Shown: one piece after another, positions 1 through 48,301 of the stretch
Numbering within the stretch: position 1 is the first letter of the stretch
How the letters are laid out: each line of letters starts with the position of its first letter
Sequence record: OL539447.1
Strand: one strand, 5' to 3'
Length of the DNA: 48,301 bases
Origin: Escherichia phage vB_ EcoD_Phleasolo
Translations under genes and position numbers: made by a program
The notes under the pieces: generated by a model
What the model saw: the letters and a program-made list of their open reading frames with translations, nothing else
The model's database searches: none
What the model was told of the DNA's origin: nothing

Positions 1-3
1 GCT

Positions 4-519
4 ATGTCAGAAGAGAAAAAGATTCACCAGAAGATAGGGAACTTCAAGGAGCTCTATAATAAGAAGTATGGCGACATTGCCAATCTGAAAATTAACCACA
101 AGTTCACGCCAGAGCAGGTGTTCGATTTGGCTGTTAAGTACTTCACGTGGGCAGAAGAACAAGCAATCAAAGCAATTGAGACGGCCAGCTTCCAGGGTAT
201 CGTAACTGAGAACCTTATTCACAAGCCGCGAGTATTTACGATAACTGGGTTCCAGCTGTTCTGCGGCGTAGGTCATAATGCTATCAGCAAGTGGCGCTCA
301 TCGCCTGGGTTCGATGAGGTCATGGAGTTCGTTGACTCGGTCATCTTTGAGCAGAAGTATCAGCTGGGTGTTAACAACATCGTCAACCCCGGACTGATTG
401 GCAAAGACCTTGGCATCGATAAGCCGCAAGAGGTTAACATCAACAATGCTTCTAATGCCGTGGTAAACGATGAGGAAGCAATGAAGGCCGCCCTGACTTC
501 GGTAATGGAAAAACTATGA
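4..519 (+). CDS. terminase small subunit (DNA-packaging protein)
   Basis: 171-aa ORF immediately upstream of the large terminase gene; assignment by size and position only. Confidence 0.5.
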   Translation: MSEEKKIHQKIGNFKELYNKKYGDIANLKINHKFTPEQVFDLAVKYFTWAEEQAIKAIETASFQGIVTENLIHKPRVFTITGFQLFCGVGHNAISKWRSSPGFDEVMEFVDSVIFEQKYQLGVNNIVNPGLIGKDLGIDKPQEVNINNASNAVVNDEEAMKAALTSVMEKL

Positions 520-616
520 AAATACTAAAATCTATACTGGCATACTACGTCCTTTCTTGCATGGCATTCACTAGCGGCTTTCTTATTGGTGTAATTATTG
601 GAGCAATAAAAAATCT

Positions 617-2185
617 ATGAATACATTAGCATGGGAGGAGATGACGCCAGCCGAAAAGCTGGCAGTTAAGGCGCTATCCACTCACAGCTTCGAGGCATTC
701 CTTCGCGTATGGTTCCAGTTATCGCAGGGTGAGAGATACATCCCTAACTGGCATCATAAATACCTTTGCCGAATCATTGACGAGGTTATTAGTGGGGAGC
801 GCAGGGATACCATCATTAACGTAGCTCCTGGGGCCGGTAAAACCGAGATTACATCTATTCACTTTCCGGTCTACTCAATGATCAGGCTACCAAAGGTTAG
901 GAACCTTAGCTTGTCATTCTCAGACAGTCTGGTGAAGCGTAACTCCAAGCGTGTTCGCGACCTAATCAAGTCCCCTGAGTTCCAGGAACTATGGCCTTGC
1001 AAGTTTGGCACGTGCAAGGATGATGAAATTCAGGTTCTTGATGAGAGTGGAAAGGTTAGATTCGAAGCTATATCGAAAGCAATTGGCGGTCAGATTACTG
1101 GTGCAAGGGGTGGATACATTACAGATAGCTACAGCGGCTGCTTGATGCTGGATGACCCCGACAAACCAGACGACATGCTCAGCAAGGTAAGGCGTGAGGC
1201 TGTGCACGTTTTACTCAAGAATACCATCCGCTCACGTAGGGCTAGTAGCGTTAAAGGTAAAGCTACGCCGATTCTGTCAATTCAGCAAAGGCTTCATACG
1301 CAGGATTCAACGTGGTTCATGACTTCTGGCGGTATGGGTATCGACTTTGATGTAGTGAAGATACCAGCGCTGGTTAATGAAGACTATGTGAACGAGCTTC
1401 CTGACTGGATTCGTGAGCAGTTCGAGAAGGACGTGCTTTCATCTGAATCAGTTGAGCGTGATGGGGTCAGGTACTATAGCTATTTCCCTCAAAAGGAATC
1501 CGTGCATGATTTGATGGCAATGTGGGAATCAGACCCGTACACATTCCTAAGCCAGTACCAACAATCACCAGTAGCTCTAGGTGGAAACCTGATCAACGTC
1601 GATTGGTTCGTAAGACTTGATGAGAATAACAGGCCGCCAGTCAAGTATGACTACCGATTCATTACTGCCGATACTGCCATGACTACGAAGAGTTATAGCG
1701 ACTACTCTGTGTTACAGCTGTGGGGTCGTAAGGGTAACAAGCTTTACCTTCTGGACATGGTAAGAGGTAAGTGGGAAGCGCCTGAGCTTGAGCAAACTCT
1801 TCTGGACTTTGAGAGTAAGCACAGAGCCACCAGTAAAGCGGACGGTATCTTACGCAAGGTTATTATCGAGAAAAAGGCATCTGGTATCGGTCTTATCCAG
1901 TCAGCGGGTCGGACGATGCGAACTCCTATCGAGCCTTTCGTTCCTGATACAGATAAGTTGACCAGGGTGATGAGCGCATTGCCACAAATTAAGGCGGGTA
2001 ACGTAATTCTGCCAGACTCTGCTCCATGGCTTACATCTTTGCTAACTGAGTTCTCAGCATTCACTGCTGATGATTCTCATCCCCATGATGACATTGTGGA
2101 TACCACAACGATGGCTATCAACTGTGAACTAAACTTAGCGGACGATCCAAGGGCTAGGTTGATGAGGTTAGCAGGTGTTAGATAG
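617..2185 (+). CDS. terminase large subunit
   Basis: 522 aa; Walker A-like VAPGAGKTE and Walker B-like CLMLDDPDKPDD in the N-terminal ATPase region, nuclease-sized C-terminal half; first large gene of the structural module. Confidence 0.85.
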   Translation: MNTLAWEEMTPAEKLAVKALSTHSFEAFLRVWFQLSQGERYIPNWHHKYLCRIIDEVISGERRDTIINVAPGAGKTEITSIHFPVYSMIRLPKVRNLSLSFSDSLVKRNSKRVRDLIKSPEFQELWPCKFGTCKDDEIQVLDESGKVRFEAISKAIGGQITGARGGYITDSYSGCLMLDDPDKPDDMLSKVRREAVHVLLKNTIRSRRASSVKGKATPILSIQQRLHTQDSTWFMTSGGMGIDFDVVKIPALVNEDYVNELPDWIREQFEKDVLSSESVERDGVRYYSYFPQKESVHDLMAMWESDPYTFLSQYQQSPVALGGNLINVDWFVRLDENNRPPVKYDYRFITADTAMTTKSYSDYSVLQLWGRKGNKLYLLDMVRGKWEAPELEQTLLDFESKHRATSKADGILRKVIIEKKASGIGLIQSAGRTMRTPIEPFVPDTDKLTRVMSALPQIKAGNVILPDSAPWLTSLLTEFSAFTADDSHPHDDIVDTTTMAINCELNLADDPRARLMRLAGVR

Positions 2186-2254
2186 CACGAATTGCTAAAG
2201 ACAATAGCCACGGATGGCATATAATTAACTCACTTAAACGAGAGGAGATAGTAA

Positions 2255-2611
2255 ATGTTTAAAGCTAAATTTGTAAATTACAAAACACCAGCATCTGGTT
2301 ATATTGGTATTTTCACTCCTGGTAGGGAGTACAAACTAGATGTCATTGAGAATGACAGATATTATAGAACATACGATGATTACGGCGTAGAGGTTAAGTT
2401 CAATTCACTTTTTTTAGATAATTATGTTTTTGAGCGAGTTTCAGATTCCGAGCTGTTTGACATGATTGAGGAGCCAGCAAGCCTAAAGTATTATATCAAT
2501 GGCAACTTGGTGCAAAAAAGCTACTTCTACGAGTTAATTGGCGAGCTAAATGAGGCTGATAGACTTGGCGCCAAAGTGTCTTCAGTCAAATTTGAAATCA
2601 AGTTCGAGTAA
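2255..2611 (+). CDS. hypothetical protein
   Basis: 118-aa ORF with SD-like GAGAGGAG upstream; followed by a terminator. Confidence 0.4.
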   Translation: MFKAKFVNYKTPASGYIGIFTPGREYKLDVIENDRYYRTYDDYGVEVKFNSLFLDNYVFERVSDSELFDMIEEPASLKYYINGNLVQKSYFYELIGELNEADRLGAKVSSVKFEIKFE

Positions 2612-2631
2612 TCAAAACTCTGTGATACACT

Positions 2632-2656
2632 AGCCCCTACTCAGGGGCTTTTTTAT
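2632..2656 (+). terminator. rho-independent terminator
   Basis: Hairpin AGCCCCT-ACTC-AGGGGCT followed by TTTTTT. Confidence 0.6.
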
Positions 2657-2668
2657 TGGAGAAATTAC

Positions 2669-3937
2669 ATGGTAAAAGCAGACAGCTACGCAAACATCTT
2701 TCTTAACGGGAGTGATGGTAGCGAGATTTACGGAAGGTTTGGCGGCCTTGGCTTAACAGCTCCAGCGCAGCTTGAGCAGCTTTACGTCAGTAGCGCACTG
2801 GTTCGTCGAATTATTGATATCGTGCCAGAGGTTGCACTTGGCGCTGGCTTTAACATTGAGGGTATCGACGATGAAGGTGCTTTCTGGTCGCGCTGGGATG
2901 ATTTAGACCTTTCAGATAGTGTAATCGACGCACTGGCGTGGGCAAGATTATACGGTGGAGCTGCTGTAGTGGCAATTGTCAAGGATGGCAGGGCGCTAAC
3001 TAGCCAGGTTAGGGAGGGAGCTGAACTTGAAACTATCCGCGTCTACGACCGACAGCAAATTAAGGTTCAGACTCGAGAGGAGAATCCACGTAACGCGCGA
3101 TTTGGAAAGCCAGTTACCTATCGCATTACGCCAAATGGTTCGGCCACATTCTACGACGTGCATTACACTCGCTGCCACATCATCGATGGCGAAAGGGTTC
3201 CGAACAACCTACGCCGCAACAACGATGGTTGGGGCGCAAGCGTGCTAACTGGTGACTTAATCGACGCGATTGACGACTATCAGAACTGTGAGAGACTGGC
3301 TACTCAGTTACTTCGTCGAAAGCAACAGGCTGTGTGGAAAGCGAAAGGTTTGGCTGATTTATGCGATGATTCTGATGGATTTGGTGCAGCTCGCTTACGC
3401 CTGGCGCAGGTTGATAATAACAGCGGCGTTGGTCAGGCTATTGGTATTGATGCAGAGAGTGAAGAATATGACGTTCTTAACTCTGACATTGGTGGTATTG
3501 ATGCATTCTTGAGCCAGAAGTTCGACAGAATCGTTGCCCTGAGCGGCATCCATGAAATCATTCTCAAGGCCAAGAATACTGGAGGTGTATCAGCTAGCCA
3601 AAACACAGCCCTTGAGACTTTCTATGGTTATGTTGACCGCAAGCGCAAGTCAGACCTGCTTCCTTTACTTGGTTTCCTGATTCAATTTATTGTCACTCAG
3701 GACGAATGGTCAGTTGAATTTAATCCACTATCTCAAGTTAGCGATAAAGATAAATCTGAGATTCTAGAGAAGAACGTTAACTCAGTTTCAGCTCTTGTTG
3801 CTGGTGGCGTGATGAATACTGATGAAGCCCGTGATACACTACGAGCTATTGCGCCAGAGGTTAAGCTGCAAGATGGTGATATTGAGCAAACCGCTCAGGG
3901 GAAAACAGTCGAGGAGGTAGTGATTAATGAAGAGTAA
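2669..3937 (+). CDS. portal protein
   Basis: 422-aa ORF directly after the terminase genes and before the scaffold-like gene; assigned by synteny and size. Confidence 0.55.
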   Translation: MVKADSYANIFLNGSDGSEIYGRFGGLGLTAPAQLEQLYVSSALVRRIIDIVPEVALGAGFNIEGIDDEGAFWSRWDDLDLSDSVIDALAWARLYGGAAVVAIVKDGRALTSQVREGAELETIRVYDRQQIKVQTREENPRNARFGKPVTYRITPNGSATFYDVHYTRCHIIDGERVPNNLRRNNDGWGASVLTGDLIDAIDDYQNCERLATQLLRRKQQAVWKAKGLADLCDDSDGFGAARLRLAQVDNNSGVGQAIGIDAESEEYDVLNSDIGGIDAFLSQKFDRIVALSGIHEIILKAKNTGGVSASQNTALETFYGYVDRKRKSDLLPLLGFLIQFIVTQDEWSVEFNPLSQVSDKDKSEILEKNVNSVSALVAGGVMNTDEARDTLRAIAPEVKLQDGDIEQTAQGKTVEEVVINEE

Positions 3938-5036
3938 AATGCGTTATGACAGCGCTAAAGTAAAAGCCCGTTTCGATGAGAACGGGTTTCTAGTGGACAC
4001 TCCAGTGGTTGCTCGTGTTGGTGTTCAAACATACTACATGCCAGATGGCTCAGAGCGCCGAGAGTTCCGACCAGCATCAGAGGTGTTTAAATCCGATTCC
4101 CTGCAAAGCTATCAGGGCAAGCCGCTTACGCTTGGTCATGTAGTTGTTAATTCAGATAACGCCAAGGATGTTGTAGTTGGAGCAGTATCTGGTGCAGCTA
4201 TGCGTCAGGATTCTACAGTTGTCGTTCCTCTAACAGTTTACGATAAGCAGGCAATAGAAAAGGCTAAGTCTGGCGTTGCTGGTGAGCTATCGGTTGGCTA
4301 TAACACTGTTGATATTGAGTCTCCTGGCTGGGGTAGTAACGAAACGGGTGAGTATAAGCTTGATGGAGAGTACGCAAGCCAGGATGATATCCCTGCTGAT
4401 TGGGTACGCTTTGATGCCCTGCAAACAAACATCGTTGTGAACCACATTGCTCTGGTATATAAAGGCCGCGCGCAAGTAGCTAAACTGAATCTGGACGCGG
4501 AACAGGAAAACCCGTATACTGATACCGTTCAATCAAATAAAGAGGATAAATTGATGATTAAGATTAAACTGGATGGCGAGCAGGAGTTCGAAATCGCCCC
4601 GGAAGTTGCTAAGCACATCGAAGCTGTTAAAGCTGATGCAGAACAGGCAAAAGCAAAAGCTGACACCCTTGAAGCTGAGCGTGACGCACTGAAAGCTAAA
4701 GTTGATGGCATTCCTGCTGAAATTGAATCTGCCGTAGCGAAAGCTAAAGCTGATGCTGACGAACTGGCCGCTCTGGTTGCTACCGCTGCAGAAGCTGGCG
4801 TTAAAGCTGATGGTATGGATGCTAAAGCAATCAAAGTTGCTTACGTTAAAGAAGTATCCGGCCTTGACGTTGCAGAGAAATCTGACGCATACATCGATGC
4901 GGCCTTTGATATCGCTAAAGATAGTGATAAAATGGCTGAAGTCCGCAAAGCAGTTGTTGCTGCGGATAAATCTGACGCTGCCGACGCGCCTAAGAAATTA
5001 GACCCGCGCGCTCGCCTCGCTAAATTGAAAAAATAA
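3927..5036 (+). CDS. head scaffolding / prohead maturation-like protein
   Basis: 369 aa; C-terminal half is an Ala/Lys/Glu-rich predicted coiled coil typical of scaffolding proteins; sits between portal and capsid genes. Confidence 0.4.
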   Translation: MKSKMRYDSAKVKARFDENGFLVDTPVVARVGVQTYYMPDGSERREFRPASEVFKSDSLQSYQGKPLTLGHVVVNSDNAKDVVVGAVSGAAMRQDSTVVVPLTVYDKQAIEKAKSGVAGELSVGYNTVDIESPGWGSNETGEYKLDGEYASQDDIPADWVRFDALQTNIVVNHIALVYKGRAQVAKLNLDAEQENPYTDTVQSNKEDKLMIKIKLDGEQEFEIAPEVAKHIEAVKADAEQAKAKADTLEAERDALKAKVDGIPAEIESAVAKAKADADELAALVATAAEAGVKADGMDAKAIKVAYVKEVSGLDVAEKSDAYIDAAFDIAKDSDKMAEVRKAVVAADKSDAADAPKKLDPRARLAKLKK

Positions 5037-5047
5037 GGAGTCTTAAT

Positions 5048-5518
5048 ATGGCAATTCGTCGTCAAGCTACTGCTGGTATGGTTGCAGATACCTCTCTGTA
5101 CAATATCGATGGTGCCTGTGTAATGTCTACCGGCGTAGTCCAGGGTGTCGGTTATGCTGTTGGTGTCGGTTCTGTTGATGCTGATGGTCACAAAGTTCTG
5201 ATTTCCGCTGTTGCTGATAACGTATACGGCGTCCTGGTGAAGTCACACTACGAAAGCCCGCGTGGTTCTTACGGTGGTGTTGTTGGTAACATTGATAACT
5301 TCCAGGTCGCAAACGTAATGACTCACGGTCGCATCTGGATGGTTACCGGCCTTCCTTCTGCTCCTGCATTTGGTAGTGCTGTTACCATTGATACTAATGG
5401 TTCCGCAACAAGCGGCGGCGCAGTCACTACCAACTGGACCTTCGCCGGTGGTTTCCAGGCAGCTGACACTGTGTCTGGCGAACCAGCACTGGTTGAAGTT
5501 CAGGTTATTCAGAAATAA
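5048..5518 (+). CDS. Gly/Val-rich capsid-associated protein (decoration-like)
   Basis: 156-aa ORF with AGGAG RBS in the head module; function inferred from position only. Confidence 0.3.
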   Translation: MAIRRQATAGMVADTSLYNIDGACVMSTGVVQGVGYAVGVGSVDADGHKVLISAVADNVYGVLVKSHYESPRGSYGGVVGNIDNFQVANVMTHGRIWMVTGLPSAPAFGSAVTIDTNGSATSGGAVTTNWTFAGGFQAADTVSGEPALVEVQVIQK

Positions 5519-5535
5519 TTAGCAAAGCTAAACTA

Positions 5536-5559
5536 AACCTCCTCCGGGAGGTTTTTTTA
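5536..5559 (+). terminator. rho-independent terminator
   Basis: ACCTCC-TCCG-GGAGGT hairpin plus T7 run; near-identical copies at 6900 and 12870. Confidence 0.7.
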
Positions 5560-5602
5560 TGCCTGTAAACTGGTACAATTAGTTTCACTTTAAATCGGAG
5601 GA

Positions 5603-6895
5603 ATGAAAATGGCTAGCTTCTTGGAATTGGTAAGAGATAACATTGATAAGGGTTTAGCGACAATGCAGCCCGTTCAGTTATCAACTGAGTTTACTGCAAT
5701 TAAAGAGATTAGGGTAGCAACATCAATCACCACGCCACAAACAATATCAAGGAGTGATGAAACAAAGCTAATGTATACAACTTACGGGCTTGCTAACGTA
5801 GCTGGTGGTTCATACACAGGACAATCGCCAAACGGAGTCCAGATGAAGGTTGAGTTTATGACTGACTCAACTTTGTTCGAAATCAAAACCATCGGCTCAA
5901 TCGGCACTTACTCAATTTTTATTGACGGCAAACTGGTAAATGCTGATGCATTCGCTACGCCAAATGGAGAGGCGGTGAGCTGGATGCAAGTTAAAGCTAA
6001 TGACGGAGTTATCAGCGGGAAACTTCGACACGTTGAAATCTACGGCATCAACTCAGCATTCGGAGCCTTCGTGTTTGGTGCTGGCGACACGGTTAGTCGT
6101 GAAATCTCAATCAAGCGCCCGCTTATTTATCAGATGGGTGATAGTTATACTTATGGAACTGGTGCTGGATTCAGGACTCAAGCTTACGGCTCATCTCCTG
6201 CCGTAAATGACTTCTATGCATTCACCAGGTCTCTTGGTTTTGATGGTATTGCTGAAGGAATTGGTGGATCAGGATGGAACTCAGCTGCCGGTCAGTATCC
6301 AATGTCTCGCGTGCAAACAAGGCTTGCAAAGCTAAATCGCAAGCCGTCAGTTATCTCCTGGGCGCTTGGATATAATGATGCCGCTGCCATCCTGACTGGA
6401 ACAAATAGCCAAAAGCTACTAGTTTCGATGGGTGAGTGTCTCGCTGAGACTAGGAAGGTTTATAGTGACGTTCCAATCATCCAGATTAGCAGCGCAACGC
6501 CGAAGGGAATTACCACTGGAATTCAGAAGGTAATTGATTTGGTTAATGGTTTTTGTTCTGATAACGACATTCCAGTAATTAACATAAGTAGCTATGTTAC
6601 TAATGCTAACTCGGCAATTTATACAGGAACAGACAACGTTCACCCGGGAACTCTTGGCCATGAGTTTAGGGGAATGGCAATGGCTCGCGAGGTTCTGCTT
6701 GCAGCCTCGGGTCAGAAATCACTAACAGTCCCAGTTACGCCGCGTGCATTTAACGTGGTAGCAAGGCTGACTAAAAGTTTTGGAGTTACAATCTTCTCTG
6801 GTGTAGTAAATGCTATTGATGAGAATGATGTTGCCGGACAGCTATACTTGCAGACTGGTGCTCGAGTGGAAATTCTCTCAGTATCTCGCGCCTAA
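5603..6895 (+). CDS. SGNH/GDSL hydrolase-domain protein (esterase/deacetylase-like)
   Basis: 430 aa; C-terminal domain carries a GDS block (YQMGDSYTYGTG) and a DxxH block (DNVHPGTLGH); own TGGTACAAT extended -10 and flanking terminators. Confidence 0.55.
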   Translation: MKMASFLELVRDNIDKGLATMQPVQLSTEFTAIKEIRVATSITTPQTISRSDETKLMYTTYGLANVAGGSYTGQSPNGVQMKVEFMTDSTLFEIKTIGSIGTYSIFIDGKLVNADAFATPNGEAVSWMQVKANDGVISGKLRHVEIYGINSAFGAFVFGAGDTVSREISIKRPLIYQMGDSYTYGTGAGFRTQAYGSSPAVNDFYAFTRSLGFDGIAEGIGGSGWNSAAGQYPMSRVQTRLAKLNRKPSVISWALGYNDAAAILTGTNSQKLLVSMGECLAETRKVYSDVPIIQISSATPKGITTGIQKVIDLVNGFCSDNDIPVINISSYVTNANSAIYTGTDNVHPGTLGHEFRGMAMAREVLLAASGQKSLTVPVTPRAFNVVARLTKSFGVTIFSGVVNAIDENDVAGQLYLQTGARVEILSVSRA

Positions 6896-6899
6896 TATC

Positions 6900-6923
6900 A
6901 AACCTCCTTCGGGAGGTTTTTTA
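6900..6923 (+). terminator. rho-independent terminator
   Basis: ACCTCC-TTCG-GGAGGT hairpin plus T run. Confidence 0.7.
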
Positions 6924-6976
6924 TTGCTCTTTTTCTGTTAGACTGTCAATGATTATTAACCAATCAGGAGATAAAG

Positions 6977-8488
6977 ATGGCTTACACAGAAATTGCTATG
7001 GCGGTAGGGAATTCACCTGAAATCTTAGCCAGGAACGTAAAAATGATGATGTCATCTGGATTTCAGCCATATGGTGACGTCCAGATGCTAAGCGGCACTC
7101 TCTTTGGCATGAAAATGGCCAAGGGAACAGCAAACAACGTTGAAGACTTTATGGTGACATCCGACACCACAGTTCAGGGATTGATTAACAGGGTTAACCG
7201 ATATCTTTTGCAGGGCTGGAAAAGGTTTGGCAATGCTCACTTTGAGGATGGAGCATATCTTTCAGCACTTGCGAAAGGTGATTTTGTAAGTGATGAAGAC
7301 GGAGGCTCAGGTGAAGCAGGCCCACAAGGTCCGATTGGTCCACAGGGTCCAGCAGGTCCCGCAGGCGCAGCTGGTCCGCAAGGTCCTCAAGGTCCAACTG
7401 GTGCAACTGGCCCAGCGGGTGCGGCAGGTGCTAAAGGTGACACTGGCCCACAAGGTCCGGCAGGTCCGCAAGGTCCTCAAGGTGAAACTGGCGAGGCTGG
7501 TCCATAGGGTCCTATCGGCCCAACGGGCGCCACAGGTCCGGCTGGCCCAAAAGGTGATAAAGGTGATGCAGGCCCAGTTGGCCCGGCAGGATTAACTTTC
7601 CGCGGGATGTACGACGCAGCTACTGCTTACGTTAAAGATGATGTGGTTACATTCAATAACTCTAGCTGGTTTGCTACCGCCGCTGTGACCGGAGAGAATC
7701 CAGATGTTAGCGATTCCTGGGAGTTGCTGGCCGCGCAGGGCGCTCCAGGTCCGCAAGGCGCAACTGGTCCAGCAGGCCCAACTGGCCCGGCAGGCCCTGC
7801 AGGTATTCAGGGACCTCAGGGAGAGAGAGGGCTTCATGGTGAGCAAGGTCCGTCAGGCCCGCAAGGCTTGCAAGGTGCAGCTGGTCCAGTTGGACCTCAA
7901 GGCCCAGCAGGTCCTCAGGGTGAGCGAGGAATACAGGGTCCGGTTGGCCCTCAAGGATTGCAGGGTGTAAAAGGTGATCCAGGCGTTAATTCTACATATA
8001 CACTACCTTTAAAAAACTACCTTGTAATAGCCCTTAATGAAGAGGAGGGGGCGAGGCAGACATTCAGGGTGCCAGAAGACAGTTCGGGAGCTGAAATAGC
8101 TTTTGTGGTCAGAAATAAAGATTCTTCAAACACTTCACCATCTGGAGTTTATGAGCTGGGATGTGGAGTGACTGGTACGGCTTCAATGCACTTTTCAGGT
8201 TGGATTATTAGTAACCTTAACCAACCAGATAAAATAAGATCAGCCTCTATGCTAATTGCTTCCATGACTAATAGTCAGCGATACTTTACGCAGTTAGCAA
8301 TAGGAACAAGGGGTGATCTTTTTAAAGGTTGCTTAACCAATCAGGAAACTGGTGAGCTATGGTACATTGAGGCTTTTGGTACCAAGCCAAGAGGGGCAGG
8401 GCAAACCGACTTAGGTAGACTCTCAGTTAAGATTGAGAAAAGAGTTGATACAGTAGTTGGAAGCTTAACAAAATTCCCAAGAGTTTAA
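6977..8488 (+). CDS. collagen-like (Gly-X-Y repeat) protein with a globular C-terminal domain, interrupted by an in-frame TAG at 7505-7507
   Basis: Two same-frame ORFs (6977-7507 and 7607-8488) separated only by one TAG; Gly-X-Y repeats (GPQGPAGP...) run through the stop in perfect register. Confidence 0.6.
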
Positions 8489-8528
8489 GCTTTGCTCAAG
8501 GATGAGCACCCATGCATTGATATAGCTA

Positions 8529-8556
8529 TTGTCCCAATCGAAATCTCGTGTATAAT
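8529..8556 (+). promoter_or_regulatory. sigma70-like promoter with extended -10 (TTGTCC-N16-TG-TATAAT)
   Basis: Hexamers read directly from sequence upstream of the capsid gene. Confidence 0.45.
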
Positions 8557-8594
8557 TGACACGTAAACTCATAAACAAAAGGATGCATCTTAAT

Positions 8595-9542
8595 ATGACT
8601 ATCAAACTTGACGCTTTCGAGCAAGAAAAGATTACTAACCACCTGCGCGCTATGGGTGTTGATAAGGCTGATGCGGCTGGTATCTGGACTGTTAAGCAGC
8701 TCACCGCAAGCCTGAATAAAGCTTACGAAACCGAGTACGACCAGAACTCCGTAGTAAATCTGTTCCCTGTAAGTAATGAAATCCCTGGCTACGCTAAATA
8801 TTTTGAGTATCCGGTATTTGATGGCGTAGGTATTGCTCAGATCGTAGCTGATTACACTGATGACCTGCCGCTGGTTGATGCCTTGGCAACTGAACGTCAG
8901 GGTAAAGTTTTCCGCTTCGGTAACGCTTTCCTGATTTCCATTGATGAAATTAAAGTTGGTCAAGCTACCGGTCAGTCTCTGTCTACTCGCAAGCAGTCTC
9001 TTGCTTTCGAAGCTCACGACAAGCTTCTTGATAAACTGGTGTGGTCCGGCTCTACTGCTCACGGCATCCCTAGCGTTTTCGACTACCCGAACATCAACAA
9101 CGTTGTTAGCGCTGGCTCATGGTCTCAGCCAACTACTGCGGTAAGTGATATTACAAGTCTCTTGGATATTATCGAGACTTCAACCAATGGTCAGCACCGT
9201 GCGACTCACCTGCTTCTGCCTACTACCGCTCGTCGTATCATGCAGAACCTGGTACCTGGCACTTCTGTTAGCTACGGTGAATTCTTCCGTCAGAACAATA
9301 GCGGCGTAACAGTTGAGTTCGTTCAGTACCTGAATGATTACAATGGTTCTGGCACCTCTGCAGCTATCGCTTATGAGAAAGACCCTAACAACATGGCAAT
9401 CGAGATTCCGGAAGCGACTAACGCACTGCCGGCTCAGCCGCGCGACTTGCACTTCCGTGTTCCGGTAACTTCTAAAGCAACTGGCTTGATCGTGTATCGT
9501 CCTTTGACCATGGCTGTAATGAAAGGCATCACCTTCGCGTAA
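8595..9542 (+). CDS. major capsid protein
   Basis: 315 aa from the ATG at 8595 (ORF track opens at 8556); strong promoter upstream and strong terminator downstream, central in the head module; start choice uncertain. Confidence 0.6.
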   Translation: MTIKLDAFEQEKITNHLRAMGVDKADAAGIWTVKQLTASLNKAYETEYDQNSVVNLFPVSNEIPGYAKYFEYPVFDGVGIAQIVADYTDDLPLVDALATERQGKVFRFGNAFLISIDEIKVGQATGQSLSTRKQSLAFEAHDKLLDKLVWSGSTAHGIPSVFDYPNINNVVSAGSWSQPTTAVSDITSLLDIIETSTNGQHRATHLLLPTTARRIMQNLVPGTSVSYGEFFRQNNSGVTVEFVQYLNDYNGSGTSAAIAYEKDPNNMAIEIPEATNALPAQPRDLHFRVPVTSKATGLIVYRPLTMAVMKGITFA

Positions 9543-9565
9543 TAGCAATTATTGCTTACCACTTG

Positions 9566-9590
9566 CCACCCTTCGGGGTGGTATTTTTGT
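9566..9590 (+). terminator. rho-independent terminator
   Basis: CCACCC-TTCG-GGGTGG hairpin plus T run immediately after the capsid gene. Confidence 0.7.
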
Positions 9591-9634
9591 TTATATGACT
9601 ATATAATCAAACAATCGAAACAAAGGAGGAAAGA

Positions 9635-9880
9635 ATGAAACTGTTACATAAAGGTGCTTGTGTTATCCGTCTTGGCGCAAAAGATTATCTTCCAGGCGAC
9701 ACCATCGAGGTTGAAGAGTTATCAGTTGGATTAAAGATTCTGGTAGCTGAAGGCAAGCTTGAGGTTGAGGATGACCACAAGGCAACTAAAGAAATCGAGC
9801 AGGAAGTTAAAGCCAAGGCTAAGCCGAAGAAGCAACCAAAGAGTATTGATGAAGCTGAGAATGGCGGCGACTACAAATAA
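9635..9880 (+). CDS. hypothetical head-associated protein (Lys-rich C-terminus)
   Basis: 81 aa; strong RBS AAAGGAGGAAAGA. Confidence 0.4.
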   Translation: MKLLHKGACVIRLGAKDYLPGDTIEVEELSVGLKILVAEGKLEVEDDHKATKEIEQEVKAKAKPKKQPKSIDEAENGGDYK

Positions 9881-9924
9881 ACCAAGAGGGCGCTTCGGCG
9901 TCCTTTATTGTATGGAGATATAAA

Positions 9925-10326
9925 ATGAATGAAGAAGTAATTGCGTACATGCGCACGCTTTACCCGCCTCTTAAGGGTCAGCCTGATGATGTTCTTAACG
10001 CATGGATTGAGGTGGCAAGGCTATTTATCTGCTTAGATAAGTTTGGCGACAAGCAGGTTCAGGCATTGGCATTCTACACGCTTCACTTGCTTAGCCAGGA
10101 TATCGCACTGAAGACTGAGAATGATTCAAGCCAGACATCCTCTGACCGGGTTAAGTCCTACTCCCTTTCCGGCGAATACACTATTAGCTATGATACAAGC
10201 ACAGCTTCCGCAAGCTCATCTAACCTTGAGGCTTCATCATGGGGTAAGCTTTACATTGATTTGATGCGTCGTAAAGTTGGCCGCTGGGGTTTGATTACGT
10301 CTGGTGGGTCGAGGTGCTGCCGATGA
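9925..10326 (+). CDS. putative head-tail connector/adaptor
   Basis: 133-aa ORF between capsid and tail genes; positional inference. Confidence 0.3.
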   Translation: MNEEVIAYMRTLYPPLKGQPDDVLNAWIEVARLFICLDKFGDKQVQALAFYTLHLLSQDIALKTENDSSQTSSDRVKSYSLSGEYTISYDTSTASASSSNLEASSWGKLYIDLMRRKVGRWGLITSGGSRCCR

Positions 10327-10691
10327 ATCACGCACTCTTGCAGCAGCAGATCAAGGCTGGTATTAATCTCCTGTCAGATGGTGATGGCGCTTTCGAAGCT
10401 ACTACCCAGCCAACCATCTCGATAGTAAATGGCTACGAAGTGCGCACGCCTGGCACTTCATACGCAGTGAGGGGTGTTATCCGTGAATTCAAAGCGCGAG
10501 ACATTGACGGTGACATCATCAAATTCGGTGACCGTCGCGGAATTTTTACTGCTGATTCAGTTGTATCGGAAGGCGACCGCATCTACATTGACCAGGAGGC
10601 CTACACAGTCATTGACCCGCGACCAGTGAAGCCAACTGGCACGGTAATCGCCTACAGGCCAGTATTACGGAGGGCTGCTACTTATGGCTAA
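10314..10691 (+). CDS. putative head-tail joining protein
   Basis: 125-aa ORF overlapping its neighbours in the neck gene block. Confidence 0.3.
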   Translation: MLPMNHALLQQQIKAGINLLSDGDGAFEATTQPTISIVNGYEVRTPGTSYAVRGVIREFKARDIDGDIIKFGDRRGIFTADSVVSEGDRIYIDQEAYTVIDPRPVKPTGTVIAYRPVLRRAATYG

Positions 10692-11112
10692 TGACGTTGT
10701 AAGTTTCAGGAACTCAATTAACGCATGGATTGATGGCGTCACTGATGGTGTAGAATTGATTGTGGAAGGCACGCTAACTAAGGCTGCCAACGACATAGTT
10801 AAGCTATCTCCAGTTGATACAGGTCGATTCAGGGGTAACTGGCAGGCCACTGGCAATTCACCAGCCGCACAGTCACTAAATAATTACGACCCTGACGGCA
10901 GTGAGACTCGTAACTCTCTTCGTAGGCAAATCTACGCACTAGCAAGAGATACAAATACGAACGTAATTTACGTTACCAACCGGCTTGATTATGCGCAAGG
11001 ACTTGAGTTTGGTTCATCCAATCAGGCGCCTTCTGGTGTTCTTGGTGTTGTCCAGAAGAGGCTTGGTCGTTACTTCGCCGAGGCGGTACAGGAGGCTAAA
11101 CGTGCACTATGA
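10684..11112 (+). CDS. putative neck/tail completion protein
   Basis: 142-aa ORF; positional inference. Confidence 0.3.
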   Translation: MANDVVSFRNSINAWIDGVTDGVELIVEGTLTKAANDIVKLSPVDTGRFRGNWQATGNSPAAQSLNNYDPDGSETRNSLRRQIYALARDTNTNVIYVTNRLDYAQGLEFGSSNQAPSGVLGVVQKRLGRYFAEAVQEAKRAL

Positions 11113-11500
11113 AATGATGGTAGCATCAAGAAAGCTGGTTAGCGATGCTGCGGTTGATATTGCCGGCGGACTACCAGTGGCTTACGAGAACTGCGGATTC
11201 ACGCCGCCCAAAAACGGAAGTTCATGGCTGAAGTTTGACTACACGGAGGTTGATAGTGTTACGTGGGGATTGCAGAGAACATGTCGGTATTACGTTGGCA
11301 TGGTTCAGGTCTCTATATTCTTTTCACCAGGTGAGGGTACTGATAGGCCTCGCCAATTGGCTGGGCGATTGTCAGAAGCTTTCGCCGATGGTACAATGCT
11401 TGACAGCGGATACATTTATGAAGGCGGTTCTGTGTTTCCTCCAGTGAAATCACAATCCGGCTGGTTCATTCCTGTCCGATTCTACGTACGTATGGATTAA
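11102..11500 (+). CDS. putative tail terminator / tail-associated protein
   Basis: GTG at 11102 lies 6 nt after a perfect AGGAGG; the ORF-track start at 10985 overlaps the upstream gene and looks spurious. Confidence 0.3.
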   Translation: MHYEMMVASRKLVSDAAVDIAGGLPVAYENCGFTPPKNGSSWLKFDYTEVDSVTWGLQRTCRYYVGMVQVSIFFSPGEGTDRPRQLAGRLSEAFADGTMLDSGYIYEGGSVFPPVKSQSGWFIPVRFYVRMD

Positions 11501-11514
11501 TTAAGGAGATTTAC

Positions 11515-12165
11515 ATGGCCCATCTTAGCAATGGCACACAAATTTTTTTGCAGGGTTCCAAATCTGAAGCGGTAGCCGTAACAGCTATCACTAACGCAGC
11601 TCAGCCAGTTATGACCGTAGCTGATGCCTCAACTTTCGCAGCTGGTGACTTCATTGTTGTTGAGTCATCGTCATGGTCTAAACTTTCAGAAAAACAGTTG
11701 CGAGTAGTAACATCAACGGATACAACAATTACCGTTGAAGGCATTGACACTACCGACCCGCTTCAGTTCCCAGCTGGCGGAACGGCATCGATCTACAAGG
11801 TTCTTACCTGGTATGAGATGCCTTGTGTTCAGGACGTTTCAACTGATGGCGGCGAGCAGCAGTTCGTTACCTATCAGTGCTTGGCTGATGACCGTGAACA
11901 GCAGATTCCAACCTATAAGTCAGCGGTAAATACGACCTATACGTTTGCTCATGAGTTCACCAACCCTATCTACCCGGTTCTCCGTAACTACGACGAGTCC
12001 GGCGCACTGATTGCGATTCGTGCATATGTACCAAAAGCTGGCGAAGTTCGCCTGTGGACCGGAACTATTGCTTTTAACGAAACTCCAAACGTTTCAGTTA
12101 ACGAAATCGAAACTGTATCCGTAGCAATTACGGTACGTGGACGCTACAGCTTCCTCGCTGCATAA
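11515..12165 (+). CDS. major tail protein
   Basis: 216 aa with RBS AAGGAG; immediately upstream of chaperone and tape measure genes; followed by a strong terminator. Confidence 0.6.
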   Translation: MAHLSNGTQIFLQGSKSEAVAVTAITNAAQPVMTVADASTFAAGDFIVVESSSWSKLSEKQLRVVTSTDTTITVEGIDTTDPLQFPAGGTASIYKVLTWYEMPCVQDVSTDGGEQQFVTYQCLADDREQQIPTYKSAVNTTYTFAHEFTNPIYPVLRNYDESGALIAIRAYVPKAGEVRLWTGTIAFNETPNVSVNEIETVSVAITVRGRYSFLAA

Positions 12166-12171
12166 CAATCA

Positions 12172-12196
12172 AGCCCCTTCACAGGGGCTTTTTTTA
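12172..12196 (+). terminator. rho-independent terminator
   Basis: AGCCCCT-TCAC-AGGGGCT hairpin plus T7 run. Confidence 0.7.
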
Positions 12197-12238
12197 TGTT
12201 ATAATTTCAACTCAAACAAACACGAGAGGATTATTTAA

Positions 12239-12553
12239 ATGGCTAAGTTCAAATTAAAATTAGGCGCACTCCCTGATTTCAAACTTCCTGTTAAGTTCCA
12301 GATGATCAACGGAGAAGAAGCTGAGGTTATTTTCAACGCCAAGCATCGTAAGGCTAAAGAGATTCAGGAAGTATTCCAGACTGAAGGCCTTAAGGACTTT
12401 GACTTTGTTAAAGAGATTTGCAGCGGTTGGAACCTTGAAGAGGAATTTAACGACGAGAACATCGAGGAGCTGGTATCTCTGTTCCCAGCATCCGTTCTGG
12501 CACTGACTAACGCTTACATGCAAGCTCTGGCGGGCCAGCGCGCAAAGGTCTAA
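12239..12553 (+). CDS. tail assembly chaperone (G-like)
   Basis: 104 aa; sits between major tail and tape measure genes. Confidence 0.5.
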   Translation: MAKFKLKLGALPDFKLPVKFQMINGEEAEVIFNAKHRKAKEIQEVFQTEGLKDFDFVKEICSGWNLEEEFNDENIEELVSLFPASVLALTNAYMQALAGQRAKV

Positions 12554-12870
12554 AGCGCGCAGTATATCTACAATACCAAAGAGAGCCAACGGACGCCGAA
12601 CTTGAAGCTATTGGCATGCGGCGTTCCGATTATGAAGATGAAGAGCCAGAGGAGTTATACTTCGATGATGACATGATGCTGGCATGGACTGTTTACCAGG
12701 CAACTTCAACTCAATGGCGTGTAGGTATGAACGGCGCTACCGGAATAGATTATTCAGTACTCCCTTTCCTCTTTGATGTGTATAATGTCAAGGACAAAGA
12801 GATGACTTTAAATGACTTGCGAATACTGGAGTGCAAAGCACTTGAGATGATGCAAGTAAGGCAAAAATAA
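12511..12870 (+). CDS. tail assembly chaperone -1 frame extension (G-T-like; expressed only by frameshift)
   Basis: The -1 frame is open from 12511 and overlaps the last 43 nt of the upstream ORF; no SD before the internal ATG at 12616; AAAG slip-prone site at 12544-12547. Confidence 0.35.
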   Translation, partial: RLHASSGGPARKGLKRAVYLQYQREPTDAELEAIGMRRSDYEDEEPEELYFDDDMMLAWTVYQATSTQWRVGMNGATGIDYSVLPFLFDVYNVKDKEMTLNDLRILECKALEMMQVRQK

Positions 12871-12894
12871 CCTCCCTTTGTGGAGGTTTTTTTA
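12870..12894 (+). terminator. rho-independent terminator (possibly partial)
   Basis: ACCTCC-CTTTGT-GGAGGT hairpin plus T run, directly before the tape measure start. Confidence 0.5.
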
Positions 12895-12904
12895 TGGAGG
12901 TTAC

Positions 12905-15883
12905 ATGGCAGAATTTGCAGGTATCACTCTTGGCGTTGACGTTCGCCAGGTTGACCAGGGCACAAAGTCCCTGCAAGAATTTAAACGTGCCAATGAGCAG
13001 GCTGCGGCTGGTGTTAGCGAATTTGTTAACGCTGAGCTAGTTGCGAAGAATCAGGCTCGCGATACTGCCAGATATCTTTCTGAGCAGCGAACTGCTTTCC
13101 GTCAGCTGCAAACCGCAATCGACCCAACGGCAGGAAAACTTCGCAAACTACAGGAAGCGGCTGACGCACTGGATAAATCCTTCTCCGCAGGAGTTGTTCC
13201 TGAGGCTGAATTCTACCGCTTAAGCGAGGCTCTTGAGACTCAGACTAACAGGCTTCGCAACTCACAGCGCGCATTGACTGAGGAAGGCAGGGCGGCAATT
13301 GAGGCATCAAAAGCCAAGGCTCAGGCAGCTACACAGGCGGAAAGATTCCTTAAGTCTTTGCAGGCTGAAGCTCAGGCGGCAACATTAACGCGAGAGGAGC
13401 TGTTAAAGCTCAGGGCTGCTGAGTTAGGAGTCTCAAGCCAGGCTGCGCCAATTATTGCACAAATCGGAGCAGCAGCTGACCAGTCCGCAGCGGCATTAAC
13501 AAGGCAGAGCCAGGCTTTGCAACGTTCCGGGCTATCTGTTGGCGCATATAAGAACGCAATACGCACACTTCCGGCGCAGATTACAGATATTGGAACCTCA
13601 TTGGCTGGCGGCATTCCAATCTGGTTAATTGCAATTCAGCAGGGTGGCCAGATTAAGGATAGCTTTGGTGGTGTAGCTAACACATTCAGGTTTGCGCTTG
13701 CTGCATTAAACCCGTTCGTTGTTGCAGCTGGAGCTCTCGGTGTTGCTCTTGGTGCTCTTGGGCTATCAGCTTATCAGGCTTATCAGAACACATCACAGCT
13801 AAACCAGACGCTTACCCTGACCGGGCAATCAGCGAACTTATCAGCTGCAGCGGTTCAGAACCTAGCAAGGAATGCTGCTGAAGCTGCCGGAGCTACTCAG
13901 GGTTTAGGCCAGGAAATTGCTAATGGATTGGTCGCAAGTGGAAACCGCACGGTAGCTCAGATTTCAATTATCACTGAGGCAACTGCGCGCTGGGCTACGG
14001 TTACTGGTGATTCAGCTGACGATATCGTCAAGAACTTCGATAAAATCGCAAATGACCCGGTCAAAGGGCTGGCTGAGCTTGATAAGCAGTTTAATTTCTT
14101 AACCGCTGGTCAACTTAAGTACATCGAGCAGATTAGGGTTACAGAGGGTCAAACTCAAGCTGTAACGGCCGCCACGAAAATATTTGCTGATGTGATGGAG
14201 AATCGCTTAACCAAAGTTGCAGAGTCGCTAACGCCGCTTGAGAGGGCTTGGGATAGCTTCAAAAACTTCGTTTCTCGGGTTTGGACAGATATCGGGAACA
14301 GAACGCTTGGCGCGCTAAACCTAATTGTAGACGTTGTTGCTGGCACTATTGAGCAGATTCAGTTTCTGATTGGTCAGGGTGACGTTCTTATCAACAACTT
14401 CCTGATATCGACAATCAAAGCATTCCAGAATATCCCTGGCGCTGATGGAGTTGGTAGTGAGTTGGTTCAGCAATTTGAGAAGCAAAACGAAGGGATAAAG
14501 AAAGCTAACGAGGAGTTAGTTAAGTCAGTAGCTGAGCGTGACGCAAGGATTCGTAAGGGTGAGCTTGGTTATGTCACCTCAACTCAGGAGGAGCAGCAAA
14601 GGAATGGAGAATCTGACGCTGAGTTCGAGAAACGCAGAAAGTCACGTGAGCAGGAACTTAAAGATATTGAGGCAGCGAATAAGGCAAGGAAGACTGGAGT
14701 TAAGGACCAGCAAGACCTTACTATCAACTATGAGTCAGGCGTCTTAGCTCTACAGGCTCAGCTTAAGGTTCTTCAGGAACACCGCCAGATTAGTGATGTC
14801 ATCAGTAACGAGCGAAAGCAGCTGTTCGCAGAAGAAGCAAGGTTTGCAATCCTTAATGAAAGGCTGGCTGATGGCACTATCACCAAACAGCAAAGGGCGT
14901 TACTGCTACAGCAAGATAAAATCTTAGGACTGGCTCGTGAGAAAGCTGAGATTGGTGACCAGATTGTTCTGCAGGAAAGGGCCAATAAACTCCTTGATGA
15001 TAACATCAAGAAGACTCGCCAGATTAACGCTGAAGCAGTATCAATAAGTGTTGGCGCTGGATTATCTCAGCGCGAAGCTGAAAGGAAGCGAGAGTTGGCG
15101 GCGCTAGAAGCCCAGCAGATTTCTAAAGGCGGCTCCGTAGATGACACTGACTTCCAAGCATTGTTGCAGGCTCGTCAGAATTTCTACAATCAGGAAGACG
15201 CATTACGTGGCAACTGGTTGGCTGGTGTTAAGTCTGCGTTTGCTGAGACGGCTGATGAATTAGCAAACTTCAATCAGATTGGTTCTGAATTGGCAATGAG
15301 TGCCTTCAATGGATTGACTGACCAGATTACAAACCTGGTTACTACCGGAGAGGCAAACTTTAAAGAGTTTACCGCTTCAATTCTGAAGCAGATTGCACGC
15401 ATTGCAACGCAATTACTTTTGATTAAAGCTATTGAGTCAACCATATCTAGTTTTGGTGGTGGCGGCGGCTCAACAGGTACAGCTATAGCTAACTTTGGTA
15501 AATCTTTTGGCTTTGCATCTGGTGGCTACACAGGTAGTGGTGGTAAGTACGAGCCAGCTGGCACGGTGCATAAAGGTGAATTCGTATTTACTAAAGAGGC
15601 AACCTCAAGGATTGGCGTTGATAACCTTTACAAGTTGATGCGCGGATACGCAAACGGTGGGGTGGTTGGCTCTGGTCCTGGCTATGCGACTGGTGGACTT
15701 GTTGGTGGAAGCAACGTTAACGTTGGTGGAGTGAATGTTACCGTTCAGACAGGTCTTGGCGGTGGTGGCGGCAATGACGCTAAACAGTTAGAATCTGGTA
15801 TCAGGGTTATCATCGCGGAAGAGATTACTCAATCTTTCCAGCAGGGCGGAACGGCTTACCAGTTCTTGCGTGGTTACAGTTAA
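12905..15883 (+). CDS. tail tape measure protein
   Basis: 992 aa from ATG 12905 (track start 12878 is a TTG inside the terminator); long coiled-coil region, hydrophobic segments and Gly-rich C-terminus. Confidence 0.85.
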   Translation: MAEFAGITLGVDVRQVDQGTKSLQEFKRANEQAAAGVSEFVNAELVAKNQARDTARYLSEQRTAFRQLQTAIDPTAGKLRKLQEAADALDKSFSAGVVPEAEFYRLSEALETQTNRLRNSQRALTEEGRAAIEASKAKAQAATQAERFLKSLQAEAQAATLTREELLKLRAAELGVSSQAAPIIAQIGAAADQSAAALTRQSQALQRSGLSVGAYKNAIRTLPAQITDIGTSLAGGIPIWLIAIQQGGQIKDSFGGVANTFRFALAALNPFVVAAGALGVALGALGLSAYQAYQNTSQLNQTLTLTGQSANLSAAAVQNLARNAAEAAGATQGLGQEIANGLVASGNRTVAQISIITEATARWATVTGDSADDIVKNFDKIANDPVKGLAELDKQFNFLTAGQLKYIEQIRVTEGQTQAVTAATKIFADVMENRLTKVAESLTPLERAWDSFKNFVSRVWTDIGNRTLGALNLIVDVVAGTIEQIQFLIGQGDVLINNFLISTIKAFQNIPGADGVGSELVQQFEKQNEGIKKANEELVKSVAERDARIRKGELGYVTSTQEEQQRNGESDAEFEKRRKSREQELKDIEAANKARKTGVKDQQDLTINYESGVLALQAQLKVLQEHRQISDVISNERKQLFAEEARFAILNERLADGTITKQQRALLLQQDKILGLAREKAEIGDQIVLQERANKLLDDNIKKTRQINAEAVSISVGAGLSQREAERKRELAALEAQQISKGGSVDDTDFQALLQARQNFYNQEDALRGNWLAGVKSAFAETADELANFNQIGSELAMSAFNGLTDQITNLVTTGEANFKEFTASILKQIARIATQLLLIKAIESTISSFGGGGGSTGTAIANFGKSFGFASGGYTGSGGKYEPAGTVHKGEFVFTKEATSRIGVDNLYKLMRGYANGGVVGSGPGYATGGLVGGSNVNVGGVNVTVQTGLGGGGGNDAKQLESGIRVIIAEEITQSFQQGGTAYQFLRGYS

Positions 15884-15914
15884 TAAATGGGGCTTCGGCC
15901 CCTAAGGATTTTAG

Positions 15915-16265
15915 ATGGCATTGGAAACATTTCGTTGGTGTACACAAATTCAAGGTGGATCAGCAAACTTCACCAACGCGAATAACGTTAGGGTGGTTAG
16001 CTTTGGTAATGGCTACGAGCAGCGTGGGACTGGTGGCTATAGGACCAATAGGCGCACATACAATATGACCTACACTAACACTAACTGGAAGGAAGTGTTA
16101 GACTTCTGCTTTTCGCACATCATTACACCTTTTGCGTGGACAACTCCGCAAGGTGAACTTAAGCTGTTTGTTGTGGCTCAAGATAGCATCAGCGTCACAC
16201 CAAATACTAAGGAAGTACAGACTGTATCAATGCAGTTTGTAGAAGTTTTCACCTCGATGCAGTAA
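15915..16265 (+). CDS. minor tail protein (lambda M-like)
   Basis: 116 aa, first gene after the tape measure; M-L-K-I-J order matches lambda-like tail tips. Confidence 0.55.
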   Translation: MALETFRWCTQIQGGSANFTNANNVRVVSFGNGYEQRGTGGYRTNRRTYNMTYTNTNWKEVLDFCFSHIITPFAWTTPQGELKLFVVAQDSISVTPNTKEVQTVSMQFVEVFTSMQ

Positions 16266-16269
16266 ACTA

Positions 16270-16291
16270 AGACCCTACGGGGTCTTTTTTA
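16270..16291 (+). terminator. rho-independent terminator
   Basis: AGACCC-TACG-GGGTCT hairpin plus T run. Confidence 0.6.
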
Positions 16292-16304
16292 TTGGAGAAA
16301 TATC

Positions 16305-17069
16305 ATGGCAACGCCATTAAGCACTAAGTTTGAGAATCAATTACAAAGCTTGTTCCCTGGTGAGGTCGTTACGCTTATCGAGGTTGACGGAGGAAAGTTT
16401 GGCGCACCAGTTTACCGCTTTCATGGGGAGAATATCAGCTATACGCCAGAAGAAATCATGATGGCACAATCAACAGGTCAGCCACTGCCAGCAAAGGCAA
16501 TCACTTTCCGTGGAGAAGAGTATGGCGCAAGGCCTTTTGGCATTCAGGGTATTAACATGACTTCTGACGGCAAGGCAAACAAGGTAACTCTGGTTGTATC
16601 AAACGTTGACCAGAACATCTCGGCGCTCATCCGCACTTATAATGGTCTTGTTCAGGCTAAGGTTACTATCTGGATAACCCTTCGTGAGAATATTAATGAA
16701 GATGGCACCATTGCTGATGGGGATTACCGTAAGCTAGTTTACTTCATTGAGCGACCTAAGCAGGTTGACTACAACACGGCGTCATTTGAACTAACTAGCC
16801 CAATGGATATGGATGGTATCTACATTCCGGCTCGACTTGTTCAGTCTGTTTGTTATTGGGCACAGCGCAATCAGTACCGCTCAGGGAATGGATGTAACTA
16901 CATGGGCAATCGATACTTCGATAAGGACAACGTGCCTGTGACTGACCCATCCCAAGACTTCTGCGCCGGAACGGTGACCGCCTGTAAGTTAAGGTTTGGA
17001 GCTAACAATCAATTAGACTTTGGCGGTTGTGCGGCTGCAAGTCTGCAAGCGAAAGCCAACCAGAACTAA
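16305..17069 (+). CDS. minor tail protein (lambda L-like)
   Basis: 254 aa with a Cys cluster near the C-terminus (CYWAQ...GNGCNYMG...CAG...C...C), consistent with L-type tail tip proteins. Confidence 0.65.
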   Translation: MATPLSTKFENQLQSLFPGEVVTLIEVDGGKFGAPVYRFHGENISYTPEEIMMAQSTGQPLPAKAITFRGEEYGARPFGIQGINMTSDGKANKVTLVVSNVDQNISALIRTYNGLVQAKVTIWITLRENINEDGTIADGDYRKLVYFIERPKQVDYNTASFELTSPMDMDGIYIPARLVQSVCYWAQRNQYRSGNGCNYMGNRYFDKDNVPVTDPSQDFCAGTVTACKLRFGANNQLDFGGCAAASLQAKANQN

Positions 17070-17079
17070 GGAGTTGAAA

Positions 17080-17172
17080 ATGAAATTATTGTGTGCTTAT
17101 TTGATATTTATATTTTTGTCAATGTTTGGATTGTCATTAACATTAATTCTCAATATGGCTGGTGTTTTATGA
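17080..17172 (+). CDS. small hydrophobic peptide (30 aa)
   Basis: ATG 9 nt after TAAGGAG; peptide MKLLCAYLIFIFLSMFGLSLTLILNMAGVL; its stop overlaps the next gene's ATG (ATGA). Confidence 0.3.
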   Translation: MKLLCAYLIFIFLSMFGLSLTLILNMAGVL

Positions 17173-17915
17173 TTACACCTAAAGTTAAACTAGAAATATT
17201 TCGCCACGCCAACGAGGTTTACCCGCAGGAATCTTGCGGGGTTGTAACTCAAAAGGGAATGGCGCAGAAATATCACAGGATTACCAATGTATCCAAAACT
17301 CCTGAGCAATCATTCATTCTTGACCCAGCAGAATTCATGGAGATTTCAGATAGTGAACAAATTGTTTACGTGGTTCATTCTCATACTGGTGACGGTGCCA
17401 CTACTCGCCCTAGCGCTGCAGACATTTGTAGTTGTAATGAGTGCGAAATTCCTTATGTCATTGTTAGCATTCCCGAAGGCGATTTGCGAATTATTGAACC
17501 TAGCACAATGCCTTTAGCTGGCAGGCCGTGGGGTTTGGGCAGCTTCGATTGTTGGAGTTTGGTCATGGAATTTCACAAGCTACACGGCGTTAAGCTGAAC
17601 GACTACCGAGTTGATTACCAGTGGTGGACGAATGAATACCCTGACAATATCTACGATGATAATTGGCAACTTGAAGGGTTTGAGTTAGTTCGAGGTAATG
17701 ATATTCCCATTGGCTCAATGGTTATGATGCAGATTCAAAGCGAGAAGACAAACCACGCTGCAATCTACATTGGTGATAATAAAATCCTGCACCATTTATA
17801 TGGTAAGATGAGTAAGGTTGATTTGTACGGTGATTACTATCGTGAGCGGACTGTGCGAATCGTAAGGCATAAAGATTTACCGGAGGATGCTGGTTATGAC
17901 CCAGAACGTGATTGA
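17169..17915 (+). CDS. tail assembly protein (lambda K-like; JAB/MPN plus NlpC/P60-like)
   Basis: HSHTGDGATTRPSAADICSCNE metal-site-like motif near the N-terminus; start moved to the ATG at 17169. Confidence 0.65.
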   Translation: MITPKVKLEIFRHANEVYPQESCGVVTQKGMAQKYHRITNVSKTPEQSFILDPAEFMEISDSEQIVYVVHSHTGDGATTRPSAADICSCNECEIPYVIVSIPEGDLRIIEPSTMPLAGRPWGLGSFDCWSLVMEFHKLHGVKLNDYRVDYQWWTNEYPDNIYDDNWQLEGFELVRGNDIPIGSMVMMQIQSEKTNHAAIYIGDNKILHHLYGKMSKVDLYGDYYRERTVRIVRHKDLPEDAGYDPERD

Positions 17916-18462
17916 TGTTAAGTTAGGATTAGGTTTAGGCAGGAAGTTTGGAAAGCTACATAAACTGTGCGTTAAGACAGTTCCAGAAGCAATGCGGGCC
18001 CTATCTGTAAACATCCCTGAATTTAAGGAATTCATGCGTAGTCATGTTGGCCAGAACACAAGGTTTGCTGTATTCGTTGACGGTAAAAATGTTAACGAAC
18101 ACAAGATTAACGACCTGCAGACTGTGCGTGAAATCAGGATTATGCCAATCCCACAAGGTCGAAAATCAGGAGGTTTATTCCAGACAATCCTTGGTGGCGT
18201 ACTTCTGGTGGCATCTTACTTCTTCCCCGTTCTTTTGCCAGTGGCTGTAGGCCTTCTTGCTGGTGGCGTAGCTCAGTTATTGGCACCGCAAGCGACAGGA
18301 TTGAATGACCAGGCATCACAAACAAGCAACAGGGCTTCATACGCATTTGGCTCAGCAGTAAACACCATTGCTGCTGGTAACCCGGTTTGTTTGCCTTATG
18401 GTTACAGGACTGTTGGTGGCGCCGTGTTTAGCGCTGGTTCATTTGCTGAAGATATTGTTTAA
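17887..18462 (+). CDS. tail assembly protein (lambda I-like)
   Basis: 191 aa with a hydrophobic C-terminal segment; overlaps the K-like gene and precedes the J-like gene. Confidence 0.55.
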   Translation: MLVMTQNVIDVKLGLGLGRKFGKLHKLCVKTVPEAMRALSVNIPEFKEFMRSHVGQNTRFAVFVDGKNVNEHKINDLQTVREIRIMPIPQGRKSGGLFQTILGGVLLVASYFFPVLLPVAVGLLAGGVAQLLAPQATGLNDQASQTSNRASYAFGSAVNTIAAGNPVCLPYGYRTVGGAVFSAGSFAEDIV

Positions 18463-18469
18463 AATTACA

Positions 18470-18492
18470 ACCCGCCTAGTGCGGGTTTTTTA
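18470..18492 (+). terminator. rho-independent terminator
   Basis: ACCCGC-CTAGT-GCGGGT hairpin plus T run. Confidence 0.6.
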
Positions 18493-18503
18493 TTTAGTGT
18501 AGA

Positions 18504-21500
18504 ATGGCACAAATGGTTAAACAAACAACGAGGTTATATGATATGGCCGATTTGCCAAAGATTTATGGAAGCAAGGGTGGTGGCAAGAAGCCACACACAC
18601 CTGTGGAGCAAGAAGATAACCTGGTTTCACTAAACAAGATTAAGGTGCTGCTGGCCGTTGCTGATGGTGAGGTTGATTCTAGCTTCTCACTTAAGGATGT
18701 TTACCTTGCTGACGTTCCAGTGCAGAACCAGGACAACTCATTCAACTATGAAGGTGTAACCGCTGAGTTTCGCCCAGGCACTCAATCTCAAGATTACATC
18801 GCCGGGCTAGACGGTGAGGCATCAGAGATTCAGGTTAGTCGTGAGATTAACAATGATACACCTTACATCATCGCAGTTAACAACAGTCAGCTTTCAGCAA
18901 TCCGAGTCAAGCTGTTCTGGCCTCGACTCGTTAAGCAAGAAGAGAATGGAGATTTAAATGGCACAACATGTGAATATGCAATCGATTTATCAGTTAATGG
19001 CTCAGCGTACACTGAATATACCAGAGGCGTGGCTAACGGTAAAACTACAACAGGTTACGACCGCAGTATCAGGGTTAACTTACCAGCCGAGTTTAGCAGC
19101 GCTCTTGTTCGTATTAGGAAGTTAACGCCAGACTCAACAAGCAGCACACTGGTTAACGGAATGCAGATTACAACCTATCAGGAAGTAATCGACGCTAAGT
19201 TCCGCTACCCTCTTACAGCGCTTGTTTACGTTGAGTTCAGCTCCGACCTATTCCCCAATGGCATCCCAACGATAGCTATTAAGAAAAAGTGGAAGCTTAT
19301 CCGCGTACCGACAAACTACAATCCAGAGACAAGGACTTATAGCGGCACATGGGATGGTACCTTTAAGATGGCGTGGTCTGACAACCCGGCCTGGGTTTTA
19401 TATGACCTTGTGGTTAGTCAGCGTTACGGATTAGATCAGCGAGAACTTGGTGTAGAGATTGATAAATGGGGTCTGTATGAAGCTGCGCAATTCTGTGACC
19501 AGATGGTTCCTGATGGTAAGGGTGGAATGGAGCCGCGATATACTTGCAACGTTGTAATTCAGCAGAAGGTTGAAGCATACCAGCTTATTCGTGACATCTG
19601 TTCTATATTCCGCGGTTTAACCTTCTATGATGGTGAGCAAATCGGGATTGTTGTAGACAGGCCGCGCCAGCCAAGTTACGTGTTCACCAATGATAACGTT
19701 GTTGATGGATTGTTTAACAGGACATTCTCTAGCGATAAGTCTCTTTACACGACTGCAAACGTTCAGTTTGATGACGTAGAGAATAACTATCAGCAAGATG
19801 TTGAACCAGTGTTCGACCTTGAAGCAACTCGCCGCTTTGGTTATAACCCTGTAGACCTGACCGCAATTGGATGCGTAAGGCGTAGTGAAGCTAACCGTCG
19901 AGGTCGCTGGTTGCTGAAAACAAACCTTCGAAGTGAAACGGTAACGTTCACAACTGGCCTCGAAGGGATGATTCCTATGATTGGTGATGTAATTGCTGTC
20001 AATGACCAGGCTTGGTCAAGCAACTACACATTGAACCTTTCGGGTCGAATCGTTGAGGCTACTGGTCTGCAGGTTTTTGTTCCTTTCGCTATTGATGCGG
20101 ACCCAGGCGACAGGATTTTAATCAACAAGCCCGATGGAAGCCCGGAGTACAGGACTATCGCTTCAGTATCTGCAGATAAGCTTACGCTTGAACTGAACAC
20201 AGCATTCAGTTTCACGCCGCAGCCGGATACGGTATTCGCAATCGATAAGCAGAATCTGGCGTTGCAGCAGTATGTGGTGACCGGGATTCAAAAAGCTAAC
20301 ACGGATGGAGAGGACTCATTCCAGTACAGCATCACAGCTGTTCAGTATGATCCTAACAAGTACGATGAGATTGACTACGGAGTAAACATCGATGACAGGC
20401 CAACAAGCATCGTTGACCCTGACAGGATTTTGCCACCGCAGAACATCACCGTTACTAGCTACAGCAAGGTAGTGCAGGGCTTAAGCGTTGAGACGATGGT
20501 TATTGGTTACGACAAAGTGCAGTATGCGAAAACATACAACGTACAATGGCGTAAGAATAACGGAAACTGGATTAACGTTCCTGAGACGGCTAACACTGAA
20601 GTTGATATTGAAGGTATCTACGCTGGCATTTACGACGTCAGGGTTCGTGCTGTAACTGACCAAAAATCAGTATCGGCATGGTCAGAAATCACAACTGTTA
20701 GCCTCACTGGCAAAATTGGAGAACCATCTGCGCCGCCTGTAATTACGGCTTCTGATGATGAGGTTTTCGGAATTAGGGTTAAGTGGGGCTTCCCTACTGA
20801 CTCAGCGGATACTGCGTACACCGAGCTTCAGCAGGTTCCTGATAATGGTGACGGTACATACAATCCAGAGAATGCATCACTGCTTACCCTGGTTCCTTAT
20901 CCTCAGTACGAATACTGGCACACAACTTTACCAGCAGGTAACGTGAGGTGGTACAGGGCGAGGATTATTGACAGGATAGGTAACGTATCTCCATGGACTG
21001 ATTTTGTCAGGGGTATGGCATCTGATGATGTAAGTGCAATCATTGGCGACATCAAGGTTGATATCGAAAACTCTGATGGTTACAAGTATCTTCTCCAGAA
21101 CGCCATTGATGCAAATACTGACATCCAGAACCAGGCCGAAGCAATAATTGAGAACGCATTAGCAAACGATACTGACGTGCGCGTTATGAAGCGCGAGAAT
21201 GGAGCAAGGAAGGCTGAATATCGCCAGGCTGTTAGTTTGATTGCTGATGAAACTCAGGCGCGTGTAAATGCTCTCACAGAACTTAAAGCGCAGATTGATG
21301 ATGAGATTGTTGGTCAGATTACGACAATTGAAACTGCTTTAGCTACAGAGACCGAGGCAAGGGCTACTGCTGATACCGCTCTAAGCGCAAGGCTTGGTGA
21401 TAACGAGGCGGCTTTGAATCAGAAGCTTGACTCTTACGCCACGGTCGAAGGCGTTGGTGTTCAGTACGGCGTTAAGCTAGGTCTGAAGTACAATGGAGTT

Positions 21501-21899
21501 GAGTATGGCGCTGGCATGAGCATGGAGTTAACTGGTAGTGGTGGAAATGTTCGCAGTCAGTTCATTTTCGACGCCAACAGATTTGCAATCAGTAACGGCA
21601 TTAGTTCTGGTTCCGGTCAGTGGTCACTGCCTTTTGTTGTCGATAATAACCAGGTTTTCATTCAAAGCGCTGTGATACAGGACGGTTCAATCACTAACGC
21701 GAAGATTGGAGACGCAATTCAGTCTAACAACTTTGTAGCAAACTCTGTTGGCTGGAGGCTTGATAAGGCTGGAACTTTCGAAAATAACGGTTCTACGCCT
21801 GGCGAGGGTAAAATGAAGCAAACTAACCAGACAATTTCGGTTGCTGATGCTAACGGAAGGCTTCGTGTTCAGATTGGCCGTTTGACTGGAGTTTACTAA
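18504..21899 (+). CDS. central tail fibre / host specificity protein (lambda J-like)
   Basis: 1131 aa, largest structural gene, last of the M-L-K-I-J block. Confidence 0.8.
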   Translation: MAQMVKQTTRLYDMADLPKIYGSKGGGKKPHTPVEQEDNLVSLNKIKVLLAVADGEVDSSFSLKDVYLADVPVQNQDNSFNYEGVTAEFRPGTQSQDYIAGLDGEASEIQVSREINNDTPYIIAVNNSQLSAIRVKLFWPRLVKQEENGDLNGTTCEYAIDLSVNGSAYTEYTRGVANGKTTTGYDRSIRVNLPAEFSSALVRIRKLTPDSTSSTLVNGMQITTYQEVIDAKFRYPLTALVYVEFSSDLFPNGIPTIAIKKKWKLIRVPTNYNPETRTYSGTWDGTFKMAWSDNPAWVLYDLVVSQRYGLDQRELGVEIDKWGLYEAAQFCDQMVPDGKGGMEPRYTCNVVIQQKVEAYQLIRDICSIFRGLTFYDGEQIGIVVDRPRQPSYVFTNDNVVDGLFNRTFSSDKSLYTTANVQFDDVENNYQQDVEPVFDLEATRRFGYNPVDLTAIGCVRRSEANRRGRWLLKTNLRSETVTFTTGLEGMIPMIGDVIAVNDQAWSSNYTLNLSGRIVEATGLQVFVPFAIDADPGDRILINKPDGSPEYRTIASVSADKLTLELNTAFSFTPQPDTVFAIDKQNLALQQYVVTGIQKANTDGEDSFQYSITAVQYDPNKYDEIDYGVNIDDRPTSIVDPDRILPPQNITVTSYSKVVQGLSVETMVIGYDKVQYAKTYNVQWRKNNGNWINVPETANTEVDIEGIYAGIYDVRVRAVTDQKSVSAWSEITTVSLTGKIGEPSAPPVITASDDEVFGIRVKWGFPTDSADTAYTELQQVPDNGDGTYNPENASLLTLVPYPQYEYWHTTLPAGNVRWYRARIIDRIGNVSPWTDFVRGMASDDVSAIIGDIKVDIENSDGYKYLLQNAIDANTDIQNQAEAIIENALANDTDVRVMKRENGARKAEYRQAVSLIADETQARVNALTELKAQIDDEIVGQITTIETALATETEARATADTALSARLGDNEAALNQKLDSYATVEGVGVQYGVKLGLKYNGVEYGAGMSMELTGSGGNVRSQFIFDANRFAISNGISSGSGQWSLPFVVDNNQVFIQSAVIQDGSITNAKIGDAIQSNNFVANSVGWRLDKAGTFENNGSTPGEGKMKQTNQTISVADANGRLRVQIGRLTGVY

Positions 21900-21946
21900 C
21901 TGATAGAATGGGCAAATGGAATTGCCCTTATCAACAGGAGGAATTT

Positions 21947-22255
21947 ATGGCTGAGTATGGGATTGCTACATATGATGCAAATGGTAATTACAATAACTAT
22001 GGGATTAAGCCAGTTACGGTTGTTGGCTTTGATTTCCTTTCCGCTGGCAATAATTCTTACTCGTTTTCTTACTCAATACCAGAAGGCACAAAGGTTGGAT
22101 TCACTATTAGTCTGGATGATGGGGCGATATCTGGACCAGCAAGGAGAATAGTGGCAAGTGGGAACACAATAACGATAACACCAACATCAACACCAGGACC
22201 TGGTGTTTACCCATCATCAAATTGCTACCTCATAGCTTATCTGGAGAATCAATAA
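21947..22255 (+). CDS. hypothetical protein (paralog A, downstream of the J-like gene)
   Basis: Start at the ATG after AGGAGG; N-terminus MAEYGIATYDANGNYNNYG resembles the next gene's MADYGAFIDVNGNPF. Confidence 0.4.
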   Translation: MAEYGIATYDANGNYNNYGIKPVTVVGFDFLSAGNNSYSFSYSIPEGTKVGFTISLDDGAISGPARRIVASGNTITITPTSTPGPGVYPSSNCYLIAYLENQ

Positions 22256-22947
22256 TGGCTGATTACGGAGCTTTTATAGATGTAAATGGAAATCCATTCA
22301 TAACGCCACTATCAACACCATTCGCACTTTACTCAAAAGGAACAATCGCATCAGGTAATGTTAACAACACCCAGTATGCTGATAGATATGTTGACATTCC
22401 TCTCAATGTTCCAGTGATAGCTTTTTGCAAAACGACAAACACAAACAATGGTACAGCTTTGTCAGCATTCACATTTAGGGAGGGATCCAACATTGGAAAG
22501 ATCTACTTTCAGGGTGTTAATCCAGCAAATCAGGCGTTTGTTATGACGTACTACATATTTGCGATATTCCCACAGACTCTACCTGATTGGGGTATGGCTA
22601 TATGGGATGCGCAGGGTAAATTGATACTTACAAATGAAACAAAGGTTCTTAGCGACCTAGCAACAATTGGCACGCCAGGTTATCAATCTGGTGGTTTAAA
22701 TATAGACGTAACATTGCAAGGAAGTTGGGCCGTGGTTCCAACAACCCTGGGGAATAGTCAGATACAAATAGGAACGCTACCAACTGGTCAGCCAGTTATA
22801 ACAAATGCGACAGCTGGAACATCCTGCAGGTACAACGGAGTGCAGACAAGAATAAACGCGCAGTCAACACGTGGCTCTGGAAATGTGTTAAGCACAACAA
22901 ATAACGGAAATGTAATAACAGCAATTAACACATCAGCATACGACTAA
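22255..22947 (+). CDS. hypothetical protein (paralog B, possible distal tail/receptor-related)
   Basis: 230 aa from ATG 22255 (TAATG overlap with the previous gene); Thr/Asn/Gly-rich. Confidence 0.4.
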   Translation: MADYGAFIDVNGNPFITPLSTPFALYSKGTIASGNVNNTQYADRYVDIPLNVPVIAFCKTTNTNNGTALSAFTFREGSNIGKIYFQGVNPANQAFVMTYYIFAIFPQTLPDWGMAIWDAQGKLILTNETKVLSDLATIGTPGYQSGGLNIDVTLQGSWAVVPTTLGNSQIQIGTLPTGQPVITNATAGTSCRYNGVQTRINAQSTRGSGNVLSTTNNGNVITAINTSAYD

Positions 22948-22967
22948 GCCCCTTTCGGGGCTTTTTC
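22947..22967. terminator. bidirectional terminator between convergent genes
   Basis: AGCCCC-TTTC-GGGGCT hairpin followed by T run. Confidence 0.6.
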
Positions 22968-22971
22968 TTTA

Positions 22972-23193
22972 TCAACCTCCACAATCGTGGTCTTTAAAAT
23001 TCCGCTCAGAGACGTACTGAAACGAGAATGGATATCCGGCCCTAAGTAAAAACTCCTCACCGCGCTTCTGCGTGCCAAAAACATAAACAGAGTAACTCAT
23101 TCCGCTTGACTCATAAATCGCCGTACAAGTGCGCTCCGGCATCGTAGAGCACCCGCCTAACGTCATTGCTGCGATAACGATTAATTTTTTCAT
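22972..23193 (-). CDS. cor: Cor/Llp-like superinfection-exclusion lipoprotein
   Basis: From the ATG at 23193: MKKLIVIAAMTLGGC... signal peptide with lipobox; 73 aa, Cys-rich; on the opposite strand right after the tail fibre genes; SD AAGGTG upstream. Confidence 0.55.
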   Translation of the reverse strand: MKKLIVIAAMTLGGCSTMPERTCTAIYESSGMSYSVYVFGTQKRGEEFLLRAGYPFSFQYVSERNFKDHDCGG

Positions 23194-23203
23194 CTCATTC
23201 ACC

Positions 23204-23308
23204 TTAGAAACCGTTAAAGTTTGAAGCCAGCAGCAGAACCCAAACGAAGAAGCTGGTAGTTGCTACGCCGAAGATTGCAGAGATTAAGTTAGTGGTTAAG
23301 TTAGTCAT
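23204..23308 (-). CDS. small hydrophobic peptide (34 aa), first gene of the cor-like operon
   Basis: MTNLTTNLISAIFGVATTSFFVWVLLLASNFNGF; SD AAGGA 7 nt upstream; below the ORF-track size cutoff. Confidence 0.3.
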   Translation of the reverse strand: MTNLTTNLISAIFGVATTSFFVWVLLLASNFNGF

Positions 23309-23896
23309 TTTGTATTCCTTAGTAAGTATGTTTCGTTTCGATGGAGTAACTATAGCAAAGGCTTCAGCGGTAGTCTTTAGCAAATCGTGCTATTTGATAT
23401 ACGCGTAACCGATGTAACTCGATGTATACAATCTCATCCGCGGAAAATTGTATACGCTTTTTTACGCGCAGATACGCATTAGTTACATTTATAAATCCTT
23501 ATATAATAAGGTTTTAGAGTAGTATTATTATTATATATATTACTATGTATATCTTGTAACTACTCTCTATAGCTATGTTGGTATGTTTTTCTAAAAGACT
23601 ATGTTTGATTTCCTGTTAAGGAGGAAATGCATATAGATATAGATAGGGTGCAAAATTGGTGGATACATTGGTTACAAGAGTTACATTCAGCATCCATGCG
23701 GCCTAGAGACTAGCAAGGCGTATTTAGGTGCGTTTTACACCGATATACAAAATAGCACGATTAATCAAAACGGCTGCTTCTTGATTGGGTATAGTGCACT
23801 CATCGGCAGCAATGGTGCTGCGTCTATCTACCAAAAAATGGTAGATACAAATGAAATAGCTCCTCAACTTGAGGAGCAAGGATAAGAGAGAAGATA

Positions 23897-24523
23897 ATGA
23901 ACTTAATCAATACCAAGAAAGAAATGACCATGACGACAACTGAGATTGCTAAGATTGTTGGTCAGCGACACGATAACTTAATGAATGATGTTAAATCAAT
24001 GTACCTTGAGTTGTATGGTGAAAATCATTCTCCTGAGATTCAGGAGATTAAAATTCACAACAACAGAAGCCAAAAAATTGCAATTCTTGATAAAAAACAC
24101 ACACTATGCCTTGCTGCAAAGTACAGCGCAAAGGTTAGAATGAACATGATCGAGAAGATTGAGAGCCTTGAGCAGGAAAACAAATTACTGAAAGAGCATA
24201 TGGCTAAGATGGTTTCAATTGACGAGATCAAAGTTTATAAGATAGAAGCTGCGTCAGCAAAAGCTGCACAGCACAGAGCTGAAGATAACTATTACGCAAT
24301 TGAGAAGTTCATGTTTAAGAACATGGATAAGTGCGGAAATCCTGCAGAACTTGATGAGCAATACTTCGATGTTAAATTCGAGTCAAATCGTTACCATGAC
24401 TCTCAAGAGGTTGTTTACAAGTACCAGGCCCAGCTTGAGGTTGCTTGCGAGAAGTTAAAGGCCAAAGATGAGCTGATTGCTAATCTGGTAGACAAGAATA
24501 GCGAGATTCTTAAGTTGAAATGA
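23897..24523 (+). CDS. Rha-family phage regulatory protein (antirepressor-like)
   Basis: N-terminal TTTEIAKIVGQRHDNLMNDVKSM resembles the Rha-domain signature (...G K.H.NVLRDI...); first gene of the rightward early unit. Confidence 0.5.
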   Translation: MNLINTKKEMTMTTTEIAKIVGQRHDNLMNDVKSMYLELYGENHSPEIQEIKIHNNRSQKIAILDKKHTLCLAAKYSAKVRMNMIEKIESLEQENKLLKEHMAKMVSIDEIKVYKIEAASAKAAQHRAEDNYYAIEKFMFKNMDKCGNPAELDEQYFDVKFESNRYHDSQEVVYKYQAQLEVACEKLKAKDELIANLVDKNSEILKLK

Positions 24524-24596
24524 TAGGCAAAACCAATTGGATAAACTTATCCACGGATGGCATAGTTAAATCACACAAACAAAGAGAGATATAGAA

Positions 24597-24791
24597 ATGG
24601 CATACTTCATTATTCAAGAGCGAAACAATCCGATTTTCGGCACGGTATACTACTGCGAGGATGGTTCCGGATACTGCGACCACAAAGCTGACGCCAAGAG
24701 ATTCGATACTAAAGCTGAGGCAATGGAATGGGGCAGCATTAACGATGAGGAGCTGGGTGGAATTGTTAAGGTGATTAAGGTTAAGGAGTAA
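24597..24791 (+). CDS. hypothetical protein
   Basis: 64-aa ORF with RBS. Confidence 0.4.
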   Translation: MAYFIIQERNNPIFGTVYYCEDGSGYCDHKADAKRFDTKAEAMEWGSINDEELGGIVKVIKVKE

Positions 24792-24794
24792 TTC

Positions 24795-25754
24795 ATGAGC
24801 TTCAAGGTTTACACTAACGATGAGTTAACCAACGAAGCCTACCATGAGGAGTCTGACCATGTGTCTGGCTCTGGTCTGGCTCACATCTTCTCAACTTGCC
24901 CAGCCGCATACAAATACGCTGAGCATGATGATAGCAGTAAAGCGTTAAAGTTCGGTACATTGGCTCACACGATGGTTTTGGAGAGCTCTGTATTTGATGC
25001 GACATACTATCGTCAGCCAGCGCAGGAAGAGTTTGAAGACCTGATTACCAGTAAGGCTGCATTAGCAGCAAGACTGAAAGCGATGGGAATTGCTGGAACT
25101 TCTGGAAAGGATTACCCTGAATTAATGGAGATACTGGCACTGACTGGTGAATCACTCAACGTATGGTGGGATATCCAGCGCTCTAGCGAGATTAAAGCAG
25201 AAGGCCGCGAGATTGTATCAGCTAAGGACTTTGACACCGTACAGGCGATGCGAGAGGTTTTGTGTGGAATTCCTGCTTACAATGCAATAGTTAACAGTGA
25301 AACCGCTCAGCGTGAACTATCAATTTTCGGTGAGATTAACGATTGTGGAGTGAAGGTAAGACTGGACCATGTTGATGTAGTTGGTGATGTTGTTTATATC
25401 CGAGATTACAAAACAACTAGCGACGCTTCTCCGTCAGGTTTCGGTCGCCTCGCCTTTAAGCATGGTTACTTGTTAAAGATGGCACTTCAACATGACTTAT
25501 TTGTGCGAGCCTTTAATGAAAAGAGGCGAGTTGTTGTTCAGCTATTGGCGCAGGAAAAAAAGAGCCCGTACCTACCAATGTGCTACACGATAACAAAAGA
25601 ACAGTTAAGGGTTGGTAGGTTGCAATACATGAGTGCGCTTTCTACATACAAGCATTGTAAGAAGCTTGATATCTGGCCTGGGTATGGGTTCGGTGAAACA
25701 GAGATGGAATTGCAGATACCTGAATATGAGATGAAGAAATATGAATTGGCATGA
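24795..25754 (+). CDS. PD-(D/E)XK-type recombination exonuclease
   Basis: D...VYIRDYKT motif typical of the nuclease superfamily core; sits with Erf and SSB. Confidence 0.55.
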   Translation: MSFKVYTNDELTNEAYHEESDHVSGSGLAHIFSTCPAAYKYAEHDDSSKALKFGTLAHTMVLESSVFDATYYRQPAQEEFEDLITSKAALAARLKAMGIAGTSGKDYPELMEILALTGESLNVWWDIQRSSEIKAEGREIVSAKDFDTVQAMREVLCGIPAYNAIVNSETAQRELSIFGEINDCGVKVRLDHVDVVGDVVYIRDYKTTSDASPSGFGRLAFKHGYLLKMALQHDLFVRAFNEKRRVVVQLLAQEKKSPYLPMCYTITKEQLRVGRLQYMSALSTYKHCKKLDIWPGYGFGETEMELQIPEYEMKKYELA

Positions 25755-26196
25755 TATTTTTGAGTATATAGATGGATGCATAATATGGCGTGCTAGTGGT
25801 AATGTTGCTGGTTACAAACGAAAGGATGGTTATGTGATTGTGACAATAAATGGTAAGAAAATACTAGCGCATCGGATAATATACGAAATGAATAACGGAG
25901 ATATAGAGCCAGGTATGCAAATTGACCATATTGACCACAATCCATCAAACAACAGGATTGAAAACCTTAGGGTGGTTAACCACCAGGAGAACCAATCCAA
26001 TAAGTCAAAGCAGTCAAATAACACTTCAGGGGTTACTGGCGTTTGGCTACATAAGAAATCTGGAAGGTTTGTAGCTGAAATAATGGTTGAAAAGAAGAAG
26101 ATACATATAGGCTACTTTGATGACAAGCTGAATGCGGCAAAGGCTAGAAAGGATGCTGAAATTAAGTTTGGGTTTCATAAAAATCATGGAAAATAG
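25741..26196 (+). CDS. HNH homing endonuclease with AP2 DNA-binding domain
   Basis: HRIIYEMNNG...IDHIDHNPSNNRIENLRVVNHQEN (HNH) followed by GVTGVWLHKKSGRFVAEI...YFDDKLNAAKARKDAE (AP2-like). Confidence 0.8.
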   Translation: MNWHDIFEYIDGCIIWRASGNVAGYKRKDGYVIVTINGKKILAHRIIYEMNNGDIEPGMQIDHIDHNPSNNRIENLRVVNHQENQSNKSKQSNNTSGVTGVWLHKKSGRFVAEIMVEKKKIHIGYFDDKLNAAKARKDAEIKFGFHKNHGK

Positions 26197-26263
26197 CACG
26201 AATAGCTAAAACAACATTAAATCGGTGAGGTATAGTTACCTCATCGACAACGAGAGGAAAAGT

Positions 26264-26914
26264 ATGAATACCAGCGACAAAAACACAAACGTTTTAAAGG
26301 CTCTATTTGAAGCTAAGAGCAAGTTTGCCAAGGCTGAAAAGTCAAAGCAGAACTCGCACCTCAAGAACAAATATGCAACATTAGATGACGTACTCGCAGC
26401 TGTAGAGCCTGGATTGGAGGATAGCGGTCTTGTGATGTTCCAGAGCATGATTGAGTCAGAAGTTGCAAATCAGATTAAGGTTGAGACTAAGATTTATCAT
26501 GCTGAGTCTGCTGAATGGGTTTCTTTCCTGACTATCGTTCCGTTGGCTAAAAATGACTGCCAGGGAACCGGCTCGTCATTAACGTACGCTCGACGCTACG
26601 CTATTACGGCAGCTCTCGGTCTTAGTCAGGCTGATGATGACGGCAATCTTGCAGTCAAGAGCGTCAAGGACTGGCGTAAAGATGTGGAAAAAGCAGAGTC
26701 TCGCGATGAACTTGTAGAGGTTTACAAGGCTTGTAAATCACAAGCTGATGCAGCAACGTGGGGTATTGTAGAGAAGGCCATCATCGAAAAGCAGGCGGAG
26801 ATTAAGATGGCATCTGCGAGCGGGTTCAATCCAGCTAAACCAAAAGAAGTAACTAAAGTTGTTGCAAATGCACCGAGTGAAGCTGTAGAATCACAATCAA
26901 TCGAACGGTTCTAA
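26264..26914 (+). CDS. erf: Erf-family single-strand annealing protein
   Basis: NSHLKNKYATLDDVLAAVEPGL and ARRYAITAALGL resemble conserved Erf blocks; start moved to ATG 26264 after GAGAGGAAAAGT. Confidence 0.65.
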   Translation: MNTSDKNTNVLKALFEAKSKFAKAEKSKQNSHLKNKYATLDDVLAAVEPGLEDSGLVMFQSMIESEVANQIKVETKIYHAESAEWVSFLTIVPLAKNDCQGTGSSLTYARRYAITAALGLSQADDDGNLAVKSVKDWRKDVEKAESRDELVEVYKACKSQADAATWGIVEKAIIEKQAEIKMASASGFNPAKPKEVTKVVANAPSEAVESQSIERF

Positions 26915-26961
26915 ATTAAACGGGGCTTCGGCCCCAAAATCAAACGAGAAGAGAATATAAA

Positions 26962-27387
26962 ATGCATACTTTAACAGGCGTAATTCGCAAAGCTCCTTAC
27001 ACCAAAGATGGTCAGAATGCTAAAGGCAAATGGAAGATGTACGCTATCGAGATGAGCGAATCCTACAAGACTAAAGACGGAGAGCGTAAATATACTAACT
27101 ATCGAATAACGATGTTTGCTAGTGAGGCGCAGATTGGCTGGTATGATGAGGCATTTCAGGAAGGAAAAGTTATCTCTGTGAGTGGTGATTCATTGGTGGT
27201 TAATGAGCGTGAGCATAATGGTAAGGTCTACATCACTCTGGAGTTTCAGAATCCTCGATTAATGTTTAGCCAGCGAGGTGGGGAATCGGAACCACAGCAA
27301 CAACAACAACGCCAGCAGCCTCAGCCTCAGCAGCAGCGACAGCAGCCACAGCAGCAAAGCCAGTTCGATGACGATATTCCGTTCTGA
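26962..27387 (+). CDS. ssb: single-stranded DNA-binding protein
   Basis: OB-fold-sized N-terminal domain, Gln/Pro-rich linker and the classic acidic tail ...FDDDIPF. Confidence 0.85.
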   Translation: MHTLTGVIRKAPYTKDGQNAKGKWKMYAIEMSESYKTKDGERKYTNYRITMFASEAQIGWYDEAFQEGKVISVSGDSLVVNEREHNGKVYITLEFQNPRLMFSQRGGESEPQQQQQRQQPQPQQQRQQPQQQSQFDDDIPF

Positions 27388-27398
27388 TGTAAAATATA

Positions 27399-27422
27399 AA
27401 GCCCCTTTCGGGGCTTTTTTTA
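27399..27422. terminator. bidirectional terminator
   Basis: AGCCCC-TTTC-GGGGCT hairpin flanked by an A run and a T7 run; between convergent ssb and tail fibre genes. Confidence 0.7.
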
Positions 27423-30032
27423 TATTGCTCTAACCTGCCACCTTTTATCATAAAAGTGAGCAAATCCACTATATGTTAATTTAAGGTGGCAAAGGAATGT
27501 GCTTACCGATGCAGTTGGTGTTAAAATCCTCAGGAATGTCTGACCACCAGTCACGTACTTAGTAATAGAAACCCCATCAAGAGAAGTGCTTTTTGAGCCA
27601 GTCGACTTAGCTATCTTGTTATACCAAGGTATTCCTGATGAGACATTGGCCTTAGTGCTTCCAGATAAGCTAAATTGAATAATACCTCCTGATTCCTGAC
27701 CGCCTAATCCATTCTTATTAATTGGTATAAGGCTCAACTCTCCAGCAATAAATGTTGACCCATACCTGGACTCCTCACCAACTGTAGTAAGAAGGATATC
27801 AAGCGCCCTGTTATAAGGCAGCAATAAAGTAGCATCCTCAGTTCTGACCTGATTGAAGTCCATTCCACTAGTAACATGAACAGCAGATAACGTAGTTCCG
27901 TTATATGAGTTCCTTGCTTCAACTGGTGACTCGCCATATGTCACGTTGCCAACTTTAGTGCTCCTCAACGTGCTCTTTGAGAATGAACCAGTGTATTGAC
28001 TGTTAATAATCCTGAAGTCATCACCAAAATGAACAGAGTTACCTTCTGCAGTTGGGTTTGAAATGGTGTTTTCCATAATCATCAAGGCGTAATCAGACTT
28101 GAAATAACCATCGCTAAAACGTATCGATCCAACTGGCATTCTACTTTCATTAGCTGGCAATTTTATCATCCTAAGGACTCCAGTGTTCATGCTTGATTGA
28201 ATCCAGCAAGAAAACCCCTTTACATCAAATCCAAACTGATCGTCATCACCACCATAGTCGGAGAAATCAAATACAGTATCTCCATTAACACCCTCAACCC
28301 CAGCACCTACGATATTAACAGACCTTAACTGGCCACCAATCTTGTGTGGAGTTAAGCAACCATCAGCAGCTATGTTTGTCGCAGTGACATACATAACAGG
28401 AAAACCACCAGCTACAGGCTCCAGGGTTGTTGTGTTAATGCCGTAACCCCAAAGAAAGCCAACATCACAGTGGTGTGCCCATACAGAATCAAGGGCGGTA
28501 CTTGTATTACCTGAAAGTCCAATGCCGTATGTGCAATCGTACATGTATACATTTGAAATTTTAGAAACAAATGTCAGTGTTGATAATGCATACTTGTAAT
28601 GATAAAACTCAACGTTATCTATTGTGTACTGCTTGCCGCCACCACCTTGACCTGAGTCATTTCCGCTAATTAGAGGTGAGCCGTTATAATCAGCATCTGC
28701 GTTCCTGAAGCCAATGTTTTTAACAAACATATTGTGACCCCAAGGCGAAACAATGAAGCCACCATTGCCAGATGTGTAAATCAAACACCTCCTAGGAGTT
28801 GCTGTACCTTCAATCCTAATTGTCTGTCCTGAGAACCTCTCACCAGATACGTTGACCCTTGTTGTGCCAATGTAGATAGGCCTATCAATGAGAATCTTCT
28901 TGTTTAATTTGATTGATGCTGTGTAGCACTTCTGCATAGCAACGCCATCGTTAGACACGCCAGTCAAATCAGCGGCGCCCATGCTTGGTGCTTTTGGATA
29001 TGGCGTACCTTGGATTGTATTTCCATCAATATATGGCGCGTTCATCAGAGCACCAAACATCATTGGTGACAAGCCTTCAATCAATGAAAGATCTCGCTTC
29101 CATCTGTGGTTTCCGGTAGTGACAATAACAACACCATCATCATCTGTGCTGGTTGAATCATTGGCATCGTAATAGAACCAGCCACCGCCAAGCATGCTAG
29201 TCCCTGAGTGACTAGATACATAAACCCGCTCACCGTCACGAAGTGGCACCAAGCCCCTCAAAATAGATAAGTTATCAACATTACGATCAGCAAATGACAA
29301 AGGCACCCATCCAGAAGATGAAACCCCTCCAGTTGACTCAGGGGTTGAGTTAGCCGGGACGGTTTTAGGAAGCGCGCCCGCCCAAATGTAAGGGACAGCA
29401 ATACCAGATGAAATGTCAATTACCTGTTGAGTTGCTGATTGAATAGTTACGCCAGACTGAAATGAGCCAATGAGAGCACCAGAAACTGACTGAGCTGCTG
29501 ACTCAGCACTTTGAGCAGAGGATGCTGCGTTAGATGCACTTAAACCCGCTGCATCCCTCGCCGCCTCAGCTTGAGATAATGAGGACTGAACATCTGCCTT
29601 ATCTGCCGATACTTGCAAGGCATCACTGGCAACCTGCTGAGACTGGTTGTTTACGTTTGTGACATTTTGCTGGAATGCATCAGCATCAAACTGATTAAAA
29701 GCATCAACAGCTGCTGCGACTTCAGTCTCATTTGACTGATAGTAACGCAAGGTTTCAGCAACATCCTGAGCAAGTCCCTGAACAGTAATCCCGTCGTGAG
29801 CAAGAATTGAGTACTGAGTACCAGTCGGAGCGGTAAATCCCTTGTCGTTAAAAACTCGAATTTCGGTATCACTGATTATTTCAGCAATGGTAACAATACT
29901 TGCTGGCGTGGTATTGAAAATCATTGTTGCGCCAACTCGAATTAGAGTTAACGGCTGCCTCCAGGTAGTACCAACACCAGTTACAGTTCCGTCAGCTGCA
30001 AGCGATGCTGTTCCCGCGTCATAAATTGCCAT
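27420..30032 (-). CDS. tail fibre / tailspike protein (possible beta-helix depolymerase domain)
   Basis: 870 aa; Ala/Ser/Gln-rich shaft segment (SQAEAARDAAGLSASNAASSAQSAESAAQS) followed by a large Gly/Asn/Thr-rich domain. Confidence 0.6.
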   Translation of the reverse strand: MAIYDAGTASLAADGTVTGVGTTWRQPLTLIRVGATMIFNTTPASIVTIAEIISDTEIRVFNDKGFTAPTGTQYSILAHDGITVQGLAQDVAETLRYYQSNETEVAAAVDAFNQFDADAFQQNVTNVNNQSQQVASDALQVSADKADVQSSLSQAEAARDAAGLSASNAASSAQSAESAAQSVSGALIGSFQSGVTIQSATQQVIDISSGIAVPYIWAGALPKTVPANSTPESTGGVSSSGWVPLSFADRNVDNLSILRGLVPLRDGERVYVSSHSGTSMLGGGWFYYDANDSTSTDDDGVVIVTTGNHRWKRDLSLIEGLSPMMFGALMNAPYIDGNTIQGTPYPKAPSMGAADLTGVSNDGVAMQKCYTASIKLNKKILIDRPIYIGTTRVNVSGERFSGQTIRIEGTATPRRCLIYTSGNGGFIVSPWGHNMFVKNIGFRNADADYNGSPLISGNDSGQGGGGKQYTIDNVEFYHYKYALSTLTFVSKISNVYMYDCTYGIGLSGNTSTALDSVWAHHCDVGFLWGYGINTTTLEPVAGGFPVMYVTATNIAADGCLTPHKIGGQLRSVNIVGAGVEGVNGDTVFDFSDYGGDDDQFGFDVKGFSCWIQSSMNTGVLRMIKLPANESRMPVGSIRFSDGYFKSDYALMIMENTISNPTAEGNSVHFGDDFRIINSQYTGSFSKSTLRSTKVGNVTYGESPVEARNSYNGTTLSAVHVTSGMDFNQVRTEDATLLLPYNRALDILLTTVGEESRYGSTFIAGELSLIPINKNGLGGQESGGIIQFSLSGSTKANVSSGIPWYNKIAKSTGSKSTSLDGVSITKYVTGGQTFLRILTPTASVSTFLCHLKLTYSGFAHFYDKRWQVRAI

Positions 30033-30110
30033 TTTATTTCTCCTCTTTGATAGATGAAACCTATTGTATCAGATTAGTTGTAATAAAAAACCCTCCGAAG
30101 AGGGTAATTG

Positions 30111-31058
30111 TTATGAATGCTTATCTATCAGATCTTGCGGGTTATATAACTTTCGCTCAAGTCCCATTTTGAAGTTCCCACCGTTTGGAACTACAACTTT
30201 TAGGCCTCTATCATCAGCAACGTAAAGTGATTCATTGTCATCAGGGAGGCAGGCTACCCGTAATTCGCGTTCACCTCCGAGATAACGATACGCCACTATT
30301 TCAAGATTTTCTGGCGTGAAAGTAACCCAAACCTCCTGATTGGTTGCCACCTTAACACGATAACCATCAATCAGATCGCTTGTCATATATATAGCAGCAT
30401 CAGGCTGGCCGCTTCCTAGCTTAACAACAGAGCCACGCGAATAATCACGCGCCAGAAATGTGTACTCACCATTATCATAAGCAAACATGACGTTACACAT
30501 TTCATCATCAATACCGTCAGCGTGAACCATGTGGCATGGCAATGCATGTATTAGCTCTTCAGAGCCATCATGGCGCAATTTAACACCAACGTCATAAGAA
30601 TCTTCAGTTAGGCACTCATACACGCTTAAATCGGTGTTCTCGCGCTTTTCCGTACGCTCCATTACTGCTACACACGATTCATGATCAGCCATCTTACCTA
30701 ATCCTTTTTCAGGTACGCGTGACGCCCTGCGATAAGCCCTTGCCTTGTAATCCTGCGGAACTTTACCAAGGAATCGACCGAGAATGTTAATAACCTCACT
30801 ATAAGGTTCTCCAGTCAACTTCATCATCCAGCCAACACCAGAGTCGTTACCGCATTGGTTACAGATGGCGCCACCGTCACCAGGGGAGTTAATATTGTCA
30901 GTCCAGCGGAAGCGGTCTTTTCCCGAGCAGTGAGGGCATGGGCCGTGCTTTTTGCTAAAGTATGAATCATTAAGCCCGCATATAGATTGCAGCGCCTCCC
31001 TCCAGAGGCCTTTCATGTACGGAAGAACCTCTTCTTTCTGGTAACTTATCTCGCTCAC
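30111..31058 (-). CDS. DNA primase (zinc-ribbon containing)
   Basis: N-terminal zinc-ribbon motif GPCPHCSGKDRFRW...CNQCGN; adjacent to the helicase region. Confidence 0.55.
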   Translation of the reverse strand: MSEISYQKEEVLPYMKGLWREALQSICGLNDSYFSKKHGPCPHCSGKDRFRWTDNINSPGDGGAICNQCGNDSGVGWMMKLTGEPYSEVINILGRFLGKVPQDYKARAYRRASRVPEKGLGKMADHESCVAVMERTEKRENTDLSVYECLTEDSYDVGVKLRHDGSEELIHALPCHMVHADGIDDEMCNVMFAYDNGEYTFLARDYSRGSVVKLGSGQPDAAIYMTSDLIDGYRVKVATNQEVWVTFTPENLEIVAYRYLGGERELRVACLPDDNESLYVADDRGLKVVVPNGGNFKMGLERKLYNPQDLIDKHS

Positions 31059-31110
31059 TGTATTTACTCCAATAAAAAAGGTTGCACCGATTATGGCACA
31101 ACCTTAATTT

Positions 31111-31593
31111 TTACTCTTTAGCTTTTCGTGCTGCTTCATTAGCTGCTTTAATTTTACGCCAAGAGCGACACTCTGGTTTGGTAGCTAACTCAGCATCAGT
31201 AACCACGCGCAGCATGTGACGCTTCTTGCAGCGCAGAGTAAGTGGCTTGCCGTTACCATCAAATTGAAGGTCTGGACGGCAGAATGTAGCGCGGAACCCT
31301 TCGCCAGTTCGCTTGTATCGATTGTGAGCAAGCTGGGCGCCACGTGCCGACATCATGCCGCGATTAAACCACTCCTCAACAGCCTGTCGAGTAACCTTTA
31401 ATTGCTTCGCCATATTAGCCTTGCTGCCGTAGAAGTCTAAAACAATCTCAAGCCTCGCCCTTAAACCCGCTCTTACTTCATCCTTTAACACATAGTAACC
31501 TGACGGTCGTTTGCGAGGTTTTTTGTCTTCTGTTCGTATTGTTCCGTTATTACCGTTAAGGGTACGCTTATCAATTTCACACACTTTTATCAC
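31111..31593 (-). CDS. putative HTH DNA-binding protein
   Basis: 160 aa, basic, with an HTH-like segment MAKQLKVTRQAVEEWFNRG; GTG start at 31593. Confidence 0.35.
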   Translation of the reverse strand: MIKVCEIDKRTLNGNNGTIRTEDKKPRKRPSGYYVLKDEVRAGLRARLEIVLDFYGSKANMAKQLKVTRQAVEEWFNRGMMSARGAQLAHNRYKRTGEGFRATFCRPDLQFDGNGKPLTLRCKKRHMLRVVTDAELATKPECRSWRKIKAANEAARKAKE

Positions 31594-31677
31594 CTCGATA
31601 GCACTTTTTGTTAAACATTGTCTTTGATGGCTGTTATTATAACGTCAATCGAACGAACATGAAAGGCATTTGAGAAC

Positions 31678-33621
31678 ATGACTATGCGATTGAAATCAAT
31701 ACAAAAACAAATTGAAGAACTAGGCAAAGATAAGATTAAAGAGATTCAGGAAAAATTCACATCATCAAATGGCATGGTTCCTTACAGCTATCAGTGCGTG
31801 ATGTATGACGAGATCGCCAAGCGCATTGGTAAATATAAATACCCATTCATCGCTATGGCTTCAGTATCCGCTGGTAAGACTCTGGTTTTCGCCATGGTCG
31901 CAAAGCGTTGCTCTGAACTTGGTTTGCCGATGCTTTTACTTGCGAGACAGGCTGAGCTTGTTAGCCAGAGCGCCTCTGAAATTTCAGACTACGGCGTTCC
32001 TAACTCTGTCTATTGTTCAGGCCTTGGCATTAAGTCCTCTTATTTCCCTGTAATTGTTGGCTCTGAAGGTACAGTTGTTGGTGGCCTTGATAAGGCGCTT
32101 GGTGACTTCTGCCCCGCAGTAGTCGCAATAGATGAATGTCACATGGTAGATGACCAGGATATCGCTGAAGCAATAGACAACAATGAGACATCTCAGCAAG
32201 CGAGAGATAAAGGACGAAGCCAGTACACAATAATTATCCTTACATTGATGGAGAGATGCCGCGCTAAGTATGGTCGTGAATTGAGAATATTTGGCCTGAC
32301 TGGTTCTCCTTTCCGCGGGACCGCGCCAATTGTTGTAGAGAACCTTAAGGAACTTGGATTCTGGCGTGAAGCAGCGACTAACATTGATACCAACTATCTG
32401 GTTGAGTTTGGCTCTGTTGTTCCTACAAATTTCGGGTCTACTGATGGTGTTGGCTATGACCTATCTGAGTTTGATACCTCAGCTGATGATGGTGTTCAGG
32501 ACTTCACTAAATCCCAGCTAGAAGCAATGGAGAAGAAGATTCAGCAGTCGGGCACAATGACAGCTGAGATTATGAAGAAGGTGTGGTTGGCAGCTAAAGA
32601 ACGAAACGGTGTTCTCGTGACGTGCGCTGGTGAGCGCCATTGCAAGGAGGCTGCAAGCTATCTTCCTGAAGGTGAAACTTACTGCATAATTACTGGAAAA
32701 ACTGGTGAGAAGCAGCGTAAGGAACTACTGGATAAGTGCTTCACTGGAGAGATTAAATATTGCTTCCAGGTTCAGGCGCTTACTACTGGGGTTAACGTTC
32801 CAACATGGGATACTAGCGTAATTCTTCGCAAGATTGGCAGCCTAACTCTTCTAGTCCAACTTCTAGGTCGTGGAATGCGCAAACTGAAGAAGCTACATGA
32901 AGACAAGGGAATGGTTAAGAATGACCATTTAGTTTTAGATTTCGCTGGAACTATGGACTCGATGGCTTCACTGTACTTCAATCCCATTCTTGAGCAAGCT
33001 CAGTATCAGCTACGGAAGAGTAACGGCAAGGAGACTAAGCAGTGTCCAGTTTGCGGAACTGAGAACAGCTTCTTTGCTCGCCGCTGTATGCATGTTGACG
33101 AAAGCAATAATCGATGTGAATACTTCTGGGTTAGTCGCACATGCGAAGACCAGAAAGACCCTCGCACTGGTAAAGTTATAGTTAAAGGATGCGGGGTTCA
33201 GAATGACGTTGCAGCTAAGATTTGCAGGGGCTGTGATTGCACATTACTTGACCCGAACCTAAAGTTAAGCGGGAAACATTACAGAAAAAACGATTGGTTT
33301 GACGTTGTTGATTTTAAGGTTGGACTAACAAAGAACCAATCAGGAATCATCTATAACTATGTGCTTGATGATGGCATGGGCGGAACCTTCAAGGCTTATG
33401 AGGTTTTCTTCGTAGAGTCTGACCATAGAGTATGTAAAACTCTCTGGCTGAATAATGGAATTAAAGGTCACGTAGTTGATATGAATGCCAAGCGATATAT
33501 GGCTGCATATCGAAATGCTCGCAAGATTATGGAGTACGCGCAGTACATTCAGGCCCCGAAGCGAGTAACACACCGCAAGACCGCTAAAGGCGGAGATAAC
33601 ATGGCAAATAAGGAGTTCTGA
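31678..33621 (+). CDS. SF2 DNA helicase with C-terminal zinc-finger region
   Basis: Walker A AMASVSAGKTLV, DECH box (AIDECHMVDD), C-terminal Cys clusters. Confidence 0.8.
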   Translation: MTMRLKSIQKQIEELGKDKIKEIQEKFTSSNGMVPYSYQCVMYDEIAKRIGKYKYPFIAMASVSAGKTLVFAMVAKRCSELGLPMLLLARQAELVSQSASEISDYGVPNSVYCSGLGIKSSYFPVIVGSEGTVVGGLDKALGDFCPAVVAIDECHMVDDQDIAEAIDNNETSQQARDKGRSQYTIIILTLMERCRAKYGRELRIFGLTGSPFRGTAPIVVENLKELGFWREAATNIDTNYLVEFGSVVPTNFGSTDGVGYDLSEFDTSADDGVQDFTKSQLEAMEKKIQQSGTMTAEIMKKVWLAAKERNGVLVTCAGERHCKEAASYLPEGETYCIITGKTGEKQRKELLDKCFTGEIKYCFQVQALTTGVNVPTWDTSVILRKIGSLTLLVQLLGRGMRKLKKLHEDKGMVKNDHLVLDFAGTMDSMASLYFNPILEQAQYQLRKSNGKETKQCPVCGTENSFFARRCMHVDESNNRCEYFWVSRTCEDQKDPRTGKVIVKGCGVQNDVAAKICRGCDCTLLDPNLKLSGKHYRKNDWFDVVDFKVGLTKNQSGIIYNYVLDDGMGGTFKAYEVFFVESDHRVCKTLWLNNGIKGHVVDMNAKRYMAAYRNARKIMEYAQYIQAPKRVTHRKTAKGGDNMANKEF

Positions 33622-34010
33622 TGATTAAGGTATTTTACGATAAGACAAGCACGGACAAGGCCAAAGAGTTTGTACACCAGGTTAACTGTATCGCATGGGT
33701 TCGCCATAACCACCCTGAGATATTTGCATGGCACGTGAAGAATGAAGGCTTAAAGTCAATCGGCACTGCAGTGAAGGATAAGCAGGAGGGCGTAATCAAG
33801 GGAGTGTCGGATATATTACTGATCGGGCCAAAAGGATTTGGAGCAATAGAACTTAAGCGAGCAATAAAATCAGATAGCAAAGTTTCGAAGGAGCAAAAGG
33901 AGTTTCTTGAAAAGGTATCAGAAACAGGCGGTTACGCAGCAATCTGCTACGGATTCGAAATGTTTAAACTGGCAATTGAGGATTATCTATCAAATAGCAC
34001 GAATTGCTAA
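33621..34010 (+). CDS. VRR-NUC domain nuclease
   Basis: GVSDILLIGPKGFGAIELKR...KEQKEFLEKV matches the VRR-NUC core pattern; ends ...NSTNC via the palindromic motif. Confidence 0.55.
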   Translation: MIKVFYDKTSTDKAKEFVHQVNCIAWVRHNHPEIFAWHVKNEGLKSIGTAVKDKQEGVIKGVSDILLIGPKGFGAIELKRAIKSDSKVSKEQKEFLEKVSETGGYAAICYGFEMFKLAIEDYLSNSTNC

Positions 34011-34076
34011 AGACGAAAACCAAGGATGGTGTATTATCACTTCATCGAAACGAAACGCACAAATGAGGCAAACAAA

Positions 34077-34400
34077 ATGAAAAAGTTAATTATCGCAACT
34101 ATCCTGATGGCGGCAGCAAGTGTTAATGCAGACGCGAAAGCTAACAACTGTCATGACATCGTTCAGTACGCTTACAACCTTGCAGTTAACGAATGGGGCG
34201 CTAACAAAACTGATGTGGTTAATGCTAAAACTGTCAGTCTCTACCTGGATACATGTGAAATTGCTATCAAATCACGAGGCACTTACACTAAAGATGAACT
34301 TACAGCTAAGTATGATTCAGTAAAAACAAGCACTAAATCAGAGATGGATGTTCAGGATATTGTAATCCTTGTATCTAGAATCTCTTACGATAAGGCATAA
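34077..34400 (+). CDS. secreted/periplasmic hypothetical protein (signal peptide)
   Basis: MKKLIIATILMAAASVNA|DAK signal peptide; start moved to ATG 34077. Confidence 0.45.
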   Translation: MKKLIIATILMAAASVNADAKANNCHDIVQYAYNLAVNEWGANKTDVVNAKTVSLYLDTCEIAIKSRGTYTKDELTAKYDSVKTSTKSEMDVQDIVILVSRISYDKA

Positions 34401-34404
34401 TTTT

Positions 34405-34632
34405 ATGAAACTTTCTTTAGAAACAAAGTGGGAACTGTTCCAGGGATTAGCAGCAAAGAAGCTGGTTGATAACGGATTTAATCAAGATCCTTTTGAAATG
34501 GCTAGCAGTCTAGATATGAGCTTTGAAGAAGATTACTTGCACGCTGATTTAGAGGATTGGGAAGATATGATGCAAGGTAACATTGAAGAGTTTAAAGAGG
34601 ATGTGCCTGAACTTTTTGCGGAGATTCACTAA
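34405..34632 (+). CDS. hypothetical acidic protein
   Basis: 75 aa from ATG 34405; Asp/Glu-rich. Confidence 0.35.
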   Translation: MKLSLETKWELFQGLAAKKLVDNGFNQDPFEMASSLDMSFEEDYLHADLEDWEDMMQGNIEEFKEDVPELFAEIH

Positions 34633-34934
34633 TGAGTGAGGAACTTAAAGTATTCTATAAAGCCTATGCCGCTTGGCTTGACGCTGGCGCTGTTAACAAG
34701 GGTGCATTCTGGCGTGACTGTGGTTTGTGTACGTGTATCGTGTCTTGGACGAACGACGATGAAGGTTATGAGTTACTGAATGAAATGAAATCGCAGTTTA
34801 CCGCCGCTGGTCTGAGCGATCGATTCCCGTTCAACGTTAGCGACGAGGATTACGCCCGGGAGCATCTCAATAGCGCCATGCACCTTAACGAAGACCGCGT
34901 AGCCTGGGTACGCAAACATGTGGAGATCCACTAA
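34632..34934 (+). CDS. hypothetical protein
   Basis: 100-aa ORF, start coupled to the upstream stop. Confidence 0.4.
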   Translation: MSEELKVFYKAYAAWLDAGAVNKGAFWRDCGLCTCIVSWTNDDEGYELLNEMKSQFTAAGLSDRFPFNVSDEDYAREHLNSAMHLNEDRVAWVRKHVEIH

Positions 34935-34940
34935 TGAAGA

Positions 34941-35285
34941 TTGATAGAAAGCAATTCTCAAAAGCTCAAATTAACGCATGGATTGCAACGCAGTTTAATA
35001 ACTCAGAACATTGGATTAAAGCAATCGAACAGCTTAGGTGTGCTTATGATACTAAAAACCGGAAGGGCTGAGGTCTGGAAGCACTGCGGAGAGGCTGGAC
35101 TACAGGATGATATCAAGATAATAAGTAAGTACTTTGACATTGATGATATCTCTGTAGTTTATGATGGAAAATTCAGCTATATGAACCAGCGCCCTCGAAA
35201 GTATGTAAGAGTTCCGGCAACCCCAAGCCTTGCGATGTATCGCGAGGAAGGTAAGAAGATATTTAAGAAAGGTGCTAAGAAATGA
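34941..35285 (+). CDS. hypothetical protein (start uncertain)
   Basis: Track ORF opens with TTG; likely starts at the ATG at 35046 after AGGTG; an alternative 45-aa ORF (34934-35071) overlaps in another frame. Confidence 0.3.
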   Translation: MIESNSQKLKLTHGLQRSLITQNIGLKQSNSLGVLMILKTGRAEVWKHCGEAGLQDDIKIISKYFDIDDISVVYDGKFSYMNQRPRKYVRVPATPSLAMYREEGKKIFKKGAKK

Positions 35286-35539
35286 ATTTACCTGGACTTG
35301 ATTTTGATGAGAGTAAGTATCCAGTTGTCTTTTTTGGTGAGAAGCCTTACCGGAAGATCCCTTTTGCTGATTGGATTCCACCAGACTATCTTGATGTGCT
35401 GGTTCAGATTGAAGTTGGTAAGGCTGAACTCATGTATTACTCACCAGGCTGCAACATGATGATGCCTAGTGAATACTCTCCGGCAATAGCCGCGCTTGAA
35501 ACTGAGTTTCTTGATTACTGGCTAAAAGAAGTTAAATAG
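35282..35539 (+). CDS. hypothetical protein
   Basis: 85-aa ORF; its TAG stop is the first triplet of a palindromic motif copy. Confidence 0.4.
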   Translation: MNLPGLDFDESKYPVVFFGEKPYRKIPFADWIPPDYLDVLVQIEVGKAELMYYSPGCNMMMPSEYSPAIAALETEFLDYWLKEVK

Positions 35540-35690
35540 CACTTTTTGTTAAAACGCACCGCCAAGGATGGCGTATAGTGTGTTCATCGAAACGAGAGAA
35601 GCTTTAGATGAAAACATTACTACCGTTGATGGCTATGCCATTAACCTTTATAATCATGTACTTCATAATCTGCTAACAGGAAATTAAATA

Positions 35691-36824
35691 ATGGCTATTG
35701 CTAAAATTACGAACGAACAACTTAAAGAAGAACTAGCTAACGGTATGACTAACAAATCAATCGCAGAGAAGTACGGTATGAATATTCGTAACGTAGAACT
35801 GCGTCGCAGCAAGCTGGCTAAGGCTGGGGATGGTCACGGTCGCGATGTTAGTAACCTAATTCCTCAAGGCTACATGGTTAAGGGTGTATCTAGCCTCGTT
35901 GATAATGATGGAAATGTAAAGTTGCAGTGGGTTAAGTCCTCCATTGATGCAGAAAAGCTTGAAGAGATTATGAATCAAGCGCGAGAGGCATTTTCTAGTG
36001 AGTTACCAAAAGAAAAAGCAGTGAAGTCTGAAGGTCTGGATTTTGATGAAGATACTTTAGCCATGTATCCAGTGTTTGACCTTCATATTGGCGCGATGGC
36101 TCATAAGCATGAGTGTGGAGAAAACTACGACACAGCAACAGCTGAGAAAGTAATGAATGACTACTTTGATTACGCTGTTCAGAAAGCTCCAAATTCAAAG
36201 AATGCGGTACTAGTTCTTGGAGGAGATTTACTTCACTATGATTCTCTAGAGGCTAAAACTCCAGCTAGTGGTCACATCCTTGATAGTGACAGTCGCTACG
36301 CTAAAATTGTTTATGTTTGCATACGTTCGGTTCGTCGTGCAATTAGAAACATGCTTAGCAAACATGAAAATGTAGAGGTTAAAGTTATATCCGGGAATCA
36401 TGATGAAAGTGGTATGGTTTGGTTGCGAGCTGCACTTGCGGCATTTTATGAGGAAGAACCACGCGTAAGTATTGATGTTAGCCCCGCGGCAATGATGGTA
36501 ACTAAGTTTGGTTCTACAATGCTCGGGTTCACTCACGGCCATCAAATGCGGAAAGCTGATACTCGCCTTACGGTTATGGCTACTGACTGGCGACGTGACT
36601 TTGGCTTAAGTGATTATGTATACACCCACTCAGGCCACTGGCATTCACAGAAGATTACAGAAACAAATCTTGGTATTGATGAGGTTCATGGTCAGCTTGG
36701 TTCACCAGATGCATATAGTGCGAATGGTGGATGGCGCTCACAAAGGCAGGCTGCGGTAATCATATATCATAAAGAGTTTGGTGAAGTTGGTCGCTTTATC
36801 TGTCGCCCTGAAATGTTTAAATAA
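35691..36824 (+). CDS. HTH domain fused to a calcineurin-like metallophosphoesterase
   Basis: N-terminal HTH-like TNKSIAEKYGMNIRNVELRRSKL; phosphoesterase motifs in canonical order DLHIGAMAH, VLGGDLLHYD, SGNHDE, then GHQ and HSGHWH. Confidence 0.5.
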   Translation: MAIAKITNEQLKEELANGMTNKSIAEKYGMNIRNVELRRSKLAKAGDGHGRDVSNLIPQGYMVKGVSSLVDNDGNVKLQWVKSSIDAEKLEEIMNQAREAFSSELPKEKAVKSEGLDFDEDTLAMYPVFDLHIGAMAHKHECGENYDTATAEKVMNDYFDYAVQKAPNSKNAVLVLGGDLLHYDSLEAKTPASGHILDSDSRYAKIVYVCIRSVRRAIRNMLSKHENVEVKVISGNHDESGMVWLRAALAAFYEEEPRVSIDVSPAAMMVTKFGSTMLGFTHGHQMRKADTRLTVMATDWRRDFGLSDYVYTHSGHWHSQKITETNLGIDEVHGQLGSPDAYSANGGWRSQRQAAVIIYHKEFGEVGRFICRPEMFK

Positions 36825-36890
36825 TAGCACTTTTTGCTAAAGCCCTCCGGGGCTTTTGAAAGGTGTCAATTACAGACTGAGGAATCAAAA

Positions 36891-37088
36891 ATGATTACAG
36901 AGATGATTTTAGTTGCAAGCCTGTCGTCTCCATTGGCATCTCATCAGTATTGTGAGCTTGGCAAAGAGATTTATCACGATGGAGTGGAAGTAAACACAGT
37001 TGTTGAGTGGCTAAATCACAGTACGATGAACATTGATGATAAGAAGGTTGTCCTTGAGTGCTATCTGGTGGAGGCAAATAAAGTTTAA
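36891..37088 (+). CDS. hypothetical protein
   Basis: 65 aa from ATG 36891 after GAGGAATCAAAA. Confidence 0.35.
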   Translation: MITEMILVASLSSPLASHQYCELGKEIYHDGVEVNTVVEWLNHSTMNIDDKKVVLECYLVEANKV

Positions 37089-37164
37089 ATAGCACGAATT
37101 GCTAAAACACAAATTAAAAGATTGGGTATAGTTACTCCATCGAAACAAACGAGAGGATACAAAT

Positions 37165-37350
37165 ATGGCTAAGTTCACACAATCAGATGCACAAATCGAA
37201 GTTAAAGATGTTGGTTTTGGTAAGGCATTCAAGATTGCGCAGGCGTACGGGTCTAGCGAAGAAGATGTGAAAGTTGACACTATTAACCTTACTGCTAAGA
37301 ATGCACGTGAGATCGCTTATGCAATCCTTGCAGCACTTGGAGAAAAATGA
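37165..37350 (+). CDS. hypothetical protein
   Basis: 61-aa ORF with RBS GAGAGGA. Confidence 0.4.
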   Translation: MAKFTQSDAQIEVKDVGFGKAFKIAQAYGSSEEDVKVDTINLTAKNAREIAYAILAALGEK

Positions 37351-37351
37351 A

Positions 37352-37525
37352 ATGACTAAATTATTTTGCGTAATCAACAAATCAAAAACTCTGCCGTTCA
37401 CTGTAAACAATCCGTATAGCGCTGAGTATCAGGGTGAAGGAAACTACAAGATTTATGGCGATGACATGACATGGATTTTTGCGCCAATCGATGGAGCTTT
37501 GTTGGAATTCATTATCGCAGACTAA
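37352..37525 (+). CDS. hypothetical protein
   Basis: 57 aa from ATG 37352, coupled to the upstream stop. Confidence 0.35.
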   Translation: MTKLFCVINKSKTLPFTVNNPYSAEYQGEGNYKIYGDDMTWIFAPIDGALLEFIIAD

Positions 37526-37551
37526 GTTATTAAAAACATTAACTTGCAAAT

Positions 37552-37577
37552 AGGCGGCCTTTAAGGCTGCCTTTTTT
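37552..37577 (+). terminator. rho-independent terminator
   Basis: AGGCGGCC-TTTAA-GGCTGCCT hairpin plus T6 run. Confidence 0.65.
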
Positions 37578-37639
37578 CGTTTATGTCAAAGGCTAATGTC
37601 TGGTATTATTTAACCAAATCAACTAAACAAGGCCGCAAC

Positions 37640-37855
37640 ATGAAACATTTCTATGACGCAGCCGCCTTGTCCGGTAGCGGAGTAGCTATGGGCGGCGGTT
37701 TATCTGACAACACAATCATCGGCATTATCGGATTAGTTATCGCCGTATGCTTTGGTATTTTTGGCGCATGGCTGCGCTGGCGTGACAGTAAAGCGCTCCA
37801 TAAGGCACTTGAAGATGGAGACATCCGAGAGGCAATGAGAATCAGGAGCAAATGA
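37640..37855 (+). CDS. holin (single-TMD type)
   Basis: 71 aa from ATG 37640; one strong hydrophobic helix and a charged C-terminus; overlaps the lysozyme start (ATGATG). Confidence 0.5.
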   Translation: MKHFYDAAALSGSGVAMGGGLSDNTIIGIIGLVIAVCFGIFGAWLRWRDSKALHKALEDGDIREAMRIRSK

Positions 37856-38337
37856 TGAGCATCAAAAATAAGGTAATTGGTTCGGCAGTAGCTGGTGCCA
37901 TGGCGTTAGCGGTTCCGTTCCTTAATGAGCATGAAGGCGTTGAGTACAAGCCTTACAGAGATATTGCTGGGGTATGGACCACATGCGCTGGAATTACTGG
38001 TCCTGACGTTATTCTAGGTAAGGTTTATACTAAGAAAGAGTGTGACGCGCTTCTTGCAAAGCACTTAGCAATTCATCAGCGCGCTGTTGATAAAGCTCTG
38101 AATGTTAATGTTCCAGTTAGCACCAGGGCGGCACTGTACAGTTTTTCATTCAATGTGGGAACCAGTGCAATGCGCAACTCGACTGTTATTAGGCGCATGA
38201 ATCGTGGCGATATCCGCGGAGGATGCGAGGCGCTATCTATGTGGAATAAAATTAGCGTTGGTGGCAAGAAGGTTGTTAGTAAAGGCCTGGTTAACAGGCG
38301 TAACGCGGAGATTAAACTATGCGTCTCGGAATTGTAA
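37852..38337 (+). CDS. endolysin (lysozyme-like muramidase)
   Basis: N-terminal catalytic pattern EHEGVEYKPYRDIAGVWTTCAGITG (Glu...Asp...Thr spacing typical of phage lysozymes). Confidence 0.8.
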   Translation: MMSIKNKVIGSAVAGAMALAVPFLNEHEGVEYKPYRDIAGVWTTCAGITGPDVILGKVYTKKECDALLAKHLAIHQRAVDKALNVNVPVSTRAALYSFSFNVGTSAMRNSTVIRRMNRGDIRGGCEALSMWNKISVGGKKVVSKGLVNRRNAEIKLCVSEL

Positions 38338-38723
38338 TTATTGCAACTGTATTACTGACTGGTTGCTCTGGCCTATCGGCTATTTCTGATTTTTTACCAG
38401 CAAAGGATGGCGTCGAGGCAACAGCGCAGGTGGGTGAATCTAACCAGAAAACAGGGGTTGGGCTATCAAATCAGACAGACAAATCTAGCTCTATAGAAAG
38501 CGATATGCGCAACTCAACTAACAGAGACGTGGACTCATCAAGCCAGAAAAAGACCGCCGCTACTGGCCTATCAGCTAACACAATAACGGCTGAAAAGATT
38601 GAAATTCATAGTACTGAAAACTCAGGGGTAGATTCATTAGTCTGGGGTATTCTTGCCGGGCTAGTTTCTTGTTTGTTAACTTACTTCACTTTAAGATTTG
38701 CAGGAAACAAAAAAGGAGCCTAA
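38319..38723 (+). CDS. unimolecular spanin (u-spanin)
   Basis: N-terminal lipoprotein signal with lipobox (LLTGC) plus a C-terminal transmembrane helix in one polypeptide; last gene of the lysis cassette. Confidence 0.65.
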   Translation: MRLGIVIIATVLLTGCSGLSAISDFLPAKDGVEATAQVGESNQKTGVGLSNQTDKSSSIESDMRNSTNRDVDSSSQKKTAATGLSANTITAEKIEIHSTENSGVDSLVWGILAGLVSCLLTYFTLRFAGNKKGA

Positions 38724-38735
38724 TGGCTCCTTTCT
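38708..38735. terminator. bidirectional terminator
   Basis: AGGAGCC-TAAT-GGCTCCT hairpin flanked by A and T runs between convergent units. Confidence 0.6.
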
Positions 38736-38738
38736 CTA

Positions 38739-38936
38739 TTAATAATCATCCTCCTCGAGGTTGTCACCCTCATACACTAAAAAGAACCCAAGCCTTTGTA
38801 ATTCAGCTCCCGCCATGAAGTAACCCAACGCTTCGGCTCGCTCTGAGTCATTTTTTAAACCATCTAAAGGGTATCTCTCATAAAATTTATTAATCAACAT
38901 AGCTTGGTCAAACTTGCTTGAATTGTATTCTTTCAT
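38739..38936 (-). CDS. hypothetical protein
   Basis: 65-aa ORF, last gene of the leftward unit. Confidence 0.35.
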   Translation of the reverse strand: MKEYNSSKFDQAMLINKFYERYPLDGLKNDSERAEALGYFMAGAELQRLGFFLVYEGDNLEEDDY

Positions 38937-39268
38937 TTAAATAATTCCTCGTCTGTCATTTCTTTTATCGTCATCATCTCATTGGTGTACTTATCACTCT
39001 CACCATTAAGGCATCTGAAGCTAAATCCGAATGGTCGCTTCATGCTTCCTTTACTCCAGTAATTACCATTAACTCCATCGATGTAACCTTCAGTCATACA
39101 TCTTGCCAGAAACTCCTTTGACGCGGATGATGCAAAGTAACGCGTAGTAACTCCAGCCGCTTTAGCCATTCTTTCACAGTCTTTATGGCGGTAAATGAAC
39201 ACCGCCAGATGCTGCCTGTTAAATCTCTCGTAGCTCTCGCAGAACTTGAACACATCTAGTAAAAACAT
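38933..39268 (-). CDS. hypothetical protein
   Basis: 111-aa ORF. Confidence 0.4.
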   Translation of the reverse strand: MFLLDVFKFCESYERFNRQHLAVFIYRHKDCERMAKAAGVTTRYFASSASKEFLARCMTEGYIDGVNGNYWSKGSMKRPFGFSFRCLNGESDKYTNEMMTIKEMTDEELFK

Positions 39269-39367
39269 AAATCACCCATAAATTAATGATAATATGCAAA
39301 ACAAAATACTCATCAAATGAATAGGAATTAGAGAGTACATGACAAAATTTTCAACCTTTCTCATAAA

Positions 39368-40951
39368 TCACCCCAGCAGTCGTGGATTAATGTAAACCTT
39401 ATCACCAATCAGGCAGGTGTAGTTTTTCTCATCAAGCATCGGAAGTAAATGGTCTTTAATCTTAGCCATTACGCCAGCCTGAGCCTCAAACGGTCTAACC
39501 TTACGTGCCGCTTCATAGAGTGATCGCAACCCCACCACTCCTTTACTGTTCTTTCCTTGCTTAATAAGAATATCAATTAGCTTGTTCATCTCTGCATTAT
39601 CACCAGCGTGACCAGCAGCATTAGCGGAAGACAAGTAAGTCTTACTCAGTTCTTCAAACATAAGAAGAGCTTCTTGCATCGTTTCAAGCCCAATCTCCCT
39701 GGACTTCTGCGGACTCCCTCCGTTTGGATTAAACCAGTTACGGATAGTGTGAAGAACTGCCGCTATCCTGATTACCTGCTTATCCATTTTACCTAACGCT
39801 CCGCGCAACATTGTGTGCGAGTACTTACCGCCATCTGCAAGGTGCGGCTCCATTTCCTGACGAGCACGGTTGAGGTGCTTCATTGCTGAATTACTGACAG
39901 TTAGTTTTACATCTTGCTCGCTCATTATTTCATGAACAAGACGAAAGTAATCTGCCTTTAATCCACCATCAATTGGTTTATATGTTGACTCGCCCTCATC
40001 ATCAACAAACACACGCTCACCAAGGAATGACTTCTCGCGCACAAGAAGGAAACGCTCTGATACACCGATACCGCGAGCGCCAGCATTCATGATTGCGACG
40101 ATTGTTTCATCCTGCGCAATTACAGAAATGCAACCCATAGCAATAAAGCTCATGTTGTTCTCTGCGTTCGCACGCGCGATAGATACGTTACCAGCATCCC
40201 AGGCCTTCAGAACAAGTTCGCTGTTAGTTTTCTTCGAGCCATCACCGTAAGTCATACCAAGAAGTGAGTTAACACTTGTCGCTTCATCAGAAATCACGGA
40301 GAAGTTGCCCTGGCGGTTGTTGATTCGCGCAAGACCTTCCGGGGTAGTATCAGATACCGGAAACACAATGTCGCACAGCTTTTCTAACTTCTCTTCCAAC
40401 TCCTCTTTATCTTCGAATAATCCAGCCATCTCAGATGGTGACTTCTCTTGCTTCATTTCTTTTGCCAGGGCTGACAATTTAGCCATAATCTTCTTACGGT
40501 CACGCTTGCGTAATTCGTTCAATCGCTCAGTCTCAGCAATCATTGGCGCTAGTGCGAGTGAGTTAATAGCTGACTTACCAGTTGATGGAGGCTGACTGGT
40601 TACTACGTACAGCGCGGTAGGCTGCTGAGTTCCATGATACTCAACCGTAAAGCGACCAAGCATTGCTGCTGAAATACACCCAAGGAAGTGCATGTAAGCT
40701 GAAGACTCTGGGAACTGAACTGAGCGTGCGATATTGCTTGATAATTTACCAACGACATCACAATCATTTCCTAGCGAGATGACCGGATATTTGTCACCAG
40801 TTGAATCAATTTCTACCGGAGCCTTCCAGAATGATGCACTCTGTCGATAACCATTGGCATTAATAGCAACTCGCAATGGTGGTAAATTTTCAGCTGCCGC
40901 AACAGACATTACTTGTTCGACTGATAATTTATCTTCGTTAAAATCAAACAT
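39368..40951 (-). CDS. P-loop NTPase (replication/defence-associated, family unresolved)
   Basis: 527 aa; Walker A-like SQPPSTGKS and Walker B-like FSVISDEA; its termini have a paralogous copy at 43257-43928. Confidence 0.45.
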   Translation of the reverse strand: MFDFNEDKLSVEQVMSVAAAENLPPLRVAINANGYRQSASFWKAPVEIDSTGDKYPVISLGNDCDVVGKLSSNIARSVQFPESSAYMHFLGCISAAMLGRFTVEYHGTQQPTALYVVTSQPPSTGKSAINSLALAPMIAETERLNELRKRDRKKIMAKLSALAKEMKQEKSPSEMAGLFEDKEELEEKLEKLCDIVFPVSDTTPEGLARINNRQGNFSVISDEATSVNSLLGMTYGDGSKKTNSELVLKAWDAGNVSIARANAENNMSFIAMGCISVIAQDETIVAIMNAGARGIGVSERFLLVREKSFLGERVFVDDEGESTYKPIDGGLKADYFRLVHEIMSEQDVKLTVSNSAMKHLNRARQEMEPHLADGGKYSHTMLRGALGKMDKQVIRIAAVLHTIRNWFNPNGGSPQKSREIGLETMQEALLMFEELSKTYLSSANAAGHAGDNAEMNKLIDILIKQGKNSKGVVGLRSLYEAARKVRPFEAQAGVMAKIKDHLLPMLDEKNYTCLIGDKVYINPRLLG

Positions 40952-41028
40952 CTTATTCTCTCTATTTGTTATCGATGGGTATAAATATACCCGCCGAAGC
41001 GGGTAGTGTCATTAACAAAAAGTGCTAT

Positions 41029-41382
41029 TTACTTATACTGAGCTTCAAACTTATACATCCCATAACCAACATCATAGCCAACTTCATCATCGCGAGTAAG
41101 TTGCCAGCCGTCACCTTCGTTGTCGTAGATGTAGCCAGCATTACGACCTAATCCAGCGTGCATGGAGACCTGGTAACGCTTACCTTCAGTAAATGATTTC
41201 TTGAGCGGATTGCTGTGGTCAACCCTGGTGCACAGTAGTGTCTTTGTCTTAATGTAGTGACCGTTCATGTCTATATTAACCCATTTGCCATCGACCTTAA
41301 TTTGTTCAACTCCATCTTTTGCTCGAGCTTTAAATAATTTGTTATCGCTGCTTACCCAGTTCTTTGTGATGGTAGTGGCCAT
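41029..41382 (-). CDS. hypothetical protein
   Basis: 117-aa ORF with RBS AAGGAAAG; promoter-like motif upstream. Confidence 0.4.
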   Translation of the reverse strand: MATTITKNWVSSDNKLFKARAKDGVEQIKVDGKWVNIDMNGHYIKTKTLLCTRVDHSNPLKKSFTEGKRYQVSMHAGLGRNAGYIYDNEGDGWQLTRDDEVGYDVGYGMYKFEAQYK

Positions 41383-41454
41383 TATTACTTTCCTTTTATG
41401 CGTGTCATTTCAGTGATTTCAATATACATCATAAGCCCCGAAGGGCTTTAACAA

Positions 41455-41613
41455 TTAGTGCTATTTCTTTGCTGCTTTTGCAATTGCTTTCTGAACAATG
41501 TCGAAACTCTCAATCAAATCTTCTTTAAAGTAGTCACCAACAGGCCAGCCCTTGCCGCTGTACTTTGCTATGGTTTCTAGATCGTAATAGTTCAAATCAG
41601 ATGGCTTAAGCAT
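41455..41613 (-). CDS. small hypothetical protein (52 aa)
   Basis: ATG overlaps the upstream stop (TAAATG); below the ORF-track cutoff. Confidence 0.3.
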
Positions 41614-41853
41614 TTATCTCACCTCATCAAAAGTGGCGATTCCAGGGATGAACATACCAACCTTCCAGCCAGCTATAGCAATCCACCCCGAATCGTGCTT
41701 GTGCGGACGCTCAGCGCCATTAATCACCCATTCGTTCGGGATTGTCTTACCGTTAATGATAAGCGGCTCAGCGTCGTATACAGAGTCTTTTACGAACGGT
41801 GTTAAAACCTTCTTATCCGTGCTTTGGATAACGTTAGTGCAGCGAATCTTCAT
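41614..41853 (-). CDS. hypothetical protein
   Basis: 79-aa ORF coupled to its neighbours. Confidence 0.4.
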   Translation of the reverse strand: MKIRCTNVIQSTDKKVLTPFVKDSVYDAEPLIINGKTIPNEWVINGAERPHKHDSGWIAIAGWKVGMFIPGIATFDEVR

Positions 41854-42107
41854 GCTAATACCTCGATTTCTTCTTCCGTAACGCTGAATTCTTCACCTTC
41901 ATAAACAGCCGTGATGCCATCAATTACAACATCGCGCTTCGCATCAATGAAGTACTCACCTTCAAGTTCAAACACCTCAACCTCTTCACCAACTTCATAG
42001 CCCATCTCAGCCAGGCTTAATGCATCTTCGTCAAACTTGATTTCGTTGTTGATAATAATCGCTTTCATCTGATATCTCCTCGTTGTCGATGTGATAACTA
42101 TAACCAA
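41850..42107 (-). CDS. small highly acidic protein (paralog of 46527-46739)
   Basis: 85 aa, about 25 Asp/Glu versus 5 Lys/Arg; first gene of the leftward unit leaving control region B. Confidence 0.4.
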   Translation of the reverse strand: MVIVITSTTRRYQMKAIIINNEIKFDEDALSLAEMGYEVGEEVEVFELEGEYFIDAKRDVVIDGITAVYEGEEFSVTEEEIEVLA

Positions 42108-42160
42108 TCAGGGCTGAATGGTCATTAGCAAAAAGTGCTATTCGTTCGATTTATGGATTG

Positions 42161-42257
42161 TTGCAGATATTGCAATGATTCACTTCACTATTGCATGTAT
42201 AGCAATATTGCATCGATTGCAATGATTTTCTGGACTGTTGCGAAATTTGCAATGATT
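42161..42257. repeat. iteron-like array: three or four copies of TTGCR-N5-TGCAA, each followed by TGATT
   Basis: Copies at 42161-42175, 42191-42205 (degenerate), 42208-42222 and 42238-42252, in the divergent intergenic region. Confidence 0.6.
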
Positions 42258-42682
42258 GATGGATTGATGGAATGAAGGAGGGCGCATCAACTAGTTGGTT
42301 GGTTTTAGCTTACACGAGGAGCTTTCCTTTATATACGCGTTATGGCTTGTTCAACCGTGTGGAGAAATTGCCATATTTACGCCATCCACGCCAGTTTACG
42401 CGCTGGTTACAAAATAAATCCCTTATATAACAACCTTTTAGATTTATTATTATTATTATTATTATATATGTTATCCCGTAACCATGATTATCCAAGATAT
42501 TGGTGATATTTTTTTGATATTGCGCGGCGCATAAAGATTTAGATAAAGAGATAGGGATGCAAGTGGGGTGGAGAAAATGGCTTAACAGACCATAACGGCA
42601 ATAACAGCCTTGATATGACTAGCGTCAGCATGTAACAATTTAGCATAACGTGCGATTACTGAGTTGAACGTGTAAATAATGC

Positions 42683-42710
42683 TTGCGACATTCACCCATC
42701 ATGGTAAGAT
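42683..42710 (+). promoter_or_regulatory. sigma70-like promoter candidate (TTGCGA-N16-TAAGAT)
   Basis: Hexamers read directly, about 30 nt upstream of the 42742 start. Confidence 0.3.
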
Positions 42711-42741
42711 GCTCTCACACTAAACGAGAGGAGTAGTAAAA

Positions 42742-43257
42742 ATGAGTAATACAATTCGTGAAGCAAACCCGACACTTGGCGACCTGGTGCGCCACCTTGT
42801 TAAGATGGCACTCAATTCAGAGGATGGAAGCGTAACAGTTCCCGTTAAGTTGCTTTACAAGAATCTTTACGGAGAAATTGATAACGGCTATGTAGCAGCC
42901 GACTTTAGACCTGGCGGCAAATATTCACTTCCAAAGCTTAAGGCTTCCTATGTTTCAAATACAGCCAGTAGAATGCAGGAAGTTAAAGACGCAGATAAGC
43001 GCGCAAGGTTCTCTTGTGGAGAGATGGATTATAATGGTGATGAGCATTATTGCGTAAAAATCACAATGGTCGACGGAGCTGTTAAGAATGGAACCCGAGC
43101 TAAGACAAGCAGTCAATTAGAGGAGAAAGCGGTAAGCGAGTTTAAAGCCAGGCTACTTAAGCTTTCCCCTAGCGTTGCAGGCATGAGTGGTGATGAACTT
43201 AAGGGCGCGGTAACTATGATTAACGCATATCAGGAAATGATTAAGGAGACTAAATAA
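42742..43257 (+). CDS. hypothetical protein
   Basis: 171-aa ORF with RBS GAGAGGAG; first gene of the rightward terminal unit. Confidence 0.4.
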   Translation: MSNTIREANPTLGDLVRHLVKMALNSEDGSVTVPVKLLYKNLYGEIDNGYVAADFRPGGKYSLPKLKASYVSNTASRMQEVKDADKRARFSCGEMDYNGDEHYCVKITMVDGAVKNGTRAKTSSQLEEKAVSEFKARLLKLSPSVAGMSGDELKGAVTMINAYQEMIKETK

Positions 43258-43928
43258 TGTTTGATTTCAAAGAGGATAAACTTACTTATGAGCAGGTGTT
43301 AGCAGCAGCAGCGGCAGACAATCTGCCTCCCTTGCGAGTATCAATAATTGCAAATGGTTACCGACAATCTGCAAATCTATGGCCTGAACTGGATAAGGTA
43401 TGGCGAATACAGTAATTTTTACATTGATGAGTGCGTTGAACTATATGAAGGATATGGCGAGCCAACTGCGTGCCATGGAGATGAGCTTGGTATCAGCTTT
43501 CCCGAAGAGCGTGAGGATTGATATATGACAAAGATTTCGAACTAGACACTGGAGCTTTAAAGATTATAGAAATCCTCATTAATCAAGGAATGAGCAGTAA
43601 AGGTGTCGTTGGTCTCGGGTCACTATATAATACAGTAAGGAAAGTTAAACCATTCGAAGGTAAAAGTGAAGTAATTATGGATATCAGAGATGTCATCATC
43701 CCAAACCTTGATAAGCTTGGCTATGCATGCCTAATCGGAGATAAGATTTACATCAACCCTAAACTGCTTGATGGCAACCAGGACTGGACTTACAAGGTTA
43801 AGCTGCTGGAAGATGATTTCAACATCGACGATTGCGAGAAGATTGTTGACGAGATTACTATCAAGGCAATTGATGAGCAAATCGAGAGGCTCAAGCGGAA
43901 GAAGAAGTACCTCCTGACCGGTAAATAG
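43257..43928 (+). pseudogene. internally deleted paralog of the 527-aa P-loop gene (N-terminal 52-aa ORF 43257-43415 plus C-terminal ORF 43518-43928)
   Basis: MFDFKEDKLTYEQVLAAAAADNLPPLRVSIIANGYRQSA matches the N-terminus of the 39368-40951 protein; ...KGVVGLGSLYNTVRKVKPFEG...YACLIGDKIYINPKLL matches its C-terminus; ATPase core absent. Confidence 0.45.
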
Positions 43929-43968
43929 CACGAATTGCTAAACCAGTTCCGCAGGGATGCGTTATAGT
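43926..43968 (+). promoter_or_regulatory. representative phage promoter unit: TAGCA-N5-TGCTA palindrome, 22-nt spacer with CGCA-GGGA-TGCG mini-palindrome, TATAGT -10
   Basis: Same architecture recurs about 16 times across the genome, followed by a conserved CATCGAAACGA leader. Confidence 0.5.
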
Positions 43969-44289
43969 TATTTCATCGAAACGAAATGGTTAATAGAGGA
44001 AGGCAAATGAGTTATTACGAAGTTATCGACACTGGCAATAAATCATTACTTGGCTCAAAGCGCTTTAAATGTACCGGCCAAGGGTTCACTGGATACGGCT
44101 TTGACGAGAAAGATGCCATCCTGGAATGGAAAGAAGCTAAATACATTGGGGAGTTCGACGAATGAAACACATTGGATGGCTGGTAAACGGAACGTTCTAC
44201 TCACTAACCGACGCAGTAAGGGTGGAAAGAATTAGAGTTAACTGCGGACGAAATGTCCAGATTCTTGAAATTTACGCAGAGGAGGAAGT

Positions 44290-44766
44290 ATGCGTAAGGT
44301 ACTGATGATATGCGTCTATGTTGCCATATTCTTATTGGCAAACCTCCTGGTAGCCTCATTTGGTCCAGCGGTAACTCCATTTAACGCACTTTTTCTTATA
44401 GCGGCAGACATGGTATTAAGGGACAGGATTCAGTTTGAGAGCGGTGCGGCATGGTCAATACTAGCATGCTTCCTTGCCGGATTTGCGACTGTATTAATAG
44501 CGCCAGGTTCAGAGATGATTGCTTTAGCATCTGGCCTATCATGCTTACTTGCTGGATCAGCTTCAGCGATTGCATTCAAATTAAAGTCTGGTGGATTTTT
44601 TCAGAAGGCGTTGCCAGCAAACGTAATTGCTGCTGCGGTAGATTCAATTGCATTCCCATTAATTGCTTTCGGGTCTATAATGCCAGGCATAACAGCAGCC
44701 CAGTTTGCCGCTAAAACTATTGGCGCATCAATCATACTATTAATCATAAGGAAATTATCTAAGTGA
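44290..44766 (+). CDS. small polytopic inner-membrane protein (possible precursor transporter; family unverified)
   Basis: 158 aa with 4-5 hydrophobic helices; RBS GGAGG; stop overlaps the next gene's GTG start (GTGA). Confidence 0.4.
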   Translation: MRKVLMICVYVAIFLLANLLVASFGPAVTPFNALFLIAADMVLRDRIQFESGAAWSILACFLAGFATVLIAPGSEMIALASGLSCLLAGSASAIAFKLKSGGFFQKALPANVIAAAVDSIAFPLIAFGSIMPGITAAQFAAKTIGASIILLIIRKLSK

Positions 44767-45593
44767 CAATTCACTTCCATGGCTCCCCTATAACGGGGGG
44801 CAAGGGCGATGCACTTGCTCGGACCGCGTATACAAATGGCGGTGCTTTCGTGTCATTCGCCCACCCGCAGCAGATAGAATTGGCGTTTAAGGTAGCGAAT
44901 GCAGTATGCATAGATAATGGTGCGTTCTCTAAGAAGAATAGCGGCAAAGCTACTGACTGGCATAAATTCTATAATGACTTTTTACCCAGATTTATCGACA
45001 GAGAAAAGTTACGATTCTTTGTTATACCTGATGATATCAGCGGGTGCGACAAAGAGAACGACAGATTAATAAGCGAACTTCCATTACACCTAAAGCACAA
45101 AGGAGCTCCAGTCTGGCATATGCATGAGAGCTTAGACAGGCTAGTCCACCTTGCCAACGAGTGGGAATACATGTGTATAGGCTCGTCAGGCGAGTACTAC
45201 TCTATCCGTTCAGAGAAATGGAAGCGGCGCATGAATGATGCCTTTAACGCTCTAATTCAGAGGGGCTACTCAGCAAAAATTCACGGCCTCAGAATGCTGG
45301 ATGGTCGAGTTCTTGGCAACTACCCACTGGATCAGGCTGACTCAACAAACCTGGCTATTAATGCGCCTAAGTGGATATGCAAATATATAGATATGACCAT
45401 TGAGGCGTGCCGAGCTCAGACTCACAGAGACGCATGGATTTCAACCTCAGATCCGAAGTTTGCACTTGAGCAATTAATCGCAGACGGCGGCACAAGGGAG
45501 CAGATGCTGGCACAGAGATGCGCGATACTCAGGAATTGCATAGAAGCAGTAAGGCCACCATCAAGGGATTCATGGAATAGCACGAATTGCTAA
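44763..45593 (+). CDS. hypothetical enzyme (possible TGT/DpdA-like base-exchange enzyme)
   Basis: 276 aa; VCIDNGAFS resembles the TGT substrate-pocket motif (TDSGGFQ); no CxCxxC zinc site seen; coupled to the upstream membrane protein. Confidence 0.3.
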   Translation: MTIHFHGSPITGGKGDALARTAYTNGGAFVSFAHPQQIELAFKVANAVCIDNGAFSKKNSGKATDWHKFYNDFLPRFIDREKLRFFVIPDDISGCDKENDRLISELPLHLKHKGAPVWHMHESLDRLVHLANEWEYMCIGSSGEYYSIRSEKWKRRMNDAFNALIQRGYSAKIHGLRMLDGRVLGNYPLDQADSTNLAINAPKWICKYIDMTIEACRAQTHRDAWISTSDPKFALEQLIADGGTREQMLAQRCAILRNCIEAVRPPSRDSWNSTNC

Positions 45594-45644
45594 ACAATAA
45601 ATCGGGTAGTCAGCTATGATTACCCTATCAACAACGAAGAGGAA

Positions 45645-45863
45645 ATGATTATGGATACTGGAATTTTACGCATTGACGATGTTCACTTTGACCAGGCTGA
45701 GGTCAGTGTCACCAAGTTAACCTTTCGAGGTAATGTTGTTAGCCTTGACTTCGATCCTGACGACTACGGCGACGGTCAAACACTTATGCAATACTCACCT
45801 GTTGCGGCCCGCAAATTAGCGGCGGCATTAATCCTGGCGGCAGAAGAGGCGGAAGAGCAATGA
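45645..45863 (+). CDS. hypothetical protein
   Basis: 72-aa ORF with RBS GAAGAGGAA. Confidence 0.4.
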   Translation: MIMDTGILRIDDVHFDQAEVSVTKLTFRGNVVSLDFDPDDYGDGQTLMQYSPVAARKLAAALILAAEEAEEQ

Positions 45864-46099
45864 TTACCATTAACCTGTCTTATGAACAAGCTGCAGAGCT
45901 AAAAGATATAATGCAGCACTCACTCATTAACAAGAATTATAGCTGCACAGAGGTGCTATCAGAAGCGATTACACAGATTCAGAACCAACAGATAGCTGAC
46001 GATGATGAACTCCCATGGGACACTGATACCGCCTGGAGCCGATACGAGCAGATTTGCACAGCGCTATCAGGTTGTCAGCTGGCTAGCCAATACAAATGA
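45860..46099 (+). CDS. hypothetical protein
   Basis: 79-aa ORF coupled to the upstream gene. Confidence 0.4.
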   Translation: MITINLSYEQAAELKDIMQHSLINKNYSCTEVLSEAITQIQNQQIADDDELPWDTDTAWSRYEQICTALSGCQLASQYK

Positions 46100-46217
46100 C
46101 AATATACGAACACAAATTCAGTAGCAGGGGTATTGATATGCTCCTGCATTATGTAGACGAGAGATACGCCATGTTGATGCAGAAGACGCATGGCGGCACA
46201 ATAACGAGGATTGAGAT

Positions 46218-46469
46218 ATGAAGATTCATAGCAAGTACAACCGAGAGATTATCGGCCTGGATGGAACGTTAACGACAGTCGATGTATATCGTGTTCTGGA
46301 TGCATTCCAGGTAACAGACCCAGCAATTCAGCACGCAATCAAGAAAATGCTCTGTACTGGGTTGCGAGGCCACAAGGATTACCTCACCGACATTGATGAC
46401 TCAATAGAATCACTTAGGAAAGCAAAGGAGCTTTACGGTCAGAAGAAGATAAATAGCACGAATTGCTAA
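46218..46469 (+). CDS. hypothetical protein
   Basis: 83-aa ORF; ends ...NSTNC via the palindromic motif. Confidence 0.4.
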   Translation: MKIHSKYNREIIGLDGTLTTVDVYRVLDAFQVTDPAIQHAIKKMLCTGLRGHKDYLTDIDDSIESLRKAKELYGQKKINSTNC

Positions 46470-46526
46470 ACATCAATCGCAGGGATGCGTTACTATTACT
46501 AAATCGAAACGAACTAGGAAGAAGAA

Positions 46527-46739
46527 ATGAAAATTAAAATTATCGATGTTGATTATGTTACTGATGACGAGTCTATCACGCTTCGCGAATGCGGCTTCGA
46601 GATTGGCGATGTTGTAGAGGTGTCTGGTAAGTACAACAACGGAGAGCTTTCAATCCAGGCAATCCGTGAGACTGATTTTGTTAATGTTGGCAATGAGGTT
46701 AGTATAAGCGAATTTGAATATGAGGTAGTGGAAGAATGA
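46527..46739 (+). CDS. small highly acidic protein (paralog of 41850-42107)
   Basis: 70 aa, 17 Asp/Glu versus 5 Lys/Arg; similar N-terminus MKIKIIDVDY... to the other copy. Confidence 0.4.
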   Translation: MKIKIIDVDYVTDDESITLRECGFEIGDVVEVSGKYNNGELSIQAIRETDFVNVGNEVSISEFEYEVVEE

Positions 46740-46985
46740 AACCCTCTGAGTGGTGCAAAAAGATGATGGATGAGGCAAAAGACGGCGAGGAGGCGATGAC
46801 ATACTTTGAGTTGATGAATATGTGGCGTGAGCGCGAGGAGAAGAAATCGTGATTTGGATTCACACGTACTATACTGGCAAGTTCAATAGCGTAATGCACA
46901 AGAGGATGTATGACAGCTATGAAGCAGCAAAAGCACAACACGCAGTTCTCGGTGGCGACATTCAATCTTACAAGAAGGCTTAATT

Positions 46986-47225
46986 ATGTTCGGACTTACT
47001 CAACCGCAATTCAATGCAGTGCGCGCCCAGGCTAAGAAGCTAAACGAGGCAGTGGATAAGCTAACAGCCAAGCAGAAGCAGGATAACGATATCATGAAGG
47101 CAGTTATCTGTGAGTTCCATAGCCCGGTCAGTACAATCATCGAGAAGATGCGGTTCGTCTGGGTTGCTGGTTATCTGGCTGGCCGCGTTGGTAAGCGTGA
47201 AGATGGGAGTAATATCTATGATTAA
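46986..47225 (+). CDS. hypothetical protein
   Basis: 79-aa ORF. Confidence 0.4.
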   Translation: MFGLTQPQFNAVRAQAKKLNEAVDKLTAKQKQDNDIMKAVICEFHSPVSTIIEKMRFVWVAGYLAGRVGKREDGSNIYD

Positions 47226-47418
47226 TCCATTCAAGAGTTTCGCTGTTTCTATGGGATGGACTTGCAGGAAGCATGTATTCGTACTCTTTAGGCATATCAA
47301 GTGGTATGAGATTGAGTACTACCGCAAAGGATATAGAAGTAAGCTGGTATGTCGCAATTGCAATAAAATGATTTACTCTAAGATTGATTTTAATGATAAA
47401 TTTGGATTGCCACTATGA
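47218..47418 (+). CDS. hypothetical Cys-containing protein
   Basis: 66 aa from ATG 47218 (track ORF 47110 opens with GTG inside the upstream gene); contains CxxC. Confidence 0.35.
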   Translation: MINPFKSFAVSMGWTCRKHVFVLFRHIKWYEIEYYRKGYRSKLVCRNCNKMIYSKIDFNDKFGLPL

Positions 47419-47675
47419 CTGAACTATCAATATGGTTCCTGGCTGGCATGCTGACTTGGATTTATTTCGTGGTCATGGCTTGACTCAAATGTTTAATATG
47501 GTTAGTATTAAACACGTAGACGGCAATGACCGTAACGCGCATCGCGGAGATGAAAGCCGATAGCCGGGCTGGATAAAGATACGAGGCAACTACCGCATCG
47601 CCAAAAGCAAAGTGTAAGTCGGACTTGCGGAGCATTGTGAAAGCTCGCCGGATTCCGTAACCGGCACCTATTCAA

Positions 47676-47751
47676 GTTCTGTTAGTGTAAGTGGACAGCA
47701 CGAAGACCTCCTAAGTCTTAGGTACTGGTTCAAGTCCAGTGCGGAACGCCA
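47676..47751 (+). tRNA. tRNA-Arg (anticodon CCT)
   Basis: Hand-folded cloverleaf: acceptor GTTCTGT/GCGGAAC (two G-U pairs), D stem GTGT/GCAC with GG loop, anticodon stem AAGAC/GTCTT with loop CT-CCT-AA, T arm ACTGG-TTCAAGT-CCAGT, encoded CCA. Confidence 0.7.
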
Positions 47752-47756
47752 AATAT

Positions 47757-47858
47757 GCTCACGTTGCTAATGTTGGCCTAAGGGTGGAGCTTATACCTCC
47801 ATAAAGCAATCACCAGATAAGTGATGTAACGCAGGTTCGATTCCTGCCGTGAGCACCA
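47757..47858 (+). tRNA. tRNA-like element, non-canonical length (identity unresolved)
   Basis: Canonical T arm GCAGG-TTCGATT-CCTGC, 3' CGTGAGC-A-CCA and a perfect complementary GCTCACG 102 nt upstream; two internal 5-bp hairpins; no clean D arm. Confidence 0.3.
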
Positions 47859-47874
47859 ATCATGGAGCATCCTA

Positions 47875-48060
47875 GTGAATAACTACGAAGTCCGTTTAAC
47901 TTCCCGCCTAATGGGCAGGCAATGCAAATCTTGCCAGCAATCCTACGAAGGTAGGTTCCCTGCTAACAGCCCTGAAGAAGCAGTTGCAGCCGCAAAGGCA
48001 GCATTTAAGATTGACCTGACGGTTCACAAAGTCAGCGTTGATAAAGTATCCCTCGTTTGA
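47875..48060 (+). CDS. hypothetical protein
   Basis: 61-aa ORF with GGAG RBS; contains CxxC; followed by a terminator. Confidence 0.4.
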   Translation: MNNYEVRLTSRLMGRQCKSCQQSYEGRFPANSPEEAVAAAKAAFKIDLTVHKVSVDKVSLV

Positions 48061-48088
48061 GATTGGTAATCTCGCAATGTAGTGTTTC

Positions 48089-48112
48089 GCCCTCCTCGTG
48101 AGGGCTTTTTTT
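48089..48112 (+). terminator. rho-independent terminator
   Basis: GCCCTC-CTCGT-GAGGGC hairpin plus T7 run. Confidence 0.65.
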
Positions 48113-48301
48113 CGTCTCTACTCATGGTACAATGACTTTTAAAACAGGAGGAATGACAATGACAGGCTATCAACCAAAACCACACGATGGCGAAATAAAA
48201 CCACCGCCAAGGAGACCTTGATGATTGAGTCTATAGCATCAATATTTGGGGTTATTGTCGGATTTACTATAATTTACAACATCTGGAAGATTAGGAGTTA
48301 A

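Follow-up and report, generated by a model that had tools for sequence, protein, structure and literature searches.

Background

The genome of Escherichia phage vB_ EcoD_Phleasolo (OL539447.1) carries two large AT-rich non-coding regions which resemble each other, and the question raised by this locus is what purpose such a duplicated module may serve. The window analysed here, the whole stretch of 48,301 nucleotides, covers the full genome of a T1-like phage (Drexlerviridae, Opt-79/Sadiya). No origin of replication is known for T1-like phages, and recent re-annotations could find no origin-type repeats in them (PMC11447400, PMC7718038). Our search of the T1-like phage literature gave no usable transcription-start, RNA-seq or origin-mapping data, and the literature found contains no description of the paired modules.

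Both regions, named A and B here, are intergenic and their flanking genes are divergently oriented. Region A has lipoprotein/Cor genes on its left side and a Rha-family gene on its right side; it adjoins and directly precedes the exoVIII-Erf-SSB operon, and no replication-initiator gene adjoins it. Region B lies at the start of a leftward gene block holding the DUF3987 helicase gene, which is 1.4 kb from B, and on its right side stands a DUF7174 gene at 42742. The polarity relative to the rightward genes is the same for both modules in all genomes compared.

Paralogy of the two regions

The Smith-Waterman alignment of A (23395-23750) with B (42143-42700) gave a score of 71, while 1000 dinucleotide-preserving shuffles gave 22.0 +/- 2.8 with a maximum of 39 (z=17.6); with the coordinates first proposed the score was 70 (z=16.4). 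The duplicated non-coding module which the original prediction placed in the two divergent intergenic regions is thus real, its similarity lying well above that of shuffled sequence (alignment z=17). The aligned block (23464-23590 versus 42388-42515) has 135 columns with 100 matches, that is 74% of columns and 83% of ungapped positions. A shared segment of about 90 bp at roughly 80% identity had been claimed; the stretch was recovered, but the identity figure was slightly generous (76% over 95 columns).

Two further pieces extend the similarity on both sides. The 10-mer ATATACGCGT occurs exactly in A (23397-23406, plus strand) and in B (42331-42340, plus strand), a match reached by 5 of 2000 shuffles, and the second shared block that had been pointed out (block 2, 23630-23674 versus 42536-42584) is separately significant with z=3.95, its score being reached by 8 of 2000 shuffles (p about 0.004). 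The 10-mer, the aligned block and block 2 together form a collinear paralogy of ~280 nt. The pattern of invariant columns, GTTACA-N12-TATATA-N14-20-ATTATTATTA, has exactly two matches in the window, one at 23482 and one at 42406, each lying on the plus strand; 0 are expected.

Anatomy of the modules

The elements of module A are as follows.

23424-23455, no strand: inverted repeat GTATACAAT / ATTGTATAC, 9-bp arms with 14 nt between them, flanking a central CCGCGG (23438-23443)
23452-23487, plus strand: four phased units ATACGC (23452), TTACGC (23462), ATACGC (23472) and GTTACA (23482), 10 bp apart
23488-23554, no strand: AT-rich core with TATATA, TTTTAGA and a (TAT)4 microsatellite (23523-23534), one of the two least stable duplex segments
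23513-23541, plus strand: weak sigma-70-like site TTTAGA-N17-TATATT, positionally conserved among copies
23555-23562, minus strand: inverted partner TGTAACTA of TAGTTACA (23480-23487), which closes the core; 8 nt, 100% complementary, 67 nt between the arms
23630-23685, plus strand: block 2 (…ATATAGATAGGGTGCAAAATTGGTGGATACATTGGTTA) with two further GTTACA units (23671, 23680)

The elements of region B are given in the same manner.

42150-42257, plus strand: three ~31-nt repeats ending in TTGCAATGATT (42170, 42217, 42247), found in region B only (repeat family D13)
42331-42340, plus strand: 10-mer ATATACGCGT, exact match to A
42377-42411, plus strand: four phased units TTACGC (42377), CCACGC (42386), TTACGC (42396) and GTTACA (42406), with spacing of 9, 10 and 10 bp
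42412-42477, no strand: AT-rich core with a (TAT)7/(ATT)6 microsatellite (42445-42465), the other of the two least stable duplex segments
42437-42465, plus strand: weak sigma-70-like site TTTAGA-N17-TATTAT, its -10 hexamer inside the microsatellite
42471-42484, minus strand: imperfect inverted partner TTATCCCGTAACCA of TGGTTACAAAATAA (42404-42417), which closes the core; 14 nt, 79% complementary
42536-42584, plus strand: B copy of block 2 (GATTTAGATAAAGAGATAGGGATGCAAGTGGGGTGGAGAAAATGGCTTA), by alignment to block 2 of A

The family consensus of the phased unit is (G/T)TTAC(G/A), and KTTACR is enriched over the rest of the genome in region A (8 versus 0.83 expected, P=3e-6) as well as in region B (6 versus 1.3 expected, P=0.002). 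In an unbiased search GTTACA was the top enriched 6-mer common to both gaps of this phage (P=1e-7); it is likewise the top shared 6-mer of both gaps in T1 (P=7e-11), and TLS has GTTCAC in its place (P=4e-5). The 9-bp inverted repeat of region A, earlier put at 23423-23456, was located to within 1 nt of that position (23424-23432 / 23447-23455, 100% complementary). Its full form is specific to A copies of Rogunavirinae, Braunvirinae keeping only GTATA..TATAC, and it is absent from the B copy of this phage.

Conservation across the family

Comparison with related genomes, which had been proposed as a check, showed that the module pair is conserved across several subfamilies: it recurs in Rogunavirinae, Braunvirinae and Nouzillyvirus, the two copies being directly oriented in every case, and T1 and TLS have diverged versions. 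The ordered anatomy is the same in all 18 aligned copies from the first three groups, in which TACGCGT (part of the ATATACGCGT 10-mer) is near-invariant; block 2 is, in the alignment, conserved among close relatives only. The part most invariant in sequence is the (ATT)n tract, whose unit number varies from 3 to 7. Against Rtp, module A is 80.8% identical where ordinary genes reach 66-74%, and the genes of the MCM-like helicase and of an HTH regulator, which are among the most conserved, have 81.3% and 80.7% nucleotide identity. Judged by this conservation the module is under strong constraint, and such constraint on a pair that is conserved as a pair implies recognition by one or more common trans-acting factors. 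The proposal of shared regulation therefore holds as regards common constraint and a conserved pair; operators for transcription are only one of two live readings of it.

A and B are more alike in Braunvirinae (73-79%) than in Rogunavirinae (62-66%), and the evidence for co-evolution or concerted evolution of the two copies within lineages is ambiguous. These figures could fit a conserved linker lacking sequence-specific function, either a junction for cassette recombination or a relic of duplication kept by gene conversion, and the flanking cassettes do vary among relatives, rtp46-like genes replacing Rha on the right of A and the cor/lipoprotein genes varying on its left. We consider this highly improbable, as the conservation to Rtp (81%) exceeds that of most genes and is structured by motif rather than uniform, and as neutral relics or homology patches would not keep low duplex stability in T1 and TLS after losing sequence identity.

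Next to no credence is given to the idea that the modules encode a product, either a small RNA of ~45 nt (~23548 to the T-run at 23586-23590) or a 28-codon ORF (23627-23713, MHIDIDRVQNWW…). A T-run does follow the core in many copies, AAGGAGG precedes the ORF, an equivalent ORF is annotated in the AKS96 record, and a reading of the B copy as MQVGWRKWLNRP puts W and L at similar positions. The Rfam search of the genome returned two tRNAs at 47.7 kb only, and RNA folds in the modules were no better than those of shuffles (z +0.25 to +1.7), so a small RNA or terminator downstream of the core was rejected. The ORF was rejected as well, since its frame is broken in Phagiculus, its Shine-Dalgarno sequence is lost in AHP24 and the substitutions are non-synonymous; downstream of the core there is no conservation between subfamilies.

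Outside the family, a search of E. coli chromosomes and plasmids gave no sequence similar to the modules. An 82-kb IMG/VR contig (L030), which was partly selected by our own search pattern, has at least 15 copies of GGTTACA/TGTAACC around a (TA)n(ATT)5 core with an SSB gene adjoining. No proteins in common with the window were found on it, and it is an architectural analogy only.

Duplex stability

The two module gaps are the two least stable duplex segments in 4 of the 4 genomes profiled (this phage, Rtp, T1 and TLS), with z of 4.3-5.9 against at most 3.6 for the next segment. In this phage, A reaches z=4.70 in a 50-bp window (23501-23550) and z=4.91 in a 100-bp window (23478-23577), and B reaches z=4.82 in a 50-bp window (42424-42473), z=4.80 in a 30-bp window and z=4.37 in a 100-bp window; the next least stable segment outside the modules has z at most 3.4. 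In T1 and TLS the low stability is kept at the equivalent gaps though the primary sequence has diverged, and this persistence suggests that low duplex stability is itself under selection.

Possible host-factor sites

The extreme AT content could also mark sites for host nucleoid proteins (IHF, Fis, H-NS), whose role would be to organise the divergent promoters or keep them silent, phage-specific recognition playing no part. IHF sites had been suggested in the original prediction, and the result differs between the two modules: the consensus WATCAANNNNTTR has 0 perfect matches genome-wide, and with 1 mismatch allowed A still has none while the B core has one, at 42428. The perfect consensus TATCAACCTTTTA was seen in the alignment only in the A copies of Braunvirinae. 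We think this explanation improbable, for the A module of this phage has no IHF match even at 1 mismatch, architectural proteins would not explain the invariant GC-containing words (TACGC, GTTACA, ACGCGT), the 10-bp phasing or the GTTCAC swap of TLS, and nothing similar was found in E. coli chromosomes or plasmids. LexA, CRP and TyrR-like boxes were looked for by eye and none fits.

Perfect DnaA boxes (TTWTNCACA) and GATC sites number 0 in A and B, one-mismatch DnaA boxes being at chance level there, and an origin of the DnaA/oriC type was rejected on these grounds. GC skew gives no information on the location of an origin, as it follows the coding strand.

Transcription signals around and inside the modules

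Each module sits between outward-facing promoter-like elements, which were recognised by their sequence.

23373-23394, minus strand: leftward DR-type promoter-like element (ATAGCAC-N4-TTGCTAAAG), left bound of module A (repeat families D2/D9 and pattern scan)
23752-23795, plus strand: rightward DR-type promoter-like element (ATAGCAC… with TATAGT at 23790-23795), upstream of the Rha-family gene, right bound of A
42121-42142, minus strand: leftward DR-type promoter-like element, left bound of region B (repeat family D9 and pattern scan)
42683-42710, plus strand: weak sigma-70-like TTGCGA-N16-TAAGAT with 8/12 matches, right bound of B, upstream of the DUF7174 gene (seen in the sequence, under the 9/12 threshold of the sigma-70 scan)

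The first of these, with a -10-like TATAGT ~39 nt downstream on the minus strand, was assigned to the lipoprotein/Cor genes and is the known 21-nt repeat of T1-like phages, described in a paper which makes no mention of the AT-rich modules (PMC11447400). This direct repeat (aaATAGCACnnnTTGnTAAAA in TLS, T1, Rtp and Rogue1) is likewise non-coding and conserved in the same genomes, and copies of it directly flank both modules, but its sequence differs from theirs. About 15 copies are present in the window, each pointing the same way as the gene downstream, with TATAGT and a CATCGAAACGA leader after it; a scan with the pattern ATAGCAC-N3-5-TTGnTAAA(A) placed copies beside the modules, at 23393 (minus strand), 23752 (plus strand) and 42141 (minus strand), and found none inside the shared block of A or B.

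Inside either module the scan found no sigma-70 site with at least 10/12 matches to the consensus. The only positionally conserved promoter-like site is the weak rightward TTTAGA-N17-TATATT/TATTAT (~8 bits), carried by 77% of 31 copies; its spacer ranges from 16 to 19 nt, its -35 hexamer matches at 4/6 positions, and the site is essentially absent (0.8 bits) in the B copies of IME253, ETEP102, ESCO41 and CJ19. No leftward promoter is conserved among the module copies. A leftward GTTACA-N19-TATAAT annotated in AHP24 was examined by eye and rejected, as its spacing (15-21 nt) is not conserved and it is not kept in B copies.

These signals bear on the main alternative, that the modules are a shared transcriptional control region whose phased units are operator or activator sites, which we regard as on the unlikely side. 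The binder would then be a phage regulator (a gp23-like HTH protein or Rha) or a host response regulator of the OmpR/PhoB winged-helix type, the AT tract would be an UP element or a spacer, and the TTTAGA site would be the early rightward promoter of the recombination operon (A) and of the early/late rightward operon (B). Such a role would agree with the location of both modules at divergent transcription points with constant polarity to the rightward genes, with the one rightward sigma-70-like site conserved in position, with the (TAT)7 tract of B, which offers a TATTAT hexamer at 17-nt spacing, and with an array centre at about -63 to -95 of the predicted start, which would be class I activator geometry. 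Good sigma-70 promoters are also few in T1-like genomes (PMC11447400), with which our own scan agrees, and early promoters must be somewhere. Against this, the TTTAGA site is weak, with a variable spacer, and is missing from the B copies named above; the best-conserved bases are those of the spacer microsatellite and not those of the hexamers; the flanking genes already have promoter-like elements of their own, with no conserved leftward promoter in the modules; and T1 and TLS keep the low stability but not the sequence, hexamers included.

Genome ends and the repeats beside module B

Two record starts map to the TTGCAATGATT repeat cluster: base 1 of T1, which is the annotated start of its terminal repeat and lies within the B-equivalent gap, and base 1 of Rtp, which corresponds to window position 42201; the stretch 42121-42200 is 91% identical to Rtp. 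The starts of these two records inside region B raised the possibility that the modules are packaging (pac) signals, to which we give very little credence: judged by record coordinates rather than by end-mapping data, the termini do not coincide with the modules but with the cluster (42150-42257), which is upstream of and separate from the shared module and has no counterpart in A. Nor, to our knowledge, does the headful-packaging literature on T1-like phages report a second pac at a distance of 19 kb. The TTGCAATGATT repeats, outside the shared module, are by contrast a candidate packaging-start region.

Candidate trans-acting partners

Two genes of this phage may encode proteins acting on the modules.

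39368-40951, minus strand: DUF3987 MCM-like (SF6) helicase with C-terminal winged helix (Pfam DUF3987, E=5.5e-42)
31111-31593, minus strand: gp23-like regulator with Cro/YdaS-type HTH, 80.7% identical to Rtp and among the most conserved stretches

Searched by sequence, the solved structures yielded no match to the helicase, and comparison of folds was needed. In its AF2 model (pLDDT 88) the C-terminus has the order alpha-beta-alpha-alpha-beta-beta at residues 451-522, and among the best 50 Foldseek matches listed against the PDB all but one are MCM subunits or MCM-containing complexes with probability 1.00, the exception being ORC/Cdc6 at rank 39 (probability 0.47). An MCM-like helicase with a C-terminal winged helix also has support in the literature (PMC4889955). 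The helicase is thus a candidate partner of the modules and the gp23-like regulator an alternative candidate, the link to the DNA being one that we infer in both cases. Homologues of the classical initiators (lambda O, SPP1 gp38, Orc1/Cdc6, Rep) were looked for and none was found in this phage; a note in the T1 record describes the T1-family primase as similar to P4-type alpha primases.

A pair of putative replication origins

The reading which we prefer, tentatively and at somewhat less than an even chance, is that the two modules are paralogous cis-acting elements of the replication-origin type, analogous to oriL and oriR of SPP1. An arrangement in which phased repeats and an inverted partner surround the least stable DNA of the genome would fit a replication origin at least as well as it fits operators, and two marks of an iteron origin with a DNA unwinding element (DUE), phased short repeats and an adjacent element of exceptionally low stability, are found in both modules, the former at the level of sequence.

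Several lines of evidence argue for such origins. The paralogy is far above chance, with ordered anatomy in 18 of 18 copies and a direct pair per genome; the phased units are enriched, and an inverted GTTAC pair brackets the AT core in both modules; and the modules are the least stable duplex segments here and also in Rtp, T1 and TLS. The (ATT)n tract is invariant in sequence and variable in length, where a promoter spacer would behave in the opposite manner. The flanking units have outward promoter-like elements of their own and no sigma-70 site of at least 10/12 lies inside, A is as conserved to Rtp as the helicase and HTH genes are, and the MCM-like winged-helix helicase is encoded 1.4 kb from B.

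Counted against it are the short (5-6 bp) and degenerate repeat units, the want of a classical initiator homologue or of an initiator gene adjoining A, the conserved weak rightward sigma-70-like site with repeats near -63 to -95 that suit a class I activator array, the common occurrence of AT-rich tracts between divergent promoters in regulatory DNA, the uninformative GC skew and the ambiguous evidence on A/B co-evolution.

If the modules are origins, a sequence-specific binder would occupy the four phased (G/T)TTAC(G/A) units on one helix face together with the inverted GTAAC on the other side of the core; it would most likely be phage-encoded, with the winged-helix domain of the DUF3987 helicase and the gp23-like HTH protein as candidates. 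These sites would bracket the core of ~65 bp with its (TAT/ATT)n microsatellite, the least stable duplex of the genome. Transcription diverging from the outward-facing promoter-like elements on either side of each module would focus negative supercoiling at the core, as in the twin-domain model, which may lead to melting and to entry of helicase and primase. By analogy with SPP1 the copies may have different roles: B, beside the helicase operon, might initiate, and A, beside exoVIII-Erf-SSB, may be a second origin, or else it may stall forks and in this way set off recombination-dependent synthesis of concatemers.

A more specific form of the proposal, in which the MCM-like helicase is recruited via the GTTAC-type repeats and loaded on the (ATT)n unwinding element, is in our estimate unlikely as a whole. 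The 3-nt periodicity of (ATT)n would then match the 3-nt step of an AAA+ filament on single-stranded DNA, as may be compared with bacterial DnaA-trios; B would start theta replication, and A would stall forks and bring about the switch to recombination-dependent concatemers, as in SPP1.

Comparison with known systems

SPP1, a virulent pac-type siphovirus, has paralogous oriL and oriR kilobases apart, each with direct repeats as well as an unwinding element rich in AT, one of which lies in a long intergenic region with transcription signals on both sides, and the model for SPP1 connects the second origin with fork stalling and with restart by exonuclease, single-strand annealing protein and SSB (PMC6316719, PMC3485210). 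The present phage is similar in having two paralogous modules of repeats and AT-rich DNA, of which A directly precedes the exoVIII-Erf-SSB operon. It differs in having no gp38 homologue and no sequence similarity to SPP1, and in an MCM-like DUF3987 helicase with a separate primase where SPP1 has a DnaB-type helicase and loader. Also, oriL of SPP1 lies inside gene 38, whereas both modules here, as putative origins, are intergenic and between divergent promoters.

Origins of SV40, papillomavirus and SaPI and the archaeal ORB-DUE-ORB type have recognition words of 5-8 bp in opposed orientation on the two sides of an AT-rich region that melts; several origins per replicon occur in archaeal chromosomes and in some such elements, and at initiator-helicase and MCM origins the helicase is an AAA+ protein with a winged-helix domain. 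This phage differs in that no Orc1/Cdc6, LTag/E1 origin-binding domain or SaPI Rep homologue was identified in it, and the left side of its modules is a direct phased array of four units and not part of a symmetric set. Binding of the modules by the winged helix of the MCM-like helicase is purely hypothetical.

Satellite phage P4 has two separated cis regions, ori and crr (the latter a 120-bp tandem duplication), which share a short repeat (TGTTCACC) and are bound by the alpha protein; in alpha, primase, helicase and DNA-binding functions are united in one polypeptide. The annotation of the T1-family primase likens it to P4-type alpha primases and the enriched word in TLS is GTTCAC, but the primase, helicase and binding functions are split between proteins here, and no homology was detected between the cis DNA of P4 and the modules.

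Arrays of the OmpR/PhoB family (e.g. ompF F1-F3) consist of head-to-tail repeats with 10-11-bp phasing upstream of an AT-rich promoter region, and OmpR half-sites contain words like GTTACA and TTTAC. The modules differ in the inverted partner downstream of the AT core, in the word GTTCAC of TLS and in the want of similar DNA in E. coli genomes; involvement of host OmpR is hypothetical.

Value of the finding

T1 belongs to the classic set of seven T phages, and in therapy collections and fermenter outbreaks the Drexlerviridae rank with the commonest coliphages. The modules are the best candidates so far for the replication origins of T1-like phages, or else they may be a shared early control region, and the conserved pair of repeats with unwinding elements offers two precise targets of ~150 bp each. 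If they are origins, they would reveal a way in which a bacterial virus loads an MCM-like helicase and would make this family the second case of a paired-origin pac-type siphovirus after SPP1; in the case of operators, the family's early regulatory switch would be defined. Phage engineering would profit from either outcome, in designing minimal replicons, choosing safe insertion sites and sparing essential cis elements.

Similarity and gene setting of the two regions

The original prediction of two paralogous AT-rich regions was examined by local alignment of region A (23395-23750) with region B (42143-42700), which gave a score of 71 against 22.0 +/- 2.8 (maximum 39) for 1000 dinucleotide-preserving shuffles (z=17.6; z=16.4 on the predicted spans 23461-23665 and 42395-42575), and the similarity is thus clearly beyond that of shuffled AT-rich sequence. 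The aligned block 23464-23590 versus 42388-42515 matches in 100 of 135 columns (74%; 83% of ungapped positions); the predicted shared segment of about 90 bp is there, at 76% rather than about 80% identity. A second predicted block (23630-23674 versus 42536-42584) is significant alone (z=3.95, score reached by 8 of 2000 shuffles) and so is an exact 10-mer common to both regions upstream of the block, ATATACGCGT (reached by 5 of 2000 shuffles); with these included, A and B are paralogous and collinear along about 280 nt. Region A also has the predicted 9-bp inverted repeat, at 23424-23432 and 23447-23455.

Within one genome the 120-nt cores of A and B are 62-66% identical in Rogunavirinae and 73-79% in Braunvirinae-like phages, and A copies of different subfamilies share about 75%; the duplication is therefore ancient, and the evidence for homogenisation between A and B copies is ambiguous.

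Both regions are divergent intergenic gaps as predicted, with gene orientation switching at each. Region A lies between leftward Cor/lipoprotein genes and rightward Rha, exoVIII, Erf and SSB genes, and region B between a leftward block including a 527-aa helicase gene and rightward early genes continuing into the terminase and structural genes. A 601-nt query across region A was 100% identical to Klebsiella phage vB_KpnD_Opt-79 (OL539453, 48,301 bp) and to Escherichia phages Opt-719 and Sadiya, and a 661-nt region-B query was 100% identical to Opt-79 and 99.7% to Opt-719; these relatives are Drexlerviridae, Rogunavirinae (T1-like siphoviruses). The three records with 99.7-100% identical control regions, only these stretches being compared, are 48,301-48,303 bp in size and name hosts of three genera, Klebsiella (Opt-79), Escherichia (Opt-719) and Serratia marcescens (Sadiya).

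Arrangement of the module

Eighteen copies, nine A-type and nine B-type, were aligned from Rogunavirinae (Opt-79, AHP24, AKS96, phiEB49, Phagiculus), Braunvirinae (Rtp, IME542, IME253, JulesPiccard), Nouzillyvirus CJ19 and ETEP102, and a single fixed order of elements on the + strand runs throughout.

Elements of the module in the 18-copy alignment, + strand
1: ATACGCGT
2: variable dyad region, in A copies GTATAC…CCGCGG…GTATAC
3: three TACGC-type units, then invariant GTTACA, 9-10-bp spacing
Four phased units, A: 23452, 23462, 23472, 23482
Four phased units, B: 42377, 42386, 42396, 42406
4: AAATATC-TATATA
5: A(T/A)CAACC-TTTAG
6: invariant (ATT)3-7 microsatellite
7: TATAT
8: ATGTATAT-TGTA(AC)

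The units read GTTACG/GTTACG/GTTACA in Braunvirinae, so the unit consensus is (G/T)TTAC(G/A). This word, KTTACR, is enriched in both regions, with 8 occurrences in A where 0.83 are expected (P=3e-6) and 6 in B where 1.3 are expected (P=0.002). In both modules of this phage an inverted GTTAC closes the AT core (23480-87/23555-62 in A, 42404-17/42471-84 in B). An unbiased search for GC-containing 6-mers with at least two occurrences in both gaps gave GTTACA/TGTAAC the top rank both in this phage (P=1e-7) and in T1 (P=7e-11), and found GTTCAC/GTGAAC in TLS (P=4e-5), a word that resembles the P4 alpha-protein iteron TGTTCACC. In Rtp the palindrome T(T)CCGCGGA(A) (TCCGCG(GA), P=1e-9) is the most enriched word that the two gaps share, counted 5 times in gap B (60-545), 2 times in gap A (27918-28259) and 16 times genome-wide. 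The CCGCGG centre is also found in the A module of this phage (23438-23443) and is deleted from the B module.

Stability, conservation and occurrence in other phages

Nearest-neighbour duplex stability was computed genome-wide at 30, 50 and 100-bp scales, and at all three the two least stable segments are the modules, as are the equivalent gaps in Rtp, T1 and TLS.

Instability of the two gaps (z) and of the next best segment
This phage: 4.4-4.9; at most 3.4
Rtp: 4.3-4.9; at most 3.6
T1: 5.3-5.9; at most 3.6
TLS: 4.6-5.1; at most 3.6

Low stability is kept in T1 and TLS despite the loss of primary sequence, and therefore low stability itself appears to be under selection. Conservation is also high: ordinary genes are 66-74% identical to Rtp in nucleotides, whereas module A with its left flank (23286-23572) reaches 80.8%, equal to the two best-conserved genes (527-aa helicase 81.3%, gp23-like HTH regulator 80.7%), and the most conserved stretch, 42121-42200 in region B (a 21-nt repeat plus TTGCAATGATT), reaches 91%. 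Neutral linker DNA is an unlikely reading of such segments.

The invariant-column pattern has exactly two matches in the window, both on the + strand (0 expected), and its retrieval from IMG/VR bore out the pair in each related genome, always in direct orientation. In T1 (Tunavirinae) the B-equivalent gap holds a diverged module (nhmmer E=3e-6) with AAATTACGCC twice and then a long TA tract, and the A-equivalent gap an AT core with GTTACA/TGTAAC-rich flanks. TLS (Tempevirinae) also has mutually paralogous gaps at the equivalent places: 28760-29117 and 49708-49902 + 1-588 share ACAAAAAGAACAAA, ATCCGGCGTA, TATATAATA…, with GTTCAC/GTGAAC words on either side of the AT core. These repeat-bearing gaps contrast with the re-annotation of TLS, according to which the whole genome lacks origin-type repeats (PMC11447400).

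Database search found no similar DNA in plasmids or E. coli genomes. An unrelated 82-kb phage contig (IMG/VR 3300022696_000117), in which protein homology to the window was looked for and none found, carries at 8280-8610 at least 15 copies of GGTTACA/TGTAACC, oriented both ways, that surround a (TA)n(ATT)5 core; the gap that holds them is non-coding, some 450 nt long, and adjoins SSB and dATP/dGTP diphosphohydrolase genes. It is an iteron-field architecture built on a hexamer common with the modules.

Promoters and other candidate elements

Outward-facing elements bracket both modules, among them the 21-nt repeat ATAGCAC…TTGnTAAA known from T1-like phages (PMC11447400), which has fifteen copies in the window (ATAGCAC-N3-5-TTGnTAAA), and a weak TTGCGA-N16-TAAGAT lies upstream of the gene at 42742.

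Copies of the 21-nt repeat
+ strand: 2182, 23752, 26193, 31598, 33994, 35536, 36824, 37089, 43925, 45577, 46453
Minus strand: 23393, 41028, 41464, 42141
Flanking module A: 23393 leftward, 23752 rightward
Flanking module B: 42141 leftward

The repeat contains the dyad TAGCA-N5-TGCTA and belongs to a larger unit spanning about 64 nt: a short GC dyad often comes after the repeat, TATAGT lies some 20 nt downstream, and a conserved leader, CATCGAAACGA, stands directly 5' of the ribosome-binding site. Such units resemble a family of factor-dependent promoters.

The shared regulation originally proposed is kept in a sharper form: activator or operator sites arrayed in both modules, with an UP-like tract that would feed a weak, early promoter pointing rightward. 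This is the main rival of an origin function and is held to be somewhat less likely than it. Neither module has a sigma-70 site with at least 10 of 12 consensus positions. When 31 unique copies were scanned with a position-weight matrix and the hits placed on the alignment columns, the only positionally conserved site was a rightward TTTAGA/TTTACT-N16-19-TATATT (TATTAT in B) of about 8 bits, in 77% of the copies and effectively missing from four B copies; no leftward site was positionally conserved. Base invariance in the module is greatest at the microsatellite "spacer", itself of variable length, which is the opposite of promoter behaviour.

Host-factor sites had also been proposed. IHF prediction did not support them, with no match in A within one mismatch and one 1-mismatch match in the B core, and sites for host architectural proteins are unlikely. 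DnaA boxes and GATC sites are absent from A and B, and GC skew only follows the coding strand. A small RNA or ORF is likewise unlikely: the Rfam scan of the window matched only two tRNAs elsewhere, putative module transcripts fold no better than shuffles, and a 28-codon ORF at 23627 was rejected, its reading frame being unconserved.

Region B alone has three repeats of about 31 nt ending in TTGCAATGATT (42170, 42217 and 42247, within 42150-42257). Base 1 of the T1 record, the start of its annotated 2.8-kb terminal repeat, maps into the equivalent TTGCAATGATT cluster, as does base 1 of the Rtp record. This stretch, about 6 kb upstream of terS, is likely the pac / terminase small-subunit recognition region; the modules themselves are unlikely to be pac.

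Additional features of the genome

The late operon is punctuated by a family of GC-stem, T-run terminators, many directly followed by TTATTGGAGAAAT (ribosome-binding-site context), in keeping with the "transcripton" arrangement described for T1.

Terminators
562-599, 2632-2669, 5529-5560, 6894-6925, 12172-12209
16268-16305, 18463-18494, 22946-22972, 27393-27425

The collagen-like (Gly-X-Y) structural gene at 6977-8488, a homologue of Rogue1 gp21, is interrupted once by an in-frame TAG, codon 177 (7505-7507), inside the repeat run (…GEAGP*GPIGP…), and the Gly-X-Y frame runs another 327 codons past it; the stop may reflect a nonsense mutation, an error in sequencing or programmed readthrough. 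At 47757-47855, adjoining tRNA-Arg(CCU), lies a second tRNA-like gene (Rfam tRNA model 42.7 bits; no ARAGORN assignment) with a 33-nt D-arm insertion and the anticodon loop CAGAUAA (GAU, Ile).

A possible replication origin or control region

Each genome has two copies of the module, which unite short phased repeats and their inverted partner with the lowest duplex stability of the genome, placement between divergent promoters, exceptional conservation and an MCM-like winged-helix helicase encoded nearby. Replication origins would be expected to show this combination, and we tentatively favour the modules as possible origins. The gene 1.4 kb left of module B encodes the 527-aa helicase, a DUF3987 protein whose confident AlphaFold2 model (pLDDT 88, pTM 0.86) ends in an alpha-beta-alpha-alpha-beta-beta winged helix (residues ~451-522). 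Of the 50 Foldseek matches listed against PDB, every one has probability 1.00 and is an MCM subunit or a complex containing MCM, except one low-probability ORC/Cdc6 (rank 39). This fits the literature, where DUF3987 has been placed with the MCM-like SF6 replicative helicases that carry a C-terminal wHTH (PMC4889955). Neighbouring genes code for a Zn-ribbon primase, a Cro/YdaS-like HTH protein and an SF2 helicase. No classical initiator was recognised; the DUF3987 helicase and the HTH protein are candidate trans factors.

Origins are often activated by transcription, and because of this the origin and control-region readings are compatible. In Bacillus phage SPP1, oriL and oriR are about 13 kb apart, and the proposed role of oriR is to stall forks and so set off restart through exonuclease, annealase and SSB (PMC6316719; PMC3485210); module A directly precedes exoVIII-Erf-SSB.

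No description of the modules was found in the literature searched; the SU57 paper reports finding no origin (PMC7718038), and the Rogue1, AHP24 and BASEL papers do not mention them. The element is of a familiar kind; new are its pairing throughout the family, its (ATT)n core and its association with a helicase of MCM-like type. Its role as origin or control region is directly testable.

Follow-up and report, generated by a model that had tools for sequence, protein, structure and literature searches.

Does a glutamine-codon-rich stretch near the end of a phage ssb gene act as a mutable repeat that changes the length of a protein linker, or does it encode a disordered tether whose length is held? 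The question arises from the 48,301-nt stretch of DNA analysed here (the window), in which a sequence-only reading had pointed out a CAG/CAA-rich low-complexity tract, assigned it to the SSB linker before the acidic tail, and proposed that such a tract is prone to slippage and length variation that could tune the linker. Part of the answer is already known, in that the gene carries an SSB annotation in GenBank and a disordered linker before an acidic tip is the textbook architecture of a bacterial-type SSB.

The phage is a T1-like siphovirus, and its next relatives, JK06, Rogue1, AHP24/42, C119 and BECP10, belong to the Drexlerviridae, Rogunavirinae. A 5.4-kb query (24700-30100 of the window) was 100% identical over its full length to OL539453.1, OL539451.1 and OL539467.1, which are Klebsiella phage vB_KpnD_Opt-79 (OL539453.1, 48,301 bp) and the Escherichia phages vB_EcoD_Opt-719 and vB_EcoD_Sadiya. 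The isolates come from a set of 22 T1-like phages announced in a genome note (PMC9119101). The three records name different hosts, namely Klebsiella, Escherichia and, for an 'Escherichia phage', Serratia marcescens, and their genome lengths of 48,301, 48,302 and 48,303 are 1-2 bp apart. Judged by these sequences, the records appear to be essentially one phage deposited three times with differing start points.

The ssb gene is predicted to encode a bacterial-type SSB

The ssb gene (26962..27387, plus strand) encodes 141 amino acids followed by a stop codon, with a C-terminus that reads ...FSQRGGESEPQQQQQRQQPQPQQQRQQPQQQSQFDDDIPF, and it is annotated as an ssDNA-binding protein in the three matching records. 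The ORF matched PHROG_44 'single strand DNA binding protein' end to end with an E value of 1e-30. The Pfam SSB family (PF00436) gave only a sub-threshold hit on the ORF, with 13.2 bits where the gathering cut-off is 26 (E = 0.094). PDB sequences searched with a profile of the SSB family returned no significant match, the best SSB being Rim1 (E = 0.46). Since both of these profile results are below significance, the assignment to the SSBs relies on the PHROG match together with the predicted fold and the tip motif.

The AlphaFold2 model, a monomer built on 53 relatives, places an OB-fold ssDNA-binding core in residues 1-105 (26962..27276, plus strand), which form a beta-barrel with eight beta strands and a helix at residues 55-64 and have pLDDT values of 83-94 per 10-residue block. 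The top 50 PDB matches of this core in Foldseek were mostly bacterial or organellar SSBs, while the rest, lower in the list, were other OB-fold ssDNA-binding proteins. The top SSBs (3ulp, 3pgz, 4dam, 2vw9, 6jdg, 1eyg, 1qvc and others) come from Plasmodium, Bartonella, Streptomyces, Helicobacter, Pseudomonas and E. coli (1eyg/1qvc); the best E value was 2e-4 and the TM scores normalised to the target were 0.5-0.63.

Residues 106-141 of the model have pLDDT below 50 and no secondary structure. They comprise the disordered linker (residues 106-134, GGESEPQQQQQRQQPQPQQQRQQPQQQSQ; 27277..27363, plus strand), in which the length variation of the protein sits, and the acidic C-terminal tip FDDDIPF (27364..27384, plus strand), an SSB-Ct motif read directly from the sequence. 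E. coli SSB ends in the same seven residues, and D138, I139, P140 and F141 are invariant in the 53-sequence alignment. The FDDDIPF motif is confirmed in PMC5872125 and bioRxiv 10.64898/2026.04.29.721553. With the PHROG_44 match, the OB-fold model, the disordered tail and the FDDDIPF tip taken together, the ORF is predicted to be a bacterial-type SSB consisting of an OB core, a disordered linker and an acidic tip, and the earlier assignment of the tract to an SSB linker before the acidic tail was correct.

The Gln-rich tract is interrupted and compositionally biased

The Gln-rich tract is real and covers residues 112-132 (QQQQQRQQPQPQQQRQQPQQQ) at 27295..27357 on the plus strand according to the codon listing; the coordinates given earlier (27296-27360) start one base late and end three bases late. 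Gln accounts for 16 of the 21 residues compared with 4.4% genome-wide (binomial P = 3e-18), and no other stop-free 21-residue six-frame window in the genome contains more than 8 Gln. The codons are CAG CAA CAA CAA CAA CGC CAG CAG CCT CAG CCT CAG CAG CAG CGA CAG CAG CCA CAG CAG CAA, and the tract can be read as two imperfect 9-codon modules of the form QQQRQQPQx.

Tandem Repeats Finder reported only weak rows on the tract, with scores of 32-44 and 68-84% matches, among them one of period 9 (4.8 copies, 73% matches, score 44) and one of period 6 (68% matches). The longest perfect trinucleotide run is (CAA)4 at 27298..27309 on the plus strand (12 nt), and at 27316-27330 a 6-nt unit is repeated perfectly 2.5 times (CAG-CCT-CAG-CCT-CAG). 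Because the Tandem Repeats Finder rows are imperfect and perfect runs reach no further than (CAA)4, the tract is better described as compositionally biased and interrupted than as a clean microsatellite. No perfect trinucleotide microsatellite in the genome is longer than the (TTA)7 at 42444-42465, which makes a better candidate for slippage than the tract in ssb.

Two ORFs that overlap the tract, 27266..27469 on the minus strand (67 aa) and 27278..27433 on the plus strand (51 aa), were rejected as coding and regarded as a side effect of the repeat. The one on the minus strand continues through the terminator downstream of ssb, and among relatives the CAA/CAG changes are synonymous in the ssb frame only.

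Tail length and composition among relatives

A protein search found 553 SSB homologues, the best 120 of which were inspected, and 69 further members of ten 90%-identity clusters were added. In all, 189 proteins were collected and 186 were used for tail statistics; all length variation falls between ...FSQRG and IPF. The OB end is at a fixed position in 112 of the 112 parsed proteins, in which the tails have 23-38 residues. Over the 186 proteins the tail is 19-41 residues long (median 32, SD 3.1), and that of the window has 32. The extreme lengths (19-24 and 41) come from metagenome assemblies, which are possibly wrong in low-complexity DNA, while the tails of NCBI-deposited sequences have 29-35 residues. 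More distant T1-like isolates gave full-length tblastn matches of about 137-153 aa in total. Pure Gln runs reach 5 residues in the window and 3-11 in relatives. The comparison among related phage SSBs that the sequence-only reading had proposed as a check therefore found a linker whose length is not invariant, with tails from 19 to 41 residues.

We compared the tails of protein pairs at different levels of divergence. Where OB cores were at least 98% identical, the pairs differed in length by ~2.9 residues on average (absolute difference), a value that ignores kinship and comes from a homologue set made up of distinct sequences only, in which differences among near-identical proteins are inflated. 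The mean was ~3.3 at 60-80% OB identity and 2.6-3.4 across all greater divergences, again with kinship ignored. As the difference is similar at every divergence, the length spread is stationary and narrow. A close clade contains two coexisting tip types, a short QFDDDIPF and a long RFxDEEDIPF, and the total tail is nearly the same in both (34.19 residues for the short tip and 34.45 for the long tip, P = 0.85, kinship ignored). The Q-core is ~3 residues shorter where the tip is ~3.6 residues longer (P = 2e-4, kinship ignored). These comparisons suggest a tail length that is kept, not explored. Insertions and deletions in balance can also produce a bounded length distribution in the absence of selection. 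The idea that slippage tunes the linker length does not fit a narrow, stationary spread in which the Q-core compensates for the length of the tip; these data point instead to a length kept near a set value.

The composition is similarly restricted. The Q-core of the 186 relatives is 75% Gln, and 839 of its 1061 non-Gln residues are P (368), R (252), K (112) or H (107), all of which are single-nucleotide neighbours of CAA/CAG. The other two such neighbours are rare, with 8 Leu and 3 Glu. This scarcity points to selection against hydrophobic and acidic residues in the linker and would otherwise be hard to explain. Near the tip, the columns Q123, Q124, Q128, Q130-132 and F135 are at least 90% conserved in the 53 sequences.

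Origin of the length differences

The codon order in the tract bears on how its length changes. CAA and CAG follow each other at chance, with a same-codon adjacency of 0.521 compared with 0.507 expected, and the longest identical-codon run has 2-4 codons in 32 of 33 distinct relatives, 6 in the remaining one and 4 in the window. A recent expansion by slippage would be expected to leave pure runs, and the chance-level adjacency argues against one. In the relatives used for the length comparison, the OB third positions are only 47-69% identical to those of the window, and with such heavy divergence the ordinary accumulation of small indels is enough for most length differences.

The related-loci search gave 24 loci with the alignment as query and 7 with a single SSB protein as query. 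One length change is clearly recent, in a pair that belongs to another clade than the window: contig L038 differs from phage ACG-M12 at 2 of 318 nt in the OB core and lacks 18 nt (CAT CAG CAA CAG CAG CGG) in-frame. The deleted segment is flanked by the direct repeats CGC-CAG-CAG and CGG-CAG-CAA, and it has the appearance of a footprint of direct-repeat misalignment that removed one 'RQQ...' module. In phiEB49, the site of the (CAA)4 run reads CAG CAA CAG, two codons shorter than in the window. Two other loci (L039 and L040) encode identical OB proteins, yet 27 of 318 nt differ between them (8.5%), 26 of these at third positions. We had considered the length differences at an OB identity of at least 98% as proof of hypermutability and rejected this, given such synonymous divergence and the restriction of the set to distinct sequences. 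The alignments support a tract that is indel-prone over evolutionary time, in codon units and by misalignment of short repeats, and nothing suggests the behaviour of a contingency locus.

Weighing the explanations

If the tract were a slippage-prone contingency tract, frequent CAG/CAA length mutation would generate heterogeneity within populations and adaptive tuning of the linker. Such a locus would account for the 44 pairs that have identical OB-core proteins and different tails, for the near-identical DNA pair separated by the 18-nt in-frame deletion between direct repeats, and for the position of the window's two extra Gln relative to phiEB49, which fall in its sole pure (CAA)4 run. However, pure codon runs stay short and are broken up, with 4 codons at most in the window and 6 in one exceptional relative, and the interleaving of CAA and CAG is random (0.52 compared with 0.51 expected). 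The description of the tract as a mutable repeat prone to slippage is not supported. OL539453.1, OL539451.1 and OL539467.1 have no length difference in the tail tract, the old divergence of the compared relatives (47-69% at OB third positions) explains most of the differences, and a narrow, compensated length distribution is the opposite of exploring lengths. We therefore regard this explanation as highly improbable. A different source of tail diversity would be recombination or gene conversion among co-infecting T1-like phages, possibly promoted by homing endonucleases, with local indels playing a minor part. N-terminal haplotype (MHTLTGVI or MHVITGQI) and tip type are found in every one of their four pairings in the close clade (P0001-P0029 and cluster members), and this four-gamete signal in the 420-bp ssb indicates that recombination inside the gene adds to the mosaic. 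In addition, HNH or other endonuclease genes lie at differing exo-Erf-ssb junctions in different phages, an endonuclease cassette is located exactly at the ssb stop codon in phiEB49 and ACG-M12, and L039 and L040 combine their identical OB proteins with unrelated C-terminal halves of the tail. Recombination, however, shuffles existing variants and creates no new lengths, and the deletion that distinguishes L038 from ACG-M12 carries a local footprint of misalignment. As the main source of the diversity it is possible but rather doubtful, and it is compatible with a disordered linker and does not exclude one.

Two further readings concern selection on the linker. As a neutral spacer, its Gln richness would be a mutational relic of an expanded CAR repeat, with neither composition nor length under selection. 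The positional sequence is indeed poorly conserved and most non-Q residues are one step from CAR codons. In bacterial SSBs the composition and length of the intrinsically disordered linker (IDL) are not conserved (PMC7584906), and E. coli tolerates IDL deletion in unstressed laboratory conditions (PMC7584906, PMC12143593). On the other hand, the near absence of two of the six one-step neighbours (Leu and Glu) beside the many P, R, K and H implies filtering, Gln richness is kept at OB-core identities as low as 56-60% and with synonymous sites close to saturation, the tip-adjacent module RQQPQQQ-x-Q-F contains several of the columns with at least 90% conservation, and Q-core and tip lengths compensate. 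A neutral spacer is thus very unlikely. At the other extreme, the tail could be a length-homeostatic 'ruler' that keeps the core-to-tip distance at ~34 residues of almost pure Gln, with turnover at or above the synonymous rate and the Q-core compensating for the tip; a possible driver of the turnover would be conflict with host systems that detect phage SSB tails or compete for them. We consider this stronger proposal unlikely. If it were true, linkers of 19-41 residues on near-identical OB cores would provide a ready-made allelic set for IDL tests.

The explanation we prefer, and hold to be very probable, is that the tract is the intrinsically disordered linker of a phage-encoded bacterial-type SSB, with length and composition kept within bounds. 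By homology of architecture with E. coli SSB, the OB-fold core (residues 1-105) would bind ssDNA, and the ~29-residue Gln-rich linker, uncharged to slightly basic, would serve as a flexible tether. FDDDIPF copies the SSB-Ct docking peptide of the host, and the tether would present it to genome-maintenance proteins of host and/or phage, so that the tip could reach its partners while the OB core stays on ssDNA. Candidate partners would be host chi, DnaG, ExoI or RecQ and phage Erf or exonuclease. The T1-like SSB may form a tetramer, and by analogy its Gln richness probably allows weak tail-tail or tail-core contacts between SSB oligomers that would contribute to cooperativity or condensation. 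Within the linker the sequence would be nearly free to change by CAA/CAG synonymous substitution, by in-frame gain or loss of one or a few codons, now and then of a whole 'RQQxQQQ' module, through misalignment of short direct repeats, and by single-step replacement of Gln with P, R, K or H. Selection would hold the composition (~75% Gln, no Leu or Glu) and the total tail (~34 residues from the OB end to the C-terminus, SD ~3), and we infer that selection rather than mutational equilibrium sets the linker length.

On its own the finding matters little, since the gene had been annotated before and its linker is a textbook feature with a variant composition. The descriptive gain is modest: a large clade of T1-like coliphages and Klebsiella phages carries a short, nearly pure-Gln SSB tether that is labile yet bounded in length and filtered in composition. 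This natural panel of linkers on almost identical DNA-binding cores could serve to examine what IDL length and composition do to SSB cooperativity, condensation and the recruitment of partners. The case is also a warning that a CAG/CAA-rich tract need not be a slippage switch.

Comparison with known SSB tails and repeat loci

The tail of E. coli SSB, with an IDL at about residues 113-168 and the tip MDFDDDIPF, offers the closest comparison, as both proteins have an OB core followed by a low-complexity, Gln/Pro-rich disordered linker and an acidic tip. E. coli SSB has a 56-residue IDL and a 9-residue tip (PMC7145534). The phage linker is about half as long (~29 compared with 56 residues), almost Gly-free, 70-75% Gln and punctuated by Arg, and the phage OB core is too diverged to reach the Pfam SSB threshold or to match any PDB sequence. 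In E. coli, progressive shortening of the IDL lowers UV survival in proportion and also lowers competitive fitness (PMC12143593). Across bacterial SSBs, IDL length and composition are unconserved while disorder and predicted phase-separation propensity are conserved (PMC7584906). Compared with the E. coli tail, the Rogunavirus-type SSB tail looks like a shortened version simplified towards Gln.

Among the related loci, three T1-like contigs from IMG/VR (L015, L018 and L024) have Q/P/G/S-rich SSB tails with GWGQPQQPQ and (E/Q)PPMDFDDDIPF, which is nearly the E. coli tail, despite OB cores that are unrelated at the sequence level. The resemblance suggests that these phages may have captured a host tail or converged on it.

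Phage SSBs that combine a disordered C-terminus and an SSB-Ct-like end with an adjoining recombination gene have been described before. The SSB of HK620, with the tip NDYPPF, recruits the phage annealase Sak4 to SSB-coated ssDNA through its tip (PMC5928155), and Bas52_0087 of a BASEL phage ends in FDDDIPF (bioRxiv 10.64898/2026.04.29.721553). Both differ from the present SSB in their OB architecture, Bas52_0087 having two OB folds, and no Gln-rich linker is described for them in these two reports. Our literature search for Gln-rich SSB linkers returned nothing specific to phages.

At the DNA level, the tract is similar to simple-sequence contingency loci in that it is trinucleotide-based, low-complexity coding DNA with in-frame length change among relatives and one indel between direct repeats. 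It differs from them in having an imperfect repeat with at most 4 pure units in place of a long perfect tandem repeat, in the absence of polymorphism among the three records of this phage, and in a length that is constrained rather than dispersed. The narrow and compensated length distribution speaks against a dispersive switch. Eukaryotic interrupted polyglutamine tracts mix CAG and CAA, have His, Pro or Arg interruptions and change by small in-frame indels. The ssb tract shares the mixed codons, the interruption by one-step neighbours of Gln codons and the small in-frame indels. It is much shorter than these tracts, appears to be a tether inside a bacterial-type SSB, and nothing indicates expansion or aggregation.

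Genomic context of the ssb gene

The gene lies at the end of a recombination module. Upstream of it are a PD-(D/E)XK exonuclease gene (24795-25754), an HNH endonuclease gene (HNH_3/AP2, 25741-26196) between the exonuclease and Erf genes, and the gene for the Erf annealase (26225-26914), which directly precedes ssb. A bidirectional intrinsic terminator hairpin at 27398..27424 separates the convergent ssb (plus strand) and tailspike (minus strand) genes; it has an 8-bp stem with 5 GC pairs and scored on both strands, and the equivalent hairpin in phage AHP42 is annotated as a terminator on both strands. The gene order exonuclease-(HNH)-Erf-ssb-terminator is kept in Rogunavirus relatives. Between erf and ssb we also observed a GC-rich hairpin, GGGGCTTCGGCCCC, at 26921-26936, which is terminator-like on the minus strand only and has no T-run on the plus strand. 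Rather than terminating transcription, this hairpin may influence RNA stability or processing.

The position of the HNH_3/AP2 endonuclease gene varies among phages. In the window, where its first 14 nt are shared with the end of the exonuclease gene, and in Phagiculus it occupies the exo/Erf junction, and in C119 and the locus L036 it occupies the Erf/ssb junction. It is absent from the exo-Erf-ssb module of Rogue1, AHP42 and BECP10. Its coordinates in three of the related loci are 1766-2260 (L028), 1569-2042 (L030) and 996-1499 (L036). Judged from these arrangements, the exo-Erf-ssb module is a hotspot for the insertion of homing-type endonucleases.

A further insertion was observed at the 3' end of ssb. 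In 11 of the 189 SSB proteins, a conserved 15-aa extension follows ...DDIPF (APIGLQYGMSNIYVL, ALFGLQYGKHRIYAL and similar), and homology of these relatives to the window ends exactly after the terminal Phe codon (ssb stop at 27385-27387). Loci with the extension include those of phiEB49 (L001, 1501-1962) and ACG-M12 (L031, 1578-2439) as well as L037 (1501-2395), L038 (452-1295) and L036 (1501-2140). The DNA inserted at the ssb stop contains a Cys-rich ORF of ~136-148 aa that is annotated as 'endonuclease' in ACG-M12, and the likely ATG of this ORF overlaps the end of the SSB extension. In L036 the Cys-rich ORF has decayed to a remnant and the SSB extension is retained. The insertion resembles a mobile endonuclease cassette that entered at the ssb stop codon, and the 15-aa extension would hide the free carboxylate at the C-terminus, which the SSB-Ct tip normally requires.

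Away from the ssb region, 7315-7803 of the window contains arrays of 9-nt GGTCCx-type repeats with periods of 9, 18, 36 and 45, which encode collagen-like Gly-X-Y repeats, presumably in a tail fibre or decoration gene.

Follow-up and report, generated by a model that had tools for sequence, protein, structure and literature searches.

The open reading frame examined here, from Escherichia phage vB_EcoD_Phleasolo (OL539447.1), raises the question of what an enzyme with a DNA-binding type of domain at its N-terminus hydrolyzes, and what use the phage makes of it. The window, that is, the whole stretch of DNA analyzed (48,301 nucleotides), is a complete genome of a Rogue1-type, T1-like phage. A preliminary description made from the DNA letters had proposed a helix-turn-helix (HTH) domain fused to a calcineurin-like metallophosphoesterase, and had listed three functions as undecidable from sequence: an Mre11/SbcD-like repair nuclease, a regulatory protein phosphatase, or a signaling-nucleotide phosphodiesterase acting against host defense. 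Its three options are no longer equal once further tools are applied. On balance we lean towards an accessory enzyme that works without a partner, is tethered by its HTH and acts on DNA as a phosphodiesterase or nuclease; the DNA substrate, the role of the tether and the biological role are what we infer from the evidence below. The features of the locus are collected in Table 1.

Table 1. Features of the locus, with positions in the 48,301-nt window
Feature	Position	Strand	Remarks
Sigma-70 promoter-like candidate, TTGATG-17-TATAAT	35626..35654	+	10/12; ~36 nt before ATG
Shine-Dalgarno-like AGGAA	35678..35682	+	Direct sequence reading; 8 nt 5' of ATG
HTH-metallophosphoesterase ORF	35691..36824	+	ATG to TAA, 377 aa plus stop; phrog_704 member
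Three-helix HTH, LuxR/GerE / sigma-70 region 4 type, residues 1-45	35691..35825	+	
Variable linker, residues 46-57	35826..35861	+	pLDDT ~75; close orthologs 42% mean identity
Family-specific beta-hairpin (61-85) and helix (87-102), residues 58-102	35862..35996	+	AlphaFold2
Binuclear metallophosphoesterase core, residues 119-377	36045..36821	+	Nothing C-terminal of core
Motif I, D130-L-H132-I-G134	36078..36092	+	D 150/151, H 151/151, G 148/151
Motif II, G178-D179-L-L-H182-Y-D184, GDxxH form	36222..36242	+	D179 151/151, H182 148/151
Conserved family-specific loop between motifs II and III, T190-P-A-S-G-H-I-L-D198-S-D200-S-R202	36258..36296	+	
Motif III, G235-N236-H237-D238-E	36393..36407	+	N236 and H237 149/151 each
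Motif IV, F-T-H282-G-H284-Q	36528..36545	+	H282 150/151; Q not conserved
Motif V, H-S-G315-H316-W-H318	36627..36644	+	G315 146/151, H316 142/151, H318 148/151

The gene, whose product has a size of ~43 kDa, is an ordinary one, nearly identical to a gene already deposited and catalogued. The protein matches phrog_704 ('DNA repair exonuclease') end to end, residues 4-376 lying on positions 2-389 of the 390-position profile (E 7.5e-156), which makes it a member of a phage family that is very common and has been catalogued before. The family is represented in ~2,000 records of phages and by 4,661 clusters at 50% identity, and also occurs in prophages of many Proteobacteria. Named members include Rogue1 gp57, RTP rtp61, Bas01_0050, Campylobacter phage CP30A gp064 and Ruegeria phage DSS3-P1 gp33. 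Compared with the family, the Phleasolo protein has the same architecture, the same conserved residues and, within T1-like phages, the same genomic position, with no substantive difference; in some distant members the HTH is missing or the N-terminus is extended in another way. The name of phrog_704 is an annotation by remote homology, and our literature search found biochemical data for no member.

The AlphaFold2 model (pLDDT 92.9) has three N-terminal helices (residues 8-16, 21-28 and 32-44; pLDDT 86-97) and, in the core, the alpha/beta sandwich typical of the superfamily. Together with the five motifs described below, these helices bear out the proposed fusion. In the full 377-residue query, the Pfam matches to GerE/LuxR and sigma-70 region 4 are sub-threshold. 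The isolated N-terminal segment matches GerE with an E-value of 0.0027, and homologs match Sigma70_r4_2 and GerE with E-values as low as 1.5e-9 and 2.4e-8, respectively. An HTH joined to a phosphoesterase is the norm of the family: an HMM built from the N-terminal segment recovered it in 139 of the 151 representatives. Across T1-like orthologs no segment is better conserved than the HTH (80% mean identity), yet it is divergent between lineages, a pattern that fits the expectation for a target-recognition module. The beta-hairpin and helix that follow the linker are retained even where members have no HTH. In homologs from Vibrio, Ruegeria and Campylobacter phages, whose N-termini are of another kind or missing, the tblastn matches begin at residues 57-67. 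Within the hairpin region, G74 and W80 are found in 143 and 142 representatives, respectively (here and below, residue conservation was counted after the query and 150 representatives of 50%-identity clusters had been aligned with MAFFT, n = 151).

The five metallophosphoesterase motifs are present in canonical order (DxH / GD / GNH(D/E) / H / GHxH), as the preliminary description had read them, and the catalytic residues vary little or not at all among the 151 representatives. Since 142-151 of the 151 retain each ligand and catalytic residue, the arrangement of the motifs is not a matter of chance. Motif I aligns with sDwHlG, and motif II with GDLLH, of T. maritima Mre11. The 'GHQ' block pointed out earlier is present, but its invariant residue is H282 of T-H-G-H-Q and not the glutamine; we take H282 as the probable metal ligand of motif IV. 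Position 284 is histidine in 116 and aspartate in 30 of the aligned sequences. Between motifs II and III lies a loop that is mainly coil (pLDDT ~93-95), in which T190 (150/151), D198 (148/151), D200 (140/151) and R202 (144/151) are conserved, and which we regard as a putative substrate-binding element. Structure prediction and motif conservation, which had been named as checks on the assignment, thus both agree with it: a metallophosphatase fold is predicted and the motif residues are conserved in homologs. The Pfam model PF00149 (Metallophos) gives the query 20.6 bits, just under its gathering threshold of 21.5, and is matched by 19 of 71 family members at E<=0.01. The sub-threshold score indicates that the family is divergent, the threshold being a formal and not a structural criterion.

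To which branch of the superfamily does the catalytic domain belong? Four independent tests, among them the structural, profile and NCBIfam comparisons that follow, put it nearest the nuclease branch (Mre11/SbcD, PolD DP1, PdeM), the placement that we favor, with all margins small. T. maritima Mre11 ranks first in Foldseek, and Rv0805 and other small phosphodiesterases have structural scores just slightly below. A single-protein sequence search of the PDB returned nothing relevant, and with a full-length profile the HTH matches hid the catalytic domain; a profile of the catalytic domain was used instead. Against 177,635 PDB sequences it matched T. maritima Mre11 (E 0.002) and the P. putida nuclease MPE (E 0.11) and no others; the Mre11 match is marginal and spans ~80 residues over motifs I-II, including GDLLH. 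In NCBIfam, where HTH models too gave sub-threshold matches, PdeM is the sole recurrent phosphoesterase model; 21 of 71 members match it, all below threshold (best member E 1e-4; query 15.3 bits against the 150-bit cut-off of TIGR04123), and among the matches listed there was no SbcD or Mre11 model. Comparison of the family profile with single sequences by hhalign, a test too insensitive to place the family, gave 1.9% for E. coli SbcD, 13.9% for Bxb1 gp47 (motifs III-V only) and 0.5% for λ NinI.

In structure and in sequence profile, the closest or nearly closest matches are Mre11/SbcD proteins (T. maritima 2q8u/3qg5/4nzv; S. aureus and E. coli SbcD). They share with the phage protein the binuclear fold, the five motifs and, in T. 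maritima Mre11, the GDxxH form of motif II. About 190 of 362 Mre11 residues align structurally. However, Mre11 has a capping domain and Rad50/SbcC-binding C-terminal helices, and the phage protein has neither; because its last residue, 377, is still part of the phosphoesterase core, nothing is left to form a cap. Conversely, Mre11 lacks the N-terminal HTH and beta-hairpin module. Neither the Rogue1 genome, which is collinear, nor that of Bas01 has an annotated Rad50/SbcC gene, and the window has no SbcC-sized ORF apart from tail genes. SbcD itself falls in phrog_100, with no match to phrog_704. The suggested resemblance to an Mre11/SbcD-like repair nuclease therefore stands, whereas membership in that group does not, because the capping domain and the Rad50/SbcC partner are lacking and SbcD is in a different PHROG.

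Identity to PolD DP1 (5ihe), the 3'-5' proofreading exonuclease of archaeal family D polymerase, is only 11%, and no DP2 or any DNA polymerase gene is annotated in Rogue1-type genomes. An OB-fold domain precedes the phosphodiesterase domain of DP1; in the model of the phage protein the HTH, one long beta-hairpin and a helix precede the core. We liken the protein to PdeM or 'nuclease MPE' (P. putida 6nvo) of the ligase-associated, Lhr-type DNA damage response, which is a small stand-alone DNA phosphoesterase without an ATPase partner. A functional precedent among phages is provided by the metallophosphoesterases of cluster A mycobacteriophages (Bxb1 gp47, L5 gp54, A10ZJ24 Gp48), which are phage-encoded, expressed early and have phosphodiesterase activity. 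They are toxic to their hosts; disruption of host DNA, as with A10ZJ24 Gp48, and an action against defense are reported for them, which serves here as an analogy only. Bxb1 gp47 is of a different family: it has 255 aa and no HTH, and matches phrog_221 and phrog_20266, not phrog_704.

The neighbors in other phages are genes of DNA and nucleotide metabolism, which we count in favor of a DNA enzyme. In Campylobacter phage CP30A the gene follows a DNA ligase gene, with RusA also nearby; in Webervirus and Sauletekiovirus it lies directly 5' of a 3'-phosphatase/5'-polynucleotide kinase (PNK) and a dNMP kinase; in DSS3-P1 the neighbors are a methyltransferase and a dNMP phosphatase; and in some other phages HNH endonucleases adjoin it. 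These neighborhoods are not conserved across lineages. Across 72 bacterial loci we found no obligate partner, the recurring neighbors being generic prophage genes (endolysin, terminase, portal). In prophages the gene has a late-early position, between nin-like/replication genes and lysis/packaging genes.

Functional data come from the ortholog Bas01_0050, which is syntenic and 64% identical over its full length. Expressed in E. coli it is toxic, phages with missense or frameshift changes in it escape DRT7, and the authors of the DRT7 study predict a nucleic-acid target (bioRxiv 10.64898/2026.02.16.706125). According to the literature, the gene is dispensable in the laboratory. Toxicity of this kind could equally arise if the enzyme hydrolyzed a small molecule that the cell needs. 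Bas63_0035, which is reported as a second trigger of DRT7, was considered as a relative and rejected: it is a small Cro/C1-type HTH_3 protein that has the generic HTH motif alone in common with the phage protein. The escape-mutant and defense literature that we found on calcineurin-like phosphoesterases deals mostly with host defense effectors (Metis/PUA-Cal-HAD, NIR) and not with this phage gene, which is mentioned neither by Stokar-Avihail et al., who screened escape mutants on a large scale, nor in the Gabija/RecBCD preprint. Likewise, no link in the literature was found between the classic genetics of host-DNA degradation by T1 and this ORF.

Taken together, these observations are best accommodated by the following scheme. 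The gene would be transcribed together with the replication/recombination block (helicase, VRR-NUC) or shortly after it, and ahead of the lysis cassette, and its function would be accessory, not essential. The HTH would hold the enzyme on DNA, where a predicted two-metal centre, with D130, H132, D179, N236, H282, H316 and H318 as ligands and H237 as the catalytic histidine, may hydrolyze DNA phosphodiester bonds as an exo- or endonuclease that needs no ATPase partner of the Rad50/SbcC type. By orthology, the protein expressed alone would damage the host, and its activity during infection may make the phage visible to the reverse-transcriptase/primase defense DRT7. Its biological role would then be the processing of host DNA or of DNA ends. 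A bolder version, which we put forward as speculation and consider rather unlikely as a whole, is that this self-sufficient, HTH-guided, Mre11-like nuclease is a weapon for host takeover or counter-defense in T1-like phages and many others. Its targets would be host DNA or DNA ends, which it would cut or resect, in functional parallel to the action of Gam on RecBCD; the resulting damage or end state would trigger DRT7, and the lineage-specific HTH would discriminate between host and phage DNA.

Is the substrate DNA, or could it be a small molecule? The enzyme may act on a cyclic nucleotide or oligonucleotide immune messenger, as the third option of the preliminary description had it, or on NAD+, Ap4A or (d)NTPs, in an anti-defense or metabolic role in which the HTH regulates or localizes it. 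The nearly equal structural scores of Rv0805 and other small phosphodiesterases speak for such a substrate. We nevertheless find it unlikely: among solved structures and curated cellular families the sequence profiles detect DNA nucleases alone, an HTH of DNA-binding type is usual in the family, no PADLOC model matched, and the DRT7 authors expect a nucleic acid. The PNK, dNMP kinase and ligase neighbors mentioned above suggest another possibility, namely, that the enzyme heals ends by removing 3'-phosphates or 2',3'-cyclic phosphates from nicked DNA or cleaved tRNA, like the bacterial Pnkp module, and so reverses the damage of a defense nuclease together with a kinase and a ligase. That appears distinctly improbable for Phleasolo, since neither its genome nor the Rogue1-type genomes encode a PNK or ligase, the toxicity is not expected of such an enzyme, and the neighborhoods differ between lineages.

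A further question is whether the protein is an enzyme at all. It could act mainly as a regulator that binds DNA or, without catalysis, as the partner of a factor of the host or the phage, with the phosphoesterase fold as a scaffold or sensor, and DRT7 could sense the protein itself and not its activity. The strong conservation of the HTH among T1-like orthologs would agree with this, as would the small HTH protein that is the second DRT7 trigger, and Bxb1 gp47 offers a precedent for a phage metallophosphoesterase. Bxb1 gp47 is a recombination directionality factor (RDF), acting by protein-protein contact, and an RDF label is annotated near it. Retention of the metal and catalytic residues in nearly all of the divergent representatives is, however, a strong argument for catalysis; moreover, the Bas63_0035 HTH is of a different type and a pure regulator is not obviously toxic, so that we give this possibility little credence. 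A Ser/Thr protein phosphatase like λ NinI (PP-λ; phrog 246), reprogramming host phosphoproteins, is disfavored to the point of being hardly credible, for NinI shares the superfamily fold and, in lambdoid prophages, a comparable late-early place on the map, but has no detectable profile similarity to the family, and its PPP-type motif II, GDxxDRG, is missing from the phage protein.

The family is of interest beyond this genome. Members of phrog_704 are among the commonest unexplained enzymes of tailed phages, including most T1-like, Webervirus and Jersey-like phages that are candidates for therapy. The functional data on the family are genetic only: the Bas01 ortholog is toxic and dispensable in the laboratory, and decides whether DRT7 stops a T1-like phage. 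Knowledge of the substrate would tell how DRT7 senses infection, and whether a Mre11-like nuclease that needs no partner is present in T1-like phages. If it is true that the enzyme degrades host DNA, this bears on the prediction of host range in phage therapy and on the risk of transduction.

Upstream of the gene, a 21-bp near-palindrome across the -35 box of the promoter-like site was considered as an operator for the HTH and dropped, because it is present as a single copy in the genome and is missing upstream of Bas01_0050. The promoter-like site itself is a candidate only, the total of such sites in the region being no higher than in shuffled sequence; its -10-like box and the leader downstream are partially conserved 5' of Bas01_0050. 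The AGGAA before the start codon is kept in Rogue1, UDF157lw and Bas01.

The open reading frame runs from ATG to TAA at exactly 35691..36824 on the plus strand, and its 377-aa product is covered end to end by the profile of phrog_704, a phage protein family labelled 'DNA repair exonuclease' (E 7.5e-156). The fusion of an HTH to a metallophosphoesterase, read in the preliminary description from the sequence, is borne out by an AlphaFold2 model built on a 71-sequence alignment (mean pLDDT 92.9, pTM 0.77). Three N-terminal helices (residues 8-16, 21-28 and 32-44) and a linker of lower confidence are followed by a long beta-hairpin (61-85), a helix (87-102) and the phosphoesterase sandwich, which begins at residue 119 and takes up the rest of the chain. 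All five motifs named there stand in canonical order. In an alignment of the query with 150 representatives of 50%-identity clusters (151 in total), D130 is kept in 150, H132 and D179 in 151, N236 and H237 in 149 each, H282 in 150, H316 in 142 and H318 in 148. The motif matches are not due to chance, because the catalytic residues are retained in 142-151 of the 151 representatives; the 71-sequence alignment (32-84% identity) gives the same picture. The family also has signatures of its own, namely H182 in motif II (148/151) and a loop between motifs II and III (T190 in 150, L197-D198 in 148, D200 in 140 and R202 in 144).

Coordinates of motifs, signals and genes
Feature	Location	Strand	Basis or remark
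DLHIG	residues 130-134		sequence
GDLLHYD	residues 178-184		sequence
GNHDE	residues 235-239		sequence
FTHGHQ	residues 280-285		sequence
HSGHWH	residues 313-318		sequence
Ribosome-binding element AGGAA	8 nt 5' of ORF 35691..36824	+	sequence
Best promoter-like site of region, TTGATG-17-TATAAT	end 36 nt 5' of ORF 35691..36824	+	candidate
Near-palindrome GTTGATGGC-TAT-GCCATTAAC, 21 bp	35625-35645	+	overlaps -35 of promoter-like site
VRR-NUC-type nuclease ORF	33621-34010	+	phrog_824
124-aa ORF	34026-34400	+	no PHROG match
45-aa ORF	34934-35071	+	weak match to phrog_2055
tRNA-Arg(CCT)	47676-47751	+	ARAGORN
tRNA-like call, 93 nt	47766-47858	+	ARAGORN
HNH/homing endonuclease gene 3' of phrog_704	L007:39208-39693		Bas01_0051, phage Bas01
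HNH/homing endonuclease gene 3' of phrog_704	L005:6171-6671		Jersey-like Salmonella phage
HNH/homing endonuclease gene 3' of phrog_704	L002:6064-6573		Vibrio phage
Bas63_0035	L089:14325-14624		phage Bas63

HTH matches of the query itself are sub-threshold (GerE, E 0.0027 with the isolated segment; Sigma70_r4_2), and its homologs match HTH families strongly (Sigma70_r4_2 1.5e-9, GerE 2.4e-8, also HTH_23, HTH_28 and others). An HMM of the N-terminal segment recovered the HTH in 139/151 representatives, so the fusion is standard for the family and did not arise locally. Close T1-like orthologs agree in the HTH more than in any other part (mean identity 80%, versus 70% for the catalytic domain); distant members agree in it least (17% versus 37%). 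Such retention within a lineage and divergence between lineages would fit a lineage-specific recognition module.

Four independent tests agree on the nuclease branch of the superfamily as nearest, each by a small margin. T. maritima Mre11 ranks first in Foldseek, with Vps29, Rv0805 and DP1 in the same band (1e-7 to 1e-6). When a profile of the catalytic domain only was compared with all 177,635 distinct PDB sequences (E<=10), it retrieved only T. maritima Mre11 (E 0.002, over motifs I and II, with GDfLH against GDLLH) and the P. putida nuclease MPE (E 0.11). PdeM, a ligase-associated DNA-damage-response endonuclease, was the only NCBIfam phosphoesterase model matched repeatedly by the 71 members (21/71, best E 1e-4, always far under the 150-bit cut-off). 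Cyclic-nucleotide, LpxH, ApaH and PPP models were absent from the NCBIfam matches listed, and PADLOC had no match for the protein. Membership tests fail for all characterised families compared. The model has neither the capping domain nor the Rad50-binding tail of Mre11/SbcD, the genome type has no annotated SbcC/Rad50 gene, and hhalign against E. coli SbcD gave 1.9%; 'Mre11/SbcD-like' thus holds as a resemblance and not as membership. The values were 0.5% for λ NinI and 13.9%, confined to motifs III-V, for Bxb1 gp47. SbcD, NinI and gp47 belong to phrog_100, phrog_246 and phrog_221, respectively, whereas the Campylobacter, Ruegeria and Vibrio phage homologs are all phrog_704.

We lean slightly towards a DNA phosphodiesterase or nuclease that depends on divalent metal, works alone, is anchored to DNA through its HTH and has an accessory part in the replication/recombination phase. 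The HTH would keep the phosphoesterase on DNA, on which it would act without a partner, the targets being host DNA or DNA ends and intermediates. The analysis establishes the architecture, the intact active site, the affinity to the nuclease branch, the lack of partner genes and the orthology to a toxic DRT7 sensitiser of phage Bas1; both the substrate and this role are our inference. No obligate partner gene was found among the neighbourhoods compared across phage lineages, although genes of DNA and nucleotide metabolism are their common thread. Campylobacter phage CP30A has DNA ligase and RusA there, Ruegeria phage DSS3-P1 a DNA methyltransferase and a dNMP phosphatase, a Jersey-like and a Vibrio phage HNH endonucleases, and Webervirus, like Pantoea phage AAS23, polynucleotide kinase and dNMP kinase. 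The genome type studied here encodes a RecE-like exonuclease VIII, an Erf-like annealing protein, SSB, primase and two helicases; Rad50/SbcC, DNA polymerase, ligase and polynucleotide kinase are all missing from its annotated genes.

Of the three functions offered in the preliminary description, the nuclease is favoured. A phosphodiesterase acting on small molecules or immune messengers is unlikely. An end-healing phosphoesterase, with polynucleotide kinase or ligase genes nearby in some lineages, seems rather improbable in a genome type that has neither gene annotated. The HTH could also belong to a mainly non-catalytic DNA-binding or partner protein, which the intact active site makes quite improbable. 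A NinI-like protein phosphatase is very improbable.

Genetic evidence comes from Bas01_0050, the ortholog in the T1-like phage Bas1 (376 aa, 64% identity over the full length), which has the same position, flanked by the helicase block on one side and the lysis cassette on the other. [quoted passage not shown] By orthology, the gene studied here would be dispensable in the laboratory, harm the host when expressed alone and be required for DRT7 to block infection. A second preprint reported a different trigger, Bas63_0035 (10.64898/2026.04.18.719102), a Cro/C1-type HTH protein of 99 aa whose N-terminus is acidic. It has only a generic HTH motif in common with phrog_704 and no relationship to that family; nevertheless, two of the three known DRT7 sensitisers have an HTH. 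A functional precedent from an unrelated phosphoesterase family is Gp48 of mycobacteriophage A10ZJ24, with phosphodiesterase activity and reported host DNA disruption and silencing of defence genes (PMC12287305).

The gene is a member of a known, very widespread and already annotated phage family. Homologs were found by tblastn in 2,016 phage records, with hosts including Escherichia, Klebsiella, Salmonella, Vibrio, Campylobacter, Rhodobacter and Ruegeria. An exhaustive HMMER search of 1.84 billion cluster representatives gave 4,661 clusters at E<=1e-3 (982 of them at E<=1e-30), and the best matches listed were mostly 370-420 aa long. Bacterial genomes (one per species) contained 72 loci, spread over Pseudomonas, Rhizobium, Xanthomonadales, Burkholderiales and other groups; these are prophages, judging from their recurrent neighbours (endolysin at 18 loci, large terminase, portal, NinG-like and dNMP-kinase-like genes). 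In RefSeq the ortholog already carries the name 'DNA repair exonuclease', and elsewhere it is 'phosphoesterase' or 'hypothetical protein'. Given its abundance and the DRT7 link, the family, rather than this locus, is worth experimental study.

The 48,301-bp genome is that of a complete T1-like siphophage (Drexlerviridae, Rogunavirinae). In this genome type, helicase and VRR-NUC genes and several small ORFs come before the gene, and a few small ORFs and a holin-endolysin-spanin cassette after it. Promoter-like sites are no more frequent in the region than in shuffles. The near-palindrome occurs once in the genome and is kept in Rogunavirus; it was not found upstream of the Bas01 ortholog. The VRR-NUC ORF, a second nuclease in the operon, has weaker endonuclease and Holliday-junction-resolvase matches, and its start codon shares one base with the helicase stop codon. 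In the 124-aa ORF an internal Met leads into MKKLIIATILMAAASVNA, a stretch resembling a signal peptide or lipoprotein, and the ORF may be a 'moron' of the early operon with a secreted or membrane product. The match of the 45-aa ORF is to 'Kil protein for bacterial septation inhibition' (E 1e-4).

Positions 35000-37500 (2.5 kb) are 100% identical to Klebsiella phage vB_KpnD_Opt-79 and Escherichia phages vB_EcoD_Opt-719 and vB_EcoD_Sadiya (GenBank names; genomes of 48,301-48,303 bp), and ~90% identical to Rogue1, AHS24, AHP24 and related phages. The hosts recorded for the three genomes identical over this stretch are Klebsiella pneumoniae, E. coli and Serratia marcescens; either the host range is broad or the metadata are in error. 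Compared with OL539453, the gene lies 616 bp further along here, which suggests different start points for the two records. Relatives also have tRNA-Arg; directly after it here comes the odd tRNA-like call, with a two-base 'anticodon'.

An HNH/homing endonuclease gene lies directly 3' of the phrog_704 gene in three unrelated lineages (table), and one is also found inside the matched 2.5-kb region in C119, phiKP26 and AKS96; the window has none. Homing endonucleases may insert preferentially at the phrog_704 gene. Mass spectrometry of purified virions of Pantoea phage AAS23 detected its 'phosphoesterase' gp38 (PMC8004638). Its gene order is that of the Webervirus phrog_704-PNK-dNMP kinase block, and gene order and reported similarity suggest orthology. 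The signal is a hint that virions may contain the enzyme, with contamination as the alternative source.

Follow-up and report, generated by a model that had tools for sequence, protein, structure and literature searches.

Two paralogous, strongly acidic phage proteins with predicted SH3-like folds behind a conserved promoter unit in a T1-like genome

The 48,301-nucleotide stretch of DNA analysed here (the window) encodes two small, strongly acidic proteins, referred to below as A and B, that are true paralogs, two diverged copies of the family PHROG 5684. In each case the gene is the first of its transcription unit and follows a conserved promoter unit common to both. The models obtained for them indicate stand-alone SH3-like barrels of about 70 residues that would be coated with Asp and Glu. 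By analogy with a bacterial antirepressor we propose, with a probability of roughly 35%, that A and B may be accessory stoichiometric protein binders that capture the basic nucleic-acid-binding surface of a target. Both genes were already in the databases, annotated as hypothetical and assigned to a PHROG; they are not new in themselves. What is added here is a corrected start for A, the paralogy, the prediction of an SH3-like fold and the conserved promoter-first-cistron arrangement, together with a parallel to Gp54 of Escherichia phage Bas11 and indirect evidence against classical anti-restriction.

Results

Genome setting

Positions 41000–47300 of the window (6.3 kb) were found by BLAST to be identical to Klebsiella phage vB_KpnD_Opt-79 (OL539453; Drexlerviridae, Rogunavirinae), and the same stretch matches the Escherichia phages Sadiya and Opt-719 at identity as well. 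The 9.6 kb that were compared base by base are likewise identical to vB_KpnD_Opt-79, the two genomes differing in a start shifted by 616 nt and in one relocated 129-nt block. Because of this identity over the compared stretches, the window is a complete T1-like phage genome of the Rogunavirinae. An Rfam scan of 41000–48301 returned tRNAs and nothing else. All ten of the neighbouring genes that were annotated fall into PHROGs of unknown function, so that the context supplies no functional anchor for A or B, and a search of the literature on the function of the PHROG 5684 family, the annotation of SECphi27 gp43 and the timing of Drexlerviridae transcription found only a genome announcement.

Paralogy and distribution of the family

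The original prediction held the two proteins to be paralogs and proposed a pairwise alignment as a check. This claim was borne out: A and B share 26 identities over 73 positions (36%) with an E-value of 2e-6 in BLASTP, and both are full-length matches to phrog_5684, A with an E-value of 2e-28 (residues 1–72 on profile positions 1–74 of 75) and B with an E-value of 2.8e-25 (residues 1–70 on profile positions 1–75). The residues invariant in the joint alignment are M1, K2, I5, L19, G23 and E67, and A is distinguished from B by a 5-residue insertion and about 5 extra negative charges. Of all six-frame ORFs in the window, a family HMM recovered A and B only (E-values of 1e-35 and 5e-28), with the next best ORF at 0.34. 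Two other genes that were considered as extra paralogs, one at 34405–34632 encoding a third very acidic protein and the other an acidic 72-residue first gene at 45645–45863, were ruled out by this search together with the PHROG annotation.

In a word-indexed search of 5.8 billion proteins 34 clusters were obtained for A and 41 for B, and the informative contigs were phage genomes of 45–52 kb. An exhaustive profile search of 1.84 billion representatives gave only 22 clusters at E ≤ 1e-3; its long hits were few and consisted of repeat proteins, one of them a multi-SH3_15 protein, and no informative domain fusions were found among them. PHROG 5684 is a narrow family that is restricted to Drexlerviridae. 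Within a phage genome collection the B type is present in 463 records, to be compared with about 857 Drexlerviridae records defined by TerL (54%). The A type is found in at least 14 records of the collection, a small subset of the Rogunavirinae, and this count is a lower bound as the low-complexity filter masks the C-terminus of A. Phage AHP42 has kept A and carries other genes in the slot of B. Judged from these counts the family is accessory, with about half of the Drexlerviridae carrying the B type and few carrying two copies, a distribution typical of host-interaction genes. The dN/dS ratios across the A and B comparisons lie between 0.08 and 0.21 (0.16–0.19 for A against its orthologues in Sf12 and AHP42, 0.08–0.21 for B), so that both are expressed proteins under selection; their length is conserved as well. 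In some records family members bear the wrong database names ‘portal protein’ or ‘methyltransferase type 11’.

Gene A and the leftward unit

Gene A (41850–42068, minus strand; OPT79_61 of Opt-79) encodes the 72-residue acidic protein with a predicted SH3-like fold that represents the A type of PHROG 5684. It had originally been described as an 85-residue gene spanning 41850–42107, and this assignment has to be corrected. The TTG at 42107 from which the longer reading starts is located 3 nt upstream of the −10 hexamer TATAGT (42102–42097), inside the promoter of the gene itself and hence outside the mRNA, so the 85-residue ORF is not the gene. The start is the ATG at 42068, which is preceded by the ribosome-binding site GAGGAG at 42076–42081, and the annotation of Opt-79 also gives the protein 72 residues. 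The placement of A as the first ORF leftward of a control region was right, since a 634-nt divergent intergenic region (42108–42741) lies directly upstream; this region adjoins gene A and contains three operator-like TTGCAATGATT repeats.

The promoter unit and leader of gene A (42076–42140, minus strand) were delineated by alignment of all units, a promoter scan and motif enrichment. They comprise the palindrome TAGCAC-TTTT-TGCTA at 42126–42140 and the −10-like hexamer TATAGT at 42097–42102, followed by a conserved ATCGACAACGA leader, and the promoter scan upstream of the gene returned ATGACC-17-TATAGT. The unit transcribed leftward from 42108–42741 consists of A, a 79-residue gene and a 50-residue gene, after which there is a GC hairpin. 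The 79-residue gene (41614–41853, minus strand) was identified from the ORF list, its sequence and a match to phrog_4448, a family of unknown function, and its ATG overlaps the stop codon of A (ATGA), so that it is translationally coupled to A. The third gene (41461–41613, minus strand) was taken from the ORF list. The same gene trio is present in Sf12 (gp1–gp3) and in AHP42.

Gene B and the rightward unit

For gene B (46527–46739, plus strand; OPT79_75) the coordinates and the length of 70 residues originally given are correct, and the product is an acidic protein with a predicted SH3-like fold that represents the B type of PHROG 5684. The position claimed for it, just after a promoter unit, was confirmed by the alignment of all units and by motif enrichment, which place the unit and leader at 46452–46521 (plus strand). 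The palindrome TAGCACGAATTGCTA occupies 46454–46468 and the −10-like TACTAT 46491–46496, and the leader ATCGAAACGAA is accompanied by the ribosome-binding site AGGAAG at 46516–46521. The following gene (46736–46852, plus strand), identified from the ORF list, its sequence and a PHROG match, encodes 38 residues and belongs to phrog_1312, also of unknown function; its ATG overlaps the stop codon of B (ATGA), so that it too is translationally coupled to the gene before it. Gene B heads a run of tiny genes leading toward a tRNA-Arg gene and the small terminase subunit gene, the latter located about 1.6 kb downstream of B.

A promoter unit shared with other operons

The consensus of the aligned units reads AATAGCAC-N4-TG(C/T)TAAA, about 19–20 nt, a TATAGT-like hexamer, a TAC..CATCGAAACGA leader, a ribosome-binding site and ATG. 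Its palindromic core TAGCA-N5-TGCTA occurs 17 times in the genome when up to one mismatch is allowed, against 2.5 occurrences expected, and about 13 of the 17 are full units that head operons. Behind them are, among others, the gene that follows the large terminase, recombination genes, the DUF3987 helicase and lysis genes. The unit is thus a general mark of phage operons, and its presence ahead of the portal, recombination and lysis operons means that it does not show A and B to be early. In Bas11 (Tempevirinae), SECphi27 (Warwickvirus) and XT34 (Nouzillyvirus) the B-type gene is likewise immediately preceded by this unit, and the place of first cistron behind it is kept in four subfamilies. 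The promoter unit is ancient and has stayed associated with PHROG 5684 genes.

Acidity of A and B

Protein A contains 22 Asp and Glu and 4 Lys and Arg in 72 residues, for a net charge of about −18, and B contains 18 Asp and Glu and 5 Lys and Arg in 70 residues, for a net charge of about −13. The original prediction was correct in describing both as strongly acidic and in counting five basic residues in B, but its other counts were off: A has 22 acidic residues instead of about 25 and 4 basic residues instead of 5, and B has 18 acidic residues instead of 17. The pI calculation that it had proposed gave 4.05 for both proteins. Of 69 annotated CDSs with a clean translation at a fixed coordinate offset, A ranks first in net negative charge per residue (0.250) and B third (0.186), compared with a genome mean of 0.014 and a standard deviation of 0.064. 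The acidity of these two proteins is not due to chance.

All 50 aligned members of the family are acidic, with net charges between −3 and −18 and a median of −11.5, the A types being the most extreme. Some members are weakly acidic (net −3 to −5), which indicates that extreme charge is not indispensable. Acidic residues are conserved in columns 13–15, 21, 28, 31, 48, 64 and 66 (B numbering), and in the same 50-member alignment L19 and G23 are invariant and K2, G27, G39 and G55 nearly so.

Predicted fold

Structure prediction, which had also been proposed as a check, was carried out by AlphaFold2 with the family alignment and returned confident all-β SH3-like barrels for both proteins (pLDDT 96.2 and pTM 0.82 for A; pLDDT 93.9 and pTM 0.78 for B). 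The models feature a small β-barrel with SH3 strand order and a long RT-like loop, and at the level of fold they would belong to the SH3 superfamily. Consistent with this, the best PDB match of the family profile is a weak one to the RT-loop/strand-b region of the p47phox SH3 domain (E-value of 0.03), and the profile also recovers a protein built of SH3_15 repeats. Neither the two proteins nor the family profile had a match above threshold in Pfam, NCBIfam or PDB sequences, no catalytic motif was found in A or B, and a fold search of BFVD returned uncharacterised Drexlerviridae proteins only.

Two other assignments were considered and rejected. A PDB match of B to BurrH (E-value of 2e-20) is an artefact in which weak matches are summed over a repeat protein, with no single stretch passing. 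The motif ‘LG..GD.VEV’ raised the possibility of an AbrB/MazE-like swapped hairpin, but there is no match to Pfam SpoVT/AbrB and the models are confident monomeric SH3-like barrels.

Discussion

A possible mode of action

We favour a reading of A and B as stoichiometric protein binders, neither enzymes nor DNA binders. Neither protein has a catalytic motif or a Pfam or NCBIfam match, and with net charges of −13 to −18 they are implausible as direct binders of nucleic acid. In the proposed mechanism, the acidic RT-loop-like segment (columns 13–15, 21, 28 and 31, B numbering), together with the invariant or conserved Leu 19, Gly 23, aromatic residue at 24 and Gly 27, would form a negatively charged docking face, the clustering of the conserved acidic residues on a single face being expected from SH3 topology. 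With this face the protein would seize a helix or groove of the target that is basic and binds nucleic acid, and so compete with DNA or RNA in the manner of CarS. The two paralogs, at 36% identity, have diverged and probably act on different targets, and the target would most likely be a host factor or a defence protein other than the classical type I–III restriction enzymes. Counted against the binder reading were that the canonical SH3 ligand-site aromatics are not conserved, that part of the family is only weakly acidic and that the neighbouring genes give no functional anchor. A more specific version, in which A and B would be the first phage SH3-fold nucleic-acid mimics, directed against two different host proteins that bind DNA or RNA and serve in defence or in the nucleoid, seems rather improbable at present. 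Taken with Gp54 of Bas11, which is unrelated but similarly folded and lies in the same genomic slot, it would imply that T1-like phages deploy a diversified toolkit of tiny SH3-like barrels at operon heads and that sensors such as CapRel have evolved to detect it.

Alternative explanations

The idea that A and B are DNA mimics in the style of Ocr and ArdA, blocking restriction-modification enzymes of type I or another type at an early stage of infection, draws on the charge density of A, which is the same as in T7 Ocr (34 acidic and 6 basic among 116 residues, against 22 and 4 among 72), on the small, promoter-proximal and accessory nature of the genes, on the conservation of acidity across the family (net −3 to −18) and on the precedent of CarS, a known acidic SH3-like mimic of operator DNA (PMC2926617). 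Sites for EcoBI, EcoRI, EcoRV and EcoP1 are not unusually few or many in the genome, and the phage would therefore benefit from such a protein. However, the family has no link in sequence or in detail of fold to Ocr, ArdA, KlcA or other solved mimics, the shared promoter unit does not mark A and B as early, and a 70-residue globular β-barrel such as the one predicted could not span the bent-DNA footprint of about 24 bp given for Ocr (PMC2806950). Restriction data point the same way: Bas11 has 7 EcoKI sites and carries a B-type orthologue, yet it is restricted by EcoKI, EcoRI, EcoRV and EcoP1, with plating efficiencies of 4e-6 to 8e-5 for EcoKI, around 1e-6 for either EcoRI or EcoRV and around 4e-3 for EcoP1 (BASEL S1 data), and most Drexlerviridae are reported to be very sensitive to restriction-modification systems, type I included (PMC8594841). 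The restriction of Bas11 despite its orthologue weakens the specific anti-restriction reading and makes a general Ocr-like function for the PHROG 5684 family unlikely. These data bear on the B type, in another phage; an anti-restriction role confined to the rarer and more acidic A type is still compatible with them. Taken as a whole, we consider Ocr-style mimicry by A and B very improbable.

The proteins could instead modulate the programme of the phage itself, acting as antirepressors or adaptors on a phage DNA-binding regulator or replication protein and thereby timing expression or replication; the factor that recognises the TAGCAC-N4-TGCTA palindrome of the roughly 13 units, or one that recognises the TTGCAATGATT repeats next to A, would be an example of such a target. 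CarS follows the same logic in an acidic SH3-like protein, A adjoins the 634-nt control region with its three repeats, both genes lie behind a palindrome-bearing promoter, the phage encodes putative transcriptional regulators, and the B type, found in 54% of the genomes of the family, is frequent and fixed in position. Nevertheless about half of the Drexlerviridae are devoid of any copy and only few have two, which is unexpected for a core regulator because the promoter unit itself is present across several subfamilies, and we regard a regulatory role of this kind as unlikely. Less probable again is that A and B have no inhibitory role at all, being dispensable passengers, helpers of assembly or packaging, or mainly molecules that host immunity senses, as it does Gp54. 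In keeping with such a role, Bas11 can do without Gp54, a protein known for nothing but triggering CapRelSJ46, all relatives have B within the cluster of small genes ahead of terS, and none of the neighbouring genes belongs to a PHROG of known function. Purifying selection (dN/dS 0.08–0.21) and the retention of two diverged copies nonetheless speak for an advantage that the phage derives from them, recognition by host immunity is a cost and not a function, and no link between the family and virion or terminase proteins emerged.

Implications

The Drexlerviridae are abundant coliphages and Klebsiella phages used in therapy cocktails, and functions have been assigned to hardly any of the small accessory genes that they carry. 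If A and B are SH3-fold competitive inhibitors, they would form a new structural class among the few phage mimic proteins and would serve as handles for finding the host or defence proteins that they target; they would also help to account for the sensing, by bacterial immunity, of small SH3-like barrels such as Gp54 of Bas11 that occupy this place in the operon. Should A and B turn out to be inert or regulatory, the annotation of the family has still been cleaned up, as neither ‘portal protein’ nor ‘methyltransferase type 11’ is correct. The pair is a lead rather than a discovery.

Comparison with known systems

In canonical SH3 domains of the eukaryotic type the consensus ligand-site aromatics are the Tyr of ALYDY, WW and SNY. 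Proteins A and B have in common with these domains the predicted barrel topology and the RT-loop/strand-b motif ..DED.LSL..G..VEV....G.. but they fall below every Pfam SH3 threshold (SH3_1, SH3_9 and relatives) and differ by a 4-residue insertion before strand b and an extra C-terminal hairpin. The Tyr, Trp and Pro of the canonical ligand site are not conserved in the family, and the columns of the WW dipeptide, occupied by Leu-Ser in B and Tyr-Phe in A, are not conserved either.

Ocr is an early gene product of T7. Ocr (gp0.3) and ArdA share small size and strong acidity with A and B; Ocr and ArdA act by occupying DNA-binding sites. Both form long, largely helical dimers shaped like an extended piece of B-DNA, whereas the models of A and B are compact all-β barrels; the DNA mimicked by the elongated helical dimer of Ocr is a bent footprint of roughly 24 bp (PMC2806950). 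Searches of Pfam, NCBIfam and PDB sequences detected no similarity of A or B to Ocr, ArdA, KlcA or other solved DNA mimics.

Gp54 of Bas11 (PDB 9AXB; Pfam PF25180) is a non-essential Drexlerviridae protein of 66 residues that forms a six-stranded SH3-like barrel and directly binds and activates the CapRelSJ46 defence (PMC11578894). It is a small SH3-like barrel with a long loop after strand 1 and in this may resemble the predicted folds of A and B. Its gene is the second of the leftward operon of Bas11, which starts at a divergent control region and ends at the DUF3987 helicase, and gene A is the first gene in the syntenic slot. Gp54 is only mildly acidic (10 acidic and 7 basic residues, counted by eye) whereas A and B are strongly so. 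Homology was rejected, as hhalign gave the family a probability of 0.13% against Gp54 and 0.30% against a 12-sequence Gp54 alignment and there was no match to PF25180. Bas11 also encodes a B-type gene, gp80, that is 49% identical to B, so the two families coexist in one phage. The likeness of Gp54 to A and B is one of fold and position only.

CarS1 (PDB 2KSS) was not recovered by A, B or the family profile from PDB sequences at E-values up to 10, and CarS is not among the best structural matches of the A and B models. The CarS antirepressor of Myxococcus xanthus is small, acidic and of SH3 topology, and a pocket lined with acidic residues captures the DNA-recognition helix of the repressor, so that the protein is a mimic of operator DNA (PMC2926617). 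CarS is bacterial whereas A and B are phage proteins, and the mechanism suggested for the latter is modelled on it. A and B agree with CarS in their predicted fold, and in the family alignment the conserved acidic columns 13–15, 21 and 28 flank the conserved L19, F/Y24 and V30 in the sequence.

Relocated sequence block

When 9.6 kb was compared base by base with the near-identical Klebsiella phage vB_KpnD_Opt-79 (Opt-79, OL539453), the only difference was a single 129-nt block, which lies at 43400-43528 in the window and between window coordinates 46230 and 46231 in Opt-79, where it makes up most of a 44-aa gene. Read in one frame, the block is an exact ATG...TGA open reading frame, and its move is a clean cut-and-paste, be its origin a natural rearrangement, an assembly artefact or otherwise. 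BLAST piece counts suggest that the near-identical Escherichia phages Sadiya and Opt-719 are arranged as Opt-79 is.

In the window the block sits inside a 180-aa gene starting at 43257 and leaves it in two pieces, 43257-43415 and 43518-43928. This gene (43257-43928, (+)), which follows that of the DUF7174 protein, is a miniature copy of the DUF3987 helicase encoded divergently at 39368-40951 (-). It retains only the N-terminal ~50 residues (64% identical) and the C-terminal ~70 residues (60% identical) of the helicase; the ATPase core is missing, and there is an extra, unrelated acidic tail. At junction 46230/46231, from which the block is absent in the window, MKIH is joined in frame to SKYN..., giving an 83-aa ORF (46218-46469, (+)) that aligns only with the C-terminal third of the ~240-aa P-loop ATPase families phrog_2452 and phrog_17613. 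The ORF, annotated in Opt-79 as 'putative terminase ATPase subunit', is a remnant or split gene.

Other sequence features

A second tRNA-like element (47757-47858, (+); Rfam tRNA, 42.7 bits) immediately follows tRNA-Arg(CCT) at 47676-47751. ARAGORN predicts a tRNA here whose anticodon loop is abnormal and whose identity is undetermined; the element carries no annotation in Opt-79. Over the whole window GATC is strongly depleted, with 39 sites against ~164 expected under a first-order Markov model, and there is an excess of CCWGG and of GATATC. The otherwise identical Opt-79 record contains no methyltransferase annotation.

The 634-nt divergent control region (intergenic region 42108-42741) adjoining gene A, one of two genes for acidic SH3-like paralogs, contains an (AAT)n run. 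In it there are also three copies of a ~31-nt repeat (42150-42257), each ending TTGCAATGATT, which look iteron- or operator-like.

Promoter units and first cistrons

The conserved, oriented promoter unit reads AATAGCAC-N4-TG(C/T)TAAA, ~19-20 nt, TATAGT, TAC..CATCGAAACGA. Some 13 copies head operons of all functional classes in the window, with sites at 2183, 23378(-), 26194, 31599, 33995, 35537, 37090, 41013(-), 42126(-), 43926, 45578 and 46454 and variants at 9543, 36825 and 41449; the motif was found 17 times against 2.5 expected. A good -35 hexamer is absent, and the palindrome is centred at about -42, the position expected for an activator site.

The paralogs encoded by genes A and B belong to PHROG 5684. 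Public databases give members of this family misleading names: 'portal protein' in Sadiya and as a name in UniRef, 'methyltransferase type 11' for SECphi27 gp43, JLBYU41 and XY3, and 'putative methyltransferase' in ETEP102. Besides the two paralogs there is one more small, very acidic protein (34405-34632, (+); 75 aa, 20 Asp+Glu versus 5 Lys+Arg), which is second in acidity among the 69 CDSs scored and unrelated to either of them.

The promoter unit preceding that of gene B is headed by another acidic first cistron, the 72-aa phrog_13316 gene (45645-45863, (+)). The conserved promoter unit as such is also kept in other Drexlerviridae subfamilies (Bas11, SECphi27 and XT34), and first-cistron arrangements were compared between the window (45645-46099, (+)) and the Bas11/SECphi27 loci (L003, 47726-48171; L002, 3001-3473). 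In Bas11 and SECphi27 a 'MITINLS...' gene follows the B-type gene, whereas its homologue in the window (45860-46099) lies behind the phrog_13316 gene, one promoter unit earlier; first cistrons have thus been shuffled as modules.

Follow-up and report, generated by a model that had tools for sequence, protein, structure and literature searches.

The replication origin of phage lambda is built from four dyad-symmetric iterons that are bound by dimers of the O protein and lie beside an AT-rich region, and the pac sites of phages SPP1 and P1 contain repeated protein-binding motifs. T1 is a classical coliphage; T1-like phages turn up widely, contaminating laboratories and industry, and are also candidates for therapy. 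The literature, as covered by a partial search, places the T1-like pac only roughly or via weak analogy, and the papers so covered state for these phages either that no origin was found or that iterons are absent. In phage TLS a 21-nt repeat, aaATAGCACnnnTTGnTAAAA, lies about 76 nt upstream of start codons (PMC11447400). The array of palindromes described here is real and conserved, and no prior description of it was found in the literature searched. It appears to belong to a known kind of element, the clustered palindromic protein-binding array, with a ligand and a function that can be proposed from comparison among relatives, and it points precisely, and in a form open to testing, to a candidate cis-acting control site at the end of the genome, together with a named candidate ligand.

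Anatomy and conservation of the array

The window, by which we mean the whole stretch of DNA analysed, is 48,301 bp long and represents the complete genome of a T1-like phage (Drexlerviridae, Rogunavirinae). A query of 1,001 bp (41800-42800) matches Klebsiella phage vB_KpnD_Opt-79, the record of which is also 48,301 bp long, and Escherichia phage Sadiya (48,303 bp) at 100% identity. The records OL539453, OL539467 and OL539451 are near-identical genomes of 48,301-48,303 bp (99.8-100% over the 1-kb query), and the hosts deposited for this trio differ, being Klebsiella pneumoniae, Serratia marcescens and E. coli. The window opens with the gene for the small terminase (TerS; 4-519, P22 gp3 family), followed by that for the large terminase. 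The intergenic region that holds the array extends over 42069-42741. It is bounded on the left by the ATG (42068) of the first gene (41850-42068) of a leftward operon that includes a DUF3987 helicase (39368-40951), and on the right by a rightward run of small genes that continues to the terminase genes. To the right of this region, 44290-44766 (+) encodes a VUT-family membrane protein according to the Sadiya annotation and is followed by the gene for a 276-aa protein (44763-45593, +), which may resemble the DpdA/transglycosylase genes of 7-deazaguanine DNA-modification modules. The sequence GATC is strongly depleted across the window, with 39 occurrences found and about 185 expected from base composition.

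The array consists of four near-identical 19-bp palindromes of the form T(A/G)TTGC(A/G)-N5-(T/A)GCAAT(A/G), spanning 42159-42254: site 1 (TGTTGCAGATATTGCAATG, 42159-42177, core 42161-42175), site 2 (TATTGCATGTATAGCAATA, 42189-42207, core 42191-42205, with AGCAA as its right half), site 3 (TATTGCATCGATTGCAATG, 42206-42224, core 42208-42222), which abuts site 2, and site 4 (TGTTGCGAAATTTGCAATG, 42236-42254, core 42238-42252). Centre-to-centre spacings of 30, 17 and 30 bp arrange them as two 30-bp-spaced pairs set back to back, and the whole array has a pseudo-dyad at about 42206/42207. An initial annotation had listed three copies of TTGCR-N5-TGCAA-TGATT, at 42161, 42208 and 42238, plus a degenerate one at 42191. 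The three are exact matches, and TTGCR-N5-TGCAATGATT is found nowhere else in the window even when two mismatches are allowed (0.54 expected by chance). The copy at 42191 (TTGCATGTATAGCAA) is present as well, but 'degenerate' misdescribes it: it is a genuine fourth site, undecayed at 21.9 bits, and TTGCA-N5-AGCAA is its conserved form among relatives.

A weight matrix derived from the four sites together with the homologous ones of nine phages assigns them 21.7-23.1 bits (23.1, 21.9, 21.7 and 22.0 for sites 1 to 4), scores that are high partly by construction. The next-best site in the genome reaches 13.0 bits, as against a mean best score of 13.2 and a highest of 17.2 in shuffled genomes, and since this runner-up stands only at the level of the shuffles, the four-site cluster is unique in the genome. 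A genome-unique cluster of repeated sites, four of them against a 13.0-bit runner-up, is a property of iteron-type origins, and palindromic sites fit a dimeric helix-turn-helix (HTH) protein, the predicted ligand, as they do in a Cro/CI-type operator cluster. The term 'iteron-like', by which the array was at first described, is apt as regards the repeated cluster and loose as regards the repeats: plasmid-type iterons are direct repeats of 17-22 bp in helical phase, whereas the units here are inverted, palindromes in place of long direct repeats, and are spaced 30/17/30 bp. The direct-repeat families detected in the region are by-products of the palindromes. The nearby direct repeats that had been noted are indeed there, one copy of ATGGATTG (42153-42160, +) standing at the left flank of the array as part of a direct-repeat family, and a second copy (42259-42266) and ATGGAATG (42267-42274) lying within a purine-rich tract to its right. 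An Rfam search gave no family near threshold, and a fold z-score of -2.2 simply reflects the palindromes.

Conservation of the array in related phages, which had been proposed as a check, is borne out by a block of about 200 bp (42073-42280) that matches about 135 phage records (Rogunavirinae, Braunvirinae and Nouzillyvirus), in many of which the match does not extend into the genes on either side. When nine relatives are aligned, conservation is 86-100% in the half-sites (about 95%) as against 74-84% in the 5-bp spacers; at site 1 the figures are 96-98% for the half-sites and 84% for the spacer. Read from this alignment, the conservation is at the level of the DNA and follows the palindromes, not codons. 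A small ORF (42135-42275, +) does overlap the array, and it is annotated as a hypothetical or membrane protein in Sadiya (Sadiya_63), phiEB49 (gp1) and CEB_EC3a. Its presence in the window and these annotations would fit a small protein-coding gene as the source of the conservation, but in-frame stops break the ORF in Rtp, Rogue1 and UDF157lw, its C-terminal ends vary in MSK, Sd1, SU57 and XT34, and conservation tracks the palindromes. Coding potential was rejected on the ground of these interruptions, which also make the gene annotation over the array probably spurious, and we consider a coding explanation highly improbable. There is a practical side to this, in that a number of GenBank records have their first or last base inside the array, and some annotate this gene over it.

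The position of the array is occupied by other motifs in some relatives. The exchange takes place, as read by eye, between a conserved TTAGCAAAAAGTGCTAT element and the purine-rich tract, the equivalent of 42145-42260. Inspection by eye also places TATTCC/GGAATA repeats there in T1 (upstream part), Hanrivervirus, Webervirus, LF82-10, Phc and the locus L046, and a short GGTATCA-type motif in MM01, ACG-M12, ECH1 and SCS31. Loci with a swapped motif include L010, L011, L013, L023, L027, L028, L046 and L048; the TLS-like loci L048 and L049 carry TTGCA-N5-TGAAA variants, and T1 has both TATTCC repeats and two TTGCA palindromes. Absence from otherwise syntenic relatives had been named at the outset as grounds for dismissing the array, and such absence is formally seen in MM01/ACG-M12, LF82-10, Phc, Webervirus and Hanrivervirus. 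Other motifs are found there, however, and a different motif in syntenic relatives, judged from these sequences, looks like a switch of specificity and not like evidence against function. Since the motif that MM01 and ACG-M12 carry here is short and unclear, the long array is not indispensable.

The packaging end and the terminase

Directly to the right of site 4 lies the purine-rich tract (ATTGATGGATTGATGGAATGAAGGAGGGC, 42255-42283, +), which holds ATGGATTG and ATGGAATG and is present in every array class inspected (sequences read by eye). Its right edge aligns with the ends that PhageTerm assigns to relatives. For UDF157lw, PhageTerm supplied the start at which the record was re-opened (PMC10838988), and the first base of that record aligns with about 42283 of the window; MSK has a PhageTerm forward terminus at 36,862 (PMC8421802), which aligns with about 42284; and the SU57 record end, which coincides with the PhageTerm result and a coverage step (PMC7718038), aligns with about 42305. 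The read-based ends of these three relatives fall 26-50 bp to the right of site 4, at the edge of the purine-rich tract, and by alignment to them the pac end of the window would lie at about 42283, a neighbour of the array that the initial annotation did not mention. The MSK authors placed the terminus on the forward strand and predicted forward packaging (PMC8421802), which is rightward in the orientation of the window. The record ends of UDF157lw and SU57 agree with this direction, and the array sits on the non-packaged side of the cut. The Dam-encoding relatives T1 and LF82-10 have two to three GATC sequences clustered beside the purine-rich tract at the pac end, and XT34 and TH30 have a GATC cluster in the same place.

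The T1 reference record begins within the homologous array, where there are two sites, likewise 30 bp apart, and it annotates 1-2800 as a terminal repeat; the records of Rtp, Rogue1, FP and XT34 also start or end within the array. Records with an end in or beside the array are those of T1 (NC_005833), Rtp (AM156909), Rogue1 (NC_019718), FP (MT682706), XT34 (OR767160), ACG-M12 (NC_019404) and MM01 (MK373793). The ends of older records such as T1 and Rtp may rest on convention, and those of Rtp, Rogue1 and ACG-M12 may simply follow the convention set by T1. Comparison of these record ends with the read-based termini suggests that the conventional T1-like 'position 1' may be tens of bp off the real pac cut.

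With a first packaging cut so close by, one explanation is that the array forms part of the pac site, as a docking or architectural platform on which TerS or an accessory protein would set the terminase in place for its first cut. The PhageTerm-derived ends of UDF157lw, MSK and SU57 (about 42283-42305) put the cut where a pac site would have it, the record ends that fall within the array in T1, Rtp, Rogue1, FP and XT34 point the same way, and known pac sites such as those of SPP1 and P1 hold repeated protein-binding motifs. A recognition sequence for the terminase would be expected to covary with TerS, however, and this is not what is seen. The TerS proteins of MSK and MM01 are 90.5% identical and their arrays differ, while those of MSK and the window are 63% identical and the array type is the same; a single TerS alignment column follows array type, as against 54 that follow phylogeny; and TerS at least 80% identical to that of the window occurs in only 31 records, as against about 135 that bear the array. 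The small terminase was therefore rejected as the reader of the array. A scan of IMG/VR with TerS returned seven close relatives, and a scan with a helicase profile worked better. Further points against a packaging role are that the cut leaves the array on its unpackaged side and that the record ends of Rtp, Rogue1 and ACG-M12 may do no more than copy T1.

Farther to the right lies an AT-rich element at 42404-42484, in which an inverted repeat, TGGTTAC...GTAACCA, brackets CCCTTATATAAC...(TTA)7 TATATAT. The (TTA)n tract that had been reported at about 42440-42465 is (TTA)7 at 42444-42464, and the most AT-rich 40 bp of the genome (42435-42474, 93% AT) lie here, in the same intergenic region as the array and 180 bp from site 4. 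The element is conserved even in MM01 and ACG-M12, in spite of their differing arrays, and in all phages with similar TerS, and its distance to the PhageTerm cut is a constant 135-137 bp in MSK, in UDF157lw and, for the cut placed by alignment, in the window. On the strength of this constant distance and of conservation across array types, the AT-rich element is to be preferred to the palindromes as the candidate that the terminase recognises. We regard a part in pac as an unlikely function for the array itself, and the failure of TerS to track the repeats redirects the search for pac recognition to the adjoining purine-rich and AT-rich elements. Elsewhere in the genome, a different intergenic region holds a second very AT-rich stretch (23477-23576; 80% AT across 100 bp), near which stands an ATAGCAC element (see below) at 23377-23393 (-).

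Candidate ligand and function

The candidate ligand is a Cro-like HTH protein of 160 aa (31111-31593, -; phrog_2856, 'transcriptional regulator') encoded directly upstream of the primase gene (30111-31058). Its model has the Cro fold, with the Cro proteins of Xfaso 1, N15 and P22 as best structural matches, and it has conserved N- and C-terminal extensions. Covariation with the array was followed in two sets, one of about 40 orthologous families from nine genomes and one of 80 IMG/VR loci around the helicase, 15 of them with the array type of the window. Four genes separated array-positive from other genomes, namely those for the HTH protein, DUF7244, a 79-aa neighbour and, marginally, the helicase, and only the HTH protein does so cleanly and survives all checks. 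It is at least 87% identical in 12 of 12 array-positive loci as against at most 72% in 62 others, and the 71% identity of the protein from ACG-M12, where the array differs, fits this pattern. Across the phage collection there is a gap in HTH identity from 83.9% to 67.8%, and 128 records stand at 80% or above, to be compared with about 135 that have the array. The HTH segment is the most diverged part of the protein, at 40-56% identity between array classes and 80-96% within a class. The genes between the HTH gene and the array are not co-inherited with the array, so simple physical linkage does not explain the association. The relation of helix to motif is not one-to-one: T1, the TLS-like loci L048/L049 and the loci L068/L069 have TTGCA-N5-TG(C/A)AA sites too, although their HTH recognition helices differ, and TATTCC/GGAATA arrays accompany six different HTH helices. 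The link between protein and array is thus one of co-inheritance and structural plausibility, and a co-adapted module could account for it without direct binding.

Similar half-sites in phages with different HTH helices are also what would be expected if the HTH protein were unrelated to the array, and the protein that binds the array came from the host or were a different one of the phage (DUF7244 or the helicase, for example), or if the array had a structural role such as DNA bending. DUF7244 (37274-37525) does separate array classes (at least 68% against at most 57% identity), but it has no recognised DNA-binding fold. The DUF3987 helicase (phrog_2373, 39368-40951, -), which belongs to the leftward operon and lies 1.2 kb away from the array, is marginally co-inherited with it (at least 88.8% against at most 86.9% identity) and its N-terminus differs in MM01. 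Its N- and C-termini nevertheless make a weak candidate for the array reader, as LF82-10 resembles the window there and has another array. The 79-aa gene (41614-41853) is excluded by 90% homologues in ACG-M12 and ECH1, which have a different array, and the array region holds no DnaA or IHF consensus sites. We hold a different ligand or a structural role to be more doubtful still than a part in packaging. DUF7174 (42742-43257) was also rejected as ligand, being absent from T1, which has sites, and only 44% identical in Sd1, as was the mini-helicase phrog_7327 (43257-43928), likewise absent from T1. The mini-helicase corresponds to no more than the N-terminal ~49 aa and the C-terminal ~90 aa of the DUF3987 helicase; its gene is inverted relative to 39368-40951 (-), on the other side of the control region, and is split in the window into ORFs 43257-43415 (+) and 43518-43928 (+), where Sadiya has a single annotated CDS.

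A Cro/XRE fold and an annotation as transcriptional regulator suit a protein that acts on promoters, and the array lies in a divergent intergenic region. A sigma-70-like promoter for the leftward operon, ATGACC-17-TATAGT (42097-42125, -), can be proposed on a consensus match only; the block that contains it is conserved in MM01, MSK and LF82. Just upstream of it is a copy of a T1-like regulatory repeat, ATAGCACTTTTTGCTAA (42125-42141, -). The repeat, ATAGCAC-N3-TTG-N-TAA, occurs 15 times in the window as against 0.15 expected, with copies that include 2182, 31598, 36824, 41012(-), 42125(-) and 45577, and it probably marks a phage-specific class of promoter or an activator site. Fourteen of the 15 copies are on the local gene strand, and the exception (42640-42656) is the poorest match. 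The array could then be a local transcription-control site, at which the Cro-like HTH protein would activate or repress the leftward helicase operon, the rightward early genes or both, with replication uninvolved. Site 1 is roughly 70-90 bp upstream of the promoter-like site, and a genome-unique cluster is what local control predicts. In a Cro/CI operator, however, sites overlap core promoter elements, and here no -35 or -10 hexamer is overlapped: no hexamer pair lies within the array, and the nearest, at 42097-42125, stops short of the sites, which begin at 42159. If transcription starts at about 42090 the four sites span roughly -70 to -165, an unusual placement for an activator, and a plausible rightward promoter, near 42683-42710, is more than 400 bp from the array. 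A genome-wide scan with the matrix placed no palindrome at the other 14 promoters that bear ATAGCAC and no autoregulatory site near the HTH gene (31111-31593). The lack of hexamer overlap and of sites at those 14 promoters speaks against both a classical operator and a dispersed regulon, and we rate local transcription control as possible, ahead of a packaging role and on the whole unlikely.

The array is most likely a protein-binding cluster, and the reading that we favour, tentatively, is that of a replication-origin-like assembly site for the Cro-like HTH protein; both the ligand and the origin function we infer from sequence comparison. Each palindrome would be bound by a dimer of this protein (31111-31593), the nucleoprotein complex would mark the origin of phage replication and recruit the phage's own DUF3987 helicase and primase, and strand opening would take place at the nearby AT-rich element, much as at the four dyad-symmetric iterons of the lambda origin. 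The resemblance to a lambda-type origin lies in a unique cluster of four palindromes within about 100 bp, an HTH gene next to that for primase, and the most AT-rich 40 bp of the genome. Against it, no simple code can be read from the recognition helix, the AT-rich tract stands 180 bp away from the array and not next to it, the short unclear motif of MM01 and ACG-M12 makes the long array dispensable, and the packaging end 26 bp away leaves room for a role in packaging. GC skew, which had been suggested as a check for an origin, follows gene orientation and transcription and is for that reason uninformative here. The proposal of the initial annotation, that a dimeric protein binds the sites as an operator cluster or origin, is upheld in its core by the palindromes, their conservation and uniqueness and the co-inheritance of the HTH protein; a classical operator is disfavoured by the position of the promoter hexamers, and operator and origin cannot be separated with certainty. 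An origin-like site stands first in our ranking, followed by transcription control, an accessory role in packaging, another ligand or role, and coding.

A more speculative extension, which we would not call likely, is that T1-like phages carry an exchangeable origin cassette, in which the site array next to pac (palindromic or of the TATTCC type), the Cro-like initiator that reads it, which evolves fast and shares its locus with primase, and the DUF3987 helicase that this initiator would load would be swapped between subfamilies as one unit. Were this so, the initiation of replication and that of packaging would be coupled at a single locus, with the origin tens of bp from the first cut.

Comparison with known systems

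The dispersed repeat of TLS and T1 (aaATAGCACnnnTTGnTAAAA; PMC11447400) is, like the array, a conserved non-coding element of T1-like phages, and its copy at 42125-42141 (-) is 20 bp from the array; the palindromic array differs from it in sequence and in occurring once. The pacL/pacC/pacR repeats of SPP1 and the hexamer repeats of P1 pac share with the array the placement of a repeat cluster tens of bp from the first cut, and in SPP1 pacL the repeats are likewise on the unpackaged side. The difference lies in TerS, which here belongs to the P22 gp3 family and shows no covariation, the motif being swapped between phages whose TerS proteins are 90% identical.

The lambdoid operators OR and OL resemble the array in their palindromes with half-sites one helical turn apart, in their location in a divergent control region and in a candidate ligand whose best matches are the Cro structures of Xfaso 1, N15 and P22. 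They differ in that the sites here stand off the -35 and -10 hexamers and number four, not three, that the phage is virulent and has no repressor noted, and that the ligand is a protein of 160 aa with conserved N- and C-terminal extensions encoded with primase. In comparison with the lambda origin, the array is intergenic and not inside the gene for the initiator, its candidate ligand is Cro-like in fold and not of the O type, 180 bp separate it from the AT-rich tract, and the spacing, 30/17/30 bp, is not regular. What the two share is four sites of about 19 bp with internal two-fold symmetry, gathered within about 100 bp as one cluster per genome, with an AT-rich tract nearby and, in the T1-like phage, a candidate initiator that is co-inherited with the phage's own helicase.

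Follow-up and report, generated by a model that had tools for sequence, protein, structure and literature searches.

The region at positions 43257-43928 of the window (the whole 48,301-bp stretch of DNA analyzed here) holds one gene rather than two, namely the 180-aa gene OPT79_66, a member of PHROG 7327. Its sequence indicates that this mini-gene is a duplicate of the phage's own DUF3987 helicase that lost the whole AAA+ core. It retains an N-terminal three-helix module and an ORC/Cdc6/MCM-type winged helix, and has gained a conserved C-terminal helix. As an early gene of E. coli-type T1-like phages, the mini-gene is old, has been maintained by selection and always lies directly behind a DUF7174 gene. 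Taken as a whole, the data are best explained by a single helicase-derived gene, an artefactual split and a docking-module function, a combination that we regard as fairly probable.

A single gene interrupted by a 129-bp block

Examination of the ORF listing and its translations revealed a 527-aa ORF on the minus strand (39368-40951) and two short ORFs on the plus strand, one of 52 aa (43257-43415) and one of 136 aa with a TTG start (43518-43928). The two short ORFs share one reading frame, with several in-frame stops between them from 43413 to 43517. In record OL539453.1 (Klebsiella phage vB_KpnD_Opt-79), a single CDS of 543 bp and 180 aa, OPT79_66, is annotated at record positions 42641-43183. 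The rejoined 180-aa ORF matched PHROG 7327 over the whole profile (residues 1-180 against 1-179 of 179, E 9.8e-76), and its cross-match to the helicase family phrog_2373 was confined to the termini. The fragments present in the window matched profile positions 1-49 and 49-179, the contiguous halves of phrog_7327; no part of the gene is missing and 129 nt are added. The initial annotation had described two separate ORFs, but the split occurs only in this window, and both the relatives and PHROG 7327 show a single gene. No other family member was seen to be split in this way; the ortholog in ETEP102 has a point nonsense codon instead. PHROG 7327 is already catalogued as a family of unknown function, of which the mini-gene is an ordinary member. 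For annotation and downstream analysis, the uninterrupted 543-bp gene should be used, as the two-ORF split does not belong to the phage itself. An AAGGAG Shine-Dalgarno sequence 8 nt upstream of the ATG gives the mini-gene a good ribosome-binding site; promoter and terminator scans around the gene yielded hits at chance level only.

The window was compared with OL539453.1 by BLASTN. This analysis revealed that the window is the record rotated by 616 bp, with a length of 48,301 bp in both and four collinear blocks of 100% identity (Table 1). The window starts 3 nt before the small terminase gene. A single block of 129 bp is displaced: it lies 2.7 kb further downstream in the record, and in the window it follows the second base of codon 48 of OPT79_66. 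The 100 bp of non-coding DNA previously noted between the two ORFs is therefore not a native spacer, since 43400-43528 is identical to record positions 45486-45614 and interrupts codon 48 of the 180-aa CDS. The block corresponds to exactly one mechanical ATG..TGA ORF of 42 codons plus stop, is out of frame with its source gene OPT79_73 (record 45473-45607, phrog_29823), and contains several stop codons when read in the frame of the mini-gene. At the donor site, removal of the block decapitates OPT79_73, the first four codons of which (MKIH) are fused in frame to codon 2 of OPT79_74. Megablast against phage records showed the same 129/130-bp gap relative to the window in the near-twins Opt-719 and Sadiya (100% identity) and in AKS96; the DNA of AKS96 is 91.5% identical to the window and likewise carries no block at the mini-gene. 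We infer that the displacement is artefactual, arising in silico, during assembly or through editing, and at most reflects a private rearrangement, because the boundaries run cleanly from ORF to ORF, the genome length is unchanged and the identity is otherwise perfect. If real, the arrangement is a private rearrangement that inactivates two genes.

Could the block be a genuine insertion, with the split gene still yielding one protein? A very small mobile cassette, an intron or an element for translational bypass, as in T4 gene 60, would each qualify. The block length is divisible by three, which leaves the two halves of the mini-gene in one frame, and the total genome length is conserved, as expected of cut-and-paste. 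We nevertheless regard this explanation as extremely improbable. Inspection of the block junctions identified no target-site duplication, terminal inverted repeats, useful microhomology or matching take-off and landing codons, and a comparison of 43100-44100 with Rfam gave no match to an intron or other RNA family at E<=1. The block is an out-of-frame piece of an ordinary conserved small gene cut exactly at the ends of a mechanical ORF, and its move costs OPT79_73 its start. It is absent at this site from all public relatives, and the truncated 52-aa product was found on no public contig. Exact-junction searches of IMG/VR found neither the interrupted nor the native junction and were thus uninformative. 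Two further candidates were rejected. A 15/16 direct repeat, GAGGATTGA(G/T)ATATGA, flanks OPT79_73 and could suggest a repeat-mediated natural deletion at the donor site, but the excised block has other end points. OPT79_72-74 were also considered as fragments of the AugustePiccard P-loop NTPase bas01_0069, to which they showed no similarity.

Table 1. Features of the mini-gene region, the parent gene and the blocks common to the window and OL539453.1 (window positions unless marked as record).
Feature	Position	Strand	Description
Helicase OPT79_57, 527 aa	39368..40951	-	DUF3987, MCM-like (SF6) AAA+ replicative helicase
TTGCAATGATT array (three exact repeats, with ATTGCA half-sites)	42148..42270	.	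Intergenic; separates the divergent helicase and DUF7174/mini-gene operons
DUF7174 gene OPT79_65, 171 aa	42742..43257	+	PF23796, E 4.4e-49; phrog_4841
Mini-gene, 5' part	43257..43399	+	Codons 1-47 plus two bases of codon 48; record 42641-42783, 100% identical, collinear
Mini-gene, N-module common to the helicase N-terminus	43257-43382	+	Codons 1-42; BLASTP 74% identity
Displaced block, 129 bp	43400-43528		Identical to record OL539453.1 45486-45614; 2.7 kb further downstream in the record
Mini-gene, 3' part	43529..43928	+	Third base of codon 48 to the stop (43926-43928)
Mini-gene, winged-helix module	43560-43769	+	Codons 59-128
Mini-gene, family-specific tail with long helix	43770-43925	+	Beyond the helicase homology
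Donor scar	46218..46469	+	129 bp missing between 46230 and 46231
Collinear block	1-616		Record 47686-48301, 100% identical
Collinear block	617-43399		Record 1-42783, 100% identical
Collinear block	43529-46230		Record 42784-45485, 100% identical
Collinear block	46230-48301		Record 45614-47685, 100% identical

Correspondence between the mini-gene and the DUF3987 helicase

The 527-aa parent is a DUF3987 / SF6 MCM-like helicase and an ordinary member of its family. It matched PF13148 (DUF3987) over residues 81-433 (E 5.5e-42; 144.7 bits against a gathering cutoff of 27) and phrog_2373, annotated as 'DNA helicase' (E 2.5e-256). Walker A (QPPSTGKS, residues 120-127) and Walker B (ISDE, residues 220-223) motifs were read from the sequence, and residues Q120, P121, P122, G125, K126, S127 and E223 are invariant across 39 homologs. 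The AF2 model (pLDDT 89.4, pTM 0.87) comprises an N-terminal three-helix module at residues 11-41, a lower-confidence linker at residues 42-65 and a C-terminal winged helix at about 451-526, with an H-E-H-H-E-E topology at 451-521. When this model was searched with Foldseek, MCM subunits made up essentially the whole of the top 50 PDB matches (probability 1.00). At the sequence level, no meaningful PDB match was obtained for the helicase, the DUF7174 protein or the short-family profile, and NCBIfam gave none. The MCM-like fold agrees with the published assignment of DUF3987 proteins, which carry a C-terminal wHTH, to the MCM-like replicative helicases of SF6 (PMC4889955), and with the biochemical demonstration, for a PriCT-DUF3987 protein distant from the 527-aa protein, of helicase activity in the 5'-3' direction and of binding to its primase (PMC11724360).

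The initial annotation had proposed that the two short ORFs match both ends of the 527-aa gene, and BLASTP bore this out far beyond chance. Over residues 1-42 of both proteins, ORF 43257-43415 and the helicase were identical at 31/42 positions (74%; E 2e-21), and residues 15-84 of ORF 43518-43928 were identical to helicase residues 457-526 at 42/70 positions (60%; E 3e-27). Profile-profile comparison of the two families supported the C-terminal module with a probability of 99.7% (E 9e-26). The first 42 residues of the mini-gene are thus equivalent to the first 42 of the helicase, and its residues ~41-129 to helicase residues 439-527; because of this correspondence at both ends, the mini-gene must be without about 396 residues of the AAA+ core (helicase about 43-438). 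The rejoined 180-aa protein matched no Pfam family at E<=0.1, including PF13148. Without the core and without a PF13148 match, the mini-gene therefore cannot encode a helicase or ATPase. Several other elements of the earlier description also held: the ATPase core is indeed missing, as PF13148 covers helicase residues 81-433 and has no match in the short gene; the two genes are separated by 2.3 kb (40951 to 43257); and a novel tail, put at about 55 aa, is present and measures about 52 aa. This tail lies beyond the helicase homology, is conserved, and is absent from the helicase. As an account of ancestry, the term inverted, internally deleted second copy is correct, the mini-gene being equivalent to helicase 1-42 plus 439-527. 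In terms of family resemblance, the parent has the Pfam match, the Walker A/B motifs, the MCM-like fold and the winged helix of DUF3987 helicases; the mini-gene has the first 42 and last ~88 residues by descent, and differs from these helicases in having no AAA+ core and an extra conserved tail of about 50 aa. A limited sample of the DUF3987 literature contained no description of this helicase/mini-gene paralogy.

The structure of the mini-protein was modeled with AF2 (pLDDT 80). The helices of the N-module (residues 11-21, 25-33 and 36-41) were identical in the mini-protein and helicase models. The winged-helix module was built of H55-71, E74-76, H77-84, H96-111, E114-117 and E120-123; it displayed the H1-S1-H2-H3-S2-S3 topology, resembled known winged-helix domains in structure, and came closest to the ORC/Cdc6 clade. 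This module is basic, with a pI of 9.2 in the mini-protein and 9.7 in the helicase. A long helix was predicted in the tail at residues 147-178. Compared with the C-terminal winged helices of MCM, ORC and Cdc6 proteins, the phage domain has no sequence similarity to the cellular ones, and it also exists as a separate paralogous gene.

Distribution, synteny and age of the mini-gene family

T1-like phages (Drexlerviridae) are common coliphages and Klebsiella phages. A search of 5.8 billion proteins identified 69 homologs of the mini-gene, all of 168-191 aa and with identity down to 36%. An HMM search of 1.84 billion cluster representatives returned only 68 matches, which were short forms (164-185 aa), gene fragments, or T1-like DUF3987 helicases matched at their ends. 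As this exhaustive search gave only those 68 matches, the family is confined to the T1-like phage lineage. The N-module and the winged-helix module were contiguous, as in the short gene, in at least 111 of the 779 helicase-bearing phage records, from Rogunavirinae and Braunvirinae. The mini-gene is thus accessory, since about 86% of helicase-bearing T1-like records do not carry it. Alignment of the family revealed a nearly invariant N-module (MFDFxEDKLTxEQ..LPPLRVAINANGYRQSxxFW), a second conserved module (KGVVGxRSLYEAxRKVKPF...CLIGDKIYxxP) and a conserved tail motif (EVExAIxFYRKAKxLLxG), with the N-module being the most conserved part of the mini-protein (0.88 bits entropy).

The mini-gene lies in an early rightward operon, among small host-takeover-type ORFs. 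Synteny is kept in Rogunavirinae (AKS96, phiKP26, e4/1c) and in Braunvirinae (AugustePiccard, where the mini-gene ortholog is bas01_0066, and 12397IV), with the helicase on one strand and, past a divergent intergenic region of ~0.6 kb, the DUF7174 gene followed by the short gene on the opposite strand. The DUF7174 gene occurs in 135 records, and wherever both coordinates are listed, 0-9 nt separate its end from the short gene. In the window, its stop codon overlaps the ATG of the mini-gene (TAATG), and the DUF7174 gene is for this reason probably a translationally coupled upstream partner. A literature search found no mention of DUF7174. The divergent region also contains the repeat array listed in Table 1, which accounts for all three exact matches to TTGCAATGATT in the genome; all seven related phages examined also carry the 11-mer in this intergenic region. 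The array is a candidate operator or iteron cluster and, more speculatively, a possible ligand of the winged-helix modules.

To compare selection on the two genes, dN/dS was calculated for ortholog pairs. Five mini-gene pairs gave values of 0.21, 0.49, 0.38, 0.34 and 0.20, and helicase pairs gave values of 0.01-0.05. Between the mini-gene and the helicase, the common modules shared 62-75% nucleotide identity with a longest exact match of 10-14 nt, dS between the paralogs was saturated, and no extra nucleotide similarity was found between the two genes within a genome. The low paralog identity, the saturated dS and the dN/dS values together indicate that the duplication and deletion are old and that the protein sequence of the modules has been maintained. 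Gene conversion, or a role of the two copies as an inverted repeat serving as a recombination substrate, was ruled out by the 62-75% identity, by exact matches of <=14 nt and by the lack of elevated similarity within genomes. In an NJ tree of 112 common residues, the short forms sat among Rogunavirinae- and Braunvirinae-type helicases; the tree is poorly resolved and the deletion events could not be counted from it, but this position fits an origin inside this phage lineage. In ETEP102, codon 38 of the ortholog is an in-frame stop and the annotation splits the gene into two CDS, which implies that the mini-gene is dispensable at least in culture.

Possible function and competing explanations

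In archaea, the winged helix of Orc1/Cdc6 contacts origin DNA. In eukaryotes, the C-terminal winged-helix domains of MCM2-7 are handles for recruitment and loading of the helicase by ORC-Cdc6 and Cdt1 (PMC7979726). By analogy with MCM, and from the sharing of domains, the most likely function of the mini-gene is tentatively that of a docking-module paralog that modulates helicase recruitment or loading. The intact mini-protein would present, as an independent unit, the two docking modules that are flexibly tethered in the helicase, with the tail helix probably providing dimerization. It would most likely bind the same ligand as the helicase termini, be it origin DNA or a protein partner (initiator, loader or primase), because these modules are tethered by a linker in the helicase model and are docking elements in MCM/ORC systems. 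By doing so it may act early in infection as a competitor or adaptor in recruitment or loading of the helicase. Taken on its own, we rate this function at somewhat below even odds. In a more specific version, which we consider rather doubtful, a 'headless' dimeric paralog would act with the co-translated DUF7174 protein to regulate loading of the MCM-like helicase, either by marking the origin (possibly the TTGCAATGATT array) or by titrating the loader. If true, this paralog would be a bacterial-virus counterpart of winged-helix MCM recruitment and would reveal an initiation system of Drexlerviridae.

The initial annotation had left two possibilities open, a decaying paralog or retained terminal modules. 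Under the former, the gene would be a dead, internally deleted helicase duplicate in the course of erosion, and the two ORFs its last open stretches. The frame in the window is indeed broken by stops between 43413 and 43517, a poor TTG is the sole start available to the C-terminal piece, the ETEP102 ortholog carries a nonsense codon, and the non-synonymous rate relative to the synonymous rate is ~4-30 times that of the helicase. The frame break, however, is due solely to the displaced 129-bp block, which is absent from OL539453.1 and from every relative, and the dN/dS of 0.2-0.5 is not near 1; as these values indicate purifying selection, the family is not a decaying pseudogene. Length is constant at 168-191 aa down to 36% identity, at least 111 records carry the short gene, the N-module is better conserved than any other part of the protein, and >100 phages share the synteny and the overlapping start codon. 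Decay is accordingly unsupported for the family and we consider it very unlikely, and retention of the terminal modules is the favored of the two alternatives, given the end-to-end match to PHROG 7327 in addition to the length, abundance and selection data.

Two functional alternatives were also weighed against the docking-module proposal. The mini-protein could be a stand-alone DNA-binding regulator, that is, an early transcription factor or operator-binding protein acting through its basic winged helix and a dimerizing helix on the divergent promoter region (e.g. the TTGCAATGATT array) without direct interplay with the helicase. The conserved array of three exact repeats in the adjacent control region fits such a role, but no evidence ties these repeats to the mini-protein or the helicase, the high conservation of the 42-residue N-module common to the helicase is left without an explanation, and the nearest matches of the winged helix are in the ORC/Cdc6 clade, whose winged-helix domains contact DNA as well as proteins; overall we judge this alternative rather unlikely. 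Accessory, patchy and fast-evolving early genes are typical of counter-defence functions, and the mini-gene is found in at least 111/779 records, evolves faster than the helicase and sits with small host-takeover-type ORFs in the early region. It might thus be an anti-defence decoy that mimics the exposed helicase termini and so sequesters a host sensor of immunity, or an inhibitor, that recognizes the phage helicase. We know of no host sensor of DUF3987 helicases, no homology to a known anti-defence protein was seen in searches that covered resources other than dedicated anti-defence libraries, and selection on the modules is purifying, not diversifying, all of which makes a decoy quite unlikely.

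The docking-module proposal has parallels in other systems. The papillomavirus E2-TR and E8^E2 repressors, Tn5 Inh and T7 gp4B keep binding domains, have lost the catalytic or activating part, and are made from the same gene as the full-length protein by internal starts or splicing. The logic is common to the mini-gene, in that a short protein shares docking or DNA-binding modules with a full-length enzyme, and a short form of this kind can therefore compete or co-assemble with it. The mini-gene differs in being a separate, inverted and anciently diverged gene in which both ends are kept and the middle is deleted. It is a ready-made probe for the ligand of the helicase terminal modules and makes the competitor/adaptor hypothesis testable. 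The same DUF7174/mini-gene pair is present in the BASEL phage AugustePiccard.

Donor site of the displaced block and the OPT79_73–OPT79_74 region

Comparison of the window with the deposited genome OL539453.1 (Klebsiella phage vB_KpnD_Opt-79) revealed that, besides a 616-bp rotation, the change at the site that gave up the 129-bp block was the sole other difference. Only the first four codons of OPT79_73 (44 aa, phrog_29823) are left in the window, and the native start of OPT79_74 is replaced by a new in-frame fusion, MKIH+SKYNREI.... In the deposited genome, the direct repeat GAGGATTGA(G/T)ATATGA spans the ribosome-binding site, stop and start at gene junctions 72/73 and 73/74. Natural loss of OPT79_73 could occur via this repeat. 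We also considered it as the origin of the displaced block; this was rejected, as it leaves the end points of the block unexplained.

The product of OPT79_74 is roughly 80 aa and is annotated in the record as 'putative terminase ATPase subunit'. Its PHROG matches were confined to the C-terminal ~75 positions of much longer families, namely positions 150-224 of 235 in phrog_2452 and positions 169-244 of 246 in phrog_17613 ('ATPase'). OPT79_74 may be another truncated remnant or a domain-only gene, and its GenBank product name looks unfounded.

Features of the window (positions in window coordinates)
Feature	Position	Detail
Repeat array	42148-42270	Intergenic; flanked by the helicase operon and, in divergent orientation, the DUF7174/mini-gene operon
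TTGCAATGATT, exact copies	42170, 42217, 42247	Within the array
Run of ~eight ATT repeats	42446-42470	Same intergenic control region
DUF7174 gene	42742-43257	phrog_4841
15/16 direct repeat	46206-46221 and 43513-43528	43513-43528 is the 3' end of the displaced block (record 45590-45605 region)
Donor site of the 129-bp block	46218-46469	Junction 46230/46231
OPT79_74	46218-46469	

The mini-gene and its upstream neighbor

The DUF7174 gene adjoins the mini-gene OPT79_66, which encodes terminal modules of the helicase OPT79_57, on its upstream side in every phage with both coordinates listed. Phage records numbered 135 for the DUF7174 gene compared with 111 for the mini-gene. In Rogue1 the DUF7174 gene was present, and the mini-gene query matched helicase places only. 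Together, the two genes look like a two-gene early cassette. In Escherichia phage ETEP102 (OR979723.1, 1427-1987), codon 38 of the mini-gene ortholog is an in-frame stop, and the annotation gives two CDS, at 1427-1540 and at 1568-1987. This stop parallels the split of the mini-gene in the window; the ETEP102 case is either natural or a sequencing error.

The divergent intergenic control region

The three exact copies of TTGCAATGATT are accompanied by ATTGCA/TGCAATATTGCA half-palindromes, and the genome holds no exact copies beyond these three. The same 11-mer was found again in the equivalent region of all seven related phages fetched (7/7). The array could represent an operator or a set of iterons. 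The run of ATT repeats lies in the same control region.
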